From a virus, in IMG/VR virus record IMGVR_UViG_3300016472_000940, positions 1-64,000 of that record: a stretch of 64,000 nucleotides of DNA, one strand, 5' to 3'. Below the pieces are notes generated by a model that was not told the origin of the DNA, did no database searches, and was given only the letters and a program-made list of their open reading frames with translations. Each line of letters begins with the position of its first letter. The first letter of the stretch is position 1. Shown in pieces: positions 1 through 64,000 of the stretch. The translations under genes and the position numbers were made by a program.

Positions 1-35
1 GAGGACTGGACTGAACATTTTTCTATATAAAAACA

Positions 36-67
36 GAAAAGACTTATCTTTTACAATAAGCCTTTTC
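36..67 (-). terminator. Probable intrinsic terminator closing the early cassette array
   Basis: Imperfect inverted repeat AAAAGACTTAT...ATAAGCCTTTT with a T-rich tract following on the minus strand, downstream of ORF 80..250. Confidence 0.5.
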
Positions 68-79
68 CATTATGATGGG

Positions 80-250
80 TTAGGAGTTTTTGTGAGTAAG
101 ATTTAGAATCCTACAAATCTTTTTGTAGTAGGGATAAACATTATCAATATTCTCCTCACCCCCACTCTCATAACTCTCATACCCTGCATCTTCTGCTAAC
201 TGCTCCAACACATCAATTATCTTGTCTCTCTGATTTGTTTGTACTTTCAT
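80..250 (-). CDS. Small early hypothetical protein (56 aa, MKVQTNQRDK...), not in the ORF track
   Basis: Translated by hand; promoter TTGACT-16-TACAAT ends 6 nt before the ATG. Confidence 0.7.
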   Translation of the reverse strand: MKVQTNQRDKIIDVLEQLAEDAGYESYESGGEENIDNVYPYYKKICRILNLTHKNS

Positions 251-286
251 TTTGTTATTGTATTTGAATTTAGGATTTAGTCAAGA

Positions 287-592
287 TTATTTTGCTTCTT
301 TTAACCAACTACCTTTAAAGTCATGATTGGTGAAGTCAATTAACATCACCTCTTCAGTTTTGTAGATAGTGTGGGTTGGAGTTTTTTGAATATCTTCAAA
401 ATTGTCTCTCCAATTATAATACTCCTTTTCAGTTTTCCCCACATCAGTCTTATACTCATAATAGTACCCCTTACTATCATGACCATCATAATCATCACCT
501 ATAGTATTCAAAAGGAAGTCTTTTTGAGAGATCCATTTGCTTTTGCCATTATACAAGTCAATATACAGATATTCTTGTTTGTTTTTCATCAT
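287..592 (-). CDS. Early hypothetical protein
   Basis: ORF starting MMK with its own TTGACT-16-TATAAT promoter. Confidence 0.8.
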   Translation of the reverse strand: MMKNKQEYLYIDLYNGKSKWISQKDFLLNTIGDDYDGHDSKGYYYEYKTDVGKTEKEYYNWRDNFEDIQKTPTHTIYKTEEVMLIDFTNHDFKGSWLKEAK

Positions 593-598
593 ACTCCT

Positions 599-626
599 AT
601 TATATCTGAATTGGGATATTAGTCAA
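599..626 (-). promoter_or_regulatory. Early sigma70-type promoter (representative copy; others lie upstream of 250, 1031, 1274, 1592, 1864)
   Basis: TTGACT AATATCCCAATTCAGA TATAAT AGGAGT ATG; the -35 box overlaps GTT GAC TAA, the end of the upstream gene. Confidence 0.85.
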
Positions 627-837
627 CCAAAAAAGACAAATTCCTTTTCCTTATTTCTTCTTCAATATCATTCTTGAATACATCTAAAGAACTATCTAGA
701 AGTCTCTCTAATGCATTCTTTCTATCAGTAATAGGGTATTCATGAAGTTGATCTAACTGATCATCAGCCCACCTCTTAACCAACTCCTTATAGAAGTCTA
801 CCACATTAGTTTGATTGTATGGTTTGAATGTATTCAC
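619..837 (-). CDS. Early hypothetical protein
   Basis: ORF overlapping the stop of 834..1031 (GTGA coupling); ends VD*. Confidence 0.75.
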   Translation of the reverse strand: MNTFKPYNQTNVVDFYKELVKRWADDQLDQLHEYPITDRKNALERLLDSSLDVFKNDIEEEIRKRNLSFLVD

Positions 838-1031
838 TCTACCTCCACTTCAGTACATCCCTGACTTTCAATCTCACAATCTCCAGACTGGAAAGCATCC
901 ATCACCTCTCCAGTCTTCACAGAATCTTCTGCAATTCTTTGAGCTTCATCTTCATCTTCTGCCTCTATCTCTTTTGTAAGAAATAGAGTAACAGCAACAT
1001 CTACCTCAAATGTTCTTTTCTCTTTCATCAT
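834..1031 (-). CDS. Small acidic early protein (DpnD/PcfM-like EAEDEDEA motif)
   Basis: F.V.V...L.KEIEAEDEDEA..IA pattern; own promoter. Confidence 0.65.
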   Translation of the reverse strand: MMKEKRTFEVDVAVTLFLTKEIEAEDEDEAQRIAEDSVKTGEVMDAFQSGDCEIESQGCTEVEVE

Positions 1032-1061
1032 TTAATAATTGTATAGGGATTTAGAATTTAG

Positions 1062-1274
1062 TCAATCTCTAAATTGCTTACCCCAATCTTTAAGATTCTC
1101 TCCTACACCAAGAATGGATTCAGCCAATTCATAATCATCATCATTATCAGATTCATAATTCTTATTGGCCCAATCATAATCTGACTTCTTGAGTAGGTCA
1201 TGTAATTTATCTACATTATTGAATGTCTCTTCAATAAGTTCACTAATTTGTTTCTTTCTTTCTAGTTTCATCAT
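1062..1274 (-). CDS. Early hypothetical protein
   Basis: MMK start; TTGACT-16-CATAAT promoter. Confidence 0.8.
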   Translation of the reverse strand: MMKLERKKQISELIEETFNNVDKLHDLLKKSDYDWANKNYESDNDDDYELAESILGVGENLKDWGKQFRD

Positions 1275-1301
1275 ACCTCCTATTATGGCTGAATTTGAGA
1301 T

Positions 1302-1592
1302 TTAGTCAACTAAAACCTTTTCAATCCTATTAACAGTTTTAGTTACAAAACTATCATTAAATTGATCCCACATACATTCAGCAACATGAAAATGGACTTT
1401 ATCACAAAAATCCTTCAACCCATTATAAATCCTATCCTGCTTTTTATTATCCTTTAAACCACCAATCTTATTAATCCTCTTCAAATAAGGATATAAGTCC
1501 CTCACCACATCCTCATAATTGCTATCCTCAAATTCAATTAAACAATCTTCTTTCAAATCCCTAACTACCTTTTCAATTTTGTTTTTCATCAT
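1302..1592 (-). CDS. Early hypothetical protein
   Basis: MMK start; own promoter; ends VD*. Confidence 0.8.
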   Translation of the reverse strand: MMKNKIEKVVRDLKEDCLIEFEDSNYEDVVRDLYPYLKRINKIGGLKDNKKQDRIYNGLKDFCDKVHFHVAECMWDQFNDSFVTKTVNRIEKVLVD

Positions 1593-1618
1593 TCTCCTAT
1601 TATATGGGCAATTCAGAT

Positions 1619-1864
1619 TTAGTCAACTACTTCCCACTCCTTCAAACCCAATTTAGCCCTTAACTTATTGTTCTGTTCGTTAAGATCATTACAACCCTCC
1701 ACCTCCACACTCCACAAATCTATAGTTTCTACTAAATGCACACTACCCTCTATACCTTCCACCTTATTGGTTTGTGCAAAATCGTACATTTTGTGGAAGG
1801 CTTTTTCGAATTGTTTGTACAGTTTAGTATACTGTTTTTGGTTTTGTTTTGCTTTATTTAACAT
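1619..1864 (-). CDS. Early hypothetical protein
   Basis: TTGTTT-16-TATAAT promoter 6 nt upstream; ends VD*. Confidence 0.8.
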   Translation of the reverse strand: MLNKAKQNQKQYTKLYKQFEKAFHKMYDFAQTNKVEGIEGSVHLVETIDLWSVEVEGCNDLNEQNNKLRAKLGLKEWEVVD

Positions 1865-1912
1865 ACTATAATTATATGGGAAGTTTGGGTTGAAACAAGC
1901 TTAATTTTGTTA

Positions 1913-1940
1913 TTGACAGAATTGCTAGTTCCAGTATACT
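1913..1940 (+). promoter_or_regulatory. Sigma70-type promoter with no downstream ORF
   Basis: TTGACA(1913-18)-16-TATACT(1935-40). Confidence 0.7.
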
Positions 1941-2016
1941 ATATGGACCACCTTAAGTTACGGCCGGAGGGGGGAGGACTGGACCTTTATAAAAAAAAGA
2001 GAGAAGGGGATGTGGT

Positions 2017-2045
2017 ATTATAATATGAAATGAAAGGACTGTCAA
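2017..2045 (-). promoter_or_regulatory. Consensus sigma70 promoter, convergent with 1913-1940
   Basis: TTGACA-17-TATAAT on the minus strand. Confidence 0.75.
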
Positions 2046-2132
2046 GCCTATTCTTAATGGGTTTGGAGGTTTTGAAAAAAAGAGAGTTTGAGTAAAGTAA
2101 AGTAGCCTATTTTGGTTTATGCCATTATTATA

Positions 2133-2447
2133 TTAAGCGTACTGTTTGGCCAACTCAAGATCGATATACTTTTGAAGATAACGGGTAACAGATATAATAC
2201 GGTCTCCCCCCGAATAAACGTATATGGGAATACGGTTATCTTTCCGGGTTTCAGTAATATACATAAGGTAGTCGTGGAGTTGGAGGGCTTTTTTAACAGA
2301 TAGAGCTTCTACAAATTCAGGGATATGGGTCTTAGCATAGGTAATGATCTGCTCTTCCGTTTCACAGAACGCACAAGACTCTTGAATATGCTCTAAGTAA
2401 TCAGAGATAAAGCGCTCATATACTTGTTTATCTTTAACATGTGACAT
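2133..2447 (-). CDS. Hypothetical protein
   Basis: 104 aa ORF; TATAAT 6 nt upstream of the ATG. Confidence 0.65.
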   Translation of the reverse strand: MSHVKDKQVYERFISDYLEHIQESCAFCETEEQIITYAKTHIPEFVEALSVKKALQLHDYLMYITETRKDNRIPIYVYSGGDRIISVTRYLQKYIDLELAKQYA

Positions 2448-2526
2448 TGGTGGTTATTATATATCTTTATATAATGAAAGGCCAGATAATAAGCGCTTTA
2501 TATAAGGGGGATCCTATAGAGTCTCC

Positions 2527-2577
2527 CGGGGCTATTATCCCCGCCCGGCTATTATCCATACGGGGCTATTAATATGG
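2527..2577. repeat. Three imperfect tandem 17-bp repeats (core GGCTATTA)
   Basis: GGCTATTA at 2530, 2547 and 2564 (exact 17-nt period). Confidence 0.7.
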
Positions 2578-2832
2578 GTGTTCGTAGTATTGCCATGGAT
2601 CAGATGATATACCCTTCCACCGAATGGCCGGGTCATGATTAAAGTACTCTATAAGGATTGCCTTATCTCGTCCGAAAAAGCTATTAATCTTCTTACGGAA
2701 CTTATGGAGTGTTTGGTATTGAGGGTCTGAGCTATAGGTACAGTAATCATAGATAGTATTATAGAGGGCTTTGGCTTCGTCTGAGAGCTTACTGTACTCT
2801 TCAAACGGAAGACCCACAGTACTTGTACTCAC
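2569..2832 (-). CDS. Hypothetical protein
   Basis: ORF coupled (GTGA) to the upstream gene. Confidence 0.6.
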   Translation of the reverse strand: MSTSTVGLPFEEYSKLSDEAKALYNTIYDYCTYSSDPQYQTLHKFRKKINSFFGRDKAILIEYFNHDPAIRWKGISSDPWQYYEHPY

Positions 2833-3134
2833 TGAATACCCTCATATCGCTTGGTTGCGTCGTCTAGGGAAGTACAGGTCCACCCCATAATACCCCACAG
2901 ACTGGAACCGGGATAGGTCTCAGAAGGCTCTATATATACACCACCCATCGTATAACCGTTATGCTTGCCAATCTTAACTACCTCATAGTTACAGAGCTGG
3001 GTATCTTTACGGGTCTGCTTATAGATGGCACGGTTACCCTCGCGCTTAATAAGCTCATACGTAAAGCCCTTCTTAGTGAAGTTAGCTGGAATTGTTTTGT
3101 AGGTTGTTGGCTGTTCTAATGTCGTATTCATCAT
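2829..3134 (-). CDS. Conserved phage hypothetical protein
   Basis: KGF.YE...R....AIY.Q...YEV...E.YP.SS.WG..GWT pattern; TTGCCA-16-TATAAT promoter. Confidence 0.75.
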   Translation of the reverse strand: MMNTTLEQPTTYKTIPANFTKKGFTYELIKREGNRAIYKQTRKDTQLCNYEVVKIGKHNGYTMGGVYIEPSETYPGSSLWGIMGWTCTSLDDATKRYEGIQ

Positions 3135-3403
3135 AAAACGTATTATACCTGCATTTCGAAATTTGGCAACTATATTCTCAGTATTCCTTAGTATTTCTAT
3201 ATATCTAACTCTTTTTACTTACAATATGAATACTTTACACAGGTTCCGTCAAAAACCTCTGGAAAAATCCCCCTGTTTTTATTAAAAATACCCGGTTATC
3301 TTTAACGTAGACACCGGAAAACTACGATGATGAAGTGGTTGTTTCCAATAGGCAAACCACATTAGCCTCTTAGTTTCTACTAAGTTCTTGTCGACCTCCG
3401 AAA

Positions 3404-3667
3404 TCAAAACCAATCACTATAATCCTTAGATTTAAAGCTTTCTACAGCTTTAGTAAGTTCGGCTTTAGTCATAGCCAATTCAAACTCTTGGGCCTTGTCG
3501 TGTACAATTTTCAAAAGCATATCATGGTTAATAATATGACCACAACTCGTCCAAATTCTCTCAATCTTGATATCTGGAAACAGCTCATTGTATACTTCTT
3601 GCTTCTCTTTATTGTAGAGGAAACGGAGTGTCTCACCTGCTAATTTAAGCTGTACTCTGTCTAACAT
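3404..3667 (-). CDS. Hypothetical protein
   Basis: ORF with promoter TTGCCC-17-TATTAT 6 nt upstream. Confidence 0.65.
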   Translation of the reverse strand: MLDRVQLKLAGETLRFLYNKEKQEVYNELFPDIKIERIWTSCGHIINHDMLLKIVHDKAQEFELAMTKAELTKAVESFKSKDYSDWF

Positions 3668-3733
3668 ATGTGTATAATAGTGTGAAACCTATATTAGGGC
3701 AACGTTTTTATTATCTGCCGGCGGAACCCAGTA

Positions 3734-4030
3734 CTACGTACTGGAACCAAATACCTCATCCCCCTCGTTATAACCTACTGCTGTATCTAGCTCCTCATAA
3801 GTAAAATCTAGAGGAATTCGGTCGTGTTTGAGGGTTACGTATTCTGTAATAGCCTGTTTGGTTATGGGCTCTCTGCCTTGTAATACTTTAAGGGTGGTTT
3901 GGTCGGGTCCGGGGGTTCCTTCCCATTTCAGGTTAGATACCCGAACTAACTTAAGAGGCGTGCGGCGGAGCCGGACTTCGTCCGGTAAATAGAACCCTTG
4001 CTCACTCTCTCCTCCTAAATCATAACTCAT
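3734..4030 (-). CDS. Hypothetical protein
   Basis: ORF; TATAAT 6 nt upstream. Confidence 0.65.
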   Translation of the reverse strand: MSYDLGGESEQGFYLPDEVRLRRTPLKLVRVSNLKWEGTPGPDQTTLKVLQGREPITKQAITEYVTLKHDRIPLDFTYEELDTAVGYNEGDEVFGSST

Positions 4031-4044
4031 ACTATTATTATACT

Positions 4045-4284
4045 TTACCCTTTGTATATGGCCAGTGTCTTCTTAGTCTTAATTCCATCTCGATTAACTC
4101 TTTTTCCATCTTGATTAAGCTTTCCTCGATTTTGTCTAAGTATCTTCGAATAATAACTAAGTCTTTCTTGTTTAGTTTCATATTGTTTCTCCTTGAGTAT
4201 GGGTTGGGGGTTCTGGGTTACAGCAATGTGAATAACCCGGTCAAGTCGCTGTATTTGATACTGAAATTCTTGTAGGGCATTCAC
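4045..4284 (-). CDS. Hypothetical basic protein
   Basis: ORF with GTG start 6 nt after a TATATT box. Confidence 0.6.
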   Translation of the reverse strand: MNALQEFQYQIQRLDRVIHIAVTQNPQPILKEKQYETKQERLSYYSKILRQNRGKLNQDGKRVNRDGIKTKKTLAIYKG

Positions 4285-4464
4285 ACCTCCAATATACAGG
4301 AACTCTATATGAGTACCAGCTTAAAAGTATCAGCGCTTGGCCAGCTCTTGGAAGTACTCGGGGAGTTCTTCTAACTCTTGCTCAATCCGCGCTAATATAT
4401 CGTGAATTTCATCTACCCCGTTTAACATACCGTTATTATATAGGGCAGGGAGAATAAGAAAAGG

Positions 4465-4758
4465 TTATTTCTTTAATTTATTTTTAATTTTTTCGTGCAA
4501 ATATGAACAACCTTGTAAATTGATACGTAAAATGTATAGAAGCATCCCTCTCCATACTATTAACAGGCTTATAGACCAGTAGTTTAAGGTATAAAGTATT
4601 TCTTGTTGGGAGGGGATAGTATTTTTCCAAAATACTATGGTAGATATAACACCCTCATACACTCTAGGCATATGCCAAAATAACCATTGTAAGGGTGAAA
4701 GAGCAATATAGAGTAACGTTTTGGTTGCATCTAAAAAGAAGTCTGAAACATATCTCAT
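4465..4758 (-). CDS. Hypothetical membrane protein
   Basis: ORF with hydrophobic, Trp-rich segments. Confidence 0.5.
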   Translation of the reverse strand: MRYVSDFFLDATKTLLYIALSPLQWLFWHMPRVYEGVISTIVFWKNTIPSQQEILYTLNYWSISLLIVWRGMLLYILRINLQGCSYLHEKIKNKLKK

Positions 4759-4953
4759 AGAATGGTATCCTTTATAGGGGTGGTTTTAATATAATCCTGG
4801 GCTTCCTCTATAGTAGTAAATGAAATGACCACCCGTGGGGGTTCCTCTTCAATATCAATTACCGAGTATATATTCTTAAAGCCGTCAAAATCCTCGGCTA
4901 TAGTAAGTATCATTTCAATAATATTATACGAATTCTATATACAGGCAAGCCAA

Positions 4954-7893
4954 TTAAGCTTGAGATTCGACCCAAGAAACACGAGTACGGATAAGCGTAC
5001 CATTAGAGACCGGCGTGGCAACAATATAGATAATATCTGGACCGTCAGGGAACATACCGCCAATGGCCGCGGCTTGAGCAGAGGTAGGTGTCGGGGTTGT
5101 ACCGCCCACAATAGGTACGGTAACGGTTGTGGCACCACCTAGAATAGAGTTGCTCAACTCACGAACGGCAGATAAGTCTTGTTGATTTTGTTGTGCAACG
5201 CCGTTGTTACCGCCTGGGGCAAAGAAACCGAATACATTCTCGCCTCCCTCAAGCCGTACAGCCGCATTTGCGGGGTATGCAACTTGTGCCAAGCTAGAAC
5301 CACCCACAGAAGTAAAGTTTGACATTTGTCCGGCTTGTACCCGTCCGTTTAATATACACTCTATTCTTACACCACCACAGGGATTTGCCCCGGTTACGTT
5401 AATCAGAGTATCCATACTCCTGAGCTTGAGTTGCATTCTATTAATAAGCTCTCTTGCACCAAGAACACCGGTACGGCTACTATCTACAGTTGGGGCCAAT
5501 CTTAAAGCTAATAATACAGCCCTTGTACCACCTGTTGTAATGGTTAGATCGGGTGTACCAACATTAAAGACGAACTGGGAATCATCATCAAATCTTCCAT
5601 CCATGATTACGCTTGATCCCCAGTGACTTACGGCATTAGCTTGAGGGAAACCACCAGAGTTTGGTACACCTACAAATTCTACTGCAGTAGGTGCGTTATT
5701 ACTAAATGTAAATGTTTGAGGTGTACCTTGACCACCCGTTTGAGGACGAACGATATTAAGAAGTTGTGTAGAGTTTGTACCTCTATAAAGCATATATTCG
5801 ATAACGCCGGTTTGTCCGGGAGCGGTAACCTTTACTATACCTGAGCTAGGCCAGAACCTAGTAGTCGGTAGTGTTATTGATGTATCACCGCTATTAATGG
5901 TTGCAGCAATACGACTAATAGGACCAGAGTTGGCGCTTTCATAACGGGCAGGTAAATTACCAGATCTTAGATATGCTTCATTATTAACATTATTATTGAC
6001 CATCTTATGGAAGTACGTAACGTTACCATTTTGACCACGAACTCCAAAGCGTATAAATCCTGCACCATACCAAGAATAATCCATGTATAACATCTGCATT
6101 TTCCTTGGATCCATGTTATAATTGCTGGGGCCCCTCCCATCCATAGTGTCAATATTCCATTCTGATTGAACAGTCTTTGTATCTACTGTCTTACTAATAA
6201 CTGCATTCTGTATACCAACGGGTCCTCTCCATTCCGGAGAAATAACCATTTGAGTATCGCTAATTATATTAAGGACTTTATAGCTCATCCCTCTTATTAC
6301 CACAAAATCTGCAGGATTTAATTGTGCAGAAAAGAGGGTACCAGTACCTGTAACAAGATTACTTCCACCAGCAATTGATATCAATCCGGTTAATTGCAGT
6401 GTGCTATTGCGTCTTACAACGAAAGTATTTACACCATCATTTTCAAAAAACATACCATTTTGTTGATCAAACATTCCTACACGAACCGTACTGCCATATT
6501 GAGGTTCAGGATATATTGTAATAGGTGAAGGTGCCGGGGCATCGCCTGCATTTGCCGGGGCACCTACAGTGTTGTATGTAAACGTTAAATCATCTGGCGT
6601 GCTTGTAACTTGAAAGACACCATTGAAAGCCTGGTCTGTGGAACCAGACACAGAAACGTTAGAGCCAACTGTAAGTCCGTGTGGATTCTTTGTAGTTACG
6701 CTGACAGGCGCATTATTACCTGTACCACTTGCAACTACTCTATTAACATTAAGCGCTGGGCGCAGTACTGATCCTGTACTAAACTGAATTCCTTTTCCAG
6801 ATTGATATCTAAAATACTTTCTAGTCTGTCTAATAACAGCGGAGTAAGGCGAACCAGAGCCAGCGCGCGTACCACTAGTAATTTGTACGCCACCATCAAA
6901 AGCTCTATGTATTGCATACCCATCACCACGAGGATAAACAACATTATTTCCTGCGGAATTGGTAGGTGCAGACGCTGGTGCAGTACCATATGGTACAAAA
7001 GTAAATGTATTGGCTGTTGGAACCGAAGTAATTATGTGTGGCCCAACAACAGTTGGCGTAGATGTTGTATTAGCTAAAAATACTTGTGAGCCTCTGGCTA
7101 ATCCGTGTGCGCCAGTTGTTGTACAAGTTATTGTTGTTGTACCAGAAAATGCATTAGCGGCTACAGGAATACCTGAGCTCTGATAATATGTACCAGAAAA
7201 TGCAAAGGTACGCGCACTATCAAAAATAGAGCCAGTGGGAATAATTTGATTTGCAAGATATGTAAATGAAGTACCACCGGCTAGACCTGGGCCCGTCTCA
7301 ACAACAAACCACCCATTAGCATTTGAATCTGTTGTTTCTTGAACAAAGACAGGTGTATTAGCAAATATATTAATAGTAGATGCAACAGTCACAGTTACAG
7401 CTCTTGTACCTGCACCAGCTATATTGGTGATGTTTAGTGGTACACTTGCATCATAAAATGCATTTGGTCTATTGTTTTCTTGAAATAAAAACTCCCATTT
7501 TGTAGGTTGAATGCCATATTCGAAATCTGTATCAATTAATGTTTGTGGGCTAGACGTTCTTAGCTTATTTACTGGATCATAATATTCCTCAGCCGGAGTA
7601 ACGGTTGATGCAGGTACATCATATATAGCTTGAAGAGTATCGAAAGCGCTATGAGTTGAAGTGTCACAAGCAAGGAATAATCGTCTTGTATTTAAATTCC
7701 AATTTGTATAGCCAAAACCTGTCTGAGTTTCAGCATATATTACCTGGTTTCTTGTTTGGTTGACAACAACCATTAAACGGTTGATGGAGAATGGAATTGT
7801 ATCGTAAATTCTAGAAAAATCGAGATACCCTACACCAGGGGCTCCAGGGGAAAAAACTAGCGAGGCCGATGTAGTTTGAAGAACTGTCTTCAT
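4954..7893 (-). CDS. Large virion structural protein (beta-rich, fibre/baseplate-associated)
   Basis: 979 aa, rich in G/T/S/N; motifs DPVNKLRTS.PQ.LIDTDFEYG.Q.TKWE, HRAFDGGVQI and RQTRKYFRYQSGKG typical of aquatic phage structural proteins; late-type CATAAATA upstream. Confidence 0.75.
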   Translation of the reverse strand: MKTVLQTTSASLVFSPGAPGVGYLDFSRIYDTIPFSINRLMVVVNQTRNQVIYAETQTGFGYTNWNLNTRRLFLACDTSTHSAFDTLQAIYDVPASTVTPAEEYYDPVNKLRTSSPQTLIDTDFEYGIQPTKWEFLFQENNRPNAFYDASVPLNITNIAGAGTRAVTVTVASTINIFANTPVFVQETTDSNANGWFVVETGPGLAGGTSFTYLANQIIPTGSIFDSARTFAFSGTYYQSSGIPVAANAFSGTTTITCTTTGAHGLARGSQVFLANTTSTPTVVGPHIITSVPTANTFTFVPYGTAPASAPTNSAGNNVVYPRGDGYAIHRAFDGGVQITSGTRAGSGSPYSAVIRQTRKYFRYQSGKGIQFSTGSVLRPALNVNRVVASGTGNNAPVSVTTKNPHGLTVGSNVSVSGSTDQAFNGVFQVTSTPDDLTFTYNTVGAPANAGDAPAPSPITIYPEPQYGSTVRVGMFDQQNGMFFENDGVNTFVVRRNSTLQLTGLISIAGGSNLVTGTGTLFSAQLNPADFVVIRGMSYKVLNIISDTQMVISPEWRGPVGIQNAVISKTVDTKTVQSEWNIDTMDGRGPSNYNMDPRKMQMLYMDYSWYGAGFIRFGVRGQNGNVTYFHKMVNNNVNNEAYLRSGNLPARYESANSGPISRIAATINSGDTSITLPTTRFWPSSGIVKVTAPGQTGVIEYMLYRGTNSTQLLNIVRPQTGGQGTPQTFTFSNNAPTAVEFVGVPNSGGFPQANAVSHWGSSVIMDGRFDDDSQFVFNVGTPDLTITTGGTRAVLLALRLAPTVDSSRTGVLGARELINRMQLKLRSMDTLINVTGANPCGGVRIECILNGRVQAGQMSNFTSVGGSSLAQVAYPANAAVRLEGGENVFGFFAPGGNNGVAQQNQQDLSAVRELSNSILGGATTVTVPIVGGTTPTPTSAQAAAIGGMFPDGPDIIYIVATPVSNGTLIRTRVSWVESQA

Positions 7894-7939
7894 GTTTTAG
7901 ATATTTTATTTATGTCTCTCACACATTATATACTAAGTG

Positions 7940-8167
7940 TTATCCAAATATCACGGATGCGGTAAATATTCTTTCACTTAATCTGCTTTCGTCCAAAACA
8001 TTAGTTCCTAATATTTCACCTTTACAGCTAATACTCTGAAAACAAGTTATAGTCTGTGCGGATAATGTATTTAAAAGTGTAAGTTTTTCTGATGTTATAG
8101 ATTGTGATGAAAGTGCTTGACTACCAACAGAACTAGGTGCTAACAGTGTAATTCGTGTTAAAGCCAT
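7940..8167 (-). CDS. Small late virion protein
   Basis: MALTRI start; TATAAATA 6 nt upstream. Confidence 0.65.
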   Translation of the reverse strand: MALTRITLLAPSSVGSQALSSQSITSEKLTLLNTLSAQTITCFQSISCKGEILGTNVLDESRLSERIFTASVIFG

Positions 8168-8202
8168 ATAGATTATTTATATCTATATGTTTTAATTACT
8201 TA

Positions 8203-8499
8203 TTATATTTTAATCTTACGCACGCCAGTGCTGTCTTCAGGCGTAGTTTCCATTCGAATGGGATAAAAATAAGGTTCAACTTCTTTCGTTGAATAGGTGA
8301 AGAATGTACCTGGAAAGTGTTGCATTTGTCTATTGCAGTAAGATGCTGCATTTCGTACTGCTGCATTCGGGTTATTAGCCTTTATTATCTTTCTAAATGT
8401 AGATTTAGGATTAATATTCCATTTACAGTCTGGATCATCAACAGTAATCAAGACTGTCCAAATATCATTTTTTCTACGAACGTGATTAATTTTTGCCAT
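8203..8499 (-). CDS. Hypothetical protein
   Basis: ORF in the minus-strand run. Confidence 0.65.
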   Translation of the reverse strand: MAKINHVRRKNDIWTVLITVDDPDCKWNINPKSTFRKIIKANNPNAAVRNAASYCNRQMQHFPGTFFTYSTKEVEPYFYPIRMETTPEDSTGVRKIKI

Positions 8500-8818
8500 A
8501 GTTACAGTATAGAACCTCTGGCCTCAATATGCAAGGGGCCCAATCATAAAAGGCCTTACCATCCTGATAATCTATCCAATTGTGTGAATAGAATTTAATA
8601 GGCGGGGCTAGCTTTAACATATCATATTCAAGTGCAGCCATAGTTAAGAACACTTGATAGGTTCTAATTATCTCTTCCTTGGTTTTTTCTTTCTTAGGAA
8701 GCTCAAACTGTTTTAGCAATTCCTCTAGAGTATCGGGGCCAGAATTCTTTATTTCTTTTTTCTTTAGAAGAACTTCTTGAAAAAAGTAACGAAAACATTC
8801 CACAATATGTTGTAACAT
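8486..8818 (-). CDS. Hypothetical protein (start probably MLQHIVE)
   Basis: Track ORF 8486..8965 overlaps the next gene; the internal ATG follows GGGGGAG. Confidence 0.5.
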   Translation of the reverse strand: MLQHIVECFRYFFQEVLLKKKEIKNSGPDTLEELLKQFELPKKEKTKEEIIRTYQVFLTMAALEYDMLKLAPPIKFYSHNWIDYQDGKAFYDWAPCILRPEVLYCNYGKN

Positions 8819-8915
8819 ACTCCCCCTATAAAGCCTATAGATATGAGGAATAAACCAATTGAGCAGTCGTTGATAAATATTTTGGTTGCCAAGTAGAAAA
8901 ATTCTCTGATTTTTT

Positions 8916-9089
8916 TCACCAGACGTGCGCAGTATGTACATCTTGATTTGATTCATAAGCTGCAAGATATTGAATTAGCTTTTCCTTTTCTACCTTAATT
9001 TTAAATCGATTAGAGATATCCTTAATCAGTTCATCTGTTATGTTATCATTATTGACAAGAGAAGTTAAAACAACATCAATCATCTTCAT
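8916..9089 (-). CDS. Hypothetical protein (MKMIDVV...)
   Basis: ORF; GGAGAGG upstream. Confidence 0.5.
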   Translation of the reverse strand: MKMIDVVLTSLVNNDNITDELIKDISNRFKIKVEKEKLIQYLAAYESNQDVHTAHVW

Positions 9090-9421
9090 GGGATTTCCTC
9101 TCCACAAGGAGCCTCCAATTGTTCATTACACCATTTCTGCGCCTCTTCATGTGAATCAAAAATTTTTAGTGTCTTTAAATCAGTATTAACTACTCTATAT
9201 TCAGGTAGACGTCCATCATAACTTTCAATAATTTGTAGCATATTAATTCTGAGGTACAAAAATTTGAGCTAAGAAAATATCTTCTCCTAACTTTTGTTGT
9301 GCTAATTCTTTTGCTTCCTCGCTAGTTTCTGCATTGACAGTGTGGTAGCCTAGAAAAACCCTACCTTTTTCACTGAATTCATACTTTTCAAACGTATATT
9401 TCATATTTTAAGTATACAGGG

Positions 9422-9658
9422 TTATTTTATTTTTGCAAGTCTTTTTGTAGTTAAGTTCCACTTATTTATTTTGCGTTGAAAATCTCTTTCCTCATAATCA
9501 GCACGTGCCTTATAATAAGCTGTCAGAGCTTTCTCGCTTTCTGTGTCTCTAAATGTATCTACCCACCCTAAGTCACTTCCCATCCAGGTAGAGTATTCAT
9601 ACTCACAGCCCTTGAGCTTTTTACCCTTAAACTTCTTTTTTTGGTACATCTTAGGCAC
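9422..9658 (-). CDS. Hypothetical protein
   Basis: ORF overlapping the upstream stop. Confidence 0.6.
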   Translation of the reverse strand: MPKMYQKKKFKGKKLKGCEYEYSTWMGSDLGWVDTFRDTESEKALTAYYKARADYEERDFQRKINKWNLTTKRLAKIK

Positions 9659-10112
9659 AGGTCGCTACCTCATCTATAACTTCCTCCCTAGAAGCAAGAT
9701 ATGCTTTATGATAGATATTATTAAAATCTTCATCATTAAAGCAAATTCGGTTACAATTTCCTAAGTATGCATCATCAAGATCAATAATTCTATCTCCGCG
9801 CTTAAGCTTATTCCAATTAACTACCTGCCAGCACCCAAAGTATTCACCATGGTTAAAAGGCTTACTAATGTTACCCTCATATGTCATAATAGCATACTCT
9901 ACAACTGTGCTTTTAAAAAGCTCTTTAGTCTTTTTCTCTTCTCTTAGCAATTGTTTTTGAAGCTTCTTATCGTCTTCCATCCCACTATATGGCTTGTACC
10001 AAAATTCCATGTGATAGACCTTCTTGGTTTCAGCCAAGCCATTAGATTCAAATTGAACATTCATCCAAGTAAACTTCTTGGGGCTAATTAGTTTGTATAT
10101 ATAAGCGCTCAT
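9651..10112 (-). CDS. Hypothetical protein
   Basis: 153 aa ORF, ATGA coupling. Confidence 0.7.
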   Translation of the reverse strand: MSAYIYKLISPKKFTWMNVQFESNGLAETKKVYHMEFWYKPYSGMEDDKKLQKQLLREEKKTKELFKSTVVEYAIMTYEGNISKPFNHGEYFGCWQVVNWNKLKRGDRIIDLDDAYLGNCNRICFNDEDFNNIYHKAYLASREEVIDEVATCA

Positions 10113-10321
10113 CTGTTCCTTTCTAGTGCTTTGTCAACTAAATCAACAAAGTAAAGGTAATCCTTATCATCCTGTTTTTCAATATAAACTAACATTTCAT
10201 TGATGATACCAGAAAAATCTGCATTTGTCAATATTTGTTTTTCTAAATTGCTTTGAAGCTTTCTATTATCTTCTCTAAGACTATCTAGGGCTTCCTCAAA
10301 CATTTTATCACTATATCCCAT
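10109..10321 (-). CDS. Hypothetical coiled-coil protein (start probably MGYSD)
   Basis: ORF directly after the stop of 10323..10898. Confidence 0.55.
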   Translation of the reverse strand: MGYSDKMFEEALDSLREDNRKLQSNLEKQILTNADFSGIINEMLVYIEKQDDKDYLYFVDLVDKALERNR

Positions 10322-10322
10322 A

Positions 10323-10898
10323 TTATTCAATCTCCTTGAATTCAACATGCATAGAAACATTCATTATGCTAGGGTGCTGGTTCTTAAGTTTAAATCCTGG
10401 AGAGCACTTACACATCGAACATCCTGCATAAGGGCTAAACGTTCTGTTATAAAATCCGCTCTTATTCAACCATTCAGACAACGTCATATAGAAGCCAGGC
10501 ATGTCCCAAGTAGTCTCACTATCAACTGTCTTGGCCCTATATTCAATCTCAGCGCTAAGAATATTGAGATACATGTTCATAATCTTAACTTCCTTACGGT
10601 TATAGACCTTCCACTCTTTATCTAACTCTAGGTCTTTACCTTGAGGTCCAGGGGTAAGTTTAGAGTGATAATAGCTATGGGAAGGATCAAGTTCATCAGG
10701 ACTACGTTCACCGCTAATGAAGAGAAAGTTATTCTTGGTTGAACGACGATCTGAATATCTAGACCGAAAACCTACATTAGCTTGTAGCTTGCCTCTAGGA
10801 AGCCTAATAAGGTTTGCTGTGTCATGGACATCGAAAGTAAAGTCCTTATTCAGGAGATTATCAATCGCTCTATCAGATTCGTGTTGTACTGTCATCAT
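10323..10898 (-). CDS. Conserved phage protein with AGC.xCxCSPGF motif
   Basis: FSPYAGCSMCKCSPGF; TTGATC-16-TACAAT promoter. Confidence 0.75.
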   Translation of the reverse strand: MMTVQHESDRAIDNLLNKDFTFDVHDTANLIRLPRGKLQANVGFRSRYSDRRSTKNNFLFISGERSPDELDPSHSYYHSKLTPGPQGKDLELDKEWKVYNRKEVKIMNMYLNILSAEIEYRAKTVDSETTWDMPGFYMTLSEWLNKSGFYNRTFSPYAGCSMCKCSPGFKLKNQHPSIMNVSMHVEFKEIE

Positions 10899-11139
10899 AC
10901 TAATATTGTACTGGAATATAGATTTTGATCAAGCTTTTTTTGCTGCTAATTTTTGTAGTTCTTCTATCTCTTCTTCAGTAAGCTGGTCAACTAGGTCTGG
11001 ATTGTATTGTATGCGCTTTAAAATGTCCAAAGCCTCTTCTTTACTCATTTTATTAGATAATGTACTAATATACTTCCACTAATTATAATACCCCAACATA
11101 AAATGCCTAGCAGAAAAATAACTAAATTAATCGGCAGCT

Positions 11140-11412
11140 TCATGCTAACACTTTCTCGCTATCTTTGCTGTCTAGCAATTCTACTATGGCTGTAACAAAA
11201 CTAGCCAAGTCTTTGCCATTGTCTTTCCATATGCTAAATAATTCATGATTGATGTCAGAGGAACTGATACCACAGCCCTCTGGTAGCATGCCACTCTTTT
11301 CAATACTATGAGCTGCTGCTGACCGGCAATTGACTCTGATTTGCAATGGTAAAGCATTCATCATATCTGCCCATTTCTCCCAATCTTTTACGAATGTATC
11401 TTTTTTCATCAT
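11140..11412 (-). CDS. Early hypothetical protein
   Basis: MMK start; TTGACC-16-CATAAT promoter. Confidence 0.75.
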   Translation of the reverse strand: MMKKDTFVKDWEKWADMMNALPLQIRVNCRSAAAHSIEKSGMLPEGCGISSSDINHELFSIWKDNGKDLASFVTAIVELLDSKDSEKVLA

Positions 11413-11442
11413 GCCTATATTATGATAGAATCTTTAATATGG

Positions 11443-11820
11443 TCAAGCTTTTTCAAAGAAGCCTAAACCATTGTAACGACACCTACCAACACAATTATCT
11501 TTGCATAATAAAAATTGCTCTGGTTCAATCAGACTCAAGAATTTATGCCCTTCGTAATTATATAGGTAATAAGAATGACCCGCAACAGGAATAAAATTAT
11601 GTTCAAAACTATCAACAAATATGTTGTAATGATATAAATCTTCTAGCTCTTTGTATTCTCTTTGAAGATCACCCAAACGAGCTTTAATTTTGTTATTGAG
11701 ATTATTTTGTGTGTCGTTTTTAAATTGATGAATATTTTCTAGTTCAAGCTTAGGTGCACCATACTCTGCTATATAGCTTTGTGATGCTCTATTTTCAATA
11801 ATATGATCAGGGCGACTCAT
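11443..11820 (-). CDS. DUF2452-like protein (start probably MSRPDH)
   Basis: Y...GAP.., F.P..G..YYLY and FLSLI.P motifs. Confidence 0.6.
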   Translation of the reverse strand: MSRPDHIIENRASQSYIAEYGAPKLELENIHQFKNDTQNNLNNKIKARLGDLQREYKELEDLYHYNIFVDSFEHNFIPVAGHSYYLYNYEGHKFLSLIEPEQFLLCKDNCVGRCRYNGLGFFEKA

Positions 11821-11952
11821 TTTGTAGCTAACATGTAAAGGCCAACATTTGCAAAAGCATAACCTGCATAACACATACACATACCTACATTGCCTTTAAC
11901 TGCTTGTTCAATAGCAATATAAGCATATATTACCCCTGTAATAATAATAAGG

Positions 11953-12210
11953 TTAGCGCTCATAGCATTCAGCTCCTGCTTGATGCTCAAATGTTAAGAA
12001 ACCAAACCTGTAATTGCTACGGTTAACACAAACGCCCCAATCTTGCCCTAATTCTCCTTCGAGAGGTCTGTAATACTTACATCCCATAGAGCAATCTGGA
12101 TAACTTTTATTAGGGTCTTCCCATCTTTTTACTTGACCATAAGGCTCATAGTCCTTTGGAAGCCTTACAACAACATGCATTAATTCATTATGAAGTTCAC
12201 TATTAGTCAT
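11953..12210 (-). CDS. Cys-rich, DUF3027-like protein
   Basis: DCS.GC.YY.PL.G.LG.DWGVC.N...G.LTFEHQ motif. Confidence 0.55.
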   Translation of the reverse strand: MTNSELHNELMHVVVRLPKDYEPYGQVKRWEDPNKSYPDCSMGCKYYRPLEGELGQDWGVCVNRSNYRFGFLTFEHQAGAECYER

Positions 12211-12478
12211 TTTTTCTTTTATAAATTTCTATCTGAATTATTGTAAAGTTTAAAACAATTAAATGAAAGTTAAATGTGGGCCTGTCTTTAAATTTTATGT
12301 ATTCCATCTTGTCATATCTGTCTAAATTAATAATCAATTCAAAGAAGGCCATTCCATCTCCCCATTCTAACTTATGAAACAGGAAGATTTCATATCTTAA
12401 ATCAAAAGGAAGCTTACCCCAGAACCAAAGAGGAAACTTTACTTTCCAAGCATCTTCTAATTGTTTATCTTTACTCAT
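12203..12478 (-). CDS. Hypothetical protein
   Basis: Coupled ORF. Confidence 0.6.
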   Translation of the reverse strand: MSKDKQLEDAWKVKFPLWFWGKLPFDLRYEIFLFHKLEWGDGMAFFELIINLDRYDKMEYIKFKDRPTFNFHLIVLNFTIIQIEIYKRKND

Positions 12479-12714
12479 AACAAATATACTCCTTTCTCTA
12501 TATTTTTAAATGTGTCTTTATTTTCTACTAACAAGTCTCCATTATAACGAATAACCTCATGAGGCCCATACCACCAATCCACATTGTAGTTCTTGGCAAC
12601 CTCCACTTCTGCTACTGTTCTTAATTCAACTACACCCCCCTCATACCCTTTTAAATATATTTCTAATTCTGGGTCTAACCCATTTAACTTTTCAAGTAAT
12701 TGCTTTATTTTCAA
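12475..12714 (-). CDS. Conserved phage protein (GYEGG...WWYGPHE)
   Basis: MKI.QL.E.L..LDPE start typical of small phage proteins. Confidence 0.7.
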   Translation of the reverse strand: MKIKQLLEKLNGLDPELEIYLKGYEGGVVELRTVAEVEVAKNYNVDWWYGPHEVIRYNGDLLVENKDTFKNIEKGVYLL

Positions 12715-13403
12715 TATTTTCTAAGCCGGTAACTTAGCTTGTTAAACAATAAAGACAGTGCATAGAACCCTTTGCATAGAAAGAATATAAAAGGATTGTA
12801 TACTTCTCTTATTAATGGATAGTACCATTTAGCCTGAAACGCTTTTACTGCTTGATACCTGGCCTCAGACTCTTCATGACATTTCTTATCTCTGATTTCT
12901 CTTTCTTTTTGTTGTTCATCAGTTTCAATCTCAAATTCTTTTAAATGAGAGCTTACTACCTTGCCCCCTACCAGTATCACCTCATAATCTAAGGTCAAAT
13001 ATTTATCTTTAATTAATTCAAAATGATACATGTAAATGGTTGCTGTAACATTGGATGGTTGAAGTACTAAATCATATCCCTCATCAAATTCAGAATAGGT
13101 AGCGTTCATTTGCTGTTCAAACTTTTTGTCTTTATAATTGTTGTACAACTTTTCTAGCCAAGATTGATTTTTTCCAAACAACTTAGGCCAAGGCTCTCTC
13201 TTTACCTTTTTACCATTAGGTACTCTCCTCTCTTCCCAGAGCTGGCCATCTTCAGTAATTTTGTAATAAGACATGGAACAATCCAAATCTTTAGTTTGAT
13301 AATCTGTGGGAAGCTCCACATTCCTGGCCTTCAAAAAACTATCCACTTCTGGAGGATAGTCTAATTTTAGCTTCTCAATAACAATGTTATCAAATAGTCC
13401 CAT
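12711..13403 (-). CDS. Conserved phage protein (MG.FD...QTKDLD family), paralog 1
   Basis: Shares motifs with 27629..28309. Confidence 0.8.
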   Translation of the reverse strand: MGLFDNIVIEKLKLDYPPEVDSFLKARNVELPTDYQTKDLDCSMSYYKITEDGQLWEERRVPNGKKVKREPWPKLFGKNQSWLEKLYNNYKDKKFEQQMNATYSEFDEGYDLVLQPSNVTATIYMYHFELIKDKYLTLDYEVILVGGKVVSSHLKEFEIETDEQQKEREIRDKKCHEESEARYQAVKAFQAKWYYPLIREVYNPFIFFLCKGFYALSLLFNKLSYRLRKY

Positions 13404-13491
13404 AAATTACCTGTTCTTATACATCATATAGCAGAATACCAAAAAGCTCAAGCATAAAAATACTGAGGCCACATCTGCAAATTCAATCACA

Positions 13492-13833
13492 TTAATCATG
13501 AAACTGTCTCCCGATTAACTTTTCATTATACACCATAGCATCGGCCATATCTAACACCCCATCTACCCAATCAGTATTGGGAGTATAGTACATACATAAA
13601 GCTCCCCATTTCTCTTTGACCTGGGTAAACTCAATTTGAGGATATTGGTCAGATAAATGCTGATTATTATCAATACGAGACTGAATTAATTTACAGGCTT
13701 TATAAATTACATCAAACCATTCATCAGGAGTTTCAATACCCCAACACATACATGTTTGCATTTTATCCAAGTCTTTCTGACGAAAGAGCTTGGGAAAATC
13801 TTTATACAGTTTTTGTTCTAGCTCTTTTTTCAT
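13492..13833 (-). CDS. Conserved phage protein (QVKEK.G.L..Y family)
   Basis: CM.WGIE...W and QVKEKWGALCMY motifs. Confidence 0.75.
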   Translation of the reverse strand: MKKELEQKLYKDFPKLFRQKDLDKMQTCMCWGIETPDEWFDVIYKACKLIQSRIDNNQHLSDQYPQIEFTQVKEKWGALCMYYTPNTDWVDGVLDMADAMVYNEKLIGRQFHD

Positions 13834-14095
13834 CCTTGTAACTCCACCCCCACATCAAGTTAAACCAGCTATATTCTTTTTCACTTAATGCTTTATTCCA
13901 GCCCAAACGCTTTCTGGCATGGCCAATAAACCACTTCTTAAACTTCTTCTCTTGTTGTACATCCCATTGTTTCTTTTGAAACCAGGTTTTATCTAGTACA
14001 AACTCTGGAGTATATTTCTCTCCAATAGCTTTGAACATTTGTTGTACTGCTTCTAATATGAATTTATCTAATTTGTTTTTTGGGTTTATGCTCAT
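13802..14095 (-). CDS. Conserved phage hypothetical protein
   Basis: WF...W..QE..F..W and WFNL.WG motifs. Confidence 0.65.
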   Translation of the reverse strand: MSINPKNKLDKFILEAVQQMFKAIGEKYTPEFVLDKTWFQKKQWDVQQEKKFKKWFIGHARKRLGWNKALSEKEYSWFNLMWGWSYKDEKRARTKTV

Positions 14096-14249
14096 TTATA
14101 ATTATAATGTTTAATAAGATGGTCAATATGCTCTATGATAGGATCAAGCTCCAATTGAGAATCTGAAGAACATTCATGGTAATAATTACTTAAAGAAAGT
14201 TTAATTGTTTTCAATTGTTCCAAAGTAAACCACACATCTACTAAATCAC

Positions 14250-14573
14250 TCATACAACCTTCTCAGTGTTACCTAGAGTAGTAGTCTGCTTAATATCTTT
14301 GGCATGCACAGGATTTTGTTCCTGCCAACTGTATGGTTTGTATTCAAAAGGTTTGCCCAAAGTATCTGAGGCATAATTGTCTACAAACTCTAGATCTCCT
14401 TCTGGGTTATATTGTAACCCAAGCAAGAAAGCCTTTATTTGGGGCAACACCTCATCCAGGGTTTCTGCTACAAATTCATGGGTAATCTTGCTTGTAACAA
14501 GATTATTAATTTCTGCAGAAGGCAATTCACCATAAGGCAAATGCTCTCCTGTTAATGTAAATTTAACTGCCAT
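14250..14573 (-). CDS. Hypothetical protein (start probably MAVKFTL)
   Basis: ITHEF.A.TL.EVL....FL.G..Y pattern common in T4-like phages. Confidence 0.65.
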   Translation of the reverse strand: MAVKFTLTGEHLPYGELPSAEINNLVTSKITHEFVAETLDEVLPQIKAFLLGLQYNPEGDLEFVDNYASDTLGKPFEYKPYSWQEQNPVHAKDIKQTTTLGNTEKVV

Positions 14574-14754
14574 CTTCTTTTTCCTCTCCAAGTATTCTCA
14601 TATGTTGTAATGCAAATTCAATATCTTTTTCTGGATACTTTTTTAAACGAAGAAAGTCTTTCATAGATCCGTGGTCCTCTTCAATCCAGTAATCAGGAAA
14701 CCCATACATCCACCCTGAAGGCGGATCAATTAAAAGCCTCTTCTTTAATCTCAC
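14563..14754 (-). CDS. Conserved phage protein (IDPPSGW.YGFP)
   Basis: Motif match; coupled ORF. Confidence 0.7.
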   Translation of the reverse strand: MRLKKRLLIDPPSGWMYGFPDYWIEEDHGSMKDFLRLKKYPEKDIEFALQHMRILGEEKEDGS

Positions 14755-14987
14755 TTTTTCCTTTTCTTCTTTTTATCCACAGAGGTAAGCTCAAATTGAC
14801 CATTTACTGCATTAGTAATAACATAGTTAATACCAATATTAAAAAGCTGGTCATTAGTTACAACTTTACGTCCAAGATCAGTAATCTCAGCAATATATTT
14901 GTCTGGTCCGGTAATATCGGCCTGGTAATACTTTACAGGTTTAAATGGTCCAATTTTAATTTCTGGCAACGTCTTAGCATTTTTCAT
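14751..14987 (-). CDS. Hypothetical protein
   Basis: TTGAAT-16-TATAAT promoter, 6 nt to ATG. Confidence 0.7.
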   Translation of the reverse strand: MKNAKTLPEIKIGPFKPVKYYQADITGPDKYIAEITDLGRKVVTNDQLFNIGINYVITNAVNGQFELTSVDKKKKRKK

Positions 14988-15147
14988 GTTTATATTATAT
15001 GTGAAGTAGAAAATTATTCAACTATAAAATCAAGAAGAGGTTGAGGACGATTAGAAACTTAGGTCTTCGCCTTCTATGCTATGTGCCTAGCGCGCAAGAG
15101 GTCTAACCTATTCAGCCAACGCAAATGTTGTCTGCTCTTCCTCCTCT

Positions 15148-15399
15148 TTAAATGTCTATCAAGTCGTATTCTTTAAGAATAATATTCTTAACAGTCGGAT
15201 AAGATAAAAACGTTTTAGCATCTTCTTGGGATTTAAAGTAGTATTGTTTGTCGCGCTTACCAGTAGCCAGGCAAGTACCACCACCTACTTCTTTACCTCC
15301 TAGCGCATCTGCGAGGATACCGAGCTTCTCTTCTTGCTGACTATACTTAAATTTATTTTTTACATACACTAACAAGCTTACCTTGAACTTATTCTTCAT
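15148..15399 (-). CDS. Hypothetical protein
   Basis: TTGCCA-16-CATAAT promoter, 6 nt to ATG. Confidence 0.7.
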   Translation of the reverse strand: MKNKFKVSLLVYVKNKFKYSQQEEKLGILADALGGKEVGGGTCLATGKRDKQYYFKSQEDAKTFLSYPTVKNIILKEYDLIDI

Positions 15400-15438
15400 A
15401 TTATTATTATGGCTGAATTACGGTAATTGGCAAGCTTT

Positions 15439-16248
15439 TTATGTAACTTGTTGTCTTCTATGTATTTTATTAAGTTTCTGTACAAACTTTATAATAGAAC
15501 TATTAGAAAAGCGCTCCATCTCGTGTAGATCTTTTACAAAGCAATGCCCGCCCCATCCAAACTTTCCATCTCTCCCTGGCACTTGCATTTGTGAATTGGT
15601 TATTCGTGGATCTAAGCCAAGCATCTCGGTAAAATCTTCAAAGGATGAAGGGCATTTTAATGCTCTATGTATTTTGTATAATTCATTTGCATAGGTTACC
15701 TTTAGTGCGAGAAAAGCATTCTCGCTATATTTTATGAGTGCAGCGGTCTTTATATCAGTAATACGAACTGTTTTAATTTTTCTGAGACGGTTAAGAAATA
15801 TCTCCGCAACCACCTTGCATTCAGTCTGCTTTCCTCCAAGAATTAAAAACGTTTGATTGATAAAATCTTGCTTATTATTCCAGTGAGACAGATATTCTGG
15901 ACTATGAATAATAGAAATATCTTTACACGAGTTAGTTATAGAATGATAGAATTTAGGGGTCGCGGTAGATTTACAGCATACTATGTTATTAGGTAGATAG
16001 GTGTTGATCTGATTCAATACAAGTCTTAAGGTCTTAAAATTTTCTTTTTTAGGTGTATCAACGCAAACAAAAATCATATCAAACTTATTATTTTTATAAT
16101 CAGATAATTTGTTATTATTAAATTTTGGGTCAACTATTATTAAGTCATCTGTACTAAAAGCATTTGATATAGCAGAGCCAACATAGCCGTGTCCGACGAT
16201 TAAAATTTTATACTTCTGTTGCAATTTTTTTGGCTTCCTCTCTTGCAT
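15439..16248 (-). CDS. UDP-glucose/GDP-mannose dehydrogenase family protein (short phage form)
   Basis: Rossmann G.GYVG; CVDTP; KST; SPEYL; KY.EN.FLA.KV; DPRI; G.GGHCF.KD catalytic Cys motif. Confidence 0.9.
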   Translation of the reverse strand: MQERKPKKLQQKYKILIVGHGYVGSAISNAFSTDDLIIVDPKFNNNKLSDYKNNKFDMIFVCVDTPKKENFKTLRLVLNQINTYLPNNIVCCKSTATPKFYHSITNSCKDISIIHSPEYLSHWNNKQDFINQTFLILGGKQTECKVVAEIFLNRLRKIKTVRITDIKTAALIKYSENAFLALKVTYANELYKIHRALKCPSSFEDFTEMLGLDPRITNSQMQVPGRDGKFGWGGHCFVKDLHEMERFSNSSIIKFVQKLNKIHRRQQVT

Positions 16249-16456
16249 TAATATAGTCTAGATGCTGTGAGGAATCAATAATAAAATCTAAAAACAAATC
16301 GTATAAACTATTAAGCTGTCTATTGTTACGAATAATATGTTTAGTATTATCGTCAAGTTGACTTAGATATTTGTTAAATAAAGCTTGGTATTGTGAAATA
16401 AAAAGCCTATCAGTTAGCTGATGTATTTCTTTGTGCTCTTTTGTAACTTCGCTCAT
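16208..16456 (-). CDS. Hypothetical protein
   Basis: ORF. Confidence 0.55.
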   Translation of the reverse strand: MSEVTKEHKEIHQLTDRLFISQYQALFNKYLSQLDDNTKHIIRNNRQLNSLYDLFLDFIIDSSQHLDYINAREEAKKIATEV

Positions 16457-16530
16457 AGCTCCATGTCTGGTAAGAATTATATAATTTAAATATAATTACA
16501 AGTACAAAAATAATACTAACAACAAAAAAT

Positions 16531-16797
16531 TCAGCTATTTTCCTCAATGTCAAATCCCTCTTCCTCAAGAATATTTATAGCACCGTCAATAGCAATATTG
16601 ATTGCGCCTTGATAATCCTTTTCCTCCAGGGCTTCGACTACAGCTTCTACCTCACTACCTGTTACTTCAGTGTCAGGTAAATCCTCCAAACTTACAGGTA
16701 TGTGTTTTGCTATTTCCAGATTAATAAGCCAGTTTGCTATCTTATATTTGTCCACCCCAGCCTCGACATCTTTTTGAATTTTAGAAATTATAGTCAT
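16531..16797 (-). CDS. Hypothetical acidic protein
   Basis: ORF overlapping the upstream gene end. Confidence 0.65.
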   Translation of the reverse strand: MTIISKIQKDVEAGVDKYKIANWLINLEIAKHIPVSLEDLPDTEVTGSEVEAVVEALEEKDYQGAINIAIDGAINILEEEGFDIEENS

Positions 16798-17152
16798 AAA
16801 ATTTTGTAGCTTGCTCTCCTTTTTTATGAAGGCCGAACATACTATATCTGGTTTGTTGGCCTACTTCGCACCACCGCTTGGCTTTAGATCTCCAGCTAAG
16901 AACTTTAACCTTATTTTCAGGGTTAGAGGTCAAGTTATATTCCTGAGAATGATTATCAGAATAGTGTCCACAGAAGCCACCGGGGTGAAAATCTTTGGGT
17001 TTACGCGTACATTCAGCATTAAGCTCGCGAATTTTAATACGTCGGGGGCTGATAACCTCGATTACTTCCCATGCATCACGATCAGTGTAATGAAACTCTG
17101 TTACATGCTGCCCGACGAAAGGTTTTGTTGCTGGCTCATCGACTGTCTTCAT
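16781..17152 (-). CDS. Conserved phage protein (TDR.A.EV...YDYNF)
   Basis: Motif; TTGCAT-16-CATAAT promoter. Confidence 0.75.
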   Translation of the reverse strand: MKTVDEPATKPFVGQHVTEFHYTDRDAWEVIEVISPRRIKIRELNAECTRKPKDFHPGGFCGHYSDNHSQEYNLTSNPENKVKVLSWRSKAKRWCEVGQQTRYSMFGLHKKGEQATKFYDYNF

Positions 17153-17178
17153 ATTATTATTATGAATGAATATTGTAA

Positions 17179-17829
17179 TTATGCAACATTATTTTCAATA
17201 ACTTTATCGTTATAAAGACTTCTATAAGTTCTGAACTGGTTAATCCATTCATCACGATGGGCGAAAAATATTTGATTTTCACCGGTTTGACAGCTAATCA
17301 GAATAGTAATATCTTGAATAGGAATACCTGTTCTATCCTCGTACATATAACTATATGCACTAGCTTGCATAAAATAATCCCATATATTTTCCTGCTTCTT
17401 AGGTTTTGAGCTAGTTTTAAAATCAATAATAGATATACATCTATCAAATTCTGCAACGCAATCTACTTGTCCTGCTACTTTAAGCTTATCACAATATAAA
17501 TGTTGCTCCATACATTGAATATTTTTTATTCTCTTTAAGATTGGTTTAAATTGATCGAACATTCCACCAATATTATCATTAATTTCTGACCCACCGCTTA
17601 AATAATTTTCACATAAAGTATGAAACTGGGTACCTCTTTTTGCAGCAAAATTCTTAATTCTATCAGCTTCTTCGTCTCCTATCCATTTTCTCCATTTCGC
17701 CAGTTCTTTCTTTTTCCACTCAGAAAGAATAGTTGTTACTGAAGGATATTTGTTACCTTCAGGGGTAACATAAAATCTCTCGCCTGTTTCCCTAGTTACT
17801 CTATGTAACTTAGGTAGTTCAATGTTCAT
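17179..17829 (-). CDS. PD-(D/E)XK (Cas4-like) phage exonuclease
   Basis: R.Y.TP.G..YPSVTTIL, RGT.FH..CE.YL, AG.VDC, IIDFKTS, YF.Q..AY motifs. Confidence 0.9.
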   Translation of the reverse strand: MNIELPKLHRVTRETGERFYVTPEGNKYPSVTTILSEWKKKELAKWRKWIGDEEADRIKNFAAKRGTQFHTLCENYLSGGSEINDNIGGMFDQFKPILKRIKNIQCMEQHLYCDKLKVAGQVDCVAEFDRCISIIDFKTSSKPKKQENIWDYFMQASAYSYMYEDRTGIPIQDITILISCQTGENQIFFAHRDEWINQFRTYRSLYNDKVIENNVA

Positions 17830-17877
17830 ACATATAGTATGGCAGAATTTAGAATAAAGTCAAGAAAAAATAGAAAT

Positions 17878-18227
17878 ACATTTCATCTGCCCTATCAATT
17901 ACACTGGATTCGAATTTTAATTGCTGTAACTTACCAGCTAAGTTAAGTGTAATTAGCGTACGTAACTGCGTCTATACGACGCTTGCTTTAAGATAGGTAA
18001 TACTAGTCTAAGGCTTCGTTCATATGATTGAACTTATAATTTAATATGACTTCTAGTGATTCTTAATCACGGTAGACTTACATCTCTTCCCGAATGCTAC
18101 CAATCATATACCTTGTCATATATAGATGTATCCATCTATACTCGCCTGTGGGTCACGGCGTTGGACTATTCAGCGTGCCTTCGAGGTCCCAACCTCTACT
18201 TGCTACAGATAAAATGTCAATGAACTT
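17878..18227 (-). ncRNA. Candidate large structured non-coding RNA (~350 nt), family unassigned
   Basis: No ORF of 60 aa or more; own promoter TTGCAT-16-TATAAT (18234-18261); boxA-like AGTTCATTGACAT; 12-bp closing helix with a G-U pair on the minus strand; about 10 further complementary segment pairs. Confidence 0.7.
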
Positions 18228-18294
18228 ATTATTATTATATGTGATCCTATAGAAGATGCAACTAGTTTTTATCTTTTTTTTTATTTTTTTGTCG

Positions 18295-18368
18295 CGCACC
18301 TGGCAGGACTCGAACCTGCTACCAACGGATTAGAAATCCGTTGCTCTATCCAGATGAGCTACAGGTGC
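18295..18368 (-). tRNA. tRNA-Arg(UCU)
   Basis: Cloverleaf GCACCTG/CAGGTGC, anticodon arm ACGGA-TTTCTAA-TCCGT, T loop TTCGAGT. Confidence 0.95.
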
Positions 18369-18378
18369 ACTAAATACT

Positions 18379-18451
18379 CTGCCGCGCTAGGGCTCGAACC
18401 TAGAACTGCCTGATCCAAAGTCAGGTGATCTACCAATTGATCTACACGGCA
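18379..18451 (-). tRNA. tRNA-Gln(UUG)
   Basis: TGCCGTG/CGCGGCA, CCTGA-CTTTGGA-TCAGG, TTCGAGC. Confidence 0.95.
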
Positions 18452-18453
18452 AA

Positions 18454-18528
18454 TGGAGCCAGAGATCGGATTTGAACCGATAACCCCCTCATTACAAATG
18501 AGGCGCACTACCGTTGTGCTACTCTGGC
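18454..18528 (-). tRNA. tRNA-Thr(UGU) with encoded CCA
   Basis: GCCAGAG/CTCTGGC, CCTCA-TTTGTAA-TGAGG, TTCAAAT. Confidence 0.95.
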
Positions 18529-18582
18529 GTTTCAAGAATATATAGAATAGCGTATCGTCATTACAATATCCAGATTTAAATA

Positions 18583-18590
18583 TATAAATA
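18583..18590 (+). promoter_or_regulatory. T4-type late promoter TATAAATA (representative; also 24426, 28868, 34182, 38842, 61478 on plus and 8174, 22489, 24388, 29708, 30776 on minus)
   Basis: Exact T4 gp55 late consensus just upstream of structural or late genes. Confidence 0.85.
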
Positions 18591-18594
18591 ATGT

Positions 18595-19281
18595 ATGCAT
18601 CAAGATAATCATCTTATATTTGAAGCGTATAGTAAGCAACTGCTTAAAGAATATAACCCTCATCAAATTAATTCAATGTTTAATAATATGACTAATAGTT
18701 TGGCTAGTAATGCAAACAATTTGCTTAATAATCCTAATTTGGTGCCTGCGTTGCAAGCTGTCTATGGCCATAGACAGCAGCTGAATCAAGGTCAACAATC
18801 GATTAGCTCTCCAGATGAATCTGAAGTATTTAGACAATATGCTACGGCATTATCTGGACCTGAATTAGCTGATCCAAGTCGTCCAGAAAATAATTTAAAC
18901 CGGCCTCATAATAAAGCCATGATGGATTTATTTAAATATGCTCAGTCTGTAGGTATTCAACCAGCGCAATTAGCACAAATTGTAAGACCAAGCATGTCGC
19001 AGGCAATTCAGCAATCAGGTATAATGTCACAAATGCATGGTATGAACAAAGATCAAATTATGCAACAAGTTGAAAACGATCCAAAGTTTTTGAAAATTTT
19101 ACAAAATGTATTTCAACAAACACAACAAAAATTACAACAACAATATGGACAGCGACCGGCACAAACATCTTCACAACAGTATGGTCAACAACCACAGAAT
19201 GTATATAATAATTACAGCTGGACACAGGGGTTGGCTGATCTTATGCGTGCTGCTTATCCAAACGGGATACCTACAGAGTAA
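18595..19281 (+). CDS. Gln-rich late protein, putative internal head protein
   Basis: Late promoter; N-terminus MHQDNHLIFEAY shared with a paralogous leader family. Confidence 0.75.
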   Translation: MHQDNHLIFEAYSKQLLKEYNPHQINSMFNNMTNSLASNANNLLNNPNLVPALQAVYGHRQQLNQGQQSISSPDESEVFRQYATALSGPELADPSRPENNLNRPHNKAMMDLFKYAQSVGIQPAQLAQIVRPSMSQAIQQSGIMSQMHGMNKDQIMQQVENDPKFLKILQNVFQQTQQKLQQQYGQRPAQTSSQQYGQQPQNVYNNYSWTQGLADLMRAAYPNGIPTE

Positions 19282-19283
19282 TA

Positions 19284-20201
19284 GTGAATAATGACACATA
19301 CAAGATAGCTGAACTATACAATGAGCAAGTTTCTTCCTATGTAGATAGCTACATACAGAATAAAAGTAAGACAACAACGCCTTATAATTATACCCCCTTG
19401 CCTGTGTCATCAGCACCTCCTGTAAACGCCATGCCCCGTACATCAACAACCTCTGTTCCCCGGGCCTCAATAAATAGTCTGTCACCCTCTGCATCTCCAG
19501 CTTATAGATTACTGGCTGGCATAGACATGTACCCAGGCAAACAATATAATTTTTGGGAAATGGCCCGTAAATGGTATCAAAACAACACACAATTTTCCGA
19601 TAAAGAAATTGAAAACATGCTATCTAAAAAACAATTAGCTAGTCAGCAAGCTGGTTTTAATAATAGAACAGCCACTCTAGGCCATCCGCAAAACTGGAAG
19701 GGTGGTTCTGTAAGCGTGCCTGGAGGTACAACAAGAGCTTATTATGACCTTGACAATAATACTGTGTATATAAATCCCGCATTAAATAATCTAAATTTAA
19801 TTTGGCGCTCTATTTTACATGAATTGTTACACTCTGTACAGCCTGAGGATATGCACAAAGCGGGTTATTCATCTAATACACTTGCGGGTGATTATGTAAG
19901 CTATACTGCTGAGCCTGTGGAGATGGATACGGCGTTAGGAGAATTAAACAGAGTAGTAGCTGTTAAATTTAATAAATTGATAGTACCGGGAAATGAGAAA
20001 GAGGCAGAAAAATTTATACGATGGTTCACAGATATGAAAAATACAGATTACCCAAGAATGCATGATAAAGCTAGCGCTATGCTTTTAAGAGCCATACAGC
20101 GAGGAAAAACTGCTGAAGAGCAGAATACAATTATAAAAGAGTTGGCCAGAAGAATGGTATTTTTAACAAGTAATCAAAAACCAATTAAAAATATAGCCTG
20201 A
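19284..20201 (+). CDS. Putative zincin metallopeptidase-like internal protein
   Basis: N-terminus MNNDTYKIAELY; RAYYD....VYIN, ILHELLH (HExxH), Y..EP.E.D. Confidence 0.7.
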   Translation: MNNDTYKIAELYNEQVSSYVDSYIQNKSKTTTPYNYTPLPVSSAPPVNAMPRTSTTSVPRASINSLSPSASPAYRLLAGIDMYPGKQYNFWEMARKWYQNNTQFSDKEIENMLSKKQLASQQAGFNNRTATLGHPQNWKGGSVSVPGGTTRAYYDLDNNTVYINPALNNLNLIWRSILHELLHSVQPEDMHKAGYSSNTLAGDYVSYTAEPVEMDTALGELNRVVAVKFNKLIVPGNEKEAEKFIRWFTDMKNTDYPRMHDKASAMLLRAIQRGKTAEEQNTIIKELARRMVFLTSNQKPIKNIA

Positions 20202-20293
20202 TACCTCCGGTTGGATTCGAACCAACGTTTTGCGCTAATCTGGCGCCGTGCACGGGTATAAGCCGTGTGTCTTAACCGCTAGACGACGGAGGC
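20202..20293 (-). tRNA. tRNA-Ile(UAU) with long variable arm
   Basis: GCCTCCG/CGGAGGT, CACGG-CTTATAC-CCGTG, variable arm GCGC-CAGATTA-GCGC, GTTGG-TTCGAAT-CCAAC. Confidence 0.85.
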
Positions 20294-20302
20294 AATGGCC
20301 TC

Positions 20303-20401
20303 CTATCGTATTCGACGATTCTTCTTCTTGGAAAGATTAAAGAAATATACCGCACCAATAACGCTAGTAACAAATATAACACTGAAGAAGAATGTGTACA
20401 T
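20303..20401 (-). CDS. Small single-TM peptide (32 aa)
   Basis: MYTFFFSVIFVTSVIGAVYFFNLSKKKNRRIR; TTGCAA-16-CATAAT promoter, 6 nt to ATG. Confidence 0.5.
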   Translation of the reverse strand: MYTFFFSVIFVTSVIGAVYFFNLSKKKNRRIR

Positions 20402-20444
20402 ATGAATATTATGAATGCTTATTTATATATTGCAAGAAAATACT

Positions 20445-20517
20445 TGGGCGTACAAGGATTTGAACCTTGGACCGAGGCATTATGAGTGCCCTGCTCTGAC
20501 CGCTGAGCTATACGCCC
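20445..20517 (-). tRNA. tRNA(CAU), probably Ile2 (lysidine type); Met not excluded
   Basis: GGGCGTA/TACGCCC, GGGCA-CTCATAA-TGCCT; paired G1-C72 and no GGG/CCC anticodon-stem end, so not initiator. Confidence 0.85.
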
Positions 20518-20526
20518 GAGAAAATT

Positions 20527-20599
20527 TGGCCCAAATCGGATTCGAACCGATACTTGAACGATTTTAAGTCGTTTGTCTCTGCCATTGGACTACTGGGCC
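20527..20599 (-). tRNA. tRNA-Leu(UAA) with short variable loop
   Basis: GGCCCAG/TTGGGCC, AACGA-CTTAAAA-TCGTT, 5-nt variable region, TTCGAAT. Confidence 0.9.
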
Positions 20600-20607
20600 A
20601 GCAGGAA

Positions 20608-20901
20608 TTAAGCGTGCTTACCCTTGCTGTTCAACCGAAGCAAATCCTCAAGCGTAGTGGTGAGCGTAGAGGGGGTAAACCCATCAACAGTACCCAGCTC
20701 TTGGCGAACTTGCTCAAAGGTTTTGCCTTGACGGAGAAGCTTAAGCGCATCTCGCGAAACATAACTACTAATAATCGTATCTACATCAACACCAAGACGA
20801 ATAGCTTTAGCATCGAGGTACTTAATGTTGGAATTACGGGTTTTGCCTGTCACCAAGCAAGTTAGCTTGGGCAGAGCGTCGGTGTTTGTTTTATTGTTCA
20901 T
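20608..20901 (-). CDS. Small basic protein (LTC..TGK...Y.SR.ALKLLR.GK family), paralog 1
   Basis: Similar to 31491..31784; TTGCAC-17-TATACT promoter. Confidence 0.8.
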   Translation of the reverse strand: MNNKTNTDALPKLTCLVTGKTRNSNIKYLDAKAIRLGVDVDTIISSYVSRDALKLLRQGKTFEQVRQELGTVDGFTPSTLTTTLEDLLRLNSKGKHA

Positions 20902-20964
20902 ACTTCAAGTATAGCAGAAATCTGAATTCCGTGCAACTAAATTTTTGACTAAATTATAAATTGT

Positions 20965-21336
20965 TTAGAGCTCACGTTTTATAAGACCAGGAAGCTGGCC
21001 AGCTCGGCGCATATATTCTATATCTTTTTCTACCTGCACTAAAGTCTTTATAAACGTTAATAATACTCCGTGACGCTCGTAAAGTTTAGTTGCAACAAAC
21101 TTCGGTTCATTCTTTCTTATTCTACCTGCAAGATCTTCTAGCTTTGCTGCAGTGTTTTCTTTGAGCTGGCCTAGAGTCAATATACCATAGCCTGGTATTT
21201 GAACATGGGATTTATCTAAATCGTTTTTATCCCATTGAGTTACAGCTTGTATCTTGCTCTTTGGCTTAGGAAGAGAAGATATAGTTTGTAGAACATCTTC
21301 ATATTGTTCGAATATTGAATGTATGTCTTTATTCAC
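20965..21336 (-). CDS. Putative internal head protein
   Basis: MNKDIHSIFEQY leader; CTAAATA upstream. Confidence 0.7.
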   Translation of the reverse strand: MNKDIHSIFEQYEDVLQTISSLPKPKSKIQAVTQWDKNDLDKSHVQIPGYGILTLGQLKENTAAKLEDLAGRIRKNEPKFVATKLYERHGVLLTFIKTLVQVEKDIEYMRRAGQLPGLIKREL

Positions 21337-21344
21337 CTTATTAT

Positions 21345-21581
21345 TTAGGCGCTATTTATATACATATCGGTGGCTATAGCAAAATGCTTATAATCAGCGT
21401 AATAAAAGCATTCCTCACCATTTATAATAATTTTTGGTTTGTTTTTAATAAATTGAAACCACTGTTTGGCAAAATCTACTCCATGGAAAAAAAGCACGTT
21501 TTCATAGGAAACGTAATTTACAGTTGTTTCTCTCTGACTTAAAGAAGTGTATGTAAGTACTTGTCTGGGGCAGAACTTCAC
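21345..21581 (-). CDS. Hypothetical protein
   Basis: ORF. Confidence 0.55.
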   Translation of the reverse strand: MKFCPRQVLTYTSLSQRETTVNYVSYENVLFFHGVDFAKQWFQFIKNKPKIIINGEECFYYADYKHFAIATDMYINSA

Positions 21582-21582
21582 C

Positions 21583-22482
21583 CTATATATTATGCTTGTT
21601 AATTGAATTTAACACATGTTTAAAGTTTTTAGCTTCGGCTATATCTTTAATTTGACTCAATATGTAATATGCAGGGTAATATAAGTCCCATAATTGCTGC
21701 GGGTGTGTAATGCTATTTGCATCAATATCATGAATTAAATGTTGTGAAACTTCCTTCATTCTTGCGGCCATAGCTCTCAACAAGTCTGCGTCTTGGTCAA
21801 TCTCATCTCTAGTTTTTTCAGGGCCTTTAAACTCGTTATTGCCTATATTTTTCCCGTATTCCCTATACAAATCTTCATATGGCTTACCACCCTTTTCTAT
21901 AGCTCTGGCAATATCTCTTTCCTGCTGCGCGCCTCTCCTATATACCGAACCGTCATCTGAATACTGATATTCCCAGTCGTGTGCCTGCAGCATTTTATGA
22001 AATTGATATAATGAAGGAAGACCACTTTCCTCATCTTCATTTTTGTTTTCGTGTTCTTCGCGCGAATCTGACTTAGCTAAGTCGTGTATTTCTTGGTCTG
22101 TCTCCTCTTTTTCTTTCGAGCTTTTTGGTGATACATGCTTAGATAGCTTTGCAAATTCAGGATAAGGCATTTCTTCACCTTCCGGCTTTGCCTCATTATC
22201 ACTCTGCTTATACATACTTACAAGCTCTGCTTTATTCATACCGCTTGCCCTCAGTTGACCCATAATTTGTTTAGCTTCAATAACCTCCTGTTCAGTTGGC
22301 TTGTTACCGTGTGCTTTAATATTTTTAAAAATTTCTATCAACCTATTCTTTAATCCTGGTATTTCTTCTTCTTTAGGTAACCCGTAACGAATTATATCCA
22401 TAATATTTCCAGTTAATTCTCTTTTCTTTTGAGTTATACCGTCAACATAACTTTCAAATATTTGATGTATATCGTTGTTCAT
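21583..22482 (-). CDS. Putative internal head polyprotein
   Basis: MNNDIHQIFESY leader; late promoter; acidic ExEE linkers; HDW.Y.YSDD..Y..G module. Confidence 0.75.
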   Translation of the reverse strand: MNNDIHQIFESYVDGITQKKRELTGNIMDIIRYGLPKEEEIPGLKNRLIEIFKNIKAHGNKPTEQEVIEAKQIMGQLRASGMNKAELVSMYKQSDNEAKPEGEEMPYPEFAKLSKHVSPKSSKEKEETDQEIHDLAKSDSREEHENKNEDEESGLPSLYQFHKMLQAHDWEYQYSDDGSVYRRGAQQERDIARAIEKGGKPYEDLYREYGKNIGNNEFKGPEKTRDEIDQDADLLRAMAARMKEVSQHLIHDIDANSITHPQQLWDLYYPAYYILSQIKDIAEAKNFKHVLNSINKHNI

Positions 22483-22496
22483 GTTTATTATTTATA

Positions 22497-22952
22497 TTAG
22501 CAATGATAGTTAAGATAGCGTTGAGCGGCTTTAGCAGTATGGTTGCCTTTATTCTTTTGTTTTGATTTTAACGATCTTGCTTTCGCACAAGTCATTTTAC
22601 CTTTGGTCTGCCTCTTAAGAATACCCGGCCTAACAGGGTCATGAATGCTTTTTTCATTTAAACTAGAATTCATAGATCTAATAATCTGTTCATATTTATG
22701 ATCACCTAAAGATTTTTGTATTTTATTCCAATTGTTCTTCCAATTAGATAATATATCTTTATCAACTTCTTTCCAAGATGTCCATGCTTCACCATTTTCA
22801 GGCGTTACAACTGAAACTAAATCAGGAGACCAAGTAGCACCTGTAGACTGTCTTCCTTCAGGTGTATGAACTATTTTAAAAGTCTTACCATAATTAGAAT
22901 CCCAATCTATAGGTTGTCTGGATTCAGTAAAAAATTGTTTAAACGTTTTCAT
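22497..22952 (-). CDS. Putative internal head protein with T4-like capsid targeting sequence
   Basis: MKTFKQFFTE, compare T4 internal protein leader MKTYQEFIAE. Confidence 0.75.
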   Translation of the reverse strand: MKTFKQFFTESRQPIDWDSNYGKTFKIVHTPEGRQSTGATWSPDLVSVVTPENGEAWTSWKEVDKDILSNWKNNWNKIQKSLGDHKYEQIIRSMNSSLNEKSIHDPVRPGILKRQTKGKMTCAKARSLKSKQKNKGNHTAKAAQRYLNYHC

Positions 22953-23605
22953 ATTGGTTGTTTTCTTATTAAAATAAAATCGGTAGAGTCAAATATATTC
23001 ATTCCATATCCTGTTCCGGGGGTATCTACTCGCTTATAAGTAAACCCTAATTGATCTACAAATTTTTTTATTAATCTCTCATAAACTTTAGCTCTACTAG
23101 CTGACTCTAGATCATCAGAGAAATTAGCATTAGGATTAAATTCAACCTGTGGCTTTACTCTTTTACCTGCTGCAGAAAAAGAAACTAAATTAAGCTTAAA
23201 TTTATTAATTATATCTTTTATAAACGCCATGGCATGATTTAATACTTGAGAAACATTGGCATCTCCTACCATAGAAATTGAATCTCCAAATGTAGGATGA
23301 TTCAAGGTTTTAAATACTACTTCTGCAGCAGGTAAATGTTCAATATGCATTTTTGATAGAGAGGTTTTTTCATTATCAGATAGCTCTTTTCCGGGCTTTC
23401 TAGATCCTATAGACGCTGCAAATTCATAAGTAACGTTCTGCCCATTTTTATTAGGTATTTCAACATAATATTTTACTTCAGTTGCTTTAAGACCACCCTC
23501 TGGGTCATAATCATCTATATCTAATATTTCCCAATTAGATGTAGTATCTATATTAGGAATAGACTGAAATAATTCTGTTAAAAGATATTCTTTAAACGTT
23601 TTCAT
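22949..23605 (-). CDS. Putative internal head protein (start MKTFKEYLLTE)
   Basis: CTS-like leader; F.A.G...SRAKVY.RL motif seen in T4-like phage proteins. Confidence 0.75.
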   Translation of the reverse strand: MKTFKEYLLTELFQSIPNIDTTSNWEILDIDDYDPEGGLKATEVKYYVEIPNKNGQNVTYEFAASIGSRKPGKELSDNEKTSLSKMHIEHLPAAEVVFKTLNHPTFGDSISMVGDANVSQVLNHAMAFIKDIINKFKLNLVSFSAAGKRVKPQVEFNPNANFSDDLESASRAKVYERLIKKFVDQLGFTYKRVDTPGTGYGMNIFDSTDFILIRKQPI

Positions 23606-24371
23606 TGATAAGCTCCGCAAGCTTAATTACAGCAGCTACTTTCTTTTCTCTATTGTTACCTGCTGCAATAAACTGCTCTCCTAAATTAAGAAATGCTTTA
23701 TTGTGAGGAAAACTATTTTTATACCCTCTCAAGAATAAAAATAAATCATCTACAATTTTAGCAAAATTAGAAGGGGTATGAGATTTATAAAGAGGTATTA
23801 TATATTGAGCTCTCTCTTTAAAAATATTAGCAGTTTCTGGATACTGTTCTTCCATTAATTTTTCTACTCTTGCATCTTCAATTGTTCTTGCAAGAGTAAA
23901 GATTTCAGCAGCAAGTTTATGATTTACTATTTCTTTGGTTAAAATGTCTATTGAATATAACTTATGTGCAATTTCATGTAATATAATAATAGGCCCAAGC
24001 ACTTTATTAAGTTTTGCTGGTACATGTATGTTACCACCTTCACCAGAAGCTGTAAATTTAATCATAACTCTATTAACCTTAGGATCAACAGTTATATATT
24101 TTTTAAAATCTATCGAAGGCACTCTATTTTGCAAATTTCTTAATATTAAGCTTGTGTCGATCAAATCGCCTTTAGTAGCTTTATTACATACATTACCAAA
24201 AGGACAGTCTTTACAATCTCCCCACTTAAAATTAGTAGAAGATTGTGTAGAGGCGCCCGCAAGAACATCAGAAAGTACATTTTGCTTGAAAGATCTATCT
24301 ATAACATCTTTTTCTTGATCAGGCTCAACACCTGCTAAAGCTTCATTGATAAATTGTTTAAACGTTATCAT
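23592..24371 (-). CDS. Putative internal head protein with a metallopeptidase-like domain
   Basis: MITFKQFINE leader; CxxC, LHEIAH (HExxH), IEDARVE motif of CobT/VWA-associated metallopeptidase-like domains. Confidence 0.7.
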   Translation of the reverse strand: MITFKQFINEALAGVEPDQEKDVIDRSFKQNVLSDVLAGASTQSSTNFKWGDCKDCPFGNVCNKATKGDLIDTSLILRNLQNRVPSIDFKKYITVDPKVNRVMIKFTASGEGGNIHVPAKLNKVLGPIIILHEIAHKLYSIDILTKEIVNHKLAAEIFTLARTIEDARVEKLMEEQYPETANIFKERAQYIIPLYKSHTPSNFAKIVDDLFLFLRGYKNSFPHNKAFLNLGEQFIAAGNNREKKVAAVIKLAELINENV

Positions 24372-24501
24372 GTGACAAAATCTATATTATTTATAAAAAA
24401 AAGTGGATGTCTAAATAATCTAGTATATAAATATAGATGTTAGTGCACATAGTGGCTAACATTGGACCGAAAGGCCATAAACAAAGAAAGGAGGTAATTA
24501 T

Positions 24502-25023
24502 ATGGGAAATAATGGAGACCTGCCTGTGGAAAGCGGTAAAGCTTATACAGGCCGTATAGTTCCAGGTTTTAATACCTGGCCATCGCTAAGAGATGAATTC
24601 CTAACACCCTTTGATAGGGTATTTGATAAACTAACCAATGACCTATTCCCTAGCTTGTCTAAAGAGTTTGGTGTTGGTTTGTTTGAAAAGGAATCTTATC
24701 CTAAAGTTGACATTATTGATCATAAGGACCGTGTCTCTATTGAAGCAGAGATTCCTGGTCTTAAGAAAGATCAAATTACTGTTGACGTAAAGGATGGTGT
24801 GTTGACTGTCTCTGGTCAAAAACAAGCAAAAAAAGAAGAAGTTGAAGAGGGTACTTATGTTCGTAGAGAACTAAAACGTAGCTCGTTTCGTCGTTCTTTT
24901 GTGCTTGGTGATAGCCTAGATCATAATAATGTTAATGCACAATTCCAAGATGGAGTATTGGTTGTTGACATTGCAAAAGTCAAGCCAGTTGAAACTAAAG
25001 CTAAGATTATCGATATCAAATAA
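24502..25023 (+). CDS. hsp20: Small heat shock protein Hsp20 (alpha-crystallin domain)
   Basis: YP.VDI, AEIPG..K, GVLTVSG, RE...SF.RSF.L, A.F.DGVL; SD AAGGAGG; late promoter. Confidence 0.95.
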   Translation: MGNNGDLPVESGKAYTGRIVPGFNTWPSLRDEFLTPFDRVFDKLTNDLFPSLSKEFGVGLFEKESYPKVDIIDHKDRVSIEAEIPGLKKDQITVDVKDGVLTVSGQKQAKKEEVEEGTYVRRELKRSSFRRSFVLGDSLDHNNVNAQFQDGVLVVDIAKVKPVETKAKIIDIK

Positions 25024-25040
25024 CATATCGGTAGTTAGCT

Positions 25041-25074
25041 AGAACCCGCTAGTATGTCCTGGCGGGTTCTTTTT
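25041..25074 (+). terminator. Intrinsic terminator after hsp20
   Basis: AGAACCCGCTAG-loop-CTGGCGGGTTCT followed by TTTTT. Confidence 0.8.
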
Positions 25075-25634
25075 TATATACCGGGAATCTCGTACTTGTC
25101 TAGAACTTTAGATAAATATTCTCTATTCGGTTTAAAGTTTTTTAATTGAAAAATTCTAAAATACTCAACAGTACTACTTTTTCTTACAGACCATACATCT
25201 AATTTTAGATAGGGCTTACCATTTTTATCCATTTGCATAGCTTTCATAAGCGGAAATCCTGTTTGTTTTTCTGCATATCTAATCATTGAAGATCTATCAT
25301 ATTCAATAGCCCATCCCGTATTCACATCTACATGTATCATTCGATGATTCTTCTTTTTCTTCATTTCATCTGGGTAAATGTAAAAATAACCCTTCTTTAA
25401 GTTGCCCTTTACATCAACAGTATAATAATTTACCCAGCTGTTTTTTTTGAATTCAAAATCAATACCTGCTACCTGTTTTTCTCTATTATCTTCATACCAG
25501 ATAACTTCATCATAAATGCTTTCAAGATATTCTAGAATGAGTTTTTCTGCATACAATCCTTTTTGGGTTTCGGCCGTATTGCCAAAAGCCGCTTTAGTAG
25601 TTTTAGTCCATTTAGGTGTAATTCTAGCACTCAT
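25074..25634 (-). CDS. PD-(D/E)XK-like nuclease (start probably MSARIT)
   Basis: G..AE.LI..YL, Q..GID, TVDVK motif. Confidence 0.6.
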   Translation of the reverse strand: MSARITPKWTKTTKAAFGNTAETQKGLYAEKLILEYLESIYDEVIWYEDNREKQVAGIDFEFKKNSWVNYYTVDVKGNLKKGYFYIYPDEMKKKKNHRMIHVDVNTGWAIEYDRSSMIRYAEKQTGFPLMKAMQMDKNGKPYLKLDVWSVRKSSTVEYFRIFQLKNFKPNREYLSKVLDKYEIPGI

Positions 25635-25840
25635 TAATATGTAGCCCCCCACACCTTAATATTTGCATTAGGATCTCTACTACCGTCTGAACTATCCATT
25701 ATATTATACTTTGTGTTATTTCTATCTTGTGAATCCTCGTCCATTCCTGGTTTAGGGAAAAAACCGTAGTTATTAGTTTCCTTAACTGTTGTACACGAGC
25801 AAAGTACTAGTGGCATTAATATGAGCACGTATAATCTCAT
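25634..25840 (-). CDS. Small lipoprotein
   Basis: Signal MRLYVLILMPLVLCSC with lipobox; TTGACT-16-CATAAT promoter. Confidence 0.65.
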   Translation of the reverse strand: MRLYVLILMPLVLCSCTTVKETNNYGFFPKPGMDEDSQDRNNTKYNIMDSSDGSRDPNANIKVWGATY

Positions 25841-25874
25841 ATCACTATTATGAATGGATATATAATAAAGTCAA

Positions 25875-25977
25875 GAAAAAAAGCGGTTTTAACGATACCG
25901 CAAAACGTAGTTTGATATATGGACAGGGGTAATCCCACAATCACCGTGTCAACCAATCAAACTTTATCATGGGAATT
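25875..25977 (-). ncRNA. Candidate ~100 nt small RNA (long hairpin plus 3' pseudoknot/terminator)
   Basis: Promoter TTGCAT-16-TATACT (25984-26011); stems AGTTTGAT/ATCAAACT, GACA/TGTC, GCGGT/ACCGC, then T7. Confidence 0.5.
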
Positions 25978-26026
25978 ATTTTTAGTATAAATGATAGAGA
26001 GAAGAATGCAACAGCTAAGTAATTAT

Positions 26027-26305
26027 ATGCTAGAAAAGATTAAAGACCATTTTAGCAAAAGCTATAATTTAGTGTTCTGGGTATTATTTGGTCCAGCTAT
26101 GTTTTGGTGCTTATATGGTATACATGAACTATACACAGCATACTTTGATCAGTTAACCAAACAGGATCACTTACAATTTTTTCTTAGATTTTTCTTCCCT
26201 CTGTCTGTAGCCGCGTATGTTACTTCTCTTGAGCGTGCAGCAAGAAAAAGAAGAGAGATATTAAAAGGTAATATTAAGAAGTATCTTGATCGAGAAAATG
26301 CTTAA
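26027..26305 (+). CDS. Two-TM membrane protein (start probably MLEKIK)
   Basis: Two hydrophobic segments and a basic C-terminus. Confidence 0.6.
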   Translation: MLEKIKDHFSKSYNLVFWVLFGPAMFWCLYGIHELYTAYFDQLTKQDHLQFFLRFFFPLSVAAYVTSLERAARKRREILKGNIKKYLDRENA

Positions 26306-26375
26306 TCTTTAAATCTTTCGCGTAAATAAAGTACGTAAACAAATACCGCTACACATATTAAAACTGAGCTTATAG

Positions 26376-26660
26376 TCATAATATTATTTTATCACAAAAG
26401 TCAATAGCTGCAACTTTAGCTGCGTCTAAATCTTTATATTCTCCTGCATTTGCACCTGAGCATGATACTTTGTATTGTTGATCGGAAAATTTTGATATAA
26501 CAATATAAAAACTTTTATAATCCTTAAAATACCATTGATTTTTCAAATCATTTTCGCTCCAAGAAGAATTGTCAATAATTTTTAATCTTTTCTTTTTAGG
26601 GAGTTTATATTTTCTTTTTTCCCCTATATGATTATAATTGAGTTTGTAGTCAAGTATCAT
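26376..26660 (-). CDS. Hypothetical protein
   Basis: Coupled ORF. Confidence 0.6.
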   Translation of the reverse strand: MILDYKLNYNHIGEKRKYKLPKKKRLKIIDNSSWSENDLKNQWYFKDYKSFYIVISKFSDQQYKVSCSGANAGEYKDLDAAKVAAIDFCDKIIL

Positions 26661-26907
26661 CTTTTTTAAATGCCTTATTCCACATTATTTCAAATATCCA
26701 CCCTGCAAAATAGAAGCCAACTTCCCAGAAGTCCTTTTTAAACGTTCCATAAAATTTTGGAAAATAAGAAAATTTATAACTATTTAAAATATAAAGCCCT
26801 AAACCATCCTCAAAAACAATTTTATAATGTGGCTGGCTAACAAACACCCTCTCACTATAGTGTGTGTTAGGAATTAGATCTTTAGGTGTTCCAATTATAA
26901 TACTCAT
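26650..26907 (-). CDS. Hypothetical protein
   Basis: Coupled ORF. Confidence 0.6.
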   Translation of the reverse strand: MSIIIGTPKDLIPNTHYSERVFVSQPHYKIVFEDGLGLYILNSYKFSYFPKFYGTFKKDFWEVGFYFAGWIFEIMWNKAFKKDDT

Positions 26908-26908
26908 T

Positions 26909-27481
26909 TTAATCCCACAAGTTCATATAATATATGGAAAATAATTTTAATCCACGCTTATGTCTTTTAAAAGCAGCTTCATATTTTTCCTGACTATAGT
27001 TAATAAAAAGACCTTCGCCTTCGTAAAATGTATCACTGTCACTATCTAGAGTAAACTGAAATGCGTAAATTATATCATCTAGAATTGCGTTCCACTCTTC
27101 TTCCGTAAAACTAGCAGGCGCGCCATCATTAACAAACACCTCTTCCTTACTAAGCTCTACTATATTTCCAAATCTATCCTCTCTATGCCATTTAACACTA
27201 GTACCAACGCAATTGTCTTTCATTGCAGAGAGTACGGGGATTGCCTTACGGGCAATATACCATGCAGCATTCCATTTATCTAAATCATCATATCCACGAA
27301 TGTGGCGTTGTAAGAAGTATTTTATCTTAAAATACAGACCCTCTGTTAATTTATATTTCCAACGTGATACAAATAAACAAAACTCTTCTATCAATCTATA
27401 TTTAGAATAAACATGCTTACTCCATGGATGGCCATAACTAGACATTAATTCAGCTATTTTTTTGTCTATTTCTTTGTTCAT
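26909..27481 (-). CDS. Conserved phage protein (W..ILD.II.AF...GL.LF..YY..LWD)
   Basis: Motif typical of a large-phage family. Confidence 0.8.
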   Translation of the reverse strand: MNKEIDKKIAELMSSYGHPWSKHVYSKYRLIEEFCLFVSRWKYKLTEGLYFKIKYFLQRHIRGYDDLDKWNAAWYIARKAIPVLSAMKDNCVGTSVKWHREDRFGNIVELSKEEVFVNDGAPASFTEEEWNAILDDIIYAFQFTLDSDSDTFYEGEGLFINYSQEKYEAAFKRHKRGLKLFSIYYMNLWD

Positions 27482-27644
27482 ACCTCTGTAAAGTATACGA
27501 CCCGTCTTTGTTGTCCAACCACTCTAGAGGATCTCCAATTTTCCAATTCATTTTTTTCATGAGCCTTGAAGGAAGCTTTATAAAAAGATTTTTTGTCTTT
27601 TTGTCTTCCTGTACTTTAAGCGTATAGGTCATACCCCGTGCCAT
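27450..27644 (-). CDS. AbrB/MazE-like swapped-hairpin protein
   Basis: LFI.LP..LM..MNW..GD.LEW.DN.DGS..L. Confidence 0.7.
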   Translation of the reverse strand: MARGMTYTLKVQEDKKTKNLFIKLPSRLMKKMNWKIGDPLEWLDNKDGSYTLQRYEQRNRQKNS

Positions 27645-28309
27645 CTATAAGACCAACTAATAATTCGCTGACATATCCATTGTATAGTATTTTTTGCAAC
27701 AAATACAAGGGGATTATAAACTTCGCGTAAGATGGGATAGTACCATGTAGAGGTAAATCTCTTTCTAGCTTCAAAGGATTCTTGCATTTTTTTATCAAAA
27801 ATTTCTCGATCAGCTTTTCTCTTTTTAGCTGCGGATACACCTTCTATTTCGAATTTCACCGGCTCAATCTTCTTTACTTTACCGCTTACTACTTCTGCTT
27901 TATACTCTAAATCTAAATATCTCCCACCAATTTCTTCGTAAGTATAGAAATTAAAGGTATGTGTACCGTTATATTTCTGCTTAATTTTCTTTAACTCTGG
28001 TATGGTTCGTGAGAGTGGCTTGTTAAACAGCGATTTAGTTTTGTACTTAAAGTACATTCGTTCAACAAATGAACGGTTATCTTTCCATTTTTCCCAGAAA
28101 TTATCTTGCTTAACTCTTTTACCTGTTTCAACGTAATGATCCATATACATTTGGTCACCATCAATATAATATGTTATCATGCTGCTGTCGAGATCCTTGG
28201 TTTGAAAGTCATTAGGAAGCTCTCTCTCTGCAGCCTTAAGATATTGCTTCACCTCAGGAGGTGTCTTCAGCTTTAAATTTTCTATAATAACTGTATCATA
28301 TAAGCCCAT
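27629..28309 (-). CDS. Conserved phage protein (MG.YD...QTKDLD family), paralog 2
   Basis: Similar to 12711..13403; TTGAAA-16-TATAAT promoter. Confidence 0.8.
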   Translation of the reverse strand: MGLYDTVIIENLKLKTPPEVKQYLKAAERELPNDFQTKDLDSSMITYYIDGDQMYMDHYVETGKRVKQDNFWEKWKDNRSFVERMYFKYKTKSLFNKPLSRTIPELKKIKQKYNGTHTFNFYTYEEIGGRYLDLEYKAEVVSGKVKKIEPVKFEIEGVSAAKKRKADREIFDKKMQESFEARKRFTSTWYYPILREVYNPLVFVAKNTIQWICQRIISWSYRWHGV

Positions 28310-28384
28310 ATTAATATTATATATGCAACATATAATATTTCAAGCTAAGAGTGGAAATATATATATTATGAATATAATACCTAT

Positions 28385-28663
28385 ATGAAAGTTACGTTTG
28401 TACAGCCGGATAAGAAAGATAATAAGTTTTCGTTTAATGATTTAAAGGTAGGTGACATATTTACAATAGCTGATCCAAGAGCTTCTAAGGTAACAACATT
28501 TATGAAGATAAAGCCAGGTAAGAACTATTCATCCTCGCTAGATGTAATCAATCTAGATACTGGAGAAGCATCGGTATTTACCGATACAAAGAAAGAAGTT
28601 ATATCTGTTGACCAATTGTTTGTCTATAAAGTTAATGCTGAAATGACTATTAAGCTTGACTAG
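28385..28663 (+). CDS. Hypothetical protein (F.DL..GD.F, SH3-like)
   Basis: ORF; TATAAT 6 nt upstream. Confidence 0.65.
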   Translation: MKVTFVQPDKKDNKFSFNDLKVGDIFTIADPRASKVTTFMKIKPGKNYSSSLDVINLDTGEASVFTDTKKEVISVDQLFVYKVNAEMTIKLD

Positions 28664-28835
28664 GCAAGTGCAAAACTTTATCAGTTCGCTTAATTACACG
28701 ATACTGCTCTTTATCCTTTTTAGTATCATATATTTTCATTACCTCGTCTAATTCAATACTCTCATTGAATACAATCCAGTCTTCCCAGATATCCTTTATT
28801 TTCTTTTCAACTACGAAATAGCTTTTCGTGTCCAC
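28650..28835 (-). CDS. Hypothetical protein
   Basis: ORF. Confidence 0.5.
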   Translation of the reverse strand: MDTKSYFVVEKKIKDIWEDWIVFNESIELDEVMKIYDTKKDKEQYRVIKRTDKVLHLPSQA

Positions 28836-28880
28836 ATTATATTTATTGATTTTTGTATTATTTCCTTTATAAATAGAGCT

Positions 28881-29180
28881 ATGAAGAAATTAACCGCCTC
28901 AATCGTGGCTAGCCTTGTGTTAGCCACATTTGCTCTGGCTGATTCCGGCACCGCCTCTGACGACGGTGATTGGACGGTAGAGCGCGGCTTTGCCGCTGTG
29001 GGTGACCTTCTGGTTGTCAGACCTCTAGGAGCCGCCGCGACAGTCGGTGGCTTTGGTCTGTTCGCCGTTGCGTCCCCCTTCGCGGCCATGGCCGACGGGA
29101 CAGAGGACGTATTCAACACGCTCGTAAAGCAGCCTGCTGAGTATACCTTCGTCCGTGATCTTGGAGATTTCTCCAAGTAA
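28881..29180 (+). CDS. Exported/membrane protein of a bacterial-type family (D....RPLG..AT..G...F..S.PF...LV..PA..TF.R.LG)
   Basis: Signal peptide ending ALA; GC-richer codons; late promoter. Confidence 0.7.
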   Translation: MKKLTASIVASLVLATFALADSGTASDDGDWTVERGFAAVGDLLVVRPLGAAATVGGFGLFAVASPFAAMADGTEDVFNTLVKQPAEYTFVRDLGDFSK

Positions 29181-29199
29181 TCAATAACAAGCCAACGGT

Positions 29200-29403
29200 T
29201 CAATCCCGCTGGCTTGTTTTTTCTAATTCTAGTAATTCTTTTATTGCATCCTCAACACTAACACTTTTTATCTCATTCTTTGATTCAATAGGCTTAGGAT
29301 CAACAGGTTTCAGTATTTCAGCCATTTGCTGAAATAATTCAGCTTCCAGTTTTTTTGTAGTTGGGTCTTTTTCGATAGTTACCCGATTAGACCAAGTGTT
29401 CAA
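29200..29403 (-). CDS. Hypothetical protein
   Basis: ORF. Confidence 0.5.
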
Positions 29404-29701
29404 AGGCAGTCTTTGCGAGATTTAGTATTTGTACAGCTTCTGTAGGGGAATATCTTTTCTTGTTTAAGAGATGATCCCAAATTTCTAATGCATCTTTCCA
29501 TTTGTTATTATGTGCTGACTTAACGCCTTCTTCTTCCTCTTGCTTGCCTTTCATTATAGCTGAAGAGATTGCATCACGTCTATTCTTTAAATATTCGTCG
29601 GTGGAATCAACCTTACCGTCGTTATTGAGATCTTTATCTTCTTTGCCAACCGGATCGAGTTTTTCTACCAATTGCTTGAAAGCTACATCAAATTTGGCCA
29701 T
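29387..29701 (-). CDS. Putative head-associated protein with an EF-hand/dockerin-like motif
   Basis: [28 protein letters not shown]; late promoter. Confidence 0.75.
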
Positions 29702-29767
29702 ATAATATATTTATATTCAACATCATTCTTTTCTTGACATTATTAATTTTACATACATAATATCATT

Positions 29768-30082
29768 ATGAAGAAAGCTTTATGGTTACTCATTGTAACA
29801 GCTAGCTTAGCAATAGCTCATCCTATTGAATTTAAAGTAGAGGGCGACTCAATGTTACCTAGTATTAAACCAGGTAGCAAGATAGTTATCGACAATAAAA
29901 TTAAATTCAGCGATTTAAAAAACGGGGATATAGTTGTTTTTATTGCTAATAATGATTACGTTGTACATAGGTTTTTTTGGGAGAATAATACCTGGTATAC
30001 AAAAGGCGATAACAATCCTCTGAGAGATGTTAAGTTTGTAAATGAAAAAACCCTAGTTGGCAAGGTCGTTAATATCTATTAA
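29768..30082 (+). CDS. S26/S24-family signal-peptidase-like protein
   Basis: GDSMLP (Ser), GDIVVF, VVHR (His), TKGDNN..D. Confidence 0.85.
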   Translation: MKKALWLLIVTASLAIAHPIEFKVEGDSMLPSIKPGSKIVIDNKIKFSDLKNGDIVVFIANNDYVVHRFFWENNTWYTKGDNNPLRDVKFVNEKTLVGKVVNIY

Positions 30083-30769
30083 TTATTTCGAAGCCCAATC
30101 AGGCTTACGCCCTGGCAGTCTGCCGCCGCCTCCCATGCGCGCCCGAGGTATATAGCGAGCAGTAGATGGTGCAGCTTGTTGTGTGGCACCAGAAGCTTTA
30201 GCCACGCCTTGAGGTGCTGCAGCTACAGGCGTTGCACCTGGTAACGACTGTGCAGCTGCAATTGAAGGTACTTGTGGCGCGGCCGATGGCGCAAACGTAC
30301 CGGGTTGTGCCGGTTCATCAGATGGCTCACCAAACTCAGGGGCTCTTGGGGTAGTCGCTTTTAAAAGAGCAGATGCGTCTTGTTGTTGTGTAGCGGTAGG
30401 GGTGGTAGTACCTCCAACTTCTGTAGGTATGGCACCGGGTAGGCTACCTTTACCAGCAGGGGCTTGCGTCGCTGTTGACGCTGTTGCGGTCGCTACAGCA
30501 GGGGTAGAGGCTTTTGTGTAGGTCTCAGCAGCTTGAGGATTAATTGTCGTAAGTCTTGTCAAAAAAGGTTCTTTTTGTTTTTGTAGATTTGCAACTACTT
30601 GTTCAGGAAATCTGTGACCAGTCTTACCAGATTGATAAATGGCTATCTGGTCATCTATATTTTTTAGACGTTGTTGAATTTGCTGTGTTTCTACGTCAAC
30701 AGTTTTAGGGTAAAACTGTTCTTTAATTTTTGAATAAGCTTCTGCTATTAGCTTAATATCATTAGCCAT
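30083..30769 (-). CDS. Ala/Thr/Pro-rich putative internal head protein
   Basis: MANDIKLIAEAY leader; late promoter. Confidence 0.7.
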   Translation of the reverse strand: MANDIKLIAEAYSKIKEQFYPKTVDVETQQIQQRLKNIDDQIAIYQSGKTGHRFPEQVVANLQKQKEPFLTRLTTINPQAAETYTKASTPAVATATASTATQAPAGKGSLPGAIPTEVGGTTTPTATQQQDASALLKATTPRAPEFGEPSDEPAQPGTFAPSAAPQVPSIAAAQSLPGATPVAAAPQGVAKASGATQQAAPSTARYIPRARMGGGGRLPGRKPDWASK

Positions 30770-31019
30770 ATACTATATTTATATGGCTAGTACCCTATTT
30801 TACTTAACTAATATATGATCTTTAGGTAGAAACGCTTCTACGTTAAGATTAGCACCAATATAACCTACTTGCACCTCTTGCTTAGATTTTATATCTATAC
30901 CGTAAATAGCGTAACCTCCGCAAGGAAGCTTTTTAACTTTAACTTTTTCTTTAGTGGGCTCGGACATGTTGATATTATATCATACGAGATTTATTAATCC
31001 ATGTCGACTAAATAATTAT

Positions 31020-31358
31020 GTGAAGTTAAACTTCAGAATCACAAAAAAAGACATTAAGGATGGCGAGCGTTCCAATCCTAGTAATTGTGCAATAGCTCGT
31101 TCCGTAAAGAGAAATAAGAAAGTTAACCTTAAGAGCGTAAGCGTATTTCATGACGTTTGCATTCTCAAAAAGGTTAACGCTGCTGGTAAAATCTCCAGCT
31201 ATGTGGCTTATCTTCCTCACAAGGCTCAAACCTTTGTGAGAAATTTTGACCACAAGCTAAAGGTACAGCCCTTTGCTCTTAACCTTAACTTCTCTAAGAC
31301 AAGCTCCCAGAAAGCTTCCACTATCGCTTTTAGTGGATCGGCTGGAACAAAAGAATAA
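31020..31358 (+). CDS. Conserved phage protein (IT..DI..G....CAIA...LP....F...FD)
   Basis: GTG start after CTAAATA; motif. Confidence 0.65.
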   Translation: MKLNFRITKKDIKDGERSNPSNCAIARSVKRNKKVNLKSVSVFHDVCILKKVNAAGKISSYVAYLPHKAQTFVRNFDHKLKVQPFALNLNFSKTSSQKASTIAFSGSAGTKE

Positions 31359-31441
31359 TACGTTCTTAGCTTGTTTGGAATTCCAGATTATAAGATCTGG
31401 GTATAAAAAGTTTGGTTAACTGTTGTTTGAGGAACAAATAA

Positions 31442-31470
31442 ATAGGGCAAAGCTTTTGACTTTACCCTAT
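31442..31470 (-). terminator. Probable terminator hairpin
   Basis: ATAGGGCAAAG...CTTTACCCTAT between convergent genes. Confidence 0.55.
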
Positions 31471-31490
31471 CTATCGTAGGTAAGAACCTA

Positions 31491-31784
31491 TTACTCGGAG
31501 CGGTGCTTACCGTTTGCGGCGATGGCGCTCTGCAGGGTCTCCGTGCTCACCGACTGGTTAAAGTCTGTGACACCGAGGATCTGCCGCGTCTCCTGGACGG
31601 ATTTACCCGCACGGAGAAGCTTGAGAGCCGGACGCGAGATGTAAAGCCGAAGATACTCTTCGACAGAACCCGCTTTACCCGCCTTGGACTCCAAGTAAGC
31701 CTGATTCGTCAGACGAGACTTACCGGTGATGATACAGGTAAGCTTCGGGGTGACCTCACGCTTTGTGGCTGTGGCTGTCGTCAT
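31491..31784 (-). CDS. Small basic protein, paralog 2 (start MTTATA)
   Basis: Similar to 20608..20901; SD AAAGGAGG; TTGACT-16-CATAAT promoter. Confidence 0.8.
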   Translation of the reverse strand: MTTATATKREVTPKLTCIITGKSRLTNQAYLESKAGKAGSVEEYLRLYISRPALKLLRAGKSVQETRQILGVTDFNQSVSTETLQSAIAANGKHRSE

Positions 31785-31865
31785 TGTATTACCTCCTTTC
31801 ATGTTTAATGTTCCTATTATTATGGATGAAATTGAGATGAAGTCAAGTTATTTTTTACAAAATAA

Positions 31866-32618
31866 TTATAGACTCTTGCTCTTCAATAAGATTTCGGTCG
31901 TAGTAATTACTGGTACCTCATTTGACTTAGTCCAGTTATAACCGTGCTTGCCGATACCTACGAGCATTTCCTTGTCAGTAGGTCCGAAGCGGTTCTTACT
32001 CCAAGTAAAGATACGCAGGGTATTATCGTCTTCATCTACGTGAAGATTCATTAACGCATCAACAGCGTGTAATACGGTGGTAGACCCCTTATACACACCT
32101 GCCTTAGTAAGATGACATAGAGTTAATACGGTACAATGCGTGCGCTTAGCTGCAGCACAGAGCTGTCTTACGCAATATTGTTCTTTCTTACGTGGAGACA
32201 TCGGTTTATTAGTTGATAGTGTCTGGAAGCTATCGATGACAATTAAATCTAATTCTTCCATCTTGCGGGTTAGAGCATCAATATTGGTCTGAACTGCAAC
32301 CGGTAAAGACTTTACACCAAGGCGACGACAAGTAAATGCTAGCTGCTCGATACCTTCTTCACCGGAAGCATAAGCTACCCGGGCACCACTTCTACTAAGA
32401 GCATCAGCCACTTGCAAGCAAAACGTACTTTTACCAGAACCGGCACCAGCGGCGAGCATATAAACACCACCTCTTAAAATACCACCAGCTTCGTCTTTAC
32501 TGCCTCCAAAAAACTCATCTACCTCTTCTAGACCAGTTTTTAACCGGTGAAAGTAGATAGTAGGTATCTTAATTTCTTGTGCTGGAGTAAACTCCGTTGT
32601 ATTAAGCGTCATCTTCAT
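31866..32618 (-). CDS. radA: RadA/Sms-like RecA-fold ATPase, core domain only
   Basis: Walker A GAGSGKST, SGEE, IDS.QT, H.TK.G...G...H.VD and the KNRFG signature. Confidence 0.85.
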   Translation of the reverse strand: MKMTLNTTEFTPAQEIKIPTIYFHRLKTGLEEVDEFFGGSKDEAGGILRGGVYMLAAGAGSGKSTFCLQVADALSRSGARVAYASGEEGIEQLAFTCRRLGVKSLPVAVQTNIDALTRKMEELDLIVIDSFQTLSTNKPMSPRKKEQYCVRQLCAAAKRTHCTVLTLCHLTKAGVYKGSTTVLHAVDALMNLHVDEDDNTLRIFTWSKNRFGPTDKEMLVGIGKHGYNWTKSNEVPVITTTEILLKSKSL

Positions 32619-32951
32619 TGTTTATAGTATATGTGAACTTTATGACTTGGTCAAGTTCTTTTTTGTGGCTTTTAACATCTTGAAAGCCAACTTACTCTCA
32701 TCTACTCTACCGTACTCGTTCCAGTACTCTTCTGGCTGTTGGTTCATTAGTATAGTACCAAACAGGTTGTTCTTTCATATACTAATAGTGTACATGAAGT
32801 TAGAAAATAGTCAACTATATTTTTTATGTTGATACTTTGACAGGTTCATATATATTATAGGTATGTCAGATGAACTTAAGGATAGATTGTTCTGGGTACT
32901 AATGATGTCTTTATTATTTGCAGGTATAGCCTTTTATTCATATCTTTCAAA

Positions 32952-33176
32952 ATGACTGAAGTAAGATCATCGCCTCCTTTTCCTATTGGTGTAAAGAAAC
33001 CTAAAATAGCACTTCCTGCTGAAAAACAGCGTAATCGATATGGTCGAATGGTTTATGGCCATAAAACTGCGGGCGCTATTGAAGTTATGACTAAAGAATG
33101 TTGGGATAGTAATAAGAAATACTTCATACCCAACGGCGCACGTAGTTGTGTTAAGAACTTCTCTAAAATAACTTAA
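32952..33176 (+). CDS. Hypothetical protein
   Basis: ORF. Confidence 0.5.
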   Translation: MTEVRSSPPFPIGVKKPKIALPAEKQRNRYGRMVYGHKTAGAIEVMTKECWDSNKKYFIPNGARSCVKNFSKIT

Positions 33177-33196
33177 GATTACATAAATATCTTATC

Positions 33197-33502
33197 ATGT
33201 TCGATAAGATATATTCACATCTATTATCGGAAGAAATTTCTCAATTAGACACAGCTCTCATAGCTGAAAAGAAAGGATCACGTTGTACAAAGGTAACCGG
33301 TCAACAATCCTCAACACGTTCGGATAAGAAATATATGAGGTGTACAAGAGTTGGTGGTAAATTAAAACGAGTGCACTACGGTGATCCTAAGCGCCGTATA
33401 AAAAAGTCTAATCCCAAGCGCCGTAAGTCCTTTAGAGCTCGTCACAAATGCTCCTCAGCTAAACCGGGAACCGCAAAATATTTTTCTTGTAAAAACTGGT
33501 AA
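33197..33502 (+). CDS. Basic Cys-containing protein (DUF5754-like), putative head protein
   Basis: KK.....K.V.YGDP...KK.NP.RRKSFRARH.C......A.YFSC..W; late promoter. Confidence 0.75.
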   Translation: MFDKIYSHLLSEEISQLDTALIAEKKGSRCTKVTGQQSSTRSDKKYMRCTRVGGKLKRVHYGDPKRRIKKSNPKRRKSFRARHKCSSAKPGTAKYFSCKNW

Positions 33503-33642
33503 TGAAAACATTTAAACAATTTATCTTAGAAAAGAAAAAGAAAACTCTTAAAAATAGTAATCCTTGCTGGAAAGGTTATAAGCCCGTAGGTACAAAAAAG
33601 AAGAGCGGTAAGACCGTCCCAAATTGCGTTCCGTCCAAATAA
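33502..33642 (+). CDS. 46-aa CWKGY...VPNCV protein with CTS leader, not in the ORF track
   Basis: MKTFKQFILEKKKKTLKNSNPCWKGYKPVGTKKKSGKTVPNCVPSK; TAATG coupling. Confidence 0.8.
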   Translation: MKTFKQFILEKKKKTLKNSNPCWKGYKPVGTKKKSGKTVPNCVPSK

Positions 33643-33666
33643 TAAAGCAACTTACTAAATAATATA

Positions 33667-33867
33667 GTGAAGAAGTCGAAGAAGACTTTCGACTATTATA
33701 AGGCTTTATTTGAAGCTATTTACGGAGATTACTATGGTGGGAAGTCTTACATGGAAGATATAAGAAAAATGCAAGACTTATATGATACACACCACGGTAA
33801 AGATGGATGGGAATATAATTTACTTACTGGTATGATGGAAAAGAAAAAAGCTACGCGTAAAAGTTAA
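33667..33867 (+). CDS. Hypothetical protein
   Basis: GTG after CTAAATA. Confidence 0.55.
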   Translation: MKKSKKTFDYYKALFEAIYGDYYGGKSYMEDIRKMQDLYDTHHGKDGWEYNLLTGMMEKKKATRKS

Positions 33868-33938
33868 TTTGACATCCACCGTAATCAATTACATTATTTT
33901 CATATTATTTATTGGCAAAAGATATAAATAATGCAGAT

Positions 33939-34166
33939 ATGGCACTTGAACTTAATAGAATTGATACTTTTCAAACTAGATTTTTCCAATCTTTTGTAAA
34001 TTTGACAAAATATAATAGCACCCAGTATCCTGCTGTTACCTCTATACGTATAGACAGACCTGAGAATTGTACAACGTGTGAAGCCCTTACTTCTATTTCT
34101 ATATACGATCAATGGGCGTTACGTGTAGTTACAAACGCTGCTCCAATTACTGCAATAACTGCCTAA
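33939..34166 (+). CDS. Small late protein (start probably MALELN)
   Basis: TATAAATA upstream; ends PITAITA. Confidence 0.55.
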   Translation: MALELNRIDTFQTRFFQSFVNLTKYNSTQYPAVTSIRIDRPENCTTCEALTSISIYDQWALRVVTNAAPITAITA

Positions 34167-34194
34167 TAGTATATTTTTTTATATAAATATATGT

Positions 34195-34872
34195 ATGATA
34201 GATATCGGTGAGATATGGACTAATAAAATCTTTGCCGATTATTTAGTTGCAATAACAATAGCTTTTATTTCTGGTGTCTTAAGCCCTATTGTAGCTGGTT
34301 GGGCTAAAGAAAAGTTTTCTAGAAAAAATGTGCATTTAGAAGAAGAGGAGACTGATGAGATTTTAAAGCTCTTAAAAACAAATGAAGTTGTAGATAACAA
34401 AATAGAAAATTTTCGAAGCGAACATAATTTAGACAGGGTTTGGATTGCACAGTTCCATAATGGTGGGTCGTTTTACCCAGCTGATAGTATATTTAAATTT
34501 CAAAAATTTAGTTTAACATATGAGGCGTGTAAGGTTGGGGTAGCAAGCGATTTGAGCGTTATACAAAATATACCGGTATCTGTATTTGCAGGTTTATTAA
34601 AAAAAATAAAGGAAGACGGGCATTATGGTGTAAACGATATTAATAATGCTCCAGATGATGGAATGAATCTAAAATCTTTTTGGGCTGATCGCGGTGTAAA
34701 GGGGTTTCATATTTCTGCAATTAAATGTTTGAGAAAAAAATTTCTAGGCTTTATAGTAATGGAACGGATTACTAGTGAAGCTCAGTTTAGTCGCGAATTA
34801 GTAGAAAGTCTTATTATCGAATCACGAATTTTGGGCGGGTATTTGGTTAGAGATGACAGCTTGCAAAAATAA
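34195..34872 (+). CDS. TM + GAF-like protein, candidate holin
   Basis: N-terminal TM; DRVWIAQFHNGG.FY, KFS.TYE, QNIP motifs; late promoter. Confidence 0.6.
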   Translation: MIDIGEIWTNKIFADYLVAITIAFISGVLSPIVAGWAKEKFSRKNVHLEEEETDEILKLLKTNEVVDNKIENFRSEHNLDRVWIAQFHNGGSFYPADSIFKFQKFSLTYEACKVGVASDLSVIQNIPVSVFAGLLKKIKEDGHYGVNDINNAPDDGMNLKSFWADRGVKGFHISAIKCLRKKFLGFIVMERITSEAQFSRELVESLIIESRILGGYLVRDDSLQK

Positions 34873-35058
34873 ATTAGTGCTGTAAACTTTAATTATGAGG
34901 CTAAAAAGAAATTGGAAGCCGTGCTTAAGGAGATGTAGTTTCAATGCAGCAACTCTTTATTTAGAGAAAAAAAAATTTAATAAAGAAACAATTAGTATTC
35001 CAGCGGTATTAATTGTGATGCTCGCGGTTGCTGTTTTTGTTTTGCTTATATTTTTCCG

Positions 35059-35340
35059 ATGATACCAACGTATGTCATTCTTCGATTAAAGATGGAAGAA
35101 AAAACACCTGGAAAATACTCACCCGAGACTATTCTTCTTATAGAAGAAACCGTTGCCCAAGCTATTAGACAATACGATATAAAGGATAAGATGTTTGAGG
35201 TATCTGTAAAAACAAAAAATAATATTATGCAGAGTTGTCAGATAAAAATGTCGTTTGAAATATTTCGCTATTTTGTACGGGCTTACGGTAGTATAGATAG
35301 ATTGGAAAGAGACTACGAGATAATAGAGAAATATTCTTGA
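35059..35340 (+). CDS. Hypothetical protein
   Basis: ORF. Confidence 0.5.
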   Translation: MIPTYVILRLKMEEKTPGKYSPETILLIEETVAQAIRQYDIKDKMFEVSVKTKNNIMQSCQIKMSFEIFRYFVRAYGSIDRLERDYEIIEKYS

Positions 35341-35568
35341 TTATTTTTAACTATCGGTTAGATTAATAAAAATGAGAGAGATTTTAGTATATTTGTTTAT
35401 GCTAGGGGTTGTCGGTGGTCTTAGTGCATACTGTTATATACAGTACAAAATTTACAAACATAAAAACAGTCTTCCTATTGGAAGTGGTGGAGGCGGTGAA
35501 AGCCGTCCTGCTAAAAAGAACCCGTGAGGTTTAGGGTTATCCTCTTGCTGAAAAGCTAAAACCCTATT

Positions 35569-38500
35569 TTACGTAGGCATTAATATTTTGTGGAATCTAT
35601 CAAAACTAGCAGTTGCATCCGTTTGTTGATTCCAATACCCATTTTGAAGCTCGGTCATTCTGCCTGCGGTCCATACGTTACCGTCTGAGGTTAAAATAAG
35701 GAAGTTATTTGTACTGAGATTGCCTGTATTTACGTCATGGCCGCCTCCCACCCTTATATCTACTATATCCTGTCTGTTAAAAGGTATAGGTCTAATTGTT
35801 ATGACATCAGTATCCCTAAGGGTAGTACCAAGGCCTAGATTACCATACCCGTTAAATCCACAACCATATAACCGATTATTAGATAACCAGAATATAGTAC
35901 TACCGGTCTCATTCCTACGATTATGAAAAATATTCTTAATTGTAATGTCAGTTGGCACACCAATTGCATTAACTGATCGAGCTCCAATACGAGCTGAAAT
36001 ATTGGGATATAAGTTAGTCCAAGCTGATGCATTAGTTGTCGTACCAAGCCCTAGCTCTCCTCTACTATTTCTGCCTCCAACAAACCATCTACCATCATCT
36101 AATCTAGTAAACAACGATGTAAAAAACCTTGATGGATAATATAGTTGTGATCTTGCATAGAAAACATTTGGGTGTGTACCTGGTACATTAAATGGTAGAG
36201 GCAATCCTTGTTGAGGTACATATCGAGAGCGATTTGTTGATGTGCCGTCTAATAATTGAGATCCGTTGTTTGCCCCTGCAGCTAAAAATCTACCGTTTGC
36301 ACATAAAACATATGAAGTGGTACCGGCATCACCTATACCATCTACTAATCCGCTAATCCAGGTAATATTGGTAAGAGGTACACCAGCGGCTGCATAAGAT
36401 TGAGTAAACGTAGAGTAAGATGTGCTTGTACTGCCGGTTGCATCTGACATATTACCAGAATAATTTGAACCAGAATGCCATACTGTACCGTCTCCACGAA
36501 GAGCAATAGTTGCATAATAATAGTAGCTATATACCGTACCATACGGTAGAAAATCAACAACATTTGTGTATCCCAACGCTTCGGGGTTTTGTAAGAGTAT
36601 TGATTGCGGTATAGGCCCAAAAGGGCTACCTCCCACAGTATATAAATCCACAGGAATAGTGCGATCGGTAGCAGCATTGCCATCACCTAATGGAGTCGCA
36701 TTATTCACCGTGCTATTACTAGCATAGCCTCTTCCCCACATGTAAAATCTACCCTCTGCATTCAAAGCACCAGCAAATGAAGTAGCGTTGGCCACCGCTG
36801 GCATCATCTTGAATTTAACAATAGGTGAATTGCCTAGCCATGCACCAGATATTTTTCTAAATGATGTAGAGTTTGATGTATTGGTTCCTCGATCGGTTTG
36901 TCCTTGACTTAATAAACCAACACCACCATACCCTTGTACCCATAAACCGCCTTTTTGATCTATAAATGCTGCGTTTTGATTTGCGGTATAAAGTCTTACC
37001 GGTATTACCGGGTAATAATTACAATCGTCATATTGTATAGGTATATATTGACACACTCTATAACCATCAGGCTCACCTGTACCACTGGCATTAGAACCTC
37101 TACCATGAGCCCAGATTTCATGATTTCTCGTTACAAACATTACATAATTGTATTCTGTGCCACCTAAAATACTTGTTAAATCAGTGTTTGGTAGTCCGTT
37201 ATTACTAATTAAGGGATAAACTATTGCACCGGTGCCGCCTCCCCCGGTTAACGTCATTCTACAAGGCGGAGCTTTACCCATAGGGTCTGTAGAACCAAAA
37301 CGACCACTTACATCGCTATAATGTGTATAACCTGCACCGGGGTGAATAAGTCTAAAATCTACTACTTGTCCGCCTGAAAGAATGGCTTCAGCCGAAGCAG
37401 TAATTCTATAGGTATAAAGAATGTTACCTTGATCATCTGCCATTATAGCATCACCGGTAGGTGGGTCAATTGTTACTCTCGGAGGAGTTGTGTAGTTTCT
37501 GCCCCCTGAAAGAATAGCGAATCCTAATACTTGACCGTAAGAACGAACTTTATTATTTTGAAAATATTCTACAGGTGCCCACGTGCCATCACTTCCAAAA
37601 AGCTTATTCATATCACCTGCACTAGGAGCGGGTAATACCCCCGGTGAGCCACCTGTGGTTAAATTATTTGGTTTTACTACATCAAGAATACCGCCACTAT
37701 AAATTACACCACCCGAGGCACTAAGAGAGCCCCTTACCATAACATCCCCGTTAAAACGCGCTGAAGGCTGTAGATCGGGCCTTCTTTGATCGACTACTAA
37801 TCCTGGACTAGTTCCGAAATTTACTACTGAGAGGGCGCTTGTCACAGTAATAGATGTATCTATATAAAGTAAATCACCATACGCGGTTATATTACCCATA
37901 ACGGTTAAACCACCACCCACATATAAATCAGAGAAATTAGTTTTTTGTGAAGTTACTGCACCATCGGCTAATTTTGAAGTTGTTACAGCGCCGTTTATAA
38001 TATGACTAGTATTAACAGAAAAAACCTCAGGTATAAATGTTGTATAAGGTACAGATCTTAGGTAAGAGATTTCTATTGCTGCACCGCTAGGGGGTGCCTC
38101 TGAAAATGTTATAGTATAATTATCAGGCATTATTGAGTAGGTGTTCTTATTTTGATAGGCACCATCAATATAGACCATAATCTCGTTAGTATCTGCAACT
38201 GCAGAAAGAAGGGCGTATGCAGTAACATTGTCACCTGCTTGTATTTGTTGTACTGGGATAAATGCATATATTGCGCTTAATTTTTCGTAAGTAACGGCTC
38301 CGTCCTGTATCTTGTCATTAGATACAGAGTTAGATGCTATTTTAGATTGTATAACGCTGTTGTCTGCTGGAATAGTTGTTTGTAGATTATAAAGAGAGCC
38401 CTTCACATATTGAACCTCTAGCATGCCAGTTCCTGCAGGGGGGATTTCGGTTAAAACAAGCGTATAATTATCGGAAAGATAGTAAAGACTTTTATTTTGA

Positions 38501-38781
38501 TAAACCCCTGAAACGAAGACCATTATATCGTTTGTTGTAGCTACTGCAGATAGAAGCGTAAATATTGTGCCATTTGGACCAGCTACACCAGTCGTATTAA
38601 AAGTTTGGTAAGGATAATATGCTTGGATTAAACCGCTTGCTCCTCCAGTTCCAGAGATACCAGATATATTACTTGCTGAAATAGAACCTGATACAGAGAG
38701 ATTGCCAAATATTGTGCCTGTATCAAAATTAATGTTAGCAAAACGGCTAACCATACCCGATTGGATTCTACGTAGAGGCAT
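35569..38781 (-). CDS. Tail fibre / receptor-binding protein with C-terminal RCC1-like propeller
   Basis: VF.SG.YQ modules, AVT..K repeats, G.N..G.LGLG RCC1 repeats; late promoter. Confidence 0.8.
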   Translation of the reverse strand: MPLRRIQSGMVSRFANINFDTGTIFGNLSVSGSISASNISGISGTGGASGLIQAYYPYQTFNTTGVAGPNGTIFTLLSAVATTNDIMVFVSGVYQNKSLYYLSDNYTLVLTEIPPAGTGMLEVQYVKGSLYNLQTTIPADNSVIQSKIASNSVSNDKIQDGAVTYEKLSAIYAFIPVQQIQAGDNVTAYALLSAVADTNEIMVYIDGAYQNKNTYSIMPDNYTITFSEAPPSGAAIEISYLRSVPYTTFIPEVFSVNTSHIINGAVTTSKLADGAVTSQKTNFSDLYVGGGLTVMGNITAYGDLLYIDTSITVTSALSVVNFGTSPGLVVDQRRPDLQPSARFNGDVMVRGSLSASGGVIYSGGILDVVKPNNLTTGGSPGVLPAPSAGDMNKLFGSDGTWAPVEYFQNNKVRSYGQVLGFAILSGGRNYTTPPRVTIDPPTGDAIMADDQGNILYTYRITASAEAILSGGQVVDFRLIHPGAGYTHYSDVSGRFGSTDPMGKAPPCRMTLTGGGGTGAIVYPLISNNGLPNTDLTSILGGTEYNYVMFVTRNHEIWAHGRGSNASGTGEPDGYRVCQYIPIQYDDCNYYPVIPVRLYTANQNAAFIDQKGGLWVQGYGGVGLLSQGQTDRGTNTSNSTSFRKISGAWLGNSPIVKFKMMPAVANATSFAGALNAEGRFYMWGRGYASNSTVNNATPLGDGNAATDRTIPVDLYTVGGSPFGPIPQSILLQNPEALGYTNVVDFLPYGTVYSYYYYATIALRGDGTVWHSGSNYSGNMSDATGSTSTSYSTFTQSYAAAGVPLTNITWISGLVDGIGDAGTTSYVLCANGRFLAAGANNGSQLLDGTSTNRSRYVPQQGLPLPFNVPGTHPNVFYARSQLYYPSRFFTSLFTRLDDGRWFVGGRNSRGELGLGTTTNASAWTNLYPNISARIGARSVNAIGVPTDITIKNIFHNRRNETGSTIFWLSNNRLYGCGFNGYGNLGLGTTLRDTDVITIRPIPFNRQDIVDIRVGGGHDVNTGNLSTNNFLILTSDGNVWTAGRMTELQNGYWNQQTDATASFDRFHKILMPT

Positions 38782-38855
38782 ACAGATTATTTATGTTCTA
38801 TGTTTTCATTTATAAAATTGTTGTTAAATATTGAAAAGAACTATAAATATGAAAT

Positions 38856-39728
38856 ATGGCGGCTATTAATTTTAGTAACTTTACACTGGCAACGCCAAGA
38901 TTTAGTGATTTTCTTGTAGGTTATAGAGGCACTTCTGAAATACGGACAACTATTAATTCTATAACCAGTTTAAATGTACCGTTTTTTAATAGAATAGCAA
39001 CCCTTACAAATTTGGCAAGTTCTTACAATAGTGTGTATAGTTCTTTCAATCAATTAAGTGTATTGTATAGCAACACGTATTTAACAGTAAATACTACGAG
39101 CGGTAATTGGAATAACACTTATAATTATGTTAATTCAACATCAGCTGATATAGATGGTACGCTTACTTATACCAAATCAATAATTACTGTTCTGGAAAAT
39201 GTCTCAGCTAATTGGGATTATGGATATTTTATAGCTGTGAGTGCTGTGCCTGCAATTAGCGCATTAAATGCAACTCAGGCTGTATTTCAAACAAGTAGTG
39301 CGCGATATGAAGGCGCGTACACAGTTGCAAATGCGGTAAGCGCTAGTGTAACTAGGCTGCAAACAAATTCTGCTGGCTGGGATGCAAGCTATAGTCTCTG
39401 GACTGCAAACAGTGCAACATATGATCATTACTGGAGTGTTGTTACTACTAATTCTGCAGGATGGGATTTAGCATATCTATTTTCACAGGCGGCTATACCT
39501 GCAGTAAGCGCGCTGACAAACACTCAGGCGGTTTTCCAGACTACCAGTGCAACATATGTTACATACAATTCCCTGTCTACGGCAAATGTGACTGTAAGCG
39601 CTGTAACTATAGTTAAGAGTCTAAGCGTAATTGGTGATCTTATTGTGTTTGCAAATTTACCAACATCAAATACTGGTCTACCTGCAGGCGCTATATATCA
39701 AGACGGTGGATTTCTGAAAATAGTATAA
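38856..39728 (+). CDS. Virion fibre protein with SA.W/Y repeats
   Basis: D.LVGYR N-terminus; repeats NSAGWD..Y; C-terminus LPTS..GL..G.IY.DGG.LKIV. Confidence 0.75.
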   Translation: MAAINFSNFTLATPRFSDFLVGYRGTSEIRTTINSITSLNVPFFNRIATLTNLASSYNSVYSSFNQLSVLYSNTYLTVNTTSGNWNNTYNYVNSTSADIDGTLTYTKSIITVLENVSANWDYGYFIAVSAVPAISALNATQAVFQTSSARYEGAYTVANAVSASVTRLQTNSAGWDASYSLWTANSATYDHYWSVVTTNSAGWDLAYLFSQAAIPAVSALTNTQAVFQTTSATYVTYNSLSTANVTVSAVTIVKSLSVIGDLIVFANLPTSNTGLPAGAIYQDGGFLKIV

Positions 39729-39886
39729 TATTATTTCTTTATGGCGGGTAAAGGCAGCAAACCACGGAACTGTTTTAGCGAAAAATTTAAAAAGAATTTT
39801 GAAGATATAGACTGGGCTACAAAGCAAGGCCAAGAAATAAAAAATTATAAAGTTAAAAAAGGCAAGAAGATTTACAAATACCCGTA

Positions 39887-40171
39887 ATGACATCTACCGT
39901 TGATAAGCTTTTAGAGCAATTAGAGTTATTAAACCAAAACTATCTCTGGATTATTAAAGAGGGAGAAAAAATTCTTAGTCAGATTAATAAAGCTATGGAT
40001 GTTGGTGATATGAATGCGGTAAATGTTCTAAGAGATAAATTTATTGAATTGGAAAATAGACATAATAGAGATAGAATAACATATAATAAAATTATAAGGG
40101 ACAGCCGGGAATATTTCAGAAAAAAATATGGCATAGATTTATTTAAATATTTTGAATTAGAAGATATTTGA
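39887..40171 (+). CDS. Hypothetical helical protein
   Basis: ORF. Confidence 0.6.
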   Translation: MTSTVDKLLEQLELLNQNYLWIIKEGEKILSQINKAMDVGDMNAVNVLRDKFIELENRHNRDRITYNKIIRDSREYFRKKYGIDLFKYFELEDI

Positions 40172-40198
40172 CTTGAATTTTAAAATTTTTTCTTTATA

Positions 40199-40393
40199 AT
40201 GAAAAAAATGAGCATACGAAAACTCAGTAAAAAAGAAAAAAGAAAATTAGAAAAAGAAGGCCGTTTACGCGATCACGTTGAAATTTGGGTTGACCAACAC
40301 AATCACAAGCTCGAATTGCTCAGAACGTTCACTAGTTTAATAGCTGCTGTTTGTTCGTCTGTTGTCTTACTAAAGTTGTTTCATATCATTTGA
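40199..40393 (+). CDS. Small membrane protein
   Basis: Basic N-terminus, C-terminal TM. Confidence 0.6.
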   Translation: MKKMSIRKLSKKEKRKLEKEGRLRDHVEIWVDQHNHKLELLRTFTSLIAAVCSSVVLLKLFHII

Positions 40394-40797
40394 AAATCTT
40401 TAACAAGGTAAAAGAAGTAAGCTTTGCTCTTCTTCAAGAGCATCCCGCTGACCATCGGTGTAGGCATTTTAGTTTTATTTTAGATGGATCGAAAATTTTA
40501 AAAATTGGATTTAACAGGAGTAAAACTCATCCTAGAAATTTATTGTACAACTATTGTAACCGTAAAGGCGAGTCCATGAGTACAGAAATTGGAATTCATT
40601 CAGAAATGGACGCAGTAATAAAATTTGGAGAGTCGGATTGTACGGGTTTGACTATGATTAATACTAGAGTTAATCGAAACAACCAGCTTGACCTAAGTAA
40701 GCCGTGCGCGGGTTGTATGGATATGTTGAAAAGGTTACATTTTAAGAGTGTTTACTATATCGACCAGCAAAAAATCTTTCGAAATATTTCGTTTTAA
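40390..40797 (+). CDS. Zn-dependent cytidine/dCMP deaminase-like protein (TTG start)
   Basis: H......G.N..KTHP, HSE (HxE), SKPCAGC (PCxxC). Confidence 0.85.
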   Translation: MKIFNKVKEVSFALLQEHPADHRCRHFSFILDGSKILKIGFNRSKTHPRNLLYNYCNRKGESMSTEIGIHSEMDAVIKFGESDCTGLTMINTRVNRNNQLDLSKPCAGCMDMLKRLHFKSVYYIDQQKIFRNISF

Positions 40798-42353
40798 ATA
40801 AATTCACACTCAGCAACATAATGTCCTAATAGAGTGTAGGCTGCTGCAACGCTTGTTGTGCATGTTGCGGTAAATCCATTTCTTCCTACATAGATGTATG
40901 AGGCAACATAATCTGTTGCATTTTGTGCATCATATATTCTGTTTATTGCAGAGGTATTTGTACTGTATACAGCAACTGAACCACCTACAGTAGGTAAAGC
41001 AGGTATAGCTCGTTTTTGTGTCATAAATCGTATAGGTAAGGAACCGGTATGCGCTGCATTAGAAATGCCATCTATAGCATTATATACTGCCCCTTGTGTG
41101 GTGTTCGTTGGAACAGGTGTATTTAAATTATAGCTTTTCTCATAATATCTTTGACACATTTCAAGCTCTAATGATAGTGGTCTGTGTTCGTAGGGAGTTG
41201 GTGTCCAGCTTCGCTCAAGTTGAATACCTGTTATGTAGACGAAATCGTCATTAAATGATCCACCAACTGGGCCGCCAGGCGGGCGGAGAGATGTCGCTGA
41301 TGGTGTCCAAGAAAATGTAATTCCTAGTTGTGTAACATCCGGTCTAATATATGTGTTAAAGCTATACCTTTTCCATGTTGGTTCTAGGATAGCATTTGCA
41401 TTAATAGCTGTAAGCCCGTTTGTCCAGCTAGCACTAAGCATGCTAGTCGCGAGCTGATCTTCACCAGCTCCAGTATACAGCTTTACATTTAATGCAGAGT
41501 TTTCAGAACTAAATGTGGTACCACACCTAGCAAAAAATGATAAGCATGCTGGAGAATTTTGAAAAGGTACTGAATGTATAGATTCAACGACTTGACCTAA
41601 GACTAGCCGGCCTGATGCGGTGCCTCCGGGTACCCTGCCCCATCGCAAGCAGCTTTGAAACCCAGAAAGGCCTGGCTGCCATGTCGATACACTTTCCCGA
41701 CGAGTTGTAACATCAACTTGCCCTTCCTGGAAAGAGAAAAATCTATCAACTGTAGTGTAGCGTGGATAATTGCTACCTACTGCTGCTGACACAGCGCGTT
41801 GAGCTACATTCATAGCGCCATTTATTATAGCATTTCTAAAGCTAAAAAGAACACTTGTTGTAGGGTGTACATTTTGTATAGCTACTGCTTCAACGGCTAG
41901 TTTTTCTTGAGTCACAGCACTTATTTCTATATGCCGTGTTTGTACAGAAGATAAAGCCATTAAGTCATTTGTAATAGCGGAAAGCTGTATATTAATTGTT
42001 CGTACGGAATCTGCAGCCATTTTTTCCCACGTCACAGCACTTACATCAATATGTCGGGTTTGAATTGCAGTTAATGCCATTAATTCGGTTGTTATCGCGG
42101 ACAAAGCAATTTTATCGGTTGTTATTGAGACTGGTGCAATTTTTGGTGTTGTAACAACAAGGGGTCCTAAATGTCGGGTCTGGACTGCAGTTAAAGCTAA
42201 ATTGTTTACAGTAACTGCAGATAGAGCAATCTTGGGTGTCGTTACATTTAGATCTGCAATCTTTATAGTGGTGACACAACCTGCAGACAATGAATTAGTT
42301 GTAACTGCTTCACCATCAATAAGCCCTTGCCGTACTTTGCCGATCGATCCCAT
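40794..42353 (-). CDS. Tail fibre protein with 10-aa VTT.KIA.SA repeats and C-terminal carbohydrate-binding-like domain
   Basis: Repeats; RN.IING.M.V.QR, DRF, ITGIQLE..TPYEHRP...EL..CQRYY. Confidence 0.8.
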   Translation of the reverse strand: MGSIGKVRQGLIDGEAVTTNSLSAGCVTTIKIADLNVTTPKIALSAVTVNNLALTAVQTRHLGPLVVTTPKIAPVSITTDKIALSAITTELMALTAIQTRHIDVSAVTWEKMAADSVRTINIQLSAITNDLMALSSVQTRHIEISAVTQEKLAVEAVAIQNVHPTTSVLFSFRNAIINGAMNVAQRAVSAAVGSNYPRYTTVDRFFSFQEGQVDVTTRRESVSTWQPGLSGFQSCLRWGRVPGGTASGRLVLGQVVESIHSVPFQNSPACLSFFARCGTTFSSENSALNVKLYTGAGEDQLATSMLSASWTNGLTAINANAILEPTWKRYSFNTYIRPDVTQLGITFSWTPSATSLRPPGGPVGGSFNDDFVYITGIQLERSWTPTPYEHRPLSLELEMCQRYYEKSYNLNTPVPTNTTQGAVYNAIDGISNAAHTGSLPIRFMTQKRAIPALPTVGGSVAVYSTNTSAINRIYDAQNATDYVASYIYVGRNGFTATCTTSVAAAYTLLGHYVAECEFI

Positions 42354-42367
42354 ATATTACTTATTTA

Positions 42368-45300
42368 TTAACACCCTCGCGCGAATCTGTATGGTATTTC
42401 TGCAAAAGCGCAATATATGAATGTTTCTGCATTAGTATTAGTCTCAGAAGCTGTAGATCTAATCTTAAATCCGTTTCCGTAGAAGTCAATTACGGGGCCT
42501 TGAGGGTTTGTATAGTAAGAATTTTCTGTAATTGAGGTGTTATATATCTCATAATCGTAGCCGTTAGAGGTAGTTCTTGCAGTATCCTTGATAACCCAAA
42601 GTCGCCCGGCTGCACGGCTTTTAAGTATTATTAATCTTGGTTTAAATCCACAATACACAAAAGGACCATCTGTATTTCCATTTCCAACATATGAACCAAA
42701 CTTAGAATAGCCTGTAACTTCACACCAAGCATATCCAATATATTGTCCGTTCAATCTGTTTACACCGGCTTGATCGCCTAAGGTAATTACATTACTATTG
42801 GCTTTTGTTGTGTTCCATGTCGACCCGGTGCCAGTTGTTTCAACGGAAACAGCGTCTGTTAGATTAAACTTTGCAACTTCATTGTTAGCAAAAGCAATAT
42901 GCTGTACCCACCAATTATTATTAGCAAATCCAAGATTTGCGCTTAATCCTTTAACTATAATAAAAGATGGTGGGGTGTCGAGTCCGTGGCCGATAGTAGC
43001 GCCAAATGTGCTATTACCGGTGTATCTAAAAATACTTAATCCTGTTTGTTTATTTACGTTTACCCGGGTTGGTATAGAACCGTTTGTATTCAGCTCGGTT
43101 GATTGGCCAGCCTTCCAACTCCAAGCCACGTAATCTAATCCTGGAGTATTGGCTGAAATAGTTTCACGTACTGTAAATCCATTTATATTATATGAGCTTA
43201 GATAGAATGTAGTGTTAGAAGAATTATTAGAATAAACAGTTGATAATAAATTATCCGCTCCGCGAACTACATCGTGTAAACCGTGTGGTTGAGTTGATTG
43301 AGTTCCTCTACTCTTTATCCACACCAAATCAGGTTGAAACGATATATTTTGTATTTGCTTGACTGGACTTTCAAAAGCATTTTCTGTGTTAATAATGCGA
43401 GAAGTTATAGCAGAGGGCGGGGTAAAATTAGATACATACTTAGTAAAGTTTTTATATACTCTTATATCTTGTATATAACCTCTATAATATTGTGATGCAA
43501 CTACACGGCCACCTATTGTAATAACACCATCTGCATTAGTTAAGCTTTCGGTCCTACCAGTTACAGTATCAATTAACCTACCATCTATATATAATCTAAA
43601 TTCACTATTCTCTCTTACGTAAGCAAAATGATGCCACATACCTGAGGTAGCAAGAACCCCTGTATCCCTAGACCAACTCCATGTACCGCTGGTACCAGCA
43701 AGCCAATACCAATTATTTACCCCAGAGTTAATTCCAAACCATATACCGTTTGCGTCAGTGGTGTTACTTGTATATACTATAGCTTGTGCGTTTCCTGCAG
43801 GCCCTCTATGCTCTATTGGGTAAACCCACCCTTCAACACAGAAATTTTGTACACCAAGAACAAACTCATTAAACGCAACATTATTGTATACAAGATTTGC
43901 AGTACTACCATTGAAGAATGCTGCGCTTGCATATAAGAAAGAAGTATCGGGATTTGCAGAAATTGTAACATTGTTGTTTACGAGTGGTTTTCTAGGTCGT
44001 TGACCGTTAGAAATAATATTACAAGCATCGTAGTTCCAAAAAGTAGGCATTAATTGATAACCGTTTAAAGGTAGCGCTAATTCTAATCCTCCTGCCAGGG
44101 GATCTGTATTGTAAATTACATTGCCTCCAGTATAAGCTGTAACATTAAATGCGCGGTTAATTTGATTCAATCTTAATCCTGTATTACTTGTAAGGGGTAA
44201 TACAGCTGTACAAAGCGGTCTAAATCCTGTAGGTGGTCTAAAAGCGTAAGGACGGGCACCAAAATTACAATCCCAAGTGCGGGTGTTTGCACCACCGCTT
44301 CCATAACATGAAAATACCGGGACATAAGCCTTAGACGTCGATAAGCCATCTAATGAGGTGAAAGCCGCGTTAATACCAGACACCGGGTTGCCATTTGCTA
44401 AAAATGTGCCGTTAACAGAAAACCATAAGTTTCCTGCATCTGCATCATACGCAACTCCTATTATATCATTTCTTTGTATAGCTTGTCTATGTAATACTGA
44501 AGATGTGCTACCTGTTTTCTTATTACCATCCTGACGAAGCATAAAGAAATCTGTAATAGTATTATTCATCCAATAATTTGTTGCGTTTTGCTGTATATTG
44601 CTTTCCTTTAATCCTATGGCATCAGCAGTGTTAACTGCGGTAGGTATGTATGTGGCTTCAAAATACCATTTACCTGTCTGTAATCCCTGTGTAGTACCTA
44701 TCCACATTTGGGAGGTGGATCCGCCAATATTTGCAGCTGCCATTCCGCAATCTAATTCGCCTGCAGCTGCATAACCGGTAACTGTAGGCTGTTGCCCTAC
44801 CCGCGGCCCTACTGGGTTAATAGTACAAAATGTACCTCTTACACCAGGGTCATATGTAATATCAACAATATCTGAAAACCCCGCGGGCGGTGTAAAGGTA
44901 TATGGACGTAGGCCAAAGTTAAATGTGGTACCGGTTGCAGCTGTTGTGTTATATAAAGATACAGCTGGTGCTAAGGGAAGAAGTGTTGTGTTTGTTCCAA
45001 GTCTTGTCCAAGCAGGAGTTGTACCTGCTGCAGGGTCACCACCTCCAAGCCAACCGGTAGAATTTCTTACCCATGCATTGCCGGTTTGCGCATCATAAGC
45101 AAAGCCTAATACTGATTGGTTTGCTATAGATCCGAAATTTCCAGCTGCAATATTAGTTTGATACCCTGGCCCCGCGTAAGGTAGACCTGCTGTTGTACTA
45201 TAACCATAACCGAACCCCTCAATAAGACCAGTATAAATTCCATCGGTATAATGTGAGCTAAGCGGTGCCATTCCAAATATGTTAACGGAGCCGGCTTCGG

Positions 45301-47800
45301 TGCCTGCAGTTACTTCCCAATAATATTTGCCAGCAGAAAGTGTTGTTTTTGCTGCAGCCATACGATGCTGGGCGGCGGCGGCGCCAGTGTTCACTGTTAA
45401 CCCACTATTTGAAACTGTTAAATTACTATTTCTTGAAAGTATATATGTTTTTATGTTATAAGATGATACAATAGAATTAGAGGTTGAATAAACAAAATCG
45501 GTAGGAGATTCATTATAACTAGCTTTGTCACTATATGTAAGTGCATTGACCTCATTTGTTAAGAAGCTAATAGGCTGAAAGAAGGTTGCACTACCGTTAA
45601 CGGCAAATGCAGCTGTAGGTGGAATAAAATTAGTAGTATATCTTGCTACACCTTGAGTAAATCTAAATTGATCGTAGAATGATCTATGTAAAGACCCTTG
45701 TGTGCCAAGTCTTAGGTATGCAGGTATATTATATCCTAAATTACCTGCAAATGATCTAGTGTCTACCGCGCTACCATTTAAGTATAGAGTTAAAACATTC
45801 TTACTTCTAACCCATGCTATGTGTGTCCACGCTGTTAGTATTCTATTATTAGAAGTAAATTGTACACCTGAATTTGTATATCCAGTTATTGCTTTACTAC
45901 TGTGATTATAATTGAGTGCAAAAAAGCTTGTAAGGTCTCTAGCAGGAATATTGAATATGTTGACATCGCTACCAGAGATACAAACATACCATGTTTCTAC
46001 AGTAAAATCTGTACCTGGGTTTGACCAAAATTTATTATAAGCATTGAAAACAGTAACAGCACTATCATGCGTCTCAATACCTCTACTATATTTTGCACAC
46101 AATGCATTAGTACCTGTTCCAGACCCGTACGTATCTGTATAAAATACAAATTTACTCGTAGCATCAACTATGGCAGCGTCTCTAAATTTTAATAAAAGTA
46201 CTGTATTTGGTATATTTGTAAGTGGTGAGGTTGGTGGGGTAAAGCTACTAGTATATACCGCGGTTCCGACCACCATGCGTAGGTTATAAATTAAACCTCC
46301 TGTAAAATATATTTGACCAGCTTGCGTACCTACCTCAATAGGTCTATCACTAAAGCTCACAGTATAACCGGTTGGTAAGAGTTGTGACGCACATTGTACA
46401 CCGTCAATAAAAATTAATAAACGATCGCCAGACCGAACAGCAGCAACGTGATGCCAGCAACCATCAGCAATAGTTCTGCCTGTAGATTGTGTAAATTGAT
46501 CCCATGTTCCTCTTCCCTCTGATAAGTAAATGCCAACATCGCTTCCAATACCAAAAAAGAAAGCACTATTATAATCTGACGCATTACCAGTAGATTGATT
46601 TAATACTGGAGAATTACCATTATTTCGATTTACACCGTCTGTCTTTACCCAACACTCTATTGTAAAATCCTTATTACCAAGACTAAATGCAGGGTTATAA
46701 GGAATTCTTAGACAGTCATTAATACCTCTTAAGTATAAGCTACCATCATATTTGTTTACATCATAAGTTTCCCCAGGTAAGTAGAAAGGTGAAGGAGATC
46801 CTTGACATGCTGTACTAAAGCTACTTATAGGATTATTCAGAGATGAATAATCTCTAAAAACTATATTATTACCGCTTAGTGAACGAGATGATAGAGTTTG
46901 AGTTAATAGAGATACTGCTCCAAAATATTCATCACTATTTTCTGGATAAGTTAAGCTTGGTTTTAGTGCACGAGAATAATCTTTACCAATACTTGTATGT
47001 GTAGAGTCGTCTATGAATGGTAAGTAAAAACCAAACTTACCGTATGTACCTGCGTACGGTTTAGGTTGCCACTCTCCATTATTATCATAATATCCAAACG
47101 CCGAAGCATCTAACGCTTGCCCGTCTACCCAATGAAGTTCCGCTAAATAACCATTAAATCTTGAGCTCCCGCTATAATCTGAATTTATATATAAACCAGA
47201 ACCACTAGTATTACCAAATTCAGTTACTTGATTTAAGTTAGGATAGGTAGGGGTGCGATTTATGAAATTGCCTGTACCGGGTGATTCATAAGTCTTAAAA
47301 CTAGTCTGTAGTTGTCCGTTAATATATAGCTTTTGTCTGTTTTCAGGTTGTGGTTGGGTTGTATCAACAGCCCACACAAAATGATACCACGCTGAATTAT
47401 CCCGAAACCCCGGCAGTGTGTATAAAAATCCTTGCCATTGTCCTGGGGCGGCATTTATACCGTCCATATTGTAATAGCAAAATGTTGCTATTGTCCCGTT
47501 ACCATAATTATAAACACCATGGTTCCCTCCCATACCCGGAAATGCCACTGCACCAATCCAATTTCCAGTAGATTCAGCTGCACCCGTATTTACTGCCATT
47601 TGCCGGAACCAAAATGATTCTGTATATGTTCTGCGGTTACCGTCTATGGCTCCGCCTGGAAGTCGATAAAGAAACTGATTACGTGTAGGTACATTTCTTA
47701 ATGACTTAGTAATTTGATAGGGAGTAAAGGTCGTAGGCTGTGTATTACTAAAACCGTAACCACGTGCAGCTGTTGAACTAGCTGTAGATATACGAGGCAT
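42368..47800 (-). CDS. Large tail fibre protein with LamG/ConA and SPRY domains
   Basis: DFT.E.W and W.H.A.VR LamG motifs; GK.Y.E SPRY; PDLVWIK.R; FVYCGFKP. Confidence 0.85.
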   Translation of the reverse strand: MPRISTASSTAARGYGFSNTQPTTFTPYQITKSLRNVPTRNQFLYRLPGGAIDGNRRTYTESFWFRQMAVNTGAAESTGNWIGAVAFPGMGGNHGVYNYGNGTIATFCYYNMDGINAAPGQWQGFLYTLPGFRDNSAWYHFVWAVDTTQPQPENRQKLYINGQLQTSFKTYESPGTGNFINRTPTYPNLNQVTEFGNTSGSGLYINSDYSGSSRFNGYLAELHWVDGQALDASAFGYYDNNGEWQPKPYAGTYGKFGFYLPFIDDSTHTSIGKDYSRALKPSLTYPENSDEYFGAVSLLTQTLSSRSLSGNNIVFRDYSSLNNPISSFSTACQGSPSPFYLPGETYDVNKYDGSLYLRGINDCLRIPYNPAFSLGNKDFTIECWVKTDGVNRNNGNSPVLNQSTGNASDYNSAFFFGIGSDVGIYLSEGRGTWDQFTQSTGRTIADGCWHHVAAVRSGDRLLIFIDGVQCASQLLPTGYTVSFSDRPIEVGTQAGQIYFTGGLIYNLRMVVGTAVYTSSFTPPTSPLTNIPNTVLLLKFRDAAIVDATSKFVFYTDTYGSGTGTNALCAKYSRGIETHDSAVTVFNAYNKFWSNPGTDFTVETWYVCISGSDVNIFNIPARDLTSFFALNYNHSSKAITGYTNSGVQFTSNNRILTAWTHIAWVRSKNVLTLYLNGSAVDTRSFAGNLGYNIPAYLRLGTQGSLHRSFYDQFRFTQGVARYTTNFIPPTAAFAVNGSATFFQPISFLTNEVNALTYSDKASYNESPTDFVYSTSNSIVSSYNIKTYILSRNSNLTVSNSGLTVNTGAAAAQHRMAAAKTTLSAGKYYWEVTAGTEAGSVNIFGMAPLSSHYTDGIYTGLIEGFGYGYSTTAGLPYAGPGYQTNIAAGNFGSIANQSVLGFAYDAQTGNAWVRNSTGWLGGGDPAAGTTPAWTRLGTNTTLLPLAPAVSLYNTTAATGTTFNFGLRPYTFTPPAGFSDIVDITYDPGVRGTFCTINPVGPRVGQQPTVTGYAAAGELDCGMAAANIGGSTSQMWIGTTQGLQTGKWYFEATYIPTAVNTADAIGLKESNIQQNATNYWMNNTITDFFMLRQDGNKKTGSTSSVLHRQAIQRNDIIGVAYDADAGNLWFSVNGTFLANGNPVSGINAAFTSLDGLSTSKAYVPVFSCYGSGGANTRTWDCNFGARPYAFRPPTGFRPLCTAVLPLTSNTGLRLNQINRAFNVTAYTGGNVIYNTDPLAGGLELALPLNGYQLMPTFWNYDACNIISNGQRPRKPLVNNNVTISANPDTSFLYASAAFFNGSTANLVYNNVAFNEFVLGVQNFCVEGWVYPIEHRGPAGNAQAIVYTSNTTDANGIWFGINSGVNNWYWLAGTSGTWSWSRDTGVLATSGMWHHFAYVRENSEFRLYIDGRLIDTVTGRTESLTNADGVITIGGRVVASQYYRGYIQDIRVYKNFTKYVSNFTPPSAITSRIINTENAFESPVKQIQNISFQPDLVWIKSRGTQSTQPHGLHDVVRGADNLLSTVYSNNSSNTTFYLSSYNINGFTVRETISANTPGLDYVAWSWKAGQSTELNTNGSIPTRVNVNKQTGLSIFRYTGNSTFGATIGHGLDTPPSFIIVKGLSANLGFANNNWWVQHIAFANNEVAKFNLTDAVSVETTGTGSTWNTTKANSNVITLGDQAGVNRLNGQYIGYAWCEVTGYSKFGSYVGNGNTDGPFVYCGFKPRLIILKSRAAGRLWVIKDTARTTSNGYDYEIYNTSITENSYYTNPQGPVIDFYGNGFKIRSTASETNTNAETFIYCAFAEIPYRFARGC

Positions 47801-48696
47801 TAGGCAAATTGTGTTTGAGAGGCAAGTACTCTAAAGGTTGCAGGGGCAACTTTAATAATAGTGTAGGTGTATGTATCTAAGCTATTCAAGTTTCCTCCGG
47901 CAGGAGCACCAGCGTTACCTTGCCAATAGGGTATAACTTGAGTACCATCGACCCTTACCGCACTGCAAAAAACTGACACAGTACTTGTTGATACTAAGTG
48001 TACGCAGGTAACAGTTTGTCCAGGGTATAAAACACTATCTAATGTTGCTGCATTATTCCCTCTAAAATTAACAGACCAACTTCTTATAGTCGGAGCAGAT
48101 TGAAAAAGTACGGTTTGTGATAATACATCAAAATCAATATTATCTACTATATTTTGCGCAATATTAGTTTTTTCTATAGTTTGTTGTACTGTTAATGTAC
48201 CAACAGCAGATGTTGTACCAACCACAGTAAAGCTGGCTTGAGGACAATCTGTATTAATCCCTACTCTACCCACATCAGAAATATGAAATGCGACACCTGA
48301 TTCATTATCAATAAATTGTGCAAGGGGTTCAGTACCTCTTTGTCTAACTAAAATAGCAGGCCCCGTGCCGTTATTAATAACAGACAATGAGCTAGTTACC
48401 GATACTATAGTATCTAGGTAAGTAAAATCCCCTAATGCTGTAATGCTACCTAACACTGTAAGATTACCGCCTACAGTGGCGTTACCAGAAAGCGATAAAT
48501 CAGCAAAATTTGTTTTTGCTGAGGTTATTGCACCGTCTGCAATATTTGCGGTGCCTAGAGGAGAAGCTAAATTTAATTTACTATTCGTAACAGCACCATC
48601 AGCAATTTTATTTGTTGTTACTGCATTAGCGGAAATGCTTGAAGATGTAACTGCATCATTATCAAGCATTCCTTGGATAATAGTAACTAGGGGCAT
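47800..48696 (-). CDS. Tail fibre connector/accessory protein
   Basis: AVT..KIA repeats; C-terminal WQG..AP..GN.NS.D.YTYTIIK...F.VLASQT.FA. Confidence 0.75.
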   Translation of the reverse strand: MPLVTIIQGMLDNDAVTSSSISANAVTTNKIADGAVTNSKLNLASPLGTANIADGAITSAKTNFADLSLSGNATVGGNLTVLGSITALGDFTYLDTIVSVTSSLSVINNGTGPAILVRQRGTEPLAQFIDNESGVAFHISDVGRVGINTDCPQASFTVVGTTSAVGTLTVQQTIEKTNIAQNIVDNIDFDVLSQTVLFQSAPTIRSWSVNFRGNNAATLDSVLYPGQTVTCVHLVSTSTVSVFCSAVRVDGTQVIPYWQGNAGAPAGGNLNSLDTYTYTIIKVAPATFRVLASQTQFA

Positions 48697-48708
48697 ATAA
48701 TGTATTTA

Positions 48709-51700
48709 TTACCTTGCTCGCGCGATTTTAAATGGTGATTCTGCAAAAGCAGCGAAAACGTATCGCCCGGAAGCTACATTGCCATCTGCACCGGCATAAT
48801 TAAGTTTAAATCCGTTTGAAGTTATATCTACCGTTCCTCCAAAAGTTAATGCATTTGAATTCGCAGGGCTCAAATAATAAGTGGCTGGATTATATTTATT
48901 TTGTGAAATAGATGGATCAAAAATAAGCCACCCCACTGTATCTGCAGCATCGGCCCGTTTATACATTAAAAATGCAGGTTTAAATCCACAAAAACAAAAT
49001 GGACCGTTTGTGAGATTATTCGACCAGTATACACCAAACCTACTAAATCCTGGAATTTCCGCAAACAAATATGCAACATATTCACCAGCAGACCAAAACG
49101 TTCCTAGTGTAAATTGAGTATTTGTAGGGGCGGTATTGTTCCATACAGATGTATCTGCAGTATACCCTGCAGTACCAAACGTAAAATATCCTCCTTGTCC
49201 TGCTATACCATCACTGGTACCGTATTGATGAAAAATACCCCAATTTTGCCCGGTTTGCGGGGACATTGCTTTGACAATCATCATTGCTGGTTTTTGACCT
49301 AGTTGATGTAAGAATGTTTGATTACTACTAGCAGTTTTTGTAATTTGTGCTATATCAAACCCCGCAGCTCTATTTTTTCTCCAACTCCATGAACTATAAT
49401 TAGCATTTAATGCATTATAGGTGTTGTGTGGACCAACTATAAACCCGGTGGGTAAAAATGCTTGTAAACCGGCAGGTTCAGCTGTTTGACCAGCTGTACT
49501 TTGTGCAGATAAAGAAACAGTAGCACCACGCGTTGTATCGATCAATACATGTGATGTATTAGCTATACCTTTTATCCATATTAAATCAGGTATTGTTGTC
49601 CCTAAGGTTTTTACAGGAATTCCCGATAACCCTGAAGTTGTTACGGTACGAGTTGAACCGGTCCCTACATAATGTGTGTTGCTAAAAAAATCTCCTGGTT
49701 TTCTAATAATTGTTGCGGGTAAATTTGTATAACAAAGCGCTTTGTAACCGATAGGTATTTGATACAAAAAAGGCCGCTGACCGTAATTATGATGGCATAT
49801 AGCCCCTCCATAATACCCAGCAGCAGGTTGAAAATAATCTCCATTATAAGTTGTAAGTATTGTTGTTGCACCTGGTGCGGGGTTTGCACCCCCAACAGGG
49901 TCACCACTACCTTGCCAAACTCCATTTTTGGCAACAAAATATTTTTTATTATCTAAATCTAATGCATGTGAAATTACATCACCGGCTGCAGTCCATGTAT
50001 TTCCGTATGGAGTTGAAGTATTATTATATTGTATATGACCGTTAGATGCATAATAACCAAAACTTTTATTTGAACCACCTTGTTCGTTATATCCGGGGTG
50101 CCACTGCGCATTATTATCGAGGCCTGTAGTAGTAACGCGTGTAACTCCCGTAATTATATAAGTACTGCCATTCACATTTATATCTTCCCAGTACCACTTA
50201 CCTGATCTTACACCCACTGTTGTGCTTGCACCATACCATGCATTGCCACCATATCCTCTAGATCTTAACCCACACCGATCTACATACGTATTATCGTTGG
50301 CATTAAAGGGACTCATTACAGGATAATTACCCCGCGGGTTTACATCGGTATAAGGTGTAGGCACATCAAAGCATGAGTCGTTGCTAGTACCGTAATTAGT
50401 TGAAGTAGAAACTGACAACCCTTGTGAGGGGCCAAAATATACATAATTACCGGTATCCGGAAGTTGTGTAGTCGGTGGAGTAAATGAAGTGCTATCAGTA
50501 GAGTATCTTGCAATACGTGAAATTCTTATATCCGCAACTTCACCATTAAAACCAGCATATGTTCCAGTTTGATTTGTTCGACCAATGTAAATACCGTTAT
50601 TACCACCATCATTAAGAGTTCTGGAAACCGCAGTCGCACCGGTGGAAGAATGTACACCGTTTAAATATAATCTAACGTTACCATTGTATCTGATAACGGC
50701 TAAATGATACCATGTATTCGGTGACATGGTTGATACTGTAAAGTCTGCACCTAATTGTGTAGACTGTCCATCAAAGCTAAAAAATCCTATTTGTGTGGAG
50801 CTATTAATACGAACTATCCAATTACCATTAGCACCCACCGTATAATATTTTGCAGAAGAGATAATAGGTGATGCCGGACTAAAGGAGCTTGTTCTGAACC
50901 AACATTCAATAGTAAAATCAGTATCGTTAAGATTTAAAGTTGGACTAGGATAAACCCAGGCAAAAGCACCATAGCTTCCTGCAATAGTCGCACTTGATAA
51001 GGCCAAACTACCCGTATTATATTGCTTGACAAAGGTATTAATTCTCGCCCCGTTTTGTAAGTTAACTGTATTTGTTCCTGTGCTATCTACCACACCACCG
51101 CTTGCAAAATTTAATAATAAGCTTGTATTAGTTATAGCTGGTAGGGGTGTTGGTGATGGTATAAAGTTACCTGTGTATACCGCAGATTTAGTAATTCTAA
51201 AATTCGATAACCACCCACGCATAAAATAACTAGCTAGTGTACCGCCATTAGTTGCATGTCTACCAATCCACGGGGTGTAACTAAAATTAGTTACATTAAT
51301 ATCAGTATTTGAAAAGTCAGCAGATCCACCGTTAGTTACATTTATACCGTTTACATATAACACACCTGTAGTGCCAGATTTAACTAAAGCGACATGCTCC
51401 CATCTACCTCTTACATTAGACGCACTCGCAATGCTAGTTAGACTCTTATCACCGCCTGGGGCGAAGTTATTTCGAATACTTACAAAGTATTGTGACCCGT
51501 TACCTGTATCCTGACGATCAAATTCAAATTGATCAAAATCTATATTCAAAATACCTATTAAATTTTTATTATCTTGAACTTTAATCCAAAATTCTATAGT
51601 CCAATCACCGGTTCCAAGATTTAACGCATTATTTGACGGTAATTGTAAATATTCACCATCTGCTAGGTATACAGAACCACCGTAATCAATAGAGTAAGAA

Positions 51701-52629
51701 ACATTTACAGGTAGTTTAAATGGACTTTCTGAGCCTTGTGTGGCGCTAGGTGTAGCAACAATAGTCAGACGATTTACGGAGTCATCAACAAAAGTATTGT
51801 TTGTAGCACTAAGCGAACCGTTACAATGTAGTAGCAACATTGTTGAATCCCAGTACGGGTCAGGAAATGACCCAGGCGTGGGATGGTAAGAGAAATCATA
51901 CCCTAAGGTATACGGGCTTGTAGTGTCACTATAATTTAAATAAAACCCATTAGTGCCATATGTACCGATATATTTTCTTGGTACCCAGACACCACTATAC
52001 GTATCAAAATAGCCAAAATTTGACGGATCAAGCGTTTGACCGTCTATATAATTGACTTCAGTAAGATATCCGTTGAGCGGGACATTATTACCTGTATCGG
52101 AAATGTAGTGTGGTCTAGACGGATCATTAAACGCGGTTTCTTCGCCGGTATTGGGATAGGTAGTGGTTGAAACATCTAAATCAGCCCGTACACCATTTAC
52201 ATAAAAAGCGACACGGTCAGAAGATAACGGTGCAGTATAATTTACAGCAACTATAAAATGATACCACGCGGTTGGATCGCGAAATGCACCAGTAGTCTGT
52301 GCTACTCTTCCCCACGCCCCTACTCGCCAATCCCAATATACTAGCCTTCCATCTTGTAGATAGATATAGCTGGCAGAGTTTACACCTGTACCTAGAGGAG
52401 CGGTATGAAAGAAAGCATTACTTGTAATTTGCGAATTAGATCTAAAATTAAGATTCTTATACCACCCGCTCCAAGTAAATTGTTTCCTCGACCCTTCGTG
52501 GTGTGGTGTTCTATAGAGATAACTAGCTTGTGTTGTAGGGTCTCTACTAAATCTTAAAGATTTAGATATTCTATAAAGATTAGGTTGCCCGCTACCGAGA
52601 AAACCTAGCGGTGAGACAGGAAAAGCCAT
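48709..52629 (-). CDS. Tail fibre protein with LamG and SPRY domains (paralog of 42368..47800)
   Basis: Same architecture and the same terminal AFAE.PF..AR. Confidence 0.85.
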   Translation of the reverse strand: MAFPVSPLGFLGSGQPNLYRISKSLRFSRDPTTQASYLYRTPHHEGSRKQFTWSGWYKNLNFRSNSQITSNAFFHTAPLGTGVNSASYIYLQDGRLVYWDWRVGAWGRVAQTTGAFRDPTAWYHFIVAVNYTAPLSSDRVAFYVNGVRADLDVSTTTYPNTGEETAFNDPSRPHYISDTGNNVPLNGYLTEVNYIDGQTLDPSNFGYFDTYSGVWVPRKYIGTYGTNGFYLNYSDTTSPYTLGYDFSYHPTPGSFPDPYWDSTMLLLHCNGSLSATNNTFVDDSVNRLTIVATPSATQGSESPFKLPVNVSYSIDYGGSVYLADGEYLQLPSNNALNLGTGDWTIEFWIKVQDNKNLIGILNIDFDQFEFDRQDTGNGSQYFVSIRNNFAPGGDKSLTSIASASNVRGRWEHVALVKSGTTGVLYVNGINVTNGGSADFSNTDINVTNFSYTPWIGRHATNGGTLASYFMRGWLSNFRITKSAVYTGNFIPSPTPLPAITNTSLLLNFASGGVVDSTGTNTVNLQNGARINTFVKQYNTGSLALSSATIAGSYGAFAWVYPSPTLNLNDTDFTIECWFRTSSFSPASPIISSAKYYTVGANGNWIVRINSSTQIGFFSFDGQSTQLGADFTVSTMSPNTWYHLAVIRYNGNVRLYLNGVHSSTGATAVSRTLNDGGNNGIYIGRTNQTGTYAGFNGEVADIRISRIARYSTDSTSFTPPTTQLPDTGNYVYFGPSQGLSVSTSTNYGTSNDSCFDVPTPYTDVNPRGNYPVMSPFNANDNTYVDRCGLRSRGYGGNAWYGASTTVGVRSGKWYWEDINVNGSTYIITGVTRVTTTGLDNNAQWHPGYNEQGGSNKSFGYYASNGHIQYNNTSTPYGNTWTAAGDVISHALDLDNKKYFVAKNGVWQGSGDPVGGANPAPGATTILTTYNGDYFQPAAGYYGGAICHHNYGQRPFLYQIPIGYKALCYTNLPATIIRKPGDFFSNTHYVGTGSTRTVTTSGLSGIPVKTLGTTIPDLIWIKGIANTSHVLIDTTRGATVSLSAQSTAGQTAEPAGLQAFLPTGFIVGPHNTYNALNANYSSWSWRKNRAAGFDIAQITKTASSNQTFLHQLGQKPAMMIVKAMSPQTGQNWGIFHQYGTSDGIAGQGGYFTFGTAGYTADTSVWNNTAPTNTQFTLGTFWSAGEYVAYLFAEIPGFSRFGVYWSNNLTNGPFCFCGFKPAFLMYKRADAADTVGWLIFDPSISQNKYNPATYYLSPANSNALTFGGTVDITSNGFKLNYAGADGNVASGRYVFAAFAESPFKIARAR

Positions 52630-52632
52630 ATA

Positions 52633-55533
52633 TTACGGTACCCAGCTATAATTTTGTACAGATGTACCGTACATAAATCTCCCATCACTAATAAACGTGA
52701 AGATGTCCATAGCACTAGCACCCTGAGTAAGTGTGGGTGTTACACCATCGGGGAATCTATATAAAGAATCAAAGAATAGCTGTACATTACCAGATAATGT
52801 ACGTACCATAAGAATATATGTACCGCCTGCAATTTGATTTGTCGGGTTAGAAAGTAATGTATTGCCGCCAGCGGACAGGTATAAGTTTGCAATTTGATTG
52901 TCTCTTAAATTCCAATTTGCAGAGAAAGGATTAGTGTTTGTGTATAATAATCTGGCTTGCTGTATACCGTGAAACTTTGCATATACGGAAGGCACATCAC
53001 CTAATCTATCAGCTAGATCTTCACCACCGGAAAATATTTTATTTCTAGTCCAAATGTCGGTTGCAGAAACAGTTTGTACAGCACCAATATTAATTGCGGA
53101 TAATGTTCCTTGAACTTGAAGTTCATGTACGGGGTTATTTGTACCGATACCAACTTTAATATTATCCCCGACATATAAAGATGTACCAGATTCCTTATCA
53201 ATAAACTCAGCAATTGGTTGCGCACCCTGCTGTCTTACCACTAATGCAGGACCGGAGCCGGCATTAATTACAGACAGAGCACTAGTGGTAGTTAGGAAGG
53301 TATCTATTACGGTAGTCGAACCAAGCGCGGTTAAGTTACCATATATTGTTACATTACCAGTAGCGAAAATATCTACCGCATTTAAATTACGACCTGTAGT
53401 AATGTCTCTACCAGCAGTAATGCTACCACCGACTGCTAAGTCGTTTATAATACTAATATTAGAGTCTAATTTATCTGAAGTAACGGCTAAATTGGCTATC
53501 TTTGGTGTGGTAATTGATAGATTCGGTACAGTAAAAAATTGACTATAAAATTGTACAGTTCTGTAATTAATTTCAATAAGTGCAGCGGAAGGTGGTGCTT
53601 GTACAAAGGTTAAAGTATAGTTGTTTGGTACAATAGAATATGAATCTTTATTTTGATATACACCTGAAAAGTATACATCTAGATCGTGCGATGTTGCAAC
53701 AGCGCACACCAAATTATATTGTGTTGTAACTCCGTCGCCGGTGTATGTTTGTGGTTCAATCCGAACCATAACACCGCTTAATTTTCTATAGCTTATAGCA
53801 TTATCAGCAATAGAAGAATTAATAACTGAATTTGGTGCTGGTACAGAGAGTGTATATGGGAAGTACCGTAGGTATTGAACCTCTACAACTTTATTACCTT
53901 CTGGTGGAGGTGAACTTAATTCTAAGGTTTTTGGTGTGGTTAAAGAATAGGTATCTTTCCTTTGATATATACCTGATACAAAAACAACTAAATCATCCTT
54001 ACTGTAGACTGCGCTCGGTAGTTGAAAAGTTGTTTGACCGGGGCCAACATCAAAAGCTTGATTAAGAAGTACACCATCAACTAATACAAAATTACTTGCA
54101 GAAACTGTACCAACAACAGAAAGGTTACCATAAATTGTCCCGCCTGCGGAAGTAATGAATGCTCCTGTTCTAGTCTTCTCTATAGTTACTGCATAATTAG
54201 CTAATTTTTGGGTAGTTATAGAGTTATCAGAAACGATACCGATAGGTAGTGGGTTAGCCTTTACATACACCACTTCAATATTTTTATCTCCTACAGTATC
54301 CGGTACGGGTGGTGCTTCAACAAATGTAATTGAGCTCCCCGGGCCTGATGTAAAGTTATATGTTAGCTTGTCCTGGTAAATACCAGAGACATAAACCATA
54401 ATATCATTACCGCTAGAAATTTCTTGAGTAAGATAAAATGTTTGTTGACTACCTGTCCCGGTAAAGCTATCTACAGGAAAATTAGCAATATTTTGTATTT
54501 GACCATATATAAAATCAGCTGTAAGACCGCCCACCACAGATGCACCACCACTAACATAAATTCCTTTTGTAAAATCTACTGGTGCTTCAAATGTTGCGCT
54601 GCTTAGTAAAATATTGTTTGATGATAGATATTCAATGAGTGCTCTTACATTTAAACCAGGCTCTAATAATAAAAATTGAGCTATATCTCGCCCGCCACTT
54701 ATAATGTTACCATCTGTAAAGATATTTGAACGTGCACTTAAAGTTTGAACAATTACATTAATAGCTGATGATGTAACTGTAGTGAGTAAAAAGCTGCTTA
54801 TAGTATTTGTGTAGTTGTAAACAGAATTCCATAATGCGCTTGAACCATCAGGTGTTACAAAGGCACTATTATCACCAACGAACTTATTTGCGTAAATATT
54901 ATCACTTGCACTAATATCACCCAATACTGTAAATTCTTCATTTGGGTATATGTTAATACCGACACGACCTAGCCCATTAGGCCAAGCAGCATCCGTTATA
55001 CGCATAACCTCACGATTATTGTCTATGTCTTTAAATATCGCTATATCATAAGCGCCAAAAGAAGTTGCAACATACAATGCTGGTGAAATGCCTGCTGCAA
55101 TAACACTTAAAGAGGACACCGAGGTTTGTTGTGTTGTGAGAAAGCTTGCACTTAATGCCGAAAAAGTACCATTGACTGTAAAATTACCTTGAATGAGTAG
55201 GTTTCCATATAGATCTAAATCTCCGTACAATGCACCGCCTGATGCTTTAAAGTATAAAGCATTTGCTTGTGGTACTGTTATCCAGGAAGCACTGTTAATG
55301 TGAAGTGTTGTATATGTACTATCCCAGTTTTCTGTTCTTGCAAAAACTCTTTGACCGGCAGCGTTTGTTGTCAGTACGTATGTATCAAACGCCATTGGCG
55401 CTGGTATCGCAGGAACACCGAGGTTAGGCTCAGCATTCTGTAAATTTAAAAAAGAATAACGCAGAATATCTGCGCTGATCGGGGGTACAACCTTGACCCG
55501 TTCACTAAAGTAGGTCGGGCGAAGATTGCTCAT
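52633..55533 (-). CDS. Tail fibre base/structural protein
   Basis: FL.L..AEPNLG; three V.VSG.YQ modules; C-terminal DIFTF.SDG..MYG. Confidence 0.8.
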   Translation of the reverse strand: MSNLRPTYFSERVKVVPPISADILRYSFLNLQNAEPNLGVPAIPAPMAFDTYVLTTNAAGQRVFARTENWDSTYTTLHINSASWITVPQANALYFKASGGALYGDLDLYGNLLIQGNFTVNGTFSALSASFLTTQQTSVSSLSVIAAGISPALYVATSFGAYDIAIFKDIDNNREVMRITDAAWPNGLGRVGINIYPNEEFTVLGDISASDNIYANKFVGDNSAFVTPDGSSALWNSVYNYTNTISSFLLTTVTSSAINVIVQTLSARSNIFTDGNIISGGRDIAQFLLLEPGLNVRALIEYLSSNNILLSSATFEAPVDFTKGIYVSGGASVVGGLTADFIYGQIQNIANFPVDSFTGTGSQQTFYLTQEISSGNDIMVYVSGIYQDKLTYNFTSGPGSSITFVEAPPVPDTVGDKNIEVVYVKANPLPIGIVSDNSITTQKLANYAVTIEKTRTGAFITSAGGTIYGNLSVVGTVSASNFVLVDGVLLNQAFDVGPGQTTFQLPSAVYSKDDLVVFVSGIYQRKDTYSLTTPKTLELSSPPPEGNKVVEVQYLRYFPYTLSVPAPNSVINSSIADNAISYRKLSGVMVRIEPQTYTGDGVTTQYNLVCAVATSHDLDVYFSGVYQNKDSYSIVPNNYTLTFVQAPPSAALIEINYRTVQFYSQFFTVPNLSITTPKIANLAVTSDKLDSNISIINDLAVGGSITAGRDITTGRNLNAVDIFATGNVTIYGNLTALGSTTVIDTFLTTTSALSVINAGSGPALVVRQQGAQPIAEFIDKESGTSLYVGDNIKVGIGTNNPVHELQVQGTLSAINIGAVQTVSATDIWTRNKIFSGGEDLADRLGDVPSVYAKFHGIQQARLLYTNTNPFSANWNLRDNQIANLYLSAGGNTLLSNPTNQIAGGTYILMVRTLSGNVQLFFDSLYRFPDGVTPTLTQGASAMDIFTFISDGRFMYGTSVQNYSWVP

Positions 55534-55886
55534 TACGCTGGGGTGTTAATAGTTTCTAATATTGAAAGGGTTGCATGCATGCTTTTGTTAGCACCGCTCC
55601 AAACAAGTAGCTTATCACCTTCGGTTAATACTATTTTACCCATAGCAATATTAGCTGCATCATACGCAGGAACGGTGAATCCACTTATTAAGAATGTAGT
55701 TGTACCAAATGCTGCACTAGAGAGCTGTACTGTAACAGTTTGATTTTCATGTGTAATATTGGCAATTTGTGTGGCTAATATAATTGCAGCACGCGAAAAC
55801 GGTGCAGTGTAAGTACTTATAGATGGATCATACGTAGACAACGGCAACGTTACATTTTTAAATAGATTAAGAGGTACTGTAGCCAT
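55533..55886 (-). CDS. Small virion structural protein
   Basis: LN.FK, YTAP, QIAN, VP..DA, GK.VL..GD.L. Confidence 0.75.
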   Translation of the reverse strand: MATVPLNLFKNVTLPLSTYDPSISTYTAPFSRAAIILATQIANITHENQTVTVQLSSAAFGTTTFLISGFTVPAYDAANIAMGKIVLTEGDKLLVWSGANKSMHATLSILETINTPA

Positions 55887-55896
55887 AATATTTTAT

Positions 55897-57327
55897 TTAT
55901 TCGATTGAGAGTACAAATGGGGTGACCAGAGAAAATATAGATCTTTGGAAAGTACGTCCTTCTATCGTACCAGTAGCTTGTTTTATTGTAAAATCACTGC
56001 CAACTCTAAAATCACCGCTTTCATTTGTTGCGGTAAAGAACACTACACCGTTGTCGTCAAAAACAGCTTCATTTTCACGAATTGTTTGACCGCCTAATGT
56101 TGGAAGGGACCGTGAAAGAGTGGTCCCTGAACCTACATATTCAAACGTTATAGCACTAGCTAAAATATTACTGCGTATATAAAAGTCTACTTTACTCCCT
56201 GCTGGTATAATGCTGTTAAATGTCGTTGGCTCCTCAATAACAAGCGTAAATGTCTCACTACCGAGTTGACCGGCCGAAGCCAGTACATAAAAAGTTGAGG
56301 GGTCAGTTTCAAATGAACATATTAAATTTTGCCCTGGTGTCGAAGCAAGTGCAGTTGGTGTTACACCGTTTACAATAACTTGATTTTGCCCTGGTGAAAT
56401 TTGATTAGTTGTGGCACCTGAAAGAATTGGATAAGGTGATTTTCCATATGCAGCTAGACCGTAATTACCAAATGAGCAGTTAGAAGTATTAATGTCACAC
56501 CCACCGCCTGCGCTAACTAGAACACCATATGTACAGGCAATAGTAAAGGTACTAACTAGCTGTGCATAACCATTATTAATAATATTAATACCTATGCCAC
56601 CTTCGTTAAATTGTGTGTATGAATCCATGACCATACTTCTCAAATACCCTCTTACTAATTTTCCGTCTATTCTCATACCGCAGCCTGCGTTATCTGCACC
56701 AGGTGTTGTTGATTGGGTAATAGAACTACAACCTTGTATATATGGACTGGTTGTAATAAAAGGTTTTAAAGCAGGTTTTTGAGCAGAAAGCCCAGGATAA
56801 TTAAAGGCAATTTGATATGGATCAATGGGTATTTGATTTGTGTCTATATTTGGAAAAGCCACCGCAGCAGAGGGGGCTAAATGATTTCTAAAAGTGAACC
56901 CCCAGACATAAGTTGCGTTTGATACCCAGAGTATATCATAATATCTATTTGCCGGGTATATATTAGTTCGTCTCAAATTGTCACCAATTAAGGTTGTATT
57001 AGGCGGGACATAAATAGGATTTTGCTCAATATAATTTCCTGACCTTACAAAGATGGTATAATTTCTACCTGGGTTAAATGAGGCAAACGAACAAGCTTTT
57101 TTAATAGTTTTAAATGGTTCGTCTTCACCAATACCTCTAAAATTGGTATCACTACCGCTTGTCGTAACATATAAAACGTTTGGTGTTGTTGTTAAACCAC
57201 CAGTAATAATTTTTGAGAGTGTATAGAAATTTACTTTAAATTCACCTTGCAGAGGTCTAAAACCGACAATATAGTCGGATGCAATAGGAGAAATTTCACT
57301 AAAATCCGCAAACGAACGATAAGGCAT
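55897..57327 (-). CDS. Beta-helix (pectin-lyase-like) virion protein
   Basis: VLYV...GSD.N.G....PFKTIK.A, G.Y.E.NPI, GDNLR, SPY.Q.C. Confidence 0.8.
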   Translation of the reverse strand: MPYRSFADFSEISPIASDYIVGFRPLQGEFKVNFYTLSKIITGGLTTTPNVLYVTTSGSDTNFRGIGEDEPFKTIKKACSFASFNPGRNYTIFVRSGNYIEQNPIYVPPNTTLIGDNLRRTNIYPANRYYDILWVSNATYVWGFTFRNHLAPSAAVAFPNIDTNQIPIDPYQIAFNYPGLSAQKPALKPFITTSPYIQGCSSITQSTTPGADNAGCGMRIDGKLVRGYLRSMVMDSYTQFNEGGIGINIINNGYAQLVSTFTIACTYGVLVSAGGGCDINTSNCSFGNYGLAAYGKSPYPILSGATTNQISPGQNQVIVNGVTPTALASTPGQNLICSFETDPSTFYVLASAGQLGSETFTLVIEEPTTFNSIIPAGSKVDFYIRSNILASAITFEYVGSGTTLSRSLPTLGGQTIRENEAVFDDNGVVFFTATNESGDFRVGSDFTIKQATGTIEGRTFQRSIFSLVTPFVLSIE

Positions 57328-57366
57328 AGAATTATTTAGTTCTATGTCGCTGTAATTAGATGCTAA

Positions 57367-57540
57367 TTAACTGTTATTTTCAGTATTTTGCGAATCAACA
57401 GAGACAACATCAACACGGCTAAATACTTTGTCTCCACTGATTAACGTAACCGGGACAAGTGCGGCTTTGTTTTGCTGCAAAATTTCCTCGATTTGCTTCT
57501 TTACTTCAAGAAGCTTGATATCTTTTTCGCTTGTTGACAT
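57367..57540 (-). CDS. Small hypothetical protein (57 aa), not in the ORF track
   Basis: Translated by hand, MSTSEKDIKLLEVKK...; TATAAATC upstream. Confidence 0.6.
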   Translation of the reverse strand: MSTSEKDIKLLEVKKQIEEILQQNKAALVPVTLISGDKVFSRVDVVSVDSQNTENNS

Positions 57541-57570
57541 ATAAGAGATTTATATTTTTTATTACTATAA

Positions 57571-57939
57571 TCAACTATATGCTGAAACTATTTCTATATA
57601 AGTAAACCGTTTTCCGCTCGAAGCTAATCTATAACCAGCTTCGTTTGCATATATTATGTCAATTTTTTGCGGTGAGGAAAAAGAACTTAATTCAAAGTGC
57701 AGTGTATTGTTTGTATTAACGGTAAATTCCTTTACTGGGTAAGCGCTAAAAGGAGGATTGCCTGCACTTACACTTTGAATAAGAGAGTAAAAATCACAAT
57801 ATTGTTGGCTGCCGTCAAATTTATTTGAGCTTAAATACAATCCATTGCCTGTAGAAAAACTAAACATATCACCTTCAAGTACAATTATTTTACCAGGTGT
57901 GTTAGTTTTTATTCGAAAAGATGGTTGTTTTTTGCTCAT
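57571..57939 (-). CDS. Hypothetical structural protein
   Basis: Coupled to gp15; IDII.AN.AGY. Confidence 0.6.
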   Translation of the reverse strand: MSKKQPSFRIKTNTPGKIIVLEGDMFSFSTGNGLYLSSNKFDGSQQYCDFYSLIQSVSAGNPPFSAYPVKEFTVNTNNTLHFELSSFSSPQKIDIIYANEAGYRLASSGKRFTYIEIVSAYS

Positions 57940-58754
57940 ATTTCGGTAAACAATTGTACCCCGGTTATAATTGGTCGTCCGGAAACAGAGAATGTATCGG
58001 TATTATAAAAAGATGATAAAGCAGCAGAATCTGCTGTCACAACTTGTGATTTAAGTACATTATAATTACCGAACTGTAAGCTTGTACCACCACTTACTGC
58101 GGTCATGCTTACATCAATACGGAAAATATTATTAATTGGATTTTGTGGATCGGGAAATAACCACCCTTTAATTGTAAATTTTGTATTTGCTACTATCTGG
58201 GCTTTCTGATTGCCATTCATGTCTTGCGGATACTCTAAATCGATATTACCGCTCCATAAAACTTCTGTACGTATTTCTTGTGTATAAGGCAGATTGAAAT
58301 CTTTTGGAACTGTCCAGCTCAATACTATATAAGGATTATTAAATGGTACAAAATTTGATAAGATTTGATCCATATCGGATTGATACCTGGCAATAACACT
58401 CATATTGACACCTATGTTTACTGGAACAGGTGTCTTATAATGAAAAGTCTTGCTTGAGGGAGACCGATCCTCAACAGAACCGTAAGCAAAAAAACCGGCA
58501 TTCTTATTAAAGACTCTATTATTATCGCGCGAGATATCAGAGATGGTAATACTGACTACAGGTAGAGTAATATTCTGCGCAGCATTAACGAGATCAAATA
58601 ATACCCTTTGTTTGGGTGCATAAATGTAGCGAACTTGCTGTGTGGCTTCAGCTACTCTGTTTCTATTATATCGCTTTATAACTACATTGTCAAAAGCAGC
58701 CAGAAACTGTAGTATGAGGTCTTTGACCTCAAAGTAATAGGTATACGCTCTCAC
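57936..58754 (-). CDS. gp15: Tail sheath stabiliser/terminator, T4 gp15-like
   Basis: F..AFD...I.R, V..IYAPKQR, TLP, PVPVN, DMDQI..NF.P..NP, FT.KGWLF. Confidence 0.85.
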   Translation of the reverse strand: MRAYTYYFEVKDLILQFLAAFDNVVIKRYNRNRVAEATQQVRYIYAPKQRVLFDLVNAAQNITLPVVSITISDISRDNNRVFNKNAGFFAYGSVEDRSPSSKTFHYKTPVPVNIGVNMSVIARYQSDMDQILSNFVPFNNPYIVLSWTVPKDFNLPYTQEIRTEVLWSGNIDLEYPQDMNGNQKAQIVANTKFTIKGWLFPDPQNPINNIFRIDVSMTAVSGGTSLQFGNYNVLKSQVVTADSAALSSFYNTDTFSVSGRPIITGVQLFTEI

Positions 58755-58789
58755 GGTTTATTATTTATGAATAAACCTTTATCGTAAAA

Positions 58790-58993
58790 TTAATAATACT
58801 TCCACTTTTGTGCAGATATCTGCTTTGATAACTTCCGTCTAACCGAAGGTTTCATATAGTTACGTAATAGCCTTAATTCATCTATTATACCACACCTCTT
58901 TACTGCATTTGAGAATTGTTTTAATTTTTTGTCGAAATATAGCTTGTTTGAGGCTTTTTTTGTATCAAGCTTTACTTCACAGTTAATTTGCAT
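58790..58993 (-). CDS. rpsU: Ribosomal protein bS21 homologue (start MQINCEV)
   Basis: F.K.LK.F...VK..GI.DELR..R.Y.KPS.RRK matches the bS21 core; late-like GTAAATA upstream. Confidence 0.75.
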   Translation of the reverse strand: MQINCEVKLDTKKASNKLYFDKKLKQFSNAVKRCGIIDELRLLRNYMKPSVRRKLSKQISAQKWKYY

Positions 58994-59013
58994 AATGTAT
59001 TTACTATTAAAAA

Positions 59014-59355
59014 TCAATTTTCTACTATAGTTATTTCTGCTTGGCAATTATGAAATTTACCAGTTTTTTTCGGTATGAGCAACTTTGCATAGTTACGAAT
59101 ATCGCTTACATTGTGACAGAATGTTTCTAAAGTATAGTCTAATATAATTTTATTGTCTCTGATTAAAAATGCGTATGGATAAGGTATTTCAAATATTTTT
59201 TTTGTTTGTTGTATATGTAATGTAAAAACAAGATAAAAATCCTTTATACAAAATAGAACCAACTTACCGGCTTTAATAGTTTTACCATTTACAGTAAAGT
59301 AAACCTTTTGCTGCAAAAATTGATTAATAGCTTTTTCTATTTTTTCTGCAATCAT
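59014..59355 (-). CDS. Conserved hypothetical protein
   Basis: K.GKL.LF..KDFY, EIPYP. Confidence 0.65.
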   Translation of the reverse strand: MIAEKIEKAINQFLQQKVYFTVNGKTIKAGKLVLFCIKDFYLVFTLHIQQTKKIFEIPYPYAFLIRDNKIILDYTLETFCHNVSDIRNYAKLLIPKKTGKFHNCQAEITIVEN

Positions 59356-59726
59356 GAGTCCATATACATCATTTTTTGAGATGTGTTTAGTTTCATTAAA
59401 TTTTTCTTAAAATATTCCCAAAAAGAAGCAGCAGGCACTGTTGTGATTAGGTCACAGCTATCACAATTTACACACCTATAATCTTGCATAAAAATATCCC
59501 ACACAATAATAAGATTTTTTTGCATGGGATTATATCGAGGACTTTTTGATGCAGGTTTATAGTTTAAGGTTATCCTACCATCAACTGTATTTAAAATACT
59601 ATTTGCTGTAGTACAGAGCATCCTACGGTACGGTGGTCTCCCCGCTTTAGGTCTCCGGCGGAGAAACTTTATCTCACACGCGCTGTTTTGTAGAACGGCT
59701 CTTAGGTTTGTTATCGATACTAACAT
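59352..59726 (-). CDS. WYL-like/DUF2693 Sm-fold protein
   Basis: L...L....EI.F.R....R.MLCT and VWDI...D.R motifs. Confidence 0.65.
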   Translation of the reverse strand: MLVSITNLRAVLQNSACEIKFLRRRPKAGRPPYRRMLCTTANSILNTVDGRITLNYKPASKSPRYNPMQKNLIIVWDIFMQDYRCVNCDSCDLITTVPAASFWEYFKKNLMKLNTSQKMMYMDS

Positions 59727-60141
59727 TGTTAATTTCTTCTTTGCGGGGCTGCACTACACCAAAGATTCTTTGTTCATTTAAAAAGATTCCATGCTTTACA
59801 GGTCCATGATTAACTACCTCTATGTTAGCAATTGGTACCCCCATATTATTTGGGAAGCACACATGGTCACCCACCTTAACTAAGCGACAACTGGCACCAC
59901 AGAGAATCACCTTACCGATGCGCCAGGCATTAGTCTCCGCATTCACAGGAACTAATATACCATTTCTTACGATAGTATTATTGCTTCCACCTTCATCAAC
60001 AAATTCAACCAATAGAATATCATCTAAAAGATGAGATAGATCATATCCCACAAAAACACTATTCAAGGAATTGCGTGAATGCGAGCTTAGATCGATTAAA
60101 CTTTTTTGTGTCGGTAGTTGATCTACACTTGGCTTACTCAT
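59674..60141 (-). CDS. GroES/Cpn10-like co-chaperonin (gp31-like)
   Basis: D.LLV....G.L.P......G.V...G.....VK.GD.V.F and FLNE.RI.G. Confidence 0.8.
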   Translation of the reverse strand: MSKPSVDQLPTQKSLIDLSSHSRNSLNSVFVGYDLSHLLDDILLVEFVDEGGSNNTIVRNGILVPVNAETNAWRIGKVILCGASCRLVKVGDHVCFPNNMGVPIANIEVVNHGPVKHGIFLNEQRIFGVVQPRKEEINNVSIDNKPKSRSTKQRV

Positions 60142-60171
60142 ACAAGCACTTATCACATAAGCGCTTGGAAA

Positions 60172-60441
60172 TCAAGTTTTTGTAGGTTTCTTAATATAGT
60201 TAATTTTTTGTCTTTTATATCTAGGTAATATTTCTGTCAATAGTTTATATTGCTCTTGGTTTGTAAAGACGTGACCGAACCGATTGACCGTGTCGTTAAC
60301 AATTTTTGCCGCGGAGGGATCTAACATAGAAATCCAGCGATTGACAATAAAGGGTGAATATTCTTTTTCTTTTTCAACATTGTCAAGTATATCTTTTTTC
60401 TTAGAAAAACAAATACCGTCTAATATATCAAATATATTCAA
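60172..60441 (-). CDS. gp62: Clamp loader small subunit, T4 gp62-like
   Basis: FD.L..I...K, Y.PF.VNR..S, N......QY..L...P. Confidence 0.7.
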   Translation of the reverse strand: MNIFDILDGICFSKKKDILDNVEKEKEYSPFIVNRWISMLDPSAAKIVNDTVNRFGHVFTNQEQYKLLTEILPRYKRQKINYIKKPTKT

Positions 60442-61031
60442 TGTGAAATAATCTTTGTTGATGCAATAAAGATGTCATCGTTCATTGCGTAAAAGGAATT
60501 AATAACATCTCCCATAAAATTACGTATATCAAGATCGGACAAATTTGTACTATAAGCAAATGCAGGTGCCTTCTTTCCTGCGACAACGTTAATACCGGTA
60601 TGGCCGAGTGCGGCCGCATCCTTGACATGAACGATGCTAACACTACATTTACCTTTTGTTTGTACAACCCCACCTTGCGTAAACTCTTTATGTACCATAA
60701 GATCATCACCATCAACCTCGATAGGTGCATTAAGATACTTAGAACTTAAGATATTCGCCACAATCGTATTGAATAATCGCTGGTAGGCAATCGCACCAAA
60801 ACTTTCTGTAATCAAAGGTATCTCATATAGGAAATGTATCATATCTTCACTGTAGATAAAATCATTACTAAGTGAATCCTCTTGATCGATTAAACCTGCG
60901 GTCTCAACTTTTGCAGGTGCACGAAAAGCAATTATGTTACCTATAGGGAGACACTTCTTTCGAAAATATTTGTAAGCAAAGCGATTATGTAATATAACAC
61001 CATCATATACCTTAATATCTTCAATGATCAT
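60438..61031 (-). CDS. DUF366 family protein (lipoate/biotin-ligase-like fold)
   Basis: YDG..L...FAY, I.AF..P..V, D.ED, I.S..M.HF..E, QRL, GDDL, K.SVSI, H.GIN. Confidence 0.8.
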   Translation of the reverse strand: MIIEDIKVYDGVILHNRFAYKYFRKKCLPIGNIIAFRAPAKVETAGLIDQEDSLSNDFIYSEDMIHFLYEIPLITESFGAIAYQRLFNTIVANILSSKYLNAPIEVDGDDLMVHKEFTQGGVVQTKGKCSVSIVHVKDAAALGHTGINVVAGKKAPAFAYSTNLSDLDIRNFMGDVINSFYAMNDDIFIASTKIISH

Positions 61032-61050
61032 GAAATGATTATAAAGCTGG

Positions 61051-61239
61051 TTATAAGTAAATCCACGTTATACTAATACCTATTCCAAGTACTGTCACTC
61101 GGAATATTTTACCATAATCATATTCGGAGTAATAGACGCCGGTATCTAGATTTGTTATATAGGGTCCGCATTCGAAACCATCCTCTGTTTTTTTATGAAA
61201 AAGGATTTTTGGAAAAAGGAAATCAATAATCGGTGTCAT
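61051..61239 (-). CDS. Hypothetical protein
   Basis: ORF. Confidence 0.45.
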   Translation of the reverse strand: MTPIIDFLFPKILFHKKTEDGFECGPYITNLDTGVYYSEYDYGKIFRVTVLGIGISITWIYL

Positions 61240-61489
61240 AGGTTATAATTTTGGCGCGCGCGCAAGTTGATAAGGTACTAGTGAATTGATGATTTTCGAA
61301 TCCTGCATAGAAGATAAAATCATTAGATGGTGAAACGCAATTCTGGCACGCAATCAAAAAATTCTTTCCATTTATTTTTTCCATATAAAAAGATTACTTT
61401 CTGAAACCCACAATCTATTATAATGAAAAGGATTAAAAAATCAAGTGGTAAAAGTTATTTGAATCTATATTTTTTATTATAAATAAGGT

Positions 61490-63295
61490 ATGCCCGAATA
61501 CGGAAATTCAGATAGCGGTAGAGAAAGTACCTTTGGCCGCTCACTAATGAATTATGTTAATTCACGCTTACCTTATCAGAGCTATACTGTTATAGATACT
61601 TTAAATAAGCTTAACCCCAAATTTAAGCTGTTTCAAGATACAGGTAGTAAGCGAACTGAAGCGCTAGCTAGGCAGAGCATAAGTTCAAACACAGGGTTTA
61701 ATAATATTGATCCTGCAGGCATTATAGGTCTAGATAATAATTTCACACAGTACATGTATGCTAATATACAGCATGACAAAATCTCTAGGCTTCGCGATTA
61801 TAGAGTCATGGCAGCTTTTGCTGAAGTAGCTGATGCGTTGGATGAAATTTGTGATGAAGCAATCAACAAAGATAGGGATGGTAAAATTGTAAAGGTAAAA
61901 TTCCCTGATTTAGAGATGAAAGCTGAAGACTTGGAGATATTGGAAAAGGAGTTTCAGAAATATATCAATCACTTTGATCTAGAAAATAAAGGATGGGAAT
62001 ATTTCAGAAGTCTTCTAGTGGACGGAGAGCTTTACTTTGAACATGTTGTCCACAAACAATATGAAGACGAAGGTATTCTCGGAACTGTTACTGTTCCAAC
62101 AGAATTTATTGACCCTATTTTCGGTAATGTACAGAATATGATGATAAAGGGGTTTTTACTACGTAAACCTGTATTCGATAAAACAAACCCCTCAAAGATA
62201 TTAGATTATGAACTAATACCGCTGGATAAAAACCAGGTCACATATATTAACTCTGGTATATGGAATGAAAACAAAACAATAAGATTACCCTTTATAGAAA
62301 ATGCAAGACGCGCTTATAGGCAGTTAAGTCTTATTGAGGATGCAGTGGTAATATATAGATTGGCCCGTGCACCGGAAAGACTGGTCTTTAATGTAGATGT
62401 TGGTAATATGCCCCCACCAAAAGCTGAAGCCTACTTAAAGAAGCTAATGAACCAATATTGGTCTTCAAAAACATATGACAAAGATCAAGGTGGTGGTGCA
62501 GTTAAAAAGTTTAACCCTCAATCAATTTTAGACAATTTTTGGTTTGCCAAGCGAGCCGGTAGTGAAGGCACAAAAATTGATAGGCTCGCTGGAGGTGAAA
62601 ATCTCGGCAAGCTTGAAGATCTAGATTATTTTCTTAAGAAACTTTATAAAAGTCTCAAGGTACCAGTATCGAGATTGAATGTTGATGATGCCTATAAAGA
62701 TGATATGAACATTCTTAGAGAGGAATTAAAATTTGCTAAATTTATTGTTAGGATGCAGCAGCAATTTTCAGAGGGACTAAAAAATGGATTTATTACACAC
62801 TTAAAGCTAAGAAAACTCTGGCAAGAGTATGATCTCAAGGAGAATCATATACAAATTGAATTTAATGTGCCGGTGAATTTCTTTGAAATGCGTGAAGCAC
62901 AAAAGCAAGAAATAAAAACAACATCATTTGTTAATATTACTCAATCTGATGCTGTGAGTAAAACCTACGCTCTTAAGAAGTATATGGGATGGTCTGATAT
63001 TGAGCTTCTAGCAAACAGAGAATTTATGAGAAAAGACATAGGCTTCTTGTGGGAACTTGAGCAAATTAAAGCCGGTGGTCCAAATTGGAGAGAAAATTTA
63101 CAAGCCGGTGCACCACCCGCTGCTGGCGGGGAAATGCCTGGTGGCGGTGGCATGGGAGGCGGTACTGCTCCGGGTATTCCGCCTGCATTCGGACCAGCTC
63201 CAACAGGAGGTGCACCAGAGGCCGGTGCACCAGGCCCTGAGGCTGCTGCACCAGGCGGCCCGGTGCCTGCTCCCGGTGGTGAGGTTGTAACTTAA
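61490..63295 (+). CDS. gp20: Portal protein, T4 gp20-like
   Basis: YR.MA...EV..A.DEI, EDA.VIYR..RAPER.VF.VDVGNMP..KAE.Y, L.GG.NLG, LYKSL.VP.SR, REELKF.KFI; late promoter. Confidence 0.97.
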   Translation: MPEYGNSDSGRESTFGRSLMNYVNSRLPYQSYTVIDTLNKLNPKFKLFQDTGSKRTEALARQSISSNTGFNNIDPAGIIGLDNNFTQYMYANIQHDKISRLRDYRVMAAFAEVADALDEICDEAINKDRDGKIVKVKFPDLEMKAEDLEILEKEFQKYINHFDLENKGWEYFRSLLVDGELYFEHVVHKQYEDEGILGTVTVPTEFIDPIFGNVQNMMIKGFLLRKPVFDKTNPSKILDYELIPLDKNQVTYINSGIWNENKTIRLPFIENARRAYRQLSLIEDAVVIYRLARAPERLVFNVDVGNMPPPKAEAYLKKLMNQYWSSKTYDKDQGGGAVKKFNPQSILDNFWFAKRAGSEGTKIDRLAGGENLGKLEDLDYFLKKLYKSLKVPVSRLNVDDAYKDDMNILREELKFAKFIVRMQQQFSEGLKNGFITHLKLRKLWQEYDLKENHIQIEFNVPVNFFEMREAQKQEIKTTSFVNITQSDAVSKTYALKKYMGWSDIELLANREFMRKDIGFLWELEQIKAGGPNWRENLQAGAPPAAGGEMPGGGGMGGGTAPGIPPAFGPAPTGGAPEAGAPGPEAAAPGGPVPAPGGEVVT

Positions 63296-63646
63296 TTAAG
63301 AAGATGGCTGTTCTGGCCAAATTACATCTTTTGGTGTAGCAAAATTCTTTGTAATATCCCTCAATGCCTGTCTATATTGCGCCCACGCCGGTATAATACC
63401 AGCACCAGTATCATACGCTTTTAATATTACCCAATCGGTATCTGCTAGTTTCTGATTTCTCATACCTCTAATAGTATTCCATGTAATGTTATCCAAGCGC
63501 TTATCTACAAACTTTCCATCCTCATAAGTCCAACCCTCCTCAACGTCGGAACCACACTCGCGACACTCTATATGAACGCCATCCGCGCCTGCGAATGGCG
63601 TTTCCCTTATATTGACAACTTCAGATTTATAAATTACAGCGTACAT
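63296..63646 (-). CDS. Tail fibre assembly chaperone-like protein
   Basis: R..RN..L..TDW, W..YRQALRDI, WP..P. Confidence 0.85.
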   Translation of the reverse strand: MYAVIYKSEVVNIRETPFAGADGVHIECRECGSDVEEGWTYEDGKFVDKRLDNITWNTIRGMRNQKLADTDWVILKAYDTGAGIIPAWAQYRQALRDITKNFATPKDVIWPEQPSS

Positions 63647-63649
63647 ATA

Positions 63650-64000
63650 TTAAGAATATTTATATATCACAACAATTCCCGTGGCACCTTCACCGCCAGT
63701 GGTAGGTGCACCTGCAGTTGCTGCGCCTCCCCCGCCAGGTGCTTGGACTCTTGCTGTATTAGTTGTACTTCTTGATTTCTGACCGCCACCCCAAAAAGAT
63801 GCACCCCCATTTGCAGTTCGAACAACTGTATTTGCACCGCCATAGCCACCCCCACCGCCGTTAAGTCGTATTTGACCAACAATACCTGAGCCACCGTCTC
63901 CGCCGTTACCTGTGTTGACTATTGTATTGTTATTTGCAAAACCACCTAGTGCTGATGCATACACTCCAGCCGATGATACGAAAGCAGAAATACCACCATT
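63650..64000 (-). CDS. C-terminal part of a Gly-rich tail fibre protein (continues beyond the window)
   Basis: GGGGG motifs, GGASFWGGG, G..GIVVIY.Y end. Confidence 0.7.
   Translation of the reverse strand, partial: NGGISAFVSSAGVYASALGGFANNNTIVNTGNGGDGGSGIVGQIRLNGGGGGYGGANTVVRTANGGASFWGGGQKSRSTTNTARVQAPGGGGAATAGAPTTGGEGATGIVVIYKYS

What the first reader, a model, noticed from the sequence alone, without database searches (positions are those of the whole stretch)
17878..18227. Unassigned ~350-nt multi-helix RNA with its own promoter and boxA-like element, next to the tRNAs
Seen: no ORF of 60 aa or more; promoter TTGCAT-16-TATAAT predicts +1 near 18227; AGTTCATTGACAT follows at once. The ends pair over 12 bp (18206-17 with 17878-89), with a G-U pair only on the minus strand. 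Further complementary pairs: 17891-96/17992-97, 17897-905/17946-54, 17927-33/17939-45, 17968-72/17978-82, 18005-10/18073-78, 18018-22/18029-33, 18056-61/18065-70, 18121-28/18133-40, 18160-66/18186-93. Two more pairs cross these (18022-30/18101-09 and 18044-50/18115-21), implying pseudoknots or a switch. A U-rich tract follows. Established: boxA antitermination marks stable-RNA transcripts, and large RNAs such as GOLLD and ROOL sit beside phage tRNAs. I see no tmRNA, RNase P or group I/II intron signature. Inference: a possibly new class of large phage RNA (ribozyme, scaffold, or decoy against host nucleases).
Basis: partly seen in the sequence, partly recalled or inferred. Interest (0 to 1): 0.85.

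Follow-up and report, generated by a model that had tools for sequence, protein, structure and literature searches.

The report
New self-pairing ornate phage RNA
The gene-free gap next to the tRNAs of this uncultured T4-like lake phage holds a real gene for an intricately folded, roughly 350-base non-coding RNA that is in no catalogue and carries two self-complementary words, which suggests that copies of it clip together.

Summary
The finding is real. Window 17877-18226 (minus strand) is a stand-alone gene for a ~350-nt structured non-coding RNA. I found 46 full-length copies (35 distinct) in lake metagenome and IMG/VR contigs of related uncultured T4-like phages. On 32 sequences, 98.5% of cells in 77 proposed pairs are standard pairs, against 30-37% with slid partners. 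Compensatory changes occur in 45 of 77 pairs. Two tertiary pairings are included. No Rfam 15 family matches at E<=10, in the window or in 11 homologous loci. There is no conserved reading frame. A promoter sits at a fixed distance in 33 of 35 copies.

Two unpaired words stay self-complementary while their letters change. Kretsch et al. (2025) used this signature for copy-to-copy kissing in OLE and GOLLD. My best reading is a new family of ornate phage RNA that self-associates. Its function is unknown. The boxA idea is only a resemblance.

This scan found the same kind of RNA before on another genome (e1-6116813), with the same reading. RNA-library contigs from three studies cover only this gene within the 2 kb laid, apart from tRNA-Arg in one run.

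The parts
18234..18261 (-). Promoter: TTGCAT (18256-18261), 16-nt spacer, TATAAT (18234-18239), preceded by an A-rich tract
   Evidence: Read. A TTG-type -35, a 16-17 nt spacer and a TAT(A/T)AT-type -10 lie 6-7 nt before AGTTC in 33 of 35 distinct homologues. One is cut by its contig end and one has CATAAT. The consensus scanner did not list it, because the -35 matches only 3 of 6.
17877..18226 (-). The RNA gene, about 350 nt. RNA position i = window 18227 - i.
   Evidence: nhmmer finds full-length homologues at E 1e-100 to 1e-22. The structure is counted. The gene is single-copy in the 121-kb record. One RNA-library contig carries 25 non-templated A after 17877.
18215..18226 (-).
   Evidence: Nine of 12 positions are invariant in 32 sequences, with no covarying partner. 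It matches 5 of 9 positions of E. coli rrn boxA. The motif is not enriched in the window: 3 matches against 3.24 expected.
18205..18217 (-). P1, 5' strand; pairs with 17878-17890
   Evidence: Nine pairs, 5 with compensatory changes: UUUU/AAAA-type in one clade and GCAA/UUGC in the other.
17878..17890 (-). P1, 3' strand, followed directly by the U-rich tract
18172..18204 (-). P2 (18201-04/18172-75) enclosing hairpin P3 (18192-96/18183-87, loop UUGGGA)
   Evidence: helices 2 and 3: 2 of 4 and 3 of 4 pairs with compensatory changes.
18164..18168 (-). Long-range helix, 5' strand UAGUC; pairs with GACUA at 18004-18008
   Evidence: helix 5: 100% of cells paired, 3 of 5 pairs with compensatory changes.
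18004..18008 (-). Long-range helix, 3' strand GACUA
   Evidence: helix 5.
18143..18160 (-). Hairpin P5 (CGCCG/CGGCG, nearly invariant). Its loop 18149-18152 pairs with the P3 loop 18188-18191 (loop-loop contact).
   Evidence: helices 6 and 4. In two sequences GGG becomes GAG while CCC becomes CUC. This is one event only, so support for the loop-loop contact is thin.
18120..18141 (-). Hairpin P6
   Evidence: helix 7: 8 of 8 pairs with compensatory changes.
18044..18109 (-). P7 (18102-09/18044-51) closing a variable branched insert. A 3-bp helix (18111-13/18011-13) closes the whole middle domain.
   Evidence: helix 8: 4 of 7 pairs compensatory. One search shows covariation of the 3-bp helix (GC/AU/GU types). 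Fold.
18018..18033 (-). Optional hairpin GUUCA/UGAAC
   Evidence: Present in 18 of 32 aligned sequences and deleted in 14.
17891..17997 (-). 3' domain: P8 (17992-97/17891-96), P9 (17985-87/17955-57) with a variable hairpin (17968-82), and P10 (17946-54/17897-905)
   Evidence: helices 10, 11 and 12: 5 of 6, 2 of 3 and 5 of 9 pairs compensatory.
17923..17944 (-). H-type pseudoknot: AACUUA (17939-44) with UAAGUU (17928-33), interleaved with GCUG/CAGC (17935-38/17923-26)
   Evidence: helices 13 and 14: 3 of 6 and 3 of 4 pairs compensatory.
17959..17964 (-). Self-complementary word 1, UACGUA, in an internal loop of P9
   Evidence: Variants are UACGUA 20, UUAUAA 5, UAAUUA 1 and UAUAUA 3, so 29 of 35 are palindromic. 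The inner four letters are palindromic in 35 of 35, with 4 variants. Adjacent central letters covary (CG/AU/UA).
17908..17915 (-). Self-complementary word 2, AUUCGAAU, in the loop between the pseudoknot and P10
   Evidence: The 8-mer is AUUCGAAU in 22 and UAUCGAUA in 8 of 35. The 6-mer is palindromic in 34 of 35 as aligned. The 35th, L059, carries UAUCGAUA displaced by a 2-nt insertion.
17861..17877 (-). U-rich tract after P1; likely end of the transcript
   Evidence: a U-rich run follows P1 in all 35. No classical terminator hairpin was found on this strand.
17834..17863 (-). Separate promoter-like site for the downstream exonuclease gene (TTGACT-16-CATACT)
17179..17829 (-). Neighbour: PD-(D/E)XK exonuclease gene. 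It is a syntenic marker, not part of the RNA.
   Evidence: PF12705, phrog_298 exonuclease, synteny.
18294..18528 (-). Neighbour: tRNA-Thr, tRNA-Gln and tRNA-Arg on the same strand, ending 67 nt before the RNA

Best explanation
Window 17877-18226 (minus strand) is an independent gene for a roughly 350-nt non-coding RNA of a family that is in no catalogue.

SHOWN
- The sequence and a 14-helix architecture are conserved in related uncultured T4-like lake phages.
- The architecture has a 5'/3' closing helix, a long-range helix, an H-type pseudoknot and a loop-loop contact.
- A sigma-70-type promoter sits at a fixed distance upstream, and a U-run follows the closing helix.
- There is no conserved reading frame.

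INFERRED
- The RNA is made early by host RNA polymerase and ends at the closing helix. That helix shields both ends.
- It then works as a folded particle, not as a message or a leader.
- Two exposed self-complementary words change letters between phages but stay palindromic. They are UACGUA and its variants, and AUUCGAAU/UAUCGAUA. They most likely pair with the same words of a second copy (symmetric kissing).
- The RNA would therefore act as a dimer or higher homo-oligomer, in the manner shown for OLE, ROOL and GOLLD.

NOT KNOWN
- What the assembly does. My guess, marked as such, is a scaffold or sequestering particle that acts on the host or phage translation/tRNA machinery.
For: HOMOLOGUES. 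nhmmer finds the RNA in 39 of the 59 metagenome loci fetched with the neighbouring exonuclease, and in 0 of the 10 distant IMG/VR loci. All 13 IMG/VR loci found with a core pattern hold it: 12 full-length and one cut by its contig end. In all there are 46 full-length copies, 35 distinct.

STRUCTURE. RNAalifold predicts 67 pairs, 40 of them with compensatory changes. My 77-pair structure with two tertiary helices gives 98.5% of cells paired. The figure is 30.0-36.5% when partners are slid by 1-3 columns. Compensatory changes occur in 45 pairs, against 5-9 in the slid controls. None of 500 shuffles reaches the observed value on four of five measures.

STRAND. The G-U pairs fit the minus strand only.

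NOT KNOWN TO RFAM. No family matches at E<=10.

NOT CODING. Antisense open stretches fall in three different frames over the same conserved bases. Variability shows no 3-base period: 0.207, 0.208 and 0.192 by phase.

PROMOTER. It is conserved in 33 of 35 copies.

PALINDROMES. Of 300 six-column windows, only two are palindromic in at least 80% of sequences with at least two variants. They are RNA positions 263-268 and 313-318. The next best window reaches 29%. At 263-268 the adjacent central letters switch CG/AU/UA. Both words are predicted to be more open than average: mean unpaired probability 0.58 and 0.70, against 0.44 overall.

PRECEDENT. Kretsch et al. 2025 (PMC12286853, passages read) used this argument for OLE L9.3 and GOLLD L21a. 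They state that pairing of adjacent nucleotides within one chain is stereochemically precluded.

EXPRESSION. In 4 of 4 RNA-library runs laid (3 studies), contigs cover 17877-18207. They cover nothing else in 17000-19000 except tRNA-Arg in one run.
Against: - No physical evidence of self-association exists.
- The AU-only variants of word 1 give very weak isolated duplexes, -0.4 to -1.0 kcal/mol against -4.3 for UACGUA.
- Six of 35 sequences have AACGUA, so the outer pair of word 1 is lost there.
- The centre of word 2 (UCGA) never varies. Its covariation at the two outer pairs would also fit a tiny 2-bp hairpin with a UCGA loop.
- The 35 sequences come from related phages, so independent changes are few: about three or four at word 1 and one or two at word 2.
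- The expression data are assembled contigs of relatives at 85% likeness or more. They cannot give level, strand or true ends. Flanking genes of relatives may simply be too diverged to be laid.
- The closing helix plus U-run is not a classical terminator.
- tRNAs lie nearby in only 13 of 32 related loci scanned.
Confidence: 0.55

Rival explanations
1. It is a real structured RNA that works as a monomer, either as a ribozyme or as a binding platform or decoy for a host or phage protein. The two palindromes are then incidental, or they are small intramolecular features.
For: The covariation proves a fold, not a quaternary state. Long invariant single-stranded stretches exist: the 5' leader, the run around UAGUCCAACGCC, and GUAUUAC. 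These would suit a catalytic core or a protein site. The invariant centre of word 2 fits a UCGA mini-hairpin. The AU-only variants of word 1 pair weakly.
Against: Adjacent-letter covariation at RNA positions 264-267 cannot be intramolecular: it is palindromic in 35 of 35 sequences, with 4 variants. Only these two windows out of 300 behave this way. No known ribozyme family matches. No protein gene is tied to the RNA in every locus.
Confidence: 0.3
2. It is a cis-acting leader (riboswitch-like or attenuator) of the exonuclease gene just downstream.
For: The exonuclease gene starts about 50-110 nt after the RNA in most loci.
Against: Most loci were fetched with that exonuclease, so the synteny is biased. 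In L040 the exonuclease lies upstream and another gene follows the RNA. In L023, L028, L032, L033, L060 and L066 the exonuclease starts about 1-1.9 kb after the RNA. In L028, L032 and L033 another conserved gene lies between. L072, L073 and L076 have no exonuclease within 2.5 kb. The RNA ends in a closing helix plus U-run, and the exonuclease has its own promoter-like site. RNA-library contigs stop at 17877 and none covers the exonuclease (weak).
Confidence: 0.05
3. The element is chiefly an antitermination (boxA/nut-like) site. It would load Nus factors onto RNA polymerase for downstream transcription.
For: A conserved, unpaired, promoter-proximal word, AGUUC(N)UUGA, resembles boxA. Five of 9 positions in the window match UGCUCUUUA, and 6 of 9 in the AGUUCUUUG form. 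From recall only, boxA of some Gram-positive bacteria is closer.
Against: A boxA does not need 340 nt of conserved, covarying structure behind it. The word occurs once in the window and is not enriched. It is not found ahead of either tRNA cluster. The host and its own boxA are unknown.
Confidence: 0.04
4. It is a very divergent member of a known large RNA class: tmRNA, RNase P RNA, a group I intron, GOLLD or ROOL.
For: The ends are paired, as in tmRNA and RNase P. The pair UAGUC/GACUA recalls the P7 strands of group I introns (recalled, not tested). Distant relatives of this phage carry a permuted tmRNA near the same exonuclease gene.
Against: None of these families matches at E<=10, in the window or in 11 homologues. 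ARAGORN finds no tmRNA. There is no tRNA-like end, no tag frame and no exon context. The RNA has its own promoter and U-run. The loci with tmRNA show no nhmmer similarity to it.
Confidence: 0.03
5. The region encodes a small protein, on either strand.
For: Stop-free stretches of 42-93 aa exist on the opposite strand in all 35 sequences.
Against: They use three different frames over the same conserved bases. Insertions of 1, 2 and 3 nt occur at the same site within them. Variability has no codon period. The pattern of change is base-pair compensation.
Confidence: 0.01

Closest known systems
GOLLD, ROOL and OLE: large ornate RNAs that form RNA-only homo-oligomers (Kretsch et al., Nature 2025, PMC12286853)
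   Same: It is phage-encoded and here lies beside a tRNA cluster; the paper says ROOL and GOLLD are 'often near tRNA islands'. It has many helices and pseudoknots and no known protein partner or function. It shows palindromic words whose adjacent letters covary, which the paper uses as evidence for symmetric kissing between copies (OLE L9.3, GOLLD L21a).
   Different: There is no sequence or structure match to their Rfam models. It is about 350 nt, whereas the paper says many GOLLD members exceed 800 nt. OLE is about 600 nt (abstract of PMC12054373 in the listing); a ROOL length near 580 nt is recalled only. Its host range is limited so far to uncultured T4-like lake phages. Self-association is inferred here, not observed.
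T4 species 1 and species 2 RNAs (rnaC, rnaD)
   Same: They are stable RNAs of unknown function in a T4-type phage, on the same strand and directly after tRNA-Arg at the end of the tRNA cluster. In T4 they lie at 70908-71171, right after tRNA-Arg at 71173-71247. Here the RNA starts 67 nt after tRNA-Arg.
   Different: There is no detectable similarity: nhmmer with all filters off at E<=100 finds nothing, and blastn against 50,697 phage records finds nothing. The T4 RNAs are 139 and 119 nt, and no promoter of their own is annotated there. That they are cut from the tRNA precursor is recalled only.
manA RNA motif of T4-like cyanophages
   Same: It is a small structured RNA of T4-like phages, now reported to form RNA-only cages. 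I saw only the abstract and outline of bioRxiv 10.64898/2026.07.01.735769.
   Different: No Rfam manA match appears here. The phage association of manA is recalled, not read.
rrn/lambda boxA antitermination signal
   Same: Both are short, conserved, unpaired, promoter-proximal words rich in U.
   Different: Only 5-6 of 9 letters match E. coli rrn boxA. No boxB or boxC is seen, and binding is untested.
Anonymous candidate structured RNAs mined from IMG/VR (Fremin et al. 2023, PMC10690425)
   Same: That survey screened intergenic regions of IMG/VR 3.0 and reports 8,495 novel candidates (passages read). This family occurs in IMG/VR, so it may be among them.
   Different: The main text names nothing like it: the words exonuclease and T4-like occur 0 times.

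Membership tests
GOLLD / ROOL / OLE (ornate self-assembling RNAs) | Match to the family's Rfam covariance model | tested here: not met
   There is no hit at gathering score. There is no hit at E<=10 in the window or in 11 homologous loci.
GOLLD / ROOL / OLE (ornate self-assembling RNAs) | Encoded by phages or prophages, often near tRNA islands (ROOL, GOLLD) | tested here: met
   The window is a T4-like phage record. The RNA starts 67 nt after three tRNAs. tRNAs lie nearby in 13 of 32 related loci.
GOLLD / ROOL / OLE (ornate self-assembling RNAs) | Complex, covariation-supported fold with pseudoknots | tested here: met
   Fourteen helices, including two tertiary ones. Compensatory changes occur in 45 of 77 pairs.
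GOLLD / ROOL / OLE (ornate self-assembling RNAs) | Palindromic loop words whose adjacent letters covary (symmetric kissing signature) | tested here: met
   RNA positions 264-267 read ACGU, UAUA, AAUU or AUAU in 35 of 35 sequences. Positions 313-318 read UUCGAA or AUCGAU in 34 of 35.
GOLLD / ROOL / OLE (ornate self-assembling RNAs) | Homo-oligomer seen physically (cryo-EM, mass photometry) | not testable with these tools
   No RNA 3D or complex tool is on hand.
tmRNA | tRNA-like acceptor/T-arm end and a tag reading frame; ARAGORN or Rfam hit | tested here: not met
   ARAGORN finds six tRNAs and no tmRNA in the window or in the 121-kb record. No Rfam tmRNA model hits the region.
RNase P RNA | Rfam RNase P models (conserved core regions) | tested here: not met
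   No hit at E<=10.
Group I intron | Rfam Intron_gpI model; interrupted host gene with exons | tested here: not met
   No hit at E<=10. The element has its own conserved promoter and U-run and no flanking exons.
boxA (Nus-dependent antitermination signal) | Sequence close to the boxA consensus, single-stranded, promoter-proximal | tested here: inconclusive
   Five of 9 positions (window) or 6 of 9 (AGUUCUUUG form) match UGCUCUUUA. The word is unpaired and conserved. The host's boxA is unknown.
boxA (Nus-dependent antitermination signal) | Binding of NusB-NusE and read-through of terminators | not testable with these tools
   Needs biochemistry.
T4 rnaC / rnaD stable RNAs | Position directly after tRNA-Arg at the end of the tRNA cluster | tested here: met
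   (T4 annotation) compared.
T4 rnaC / rnaD stable RNAs | Sequence similarity | tested here: not met
   nhmmer --max finds nothing at E<=100. blastn against the phage collection finds nothing.
Polynucleobacter-1 motif (RF01718; a lead from earlier finding e1-6043847) | Match to the Rfam model | tested here: not met
   It is not among the matches at E<=10.
Cis-regulatory leader of the exonuclease gene | Always directly upstream of, and co-transcribed with, the regulated gene | tested here: not met
   Exceptions are L040 (exonuclease upstream), L023, L028, L032, L033, L060 and L066 (exonuclease about 1-1.9 kb further on) and L072, L073 and L076 (none within 2.5 kb). The exonuclease has its own promoter-like site.

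The most novel reading that the evidence does not exclude
A 350-nt RNA of T4-like lake phages builds a closed RNA-only assembly (dimer, ring or cage) through two symmetric kissing words. It is the functional counterpart of the 50-year-old orphan 'species 1 and 2' RNAs that sit at the same place behind tRNA-Arg in T4. It acts on the translation apparatus, for example by holding tRNAs or the phage's own bS21 protein. That would put ornate self-assembling RNAs into the best-studied phage lineage, in a size that is easy to handle.
Probability: 0.2. Interest if true: 0.85.

Novelty: new variant of a known kind. Interest (0 to 1): 0.72.

Why it matters
Only a handful of natural RNAs are known to assemble with themselves, and what they do is unknown. 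A much smaller, unrelated RNA would give an easier object for structure work and genetics. It comes from T4-like phages, has the same sequence signature of copy-to-copy pairing, and has signs of expression in lake metatranscriptomes. It also suggests that ornate self-pairing RNAs near phage tRNA genes are a recurring invention and not two or three oddities. Finally, the region is an annotation trap, because stop-free antisense frames of 42-93 aa could be called as genes.

Tried and rejected
- Rfam at gathering score and at E<=10, on the window and on 11 homologous loci: nothing on the RNA.
- blastn (word 11) of the region against 50,697 phage records: no match.
- An exact 54-base pattern in IMG/VR: no match.
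- A core pattern in 185,579 species genomes gave three Clostridia MAG contigs. None shows nhmmer similarity at E<=1, so I treat them as chance.
The 107 new loci (L088-L194) yielded no member at E<=0.01.
- A pattern from the 3' domain gave 23 stretches. The 20 new loci yielded no member at E<=1.
- Divergent tmRNA: I considered this because distant relatives L004-L008 carry a permuted tmRNA. I rejected it.
- Group I-like core (UAGUC/GACUA): this is recalled, and no model supports it.
- Leader pairing with the optional hairpin's 3' strand: not consistent across sequences when I read.
- Isolated covarying pairs 162/312 and 147/312: single pairs in a poorly aligned region, so I treat them as phylogenetic noise.
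- An obligate partner gene: none was found.
- T4 rnaC/rnaD similarity: none.
- Single-sequence folding does not tell the strands apart.
- Parts of 17000-19000 without contig cover in the RNA runs carry little weight by themselves.
- Small-share DNA and RNA runs that I did not lay (X12-X14, X19, X20) are not used as evidence.
- Literature searches turned up no description of this RNA. Supplements, including the candidate tables of PMC10690425, were closed, so I cannot say it is absent from those lists.
- PMC3177189 and PMC2800207 did not yield a boxA sequence with my search terms.
Full report
WHAT IS THERE. On the minus strand of the window, tRNA-Thr, tRNA-Gln and tRNA-Arg (18528-18294) are followed by an A-rich stretch. 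Next come TTGCAT (18261-18256), a 16-nt spacer and TATAAT (18239-18234). Seven bases further on is AGTTCATTGACA at 18226. About 350 bases later a U-rich run (17877-17861) leads into a second promoter-like site (TTGACT-16-CATACT). The PD-(D/E)XK exonuclease gene follows at 17829-17179 (PF12705; phrog_298). No ORF of 60 aa or more lies in the gap. The window is the first 64 kb of a 121-kb IMG/VR virus record. Its portal protein is 31-34% identical to those of T4-like cyanophages. Tail-fibre, gp15-like and other T4-type proteins are present. It is therefore an uncultured, distant T4-like myovirus.

IS IT MORE THAN CHANCE? Folding the single sequence gives z = -3.0 on the minus strand, but also -2.9 on the plus strand, so this alone decides nothing. 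I therefore aligned 28 exonuclease proteins and used the alignment to fetch 59 metagenome loci. nhmmer with the 361-nt region found the element in 39 of these 59 loci (E from 4.5e-100 to 6e-06). It found the element in none of the 10 distant IMG/VR loci. A degenerate pattern from the most conserved stretch found 13 IMG/VR loci, all of which hold the RNA; 12 are full-length and one is cut by its contig end. In all there are 46 full-length copies, 35 of them distinct. The 121-kb record holds one copy.

STRUCTURE. On 32 sequences (alignment A2, mean column identity 71%), RNAalifold predicts 67 pairs, 40 with compensatory changes. I added one pair, an H-type pseudoknot stem and a loop-loop contact, and counted 77 pairs in 14 helices.
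- 98.5% of cells form standard pairs. The figure is 30.0-36.5% when the 3' partners are slid by 1-3 columns.
- 45 pairs carry compensatory changes, against 5-9 in the slid controls.
- None of 500 shuffles reaches the observed value on four of five measures. The fifth, further pair types, is not significant (119 of 500).

The many G-U pairs would be A-C mismatches on the other strand, so the RNA is read from the minus strand.

The layout is as follows (RNA position i = window 18227 - i):
- An unpaired 5' leader (1-12).
- A closing helix P1 (10-22 with 337-349).
- P2/P3 hairpin (23-55).
- A long-range helix, UAGUC 59-63 with GACUA 219-223. It encloses hairpins P5 and P6 and a middle domain. The middle domain is a 3-bp helix and P7 with a variable insert, plus a hairpin present in only 18 of 32 sequences.
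- A 3' domain: P8, P9 with a variable hairpin, and P10 with the pseudoknot.

The P3 loop (UGGG) can pair with the P5 loop (CCCA). Two sequences change GGG to GAG and CCC to CUC together. That is one event, so support is thin.

- The end pairing and four further helices are supported by covariation.
- Three more exist in the window but lie in variable insertions.
- Two nested helices are not conserved: 18005-10/18073-78 and 18160-66/18186-93.
- Neither 'crossing' helix is conserved. One strand of each (18102-09 and 18044-51) forms the conserved nested helix P7 with the other.
- Pseudoknots are real, but they lie elsewhere.

NOT A KNOWN FAMILY, NOT CODING, NOT A LEADER. Rfam 15 gives only the six tRNAs at gathering score. 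It gives nothing on the RNA at E<=10, in the window or in 11 homologous loci. ARAGORN finds no tmRNA. Stop-free stretches of 42-93 aa on the opposite strand use three different frames over the same conserved bases. Variability has no 3-base period. The promoter is conserved 6-7 nt before AGTTC in 33 of 35 sequences, and a U-run follows P1 in all 35.

The RNA usually precedes the exonuclease gene, but most loci were fetched with that gene, so the synteny is biased. In L040 the exonuclease lies upstream. In L023, L028, L032, L033, L060 and L066 it starts about 1-1.9 kb after the RNA. L072, L073 and L076 have none within 2.5 kb. A cis-leader is therefore unlikely.

THE boxA IDEA. The leader AGUUC(A/U/G)UUGA(C/U)A is conserved and has no covarying partner. 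E. coli rrn boxA is UGCUCUUUA (PMC2724277, passages read). The window matches 5 of 9 letters and the AGUUCUUUG form 6 of 9. The word is not enriched in the window (3 matches with up to one mismatch, 3.24 expected), and it is absent before the tRNA clusters. It remains a resemblance. The leader could equally be a protein site or a tertiary contact.

THE SELF-COMPLEMENTARY WORDS. I scanned all six-column windows of the 35-sequence alignment. Only 2 of 300 are palindromic in at least 80% of sequences with at least two variants, and the next best window reaches 29%.
- Word 1 (RNA 263-268, window 17959-17964) is UACGUA in 20, UUAUAA in 5, UAAUUA in 1 and UAUAUA in 3. The remaining 6 have AACGUA. 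Its inner four letters are palindromic in 35 of 35, with four variants, so adjacent central letters covary (CG, AU, UA).
- Word 2 (RNA 312-319, window 17908-17915) is AUUCGAAU in 22 and UAUCGAUA in 8. Its 6-mer is palindromic in 34 of 35 as aligned. The 35th carries the word displaced by an insertion.

Both lie in predicted loops and are predicted to be more open than average: 0.58 and 0.70 unpaired, against 0.44 overall.

Kretsch et al. (Nature 2025, PMC12286853; passages read) report that GOLLD, ROOL and OLE form RNA-only homo-oligomers. They say ROOL and GOLLD are encoded in phages and prophages, 'often near tRNA islands'. They also state that covariance at immediately adjacent nucleotides of palindromic loops supports intermolecular pairs, because such pairing within one chain is stereochemically precluded. 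The same logic applies to word 1.

My own rough estimate, which is inference: among AU-only hexamers 8 of 64 are palindromes. Three independent AU-only variants that are all palindromic would then arise by chance about twice in a thousand.

Points against:
- The AU-only variants pair weakly as isolated duplexes (-0.4 to -1.0 kcal/mol).
- The centre of word 2 never varies, so a 2-bp mini-hairpin cannot be excluded for it.
- The number of independent changes is small.

EXPRESSION. The stretch or parts of it occur in freshwater metagenome runs from several studies. I laid four RNA-library runs from three studies on 17000-19000 at 85% likeness. All contigs fall within 17877-18207, apart from tRNA-Arg in one run. 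None lies on either flanking gene. One contig carries 25 non-templated A right after 17877, one base past P1. These are assembled contigs, mostly of relatives. They show presence in RNA libraries, not level, strand or true ends, so I count them as a weak hint of a discrete RNA.

COMPARISON WITH WHAT IS KNOWN. In workings, the closest are GOLLD, ROOL and OLE. The RNA is not a member of any of them, because the model match was tested and failed, and at about 350 nt it is much smaller. By position, the closest is T4 itself. There the stable RNAs of unknown function, rnaD and rnaC, directly follow tRNA-Arg at the end of the tRNA cluster. There is no sequence similarity to them. A 2026 preprint reports that the manA motif forms a 60-mer cage; I saw only its abstract and outline. 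A survey of IMG/VR intergenic regions reports 8,495 anonymous candidates (PMC10690425, passages read). This family may be among them, but I could not see the supplements.

EARLIER FINDINGS OF THIS SCAN. After I had reached the palindrome reading, a look-up by sequence showed that the scan had flagged a similar ~370-nt RNA beside tRNA-Ile2 in another genome. A follow-up agent read it the same way (e1-6116813). That is not independent evidence, but it means this is a second sighting of the family. Several other uncatalogued structured RNAs of T4-like lake phages were also noted. One lead from there, Polynucleobacter-1, does not match here.

VERDICT. I rate it about 0.97 likely that this is a real, separately transcribed, highly structured non-coding RNA of a family absent from Rfam. 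The reading that it pairs with copies of itself through two palindromic words is the best-supported mechanism, at about 0.5-0.55, and it is untested. Its biological role is unknown.

Noticed in passing
window 20200-20294 (-): tRNA-Ile (anticodon UAU) of 95 nt with a long extra arm, as drawn by ARAGORN. The same 93-95-nt tRNA-Ile recurs in related loci L019, L023, L036, L047 and L048. A long variable arm is unusual for tRNA-Ile (recalled).
   Followed up: partly
window 58790-58993 (-): A phage-encoded ribosomal protein bS21 homologue (PF01165, 30.5 bits, cut-off 27) lies next to a gp15-like tail gene. OLE RNA is proposed to bind bS21/RpsU (PMC12286853). A link to the RNA here is pure speculation.
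   Followed up: partly
L004 4009-4325, L005, L006, L007, L008 4211-4530: Distant relatives (exonuclease 43% identical) carry an alphaproteobacterial-type permuted tmRNA with tag ANNNLAMAA, a few hundred bases after the exonuclease gene. It shows no similarity to the RNA studied here.
   Followed up: partly
loci L028, L031-L034, L037, L042, L047, L048, L055, L059-L061, L064-L066, L070, L073, L076, just after the RNA's U-run: In the second clade a conserved small hairpin-like word follows the RNA at once: GCG..AACCGUGACGC. In many of these loci GCGTATATAGCAATATAT follows it. Its role is unknown.
   Followed up: no
L032, L033, L034, L055, L060, L061, L064, L065: In these loci the exonuclease gene is 382-433 aa, against about 215 aa elsewhere, which suggests a fusion with a second domain.
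   Followed up: no
window 18056-18223 (+): A 55-aa antisense ORF lies over the conserved 5' half of the RNA. Homologues have stop-free stretches of 42-93 aa there, in three different frames. It is an annotation trap, not a gene.
   Followed up: yes
window 18262-18280 (-) and the same place in 33 homologues: An A-rich tract followed by CTAG directly precedes the -35 box (AAAAAACTAGTTGCAT-type). It is conserved across the family and could be an UP-like element.
   Followed up: no
window 18595-20201 (+): Two plus-strand genes (228 and 305 aa) sit between the two minus-strand tRNA clusters. Neither has a Pfam or PHROG match.
   Followed up: no
window 17877 (RNA-library run X15): One RNA-library contig ends with 25 non-templated A after 17877, one base past the closing helix. 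It could be a bacterial poly(A) tail on a stable RNA end or a library artefact.
   Followed up: no
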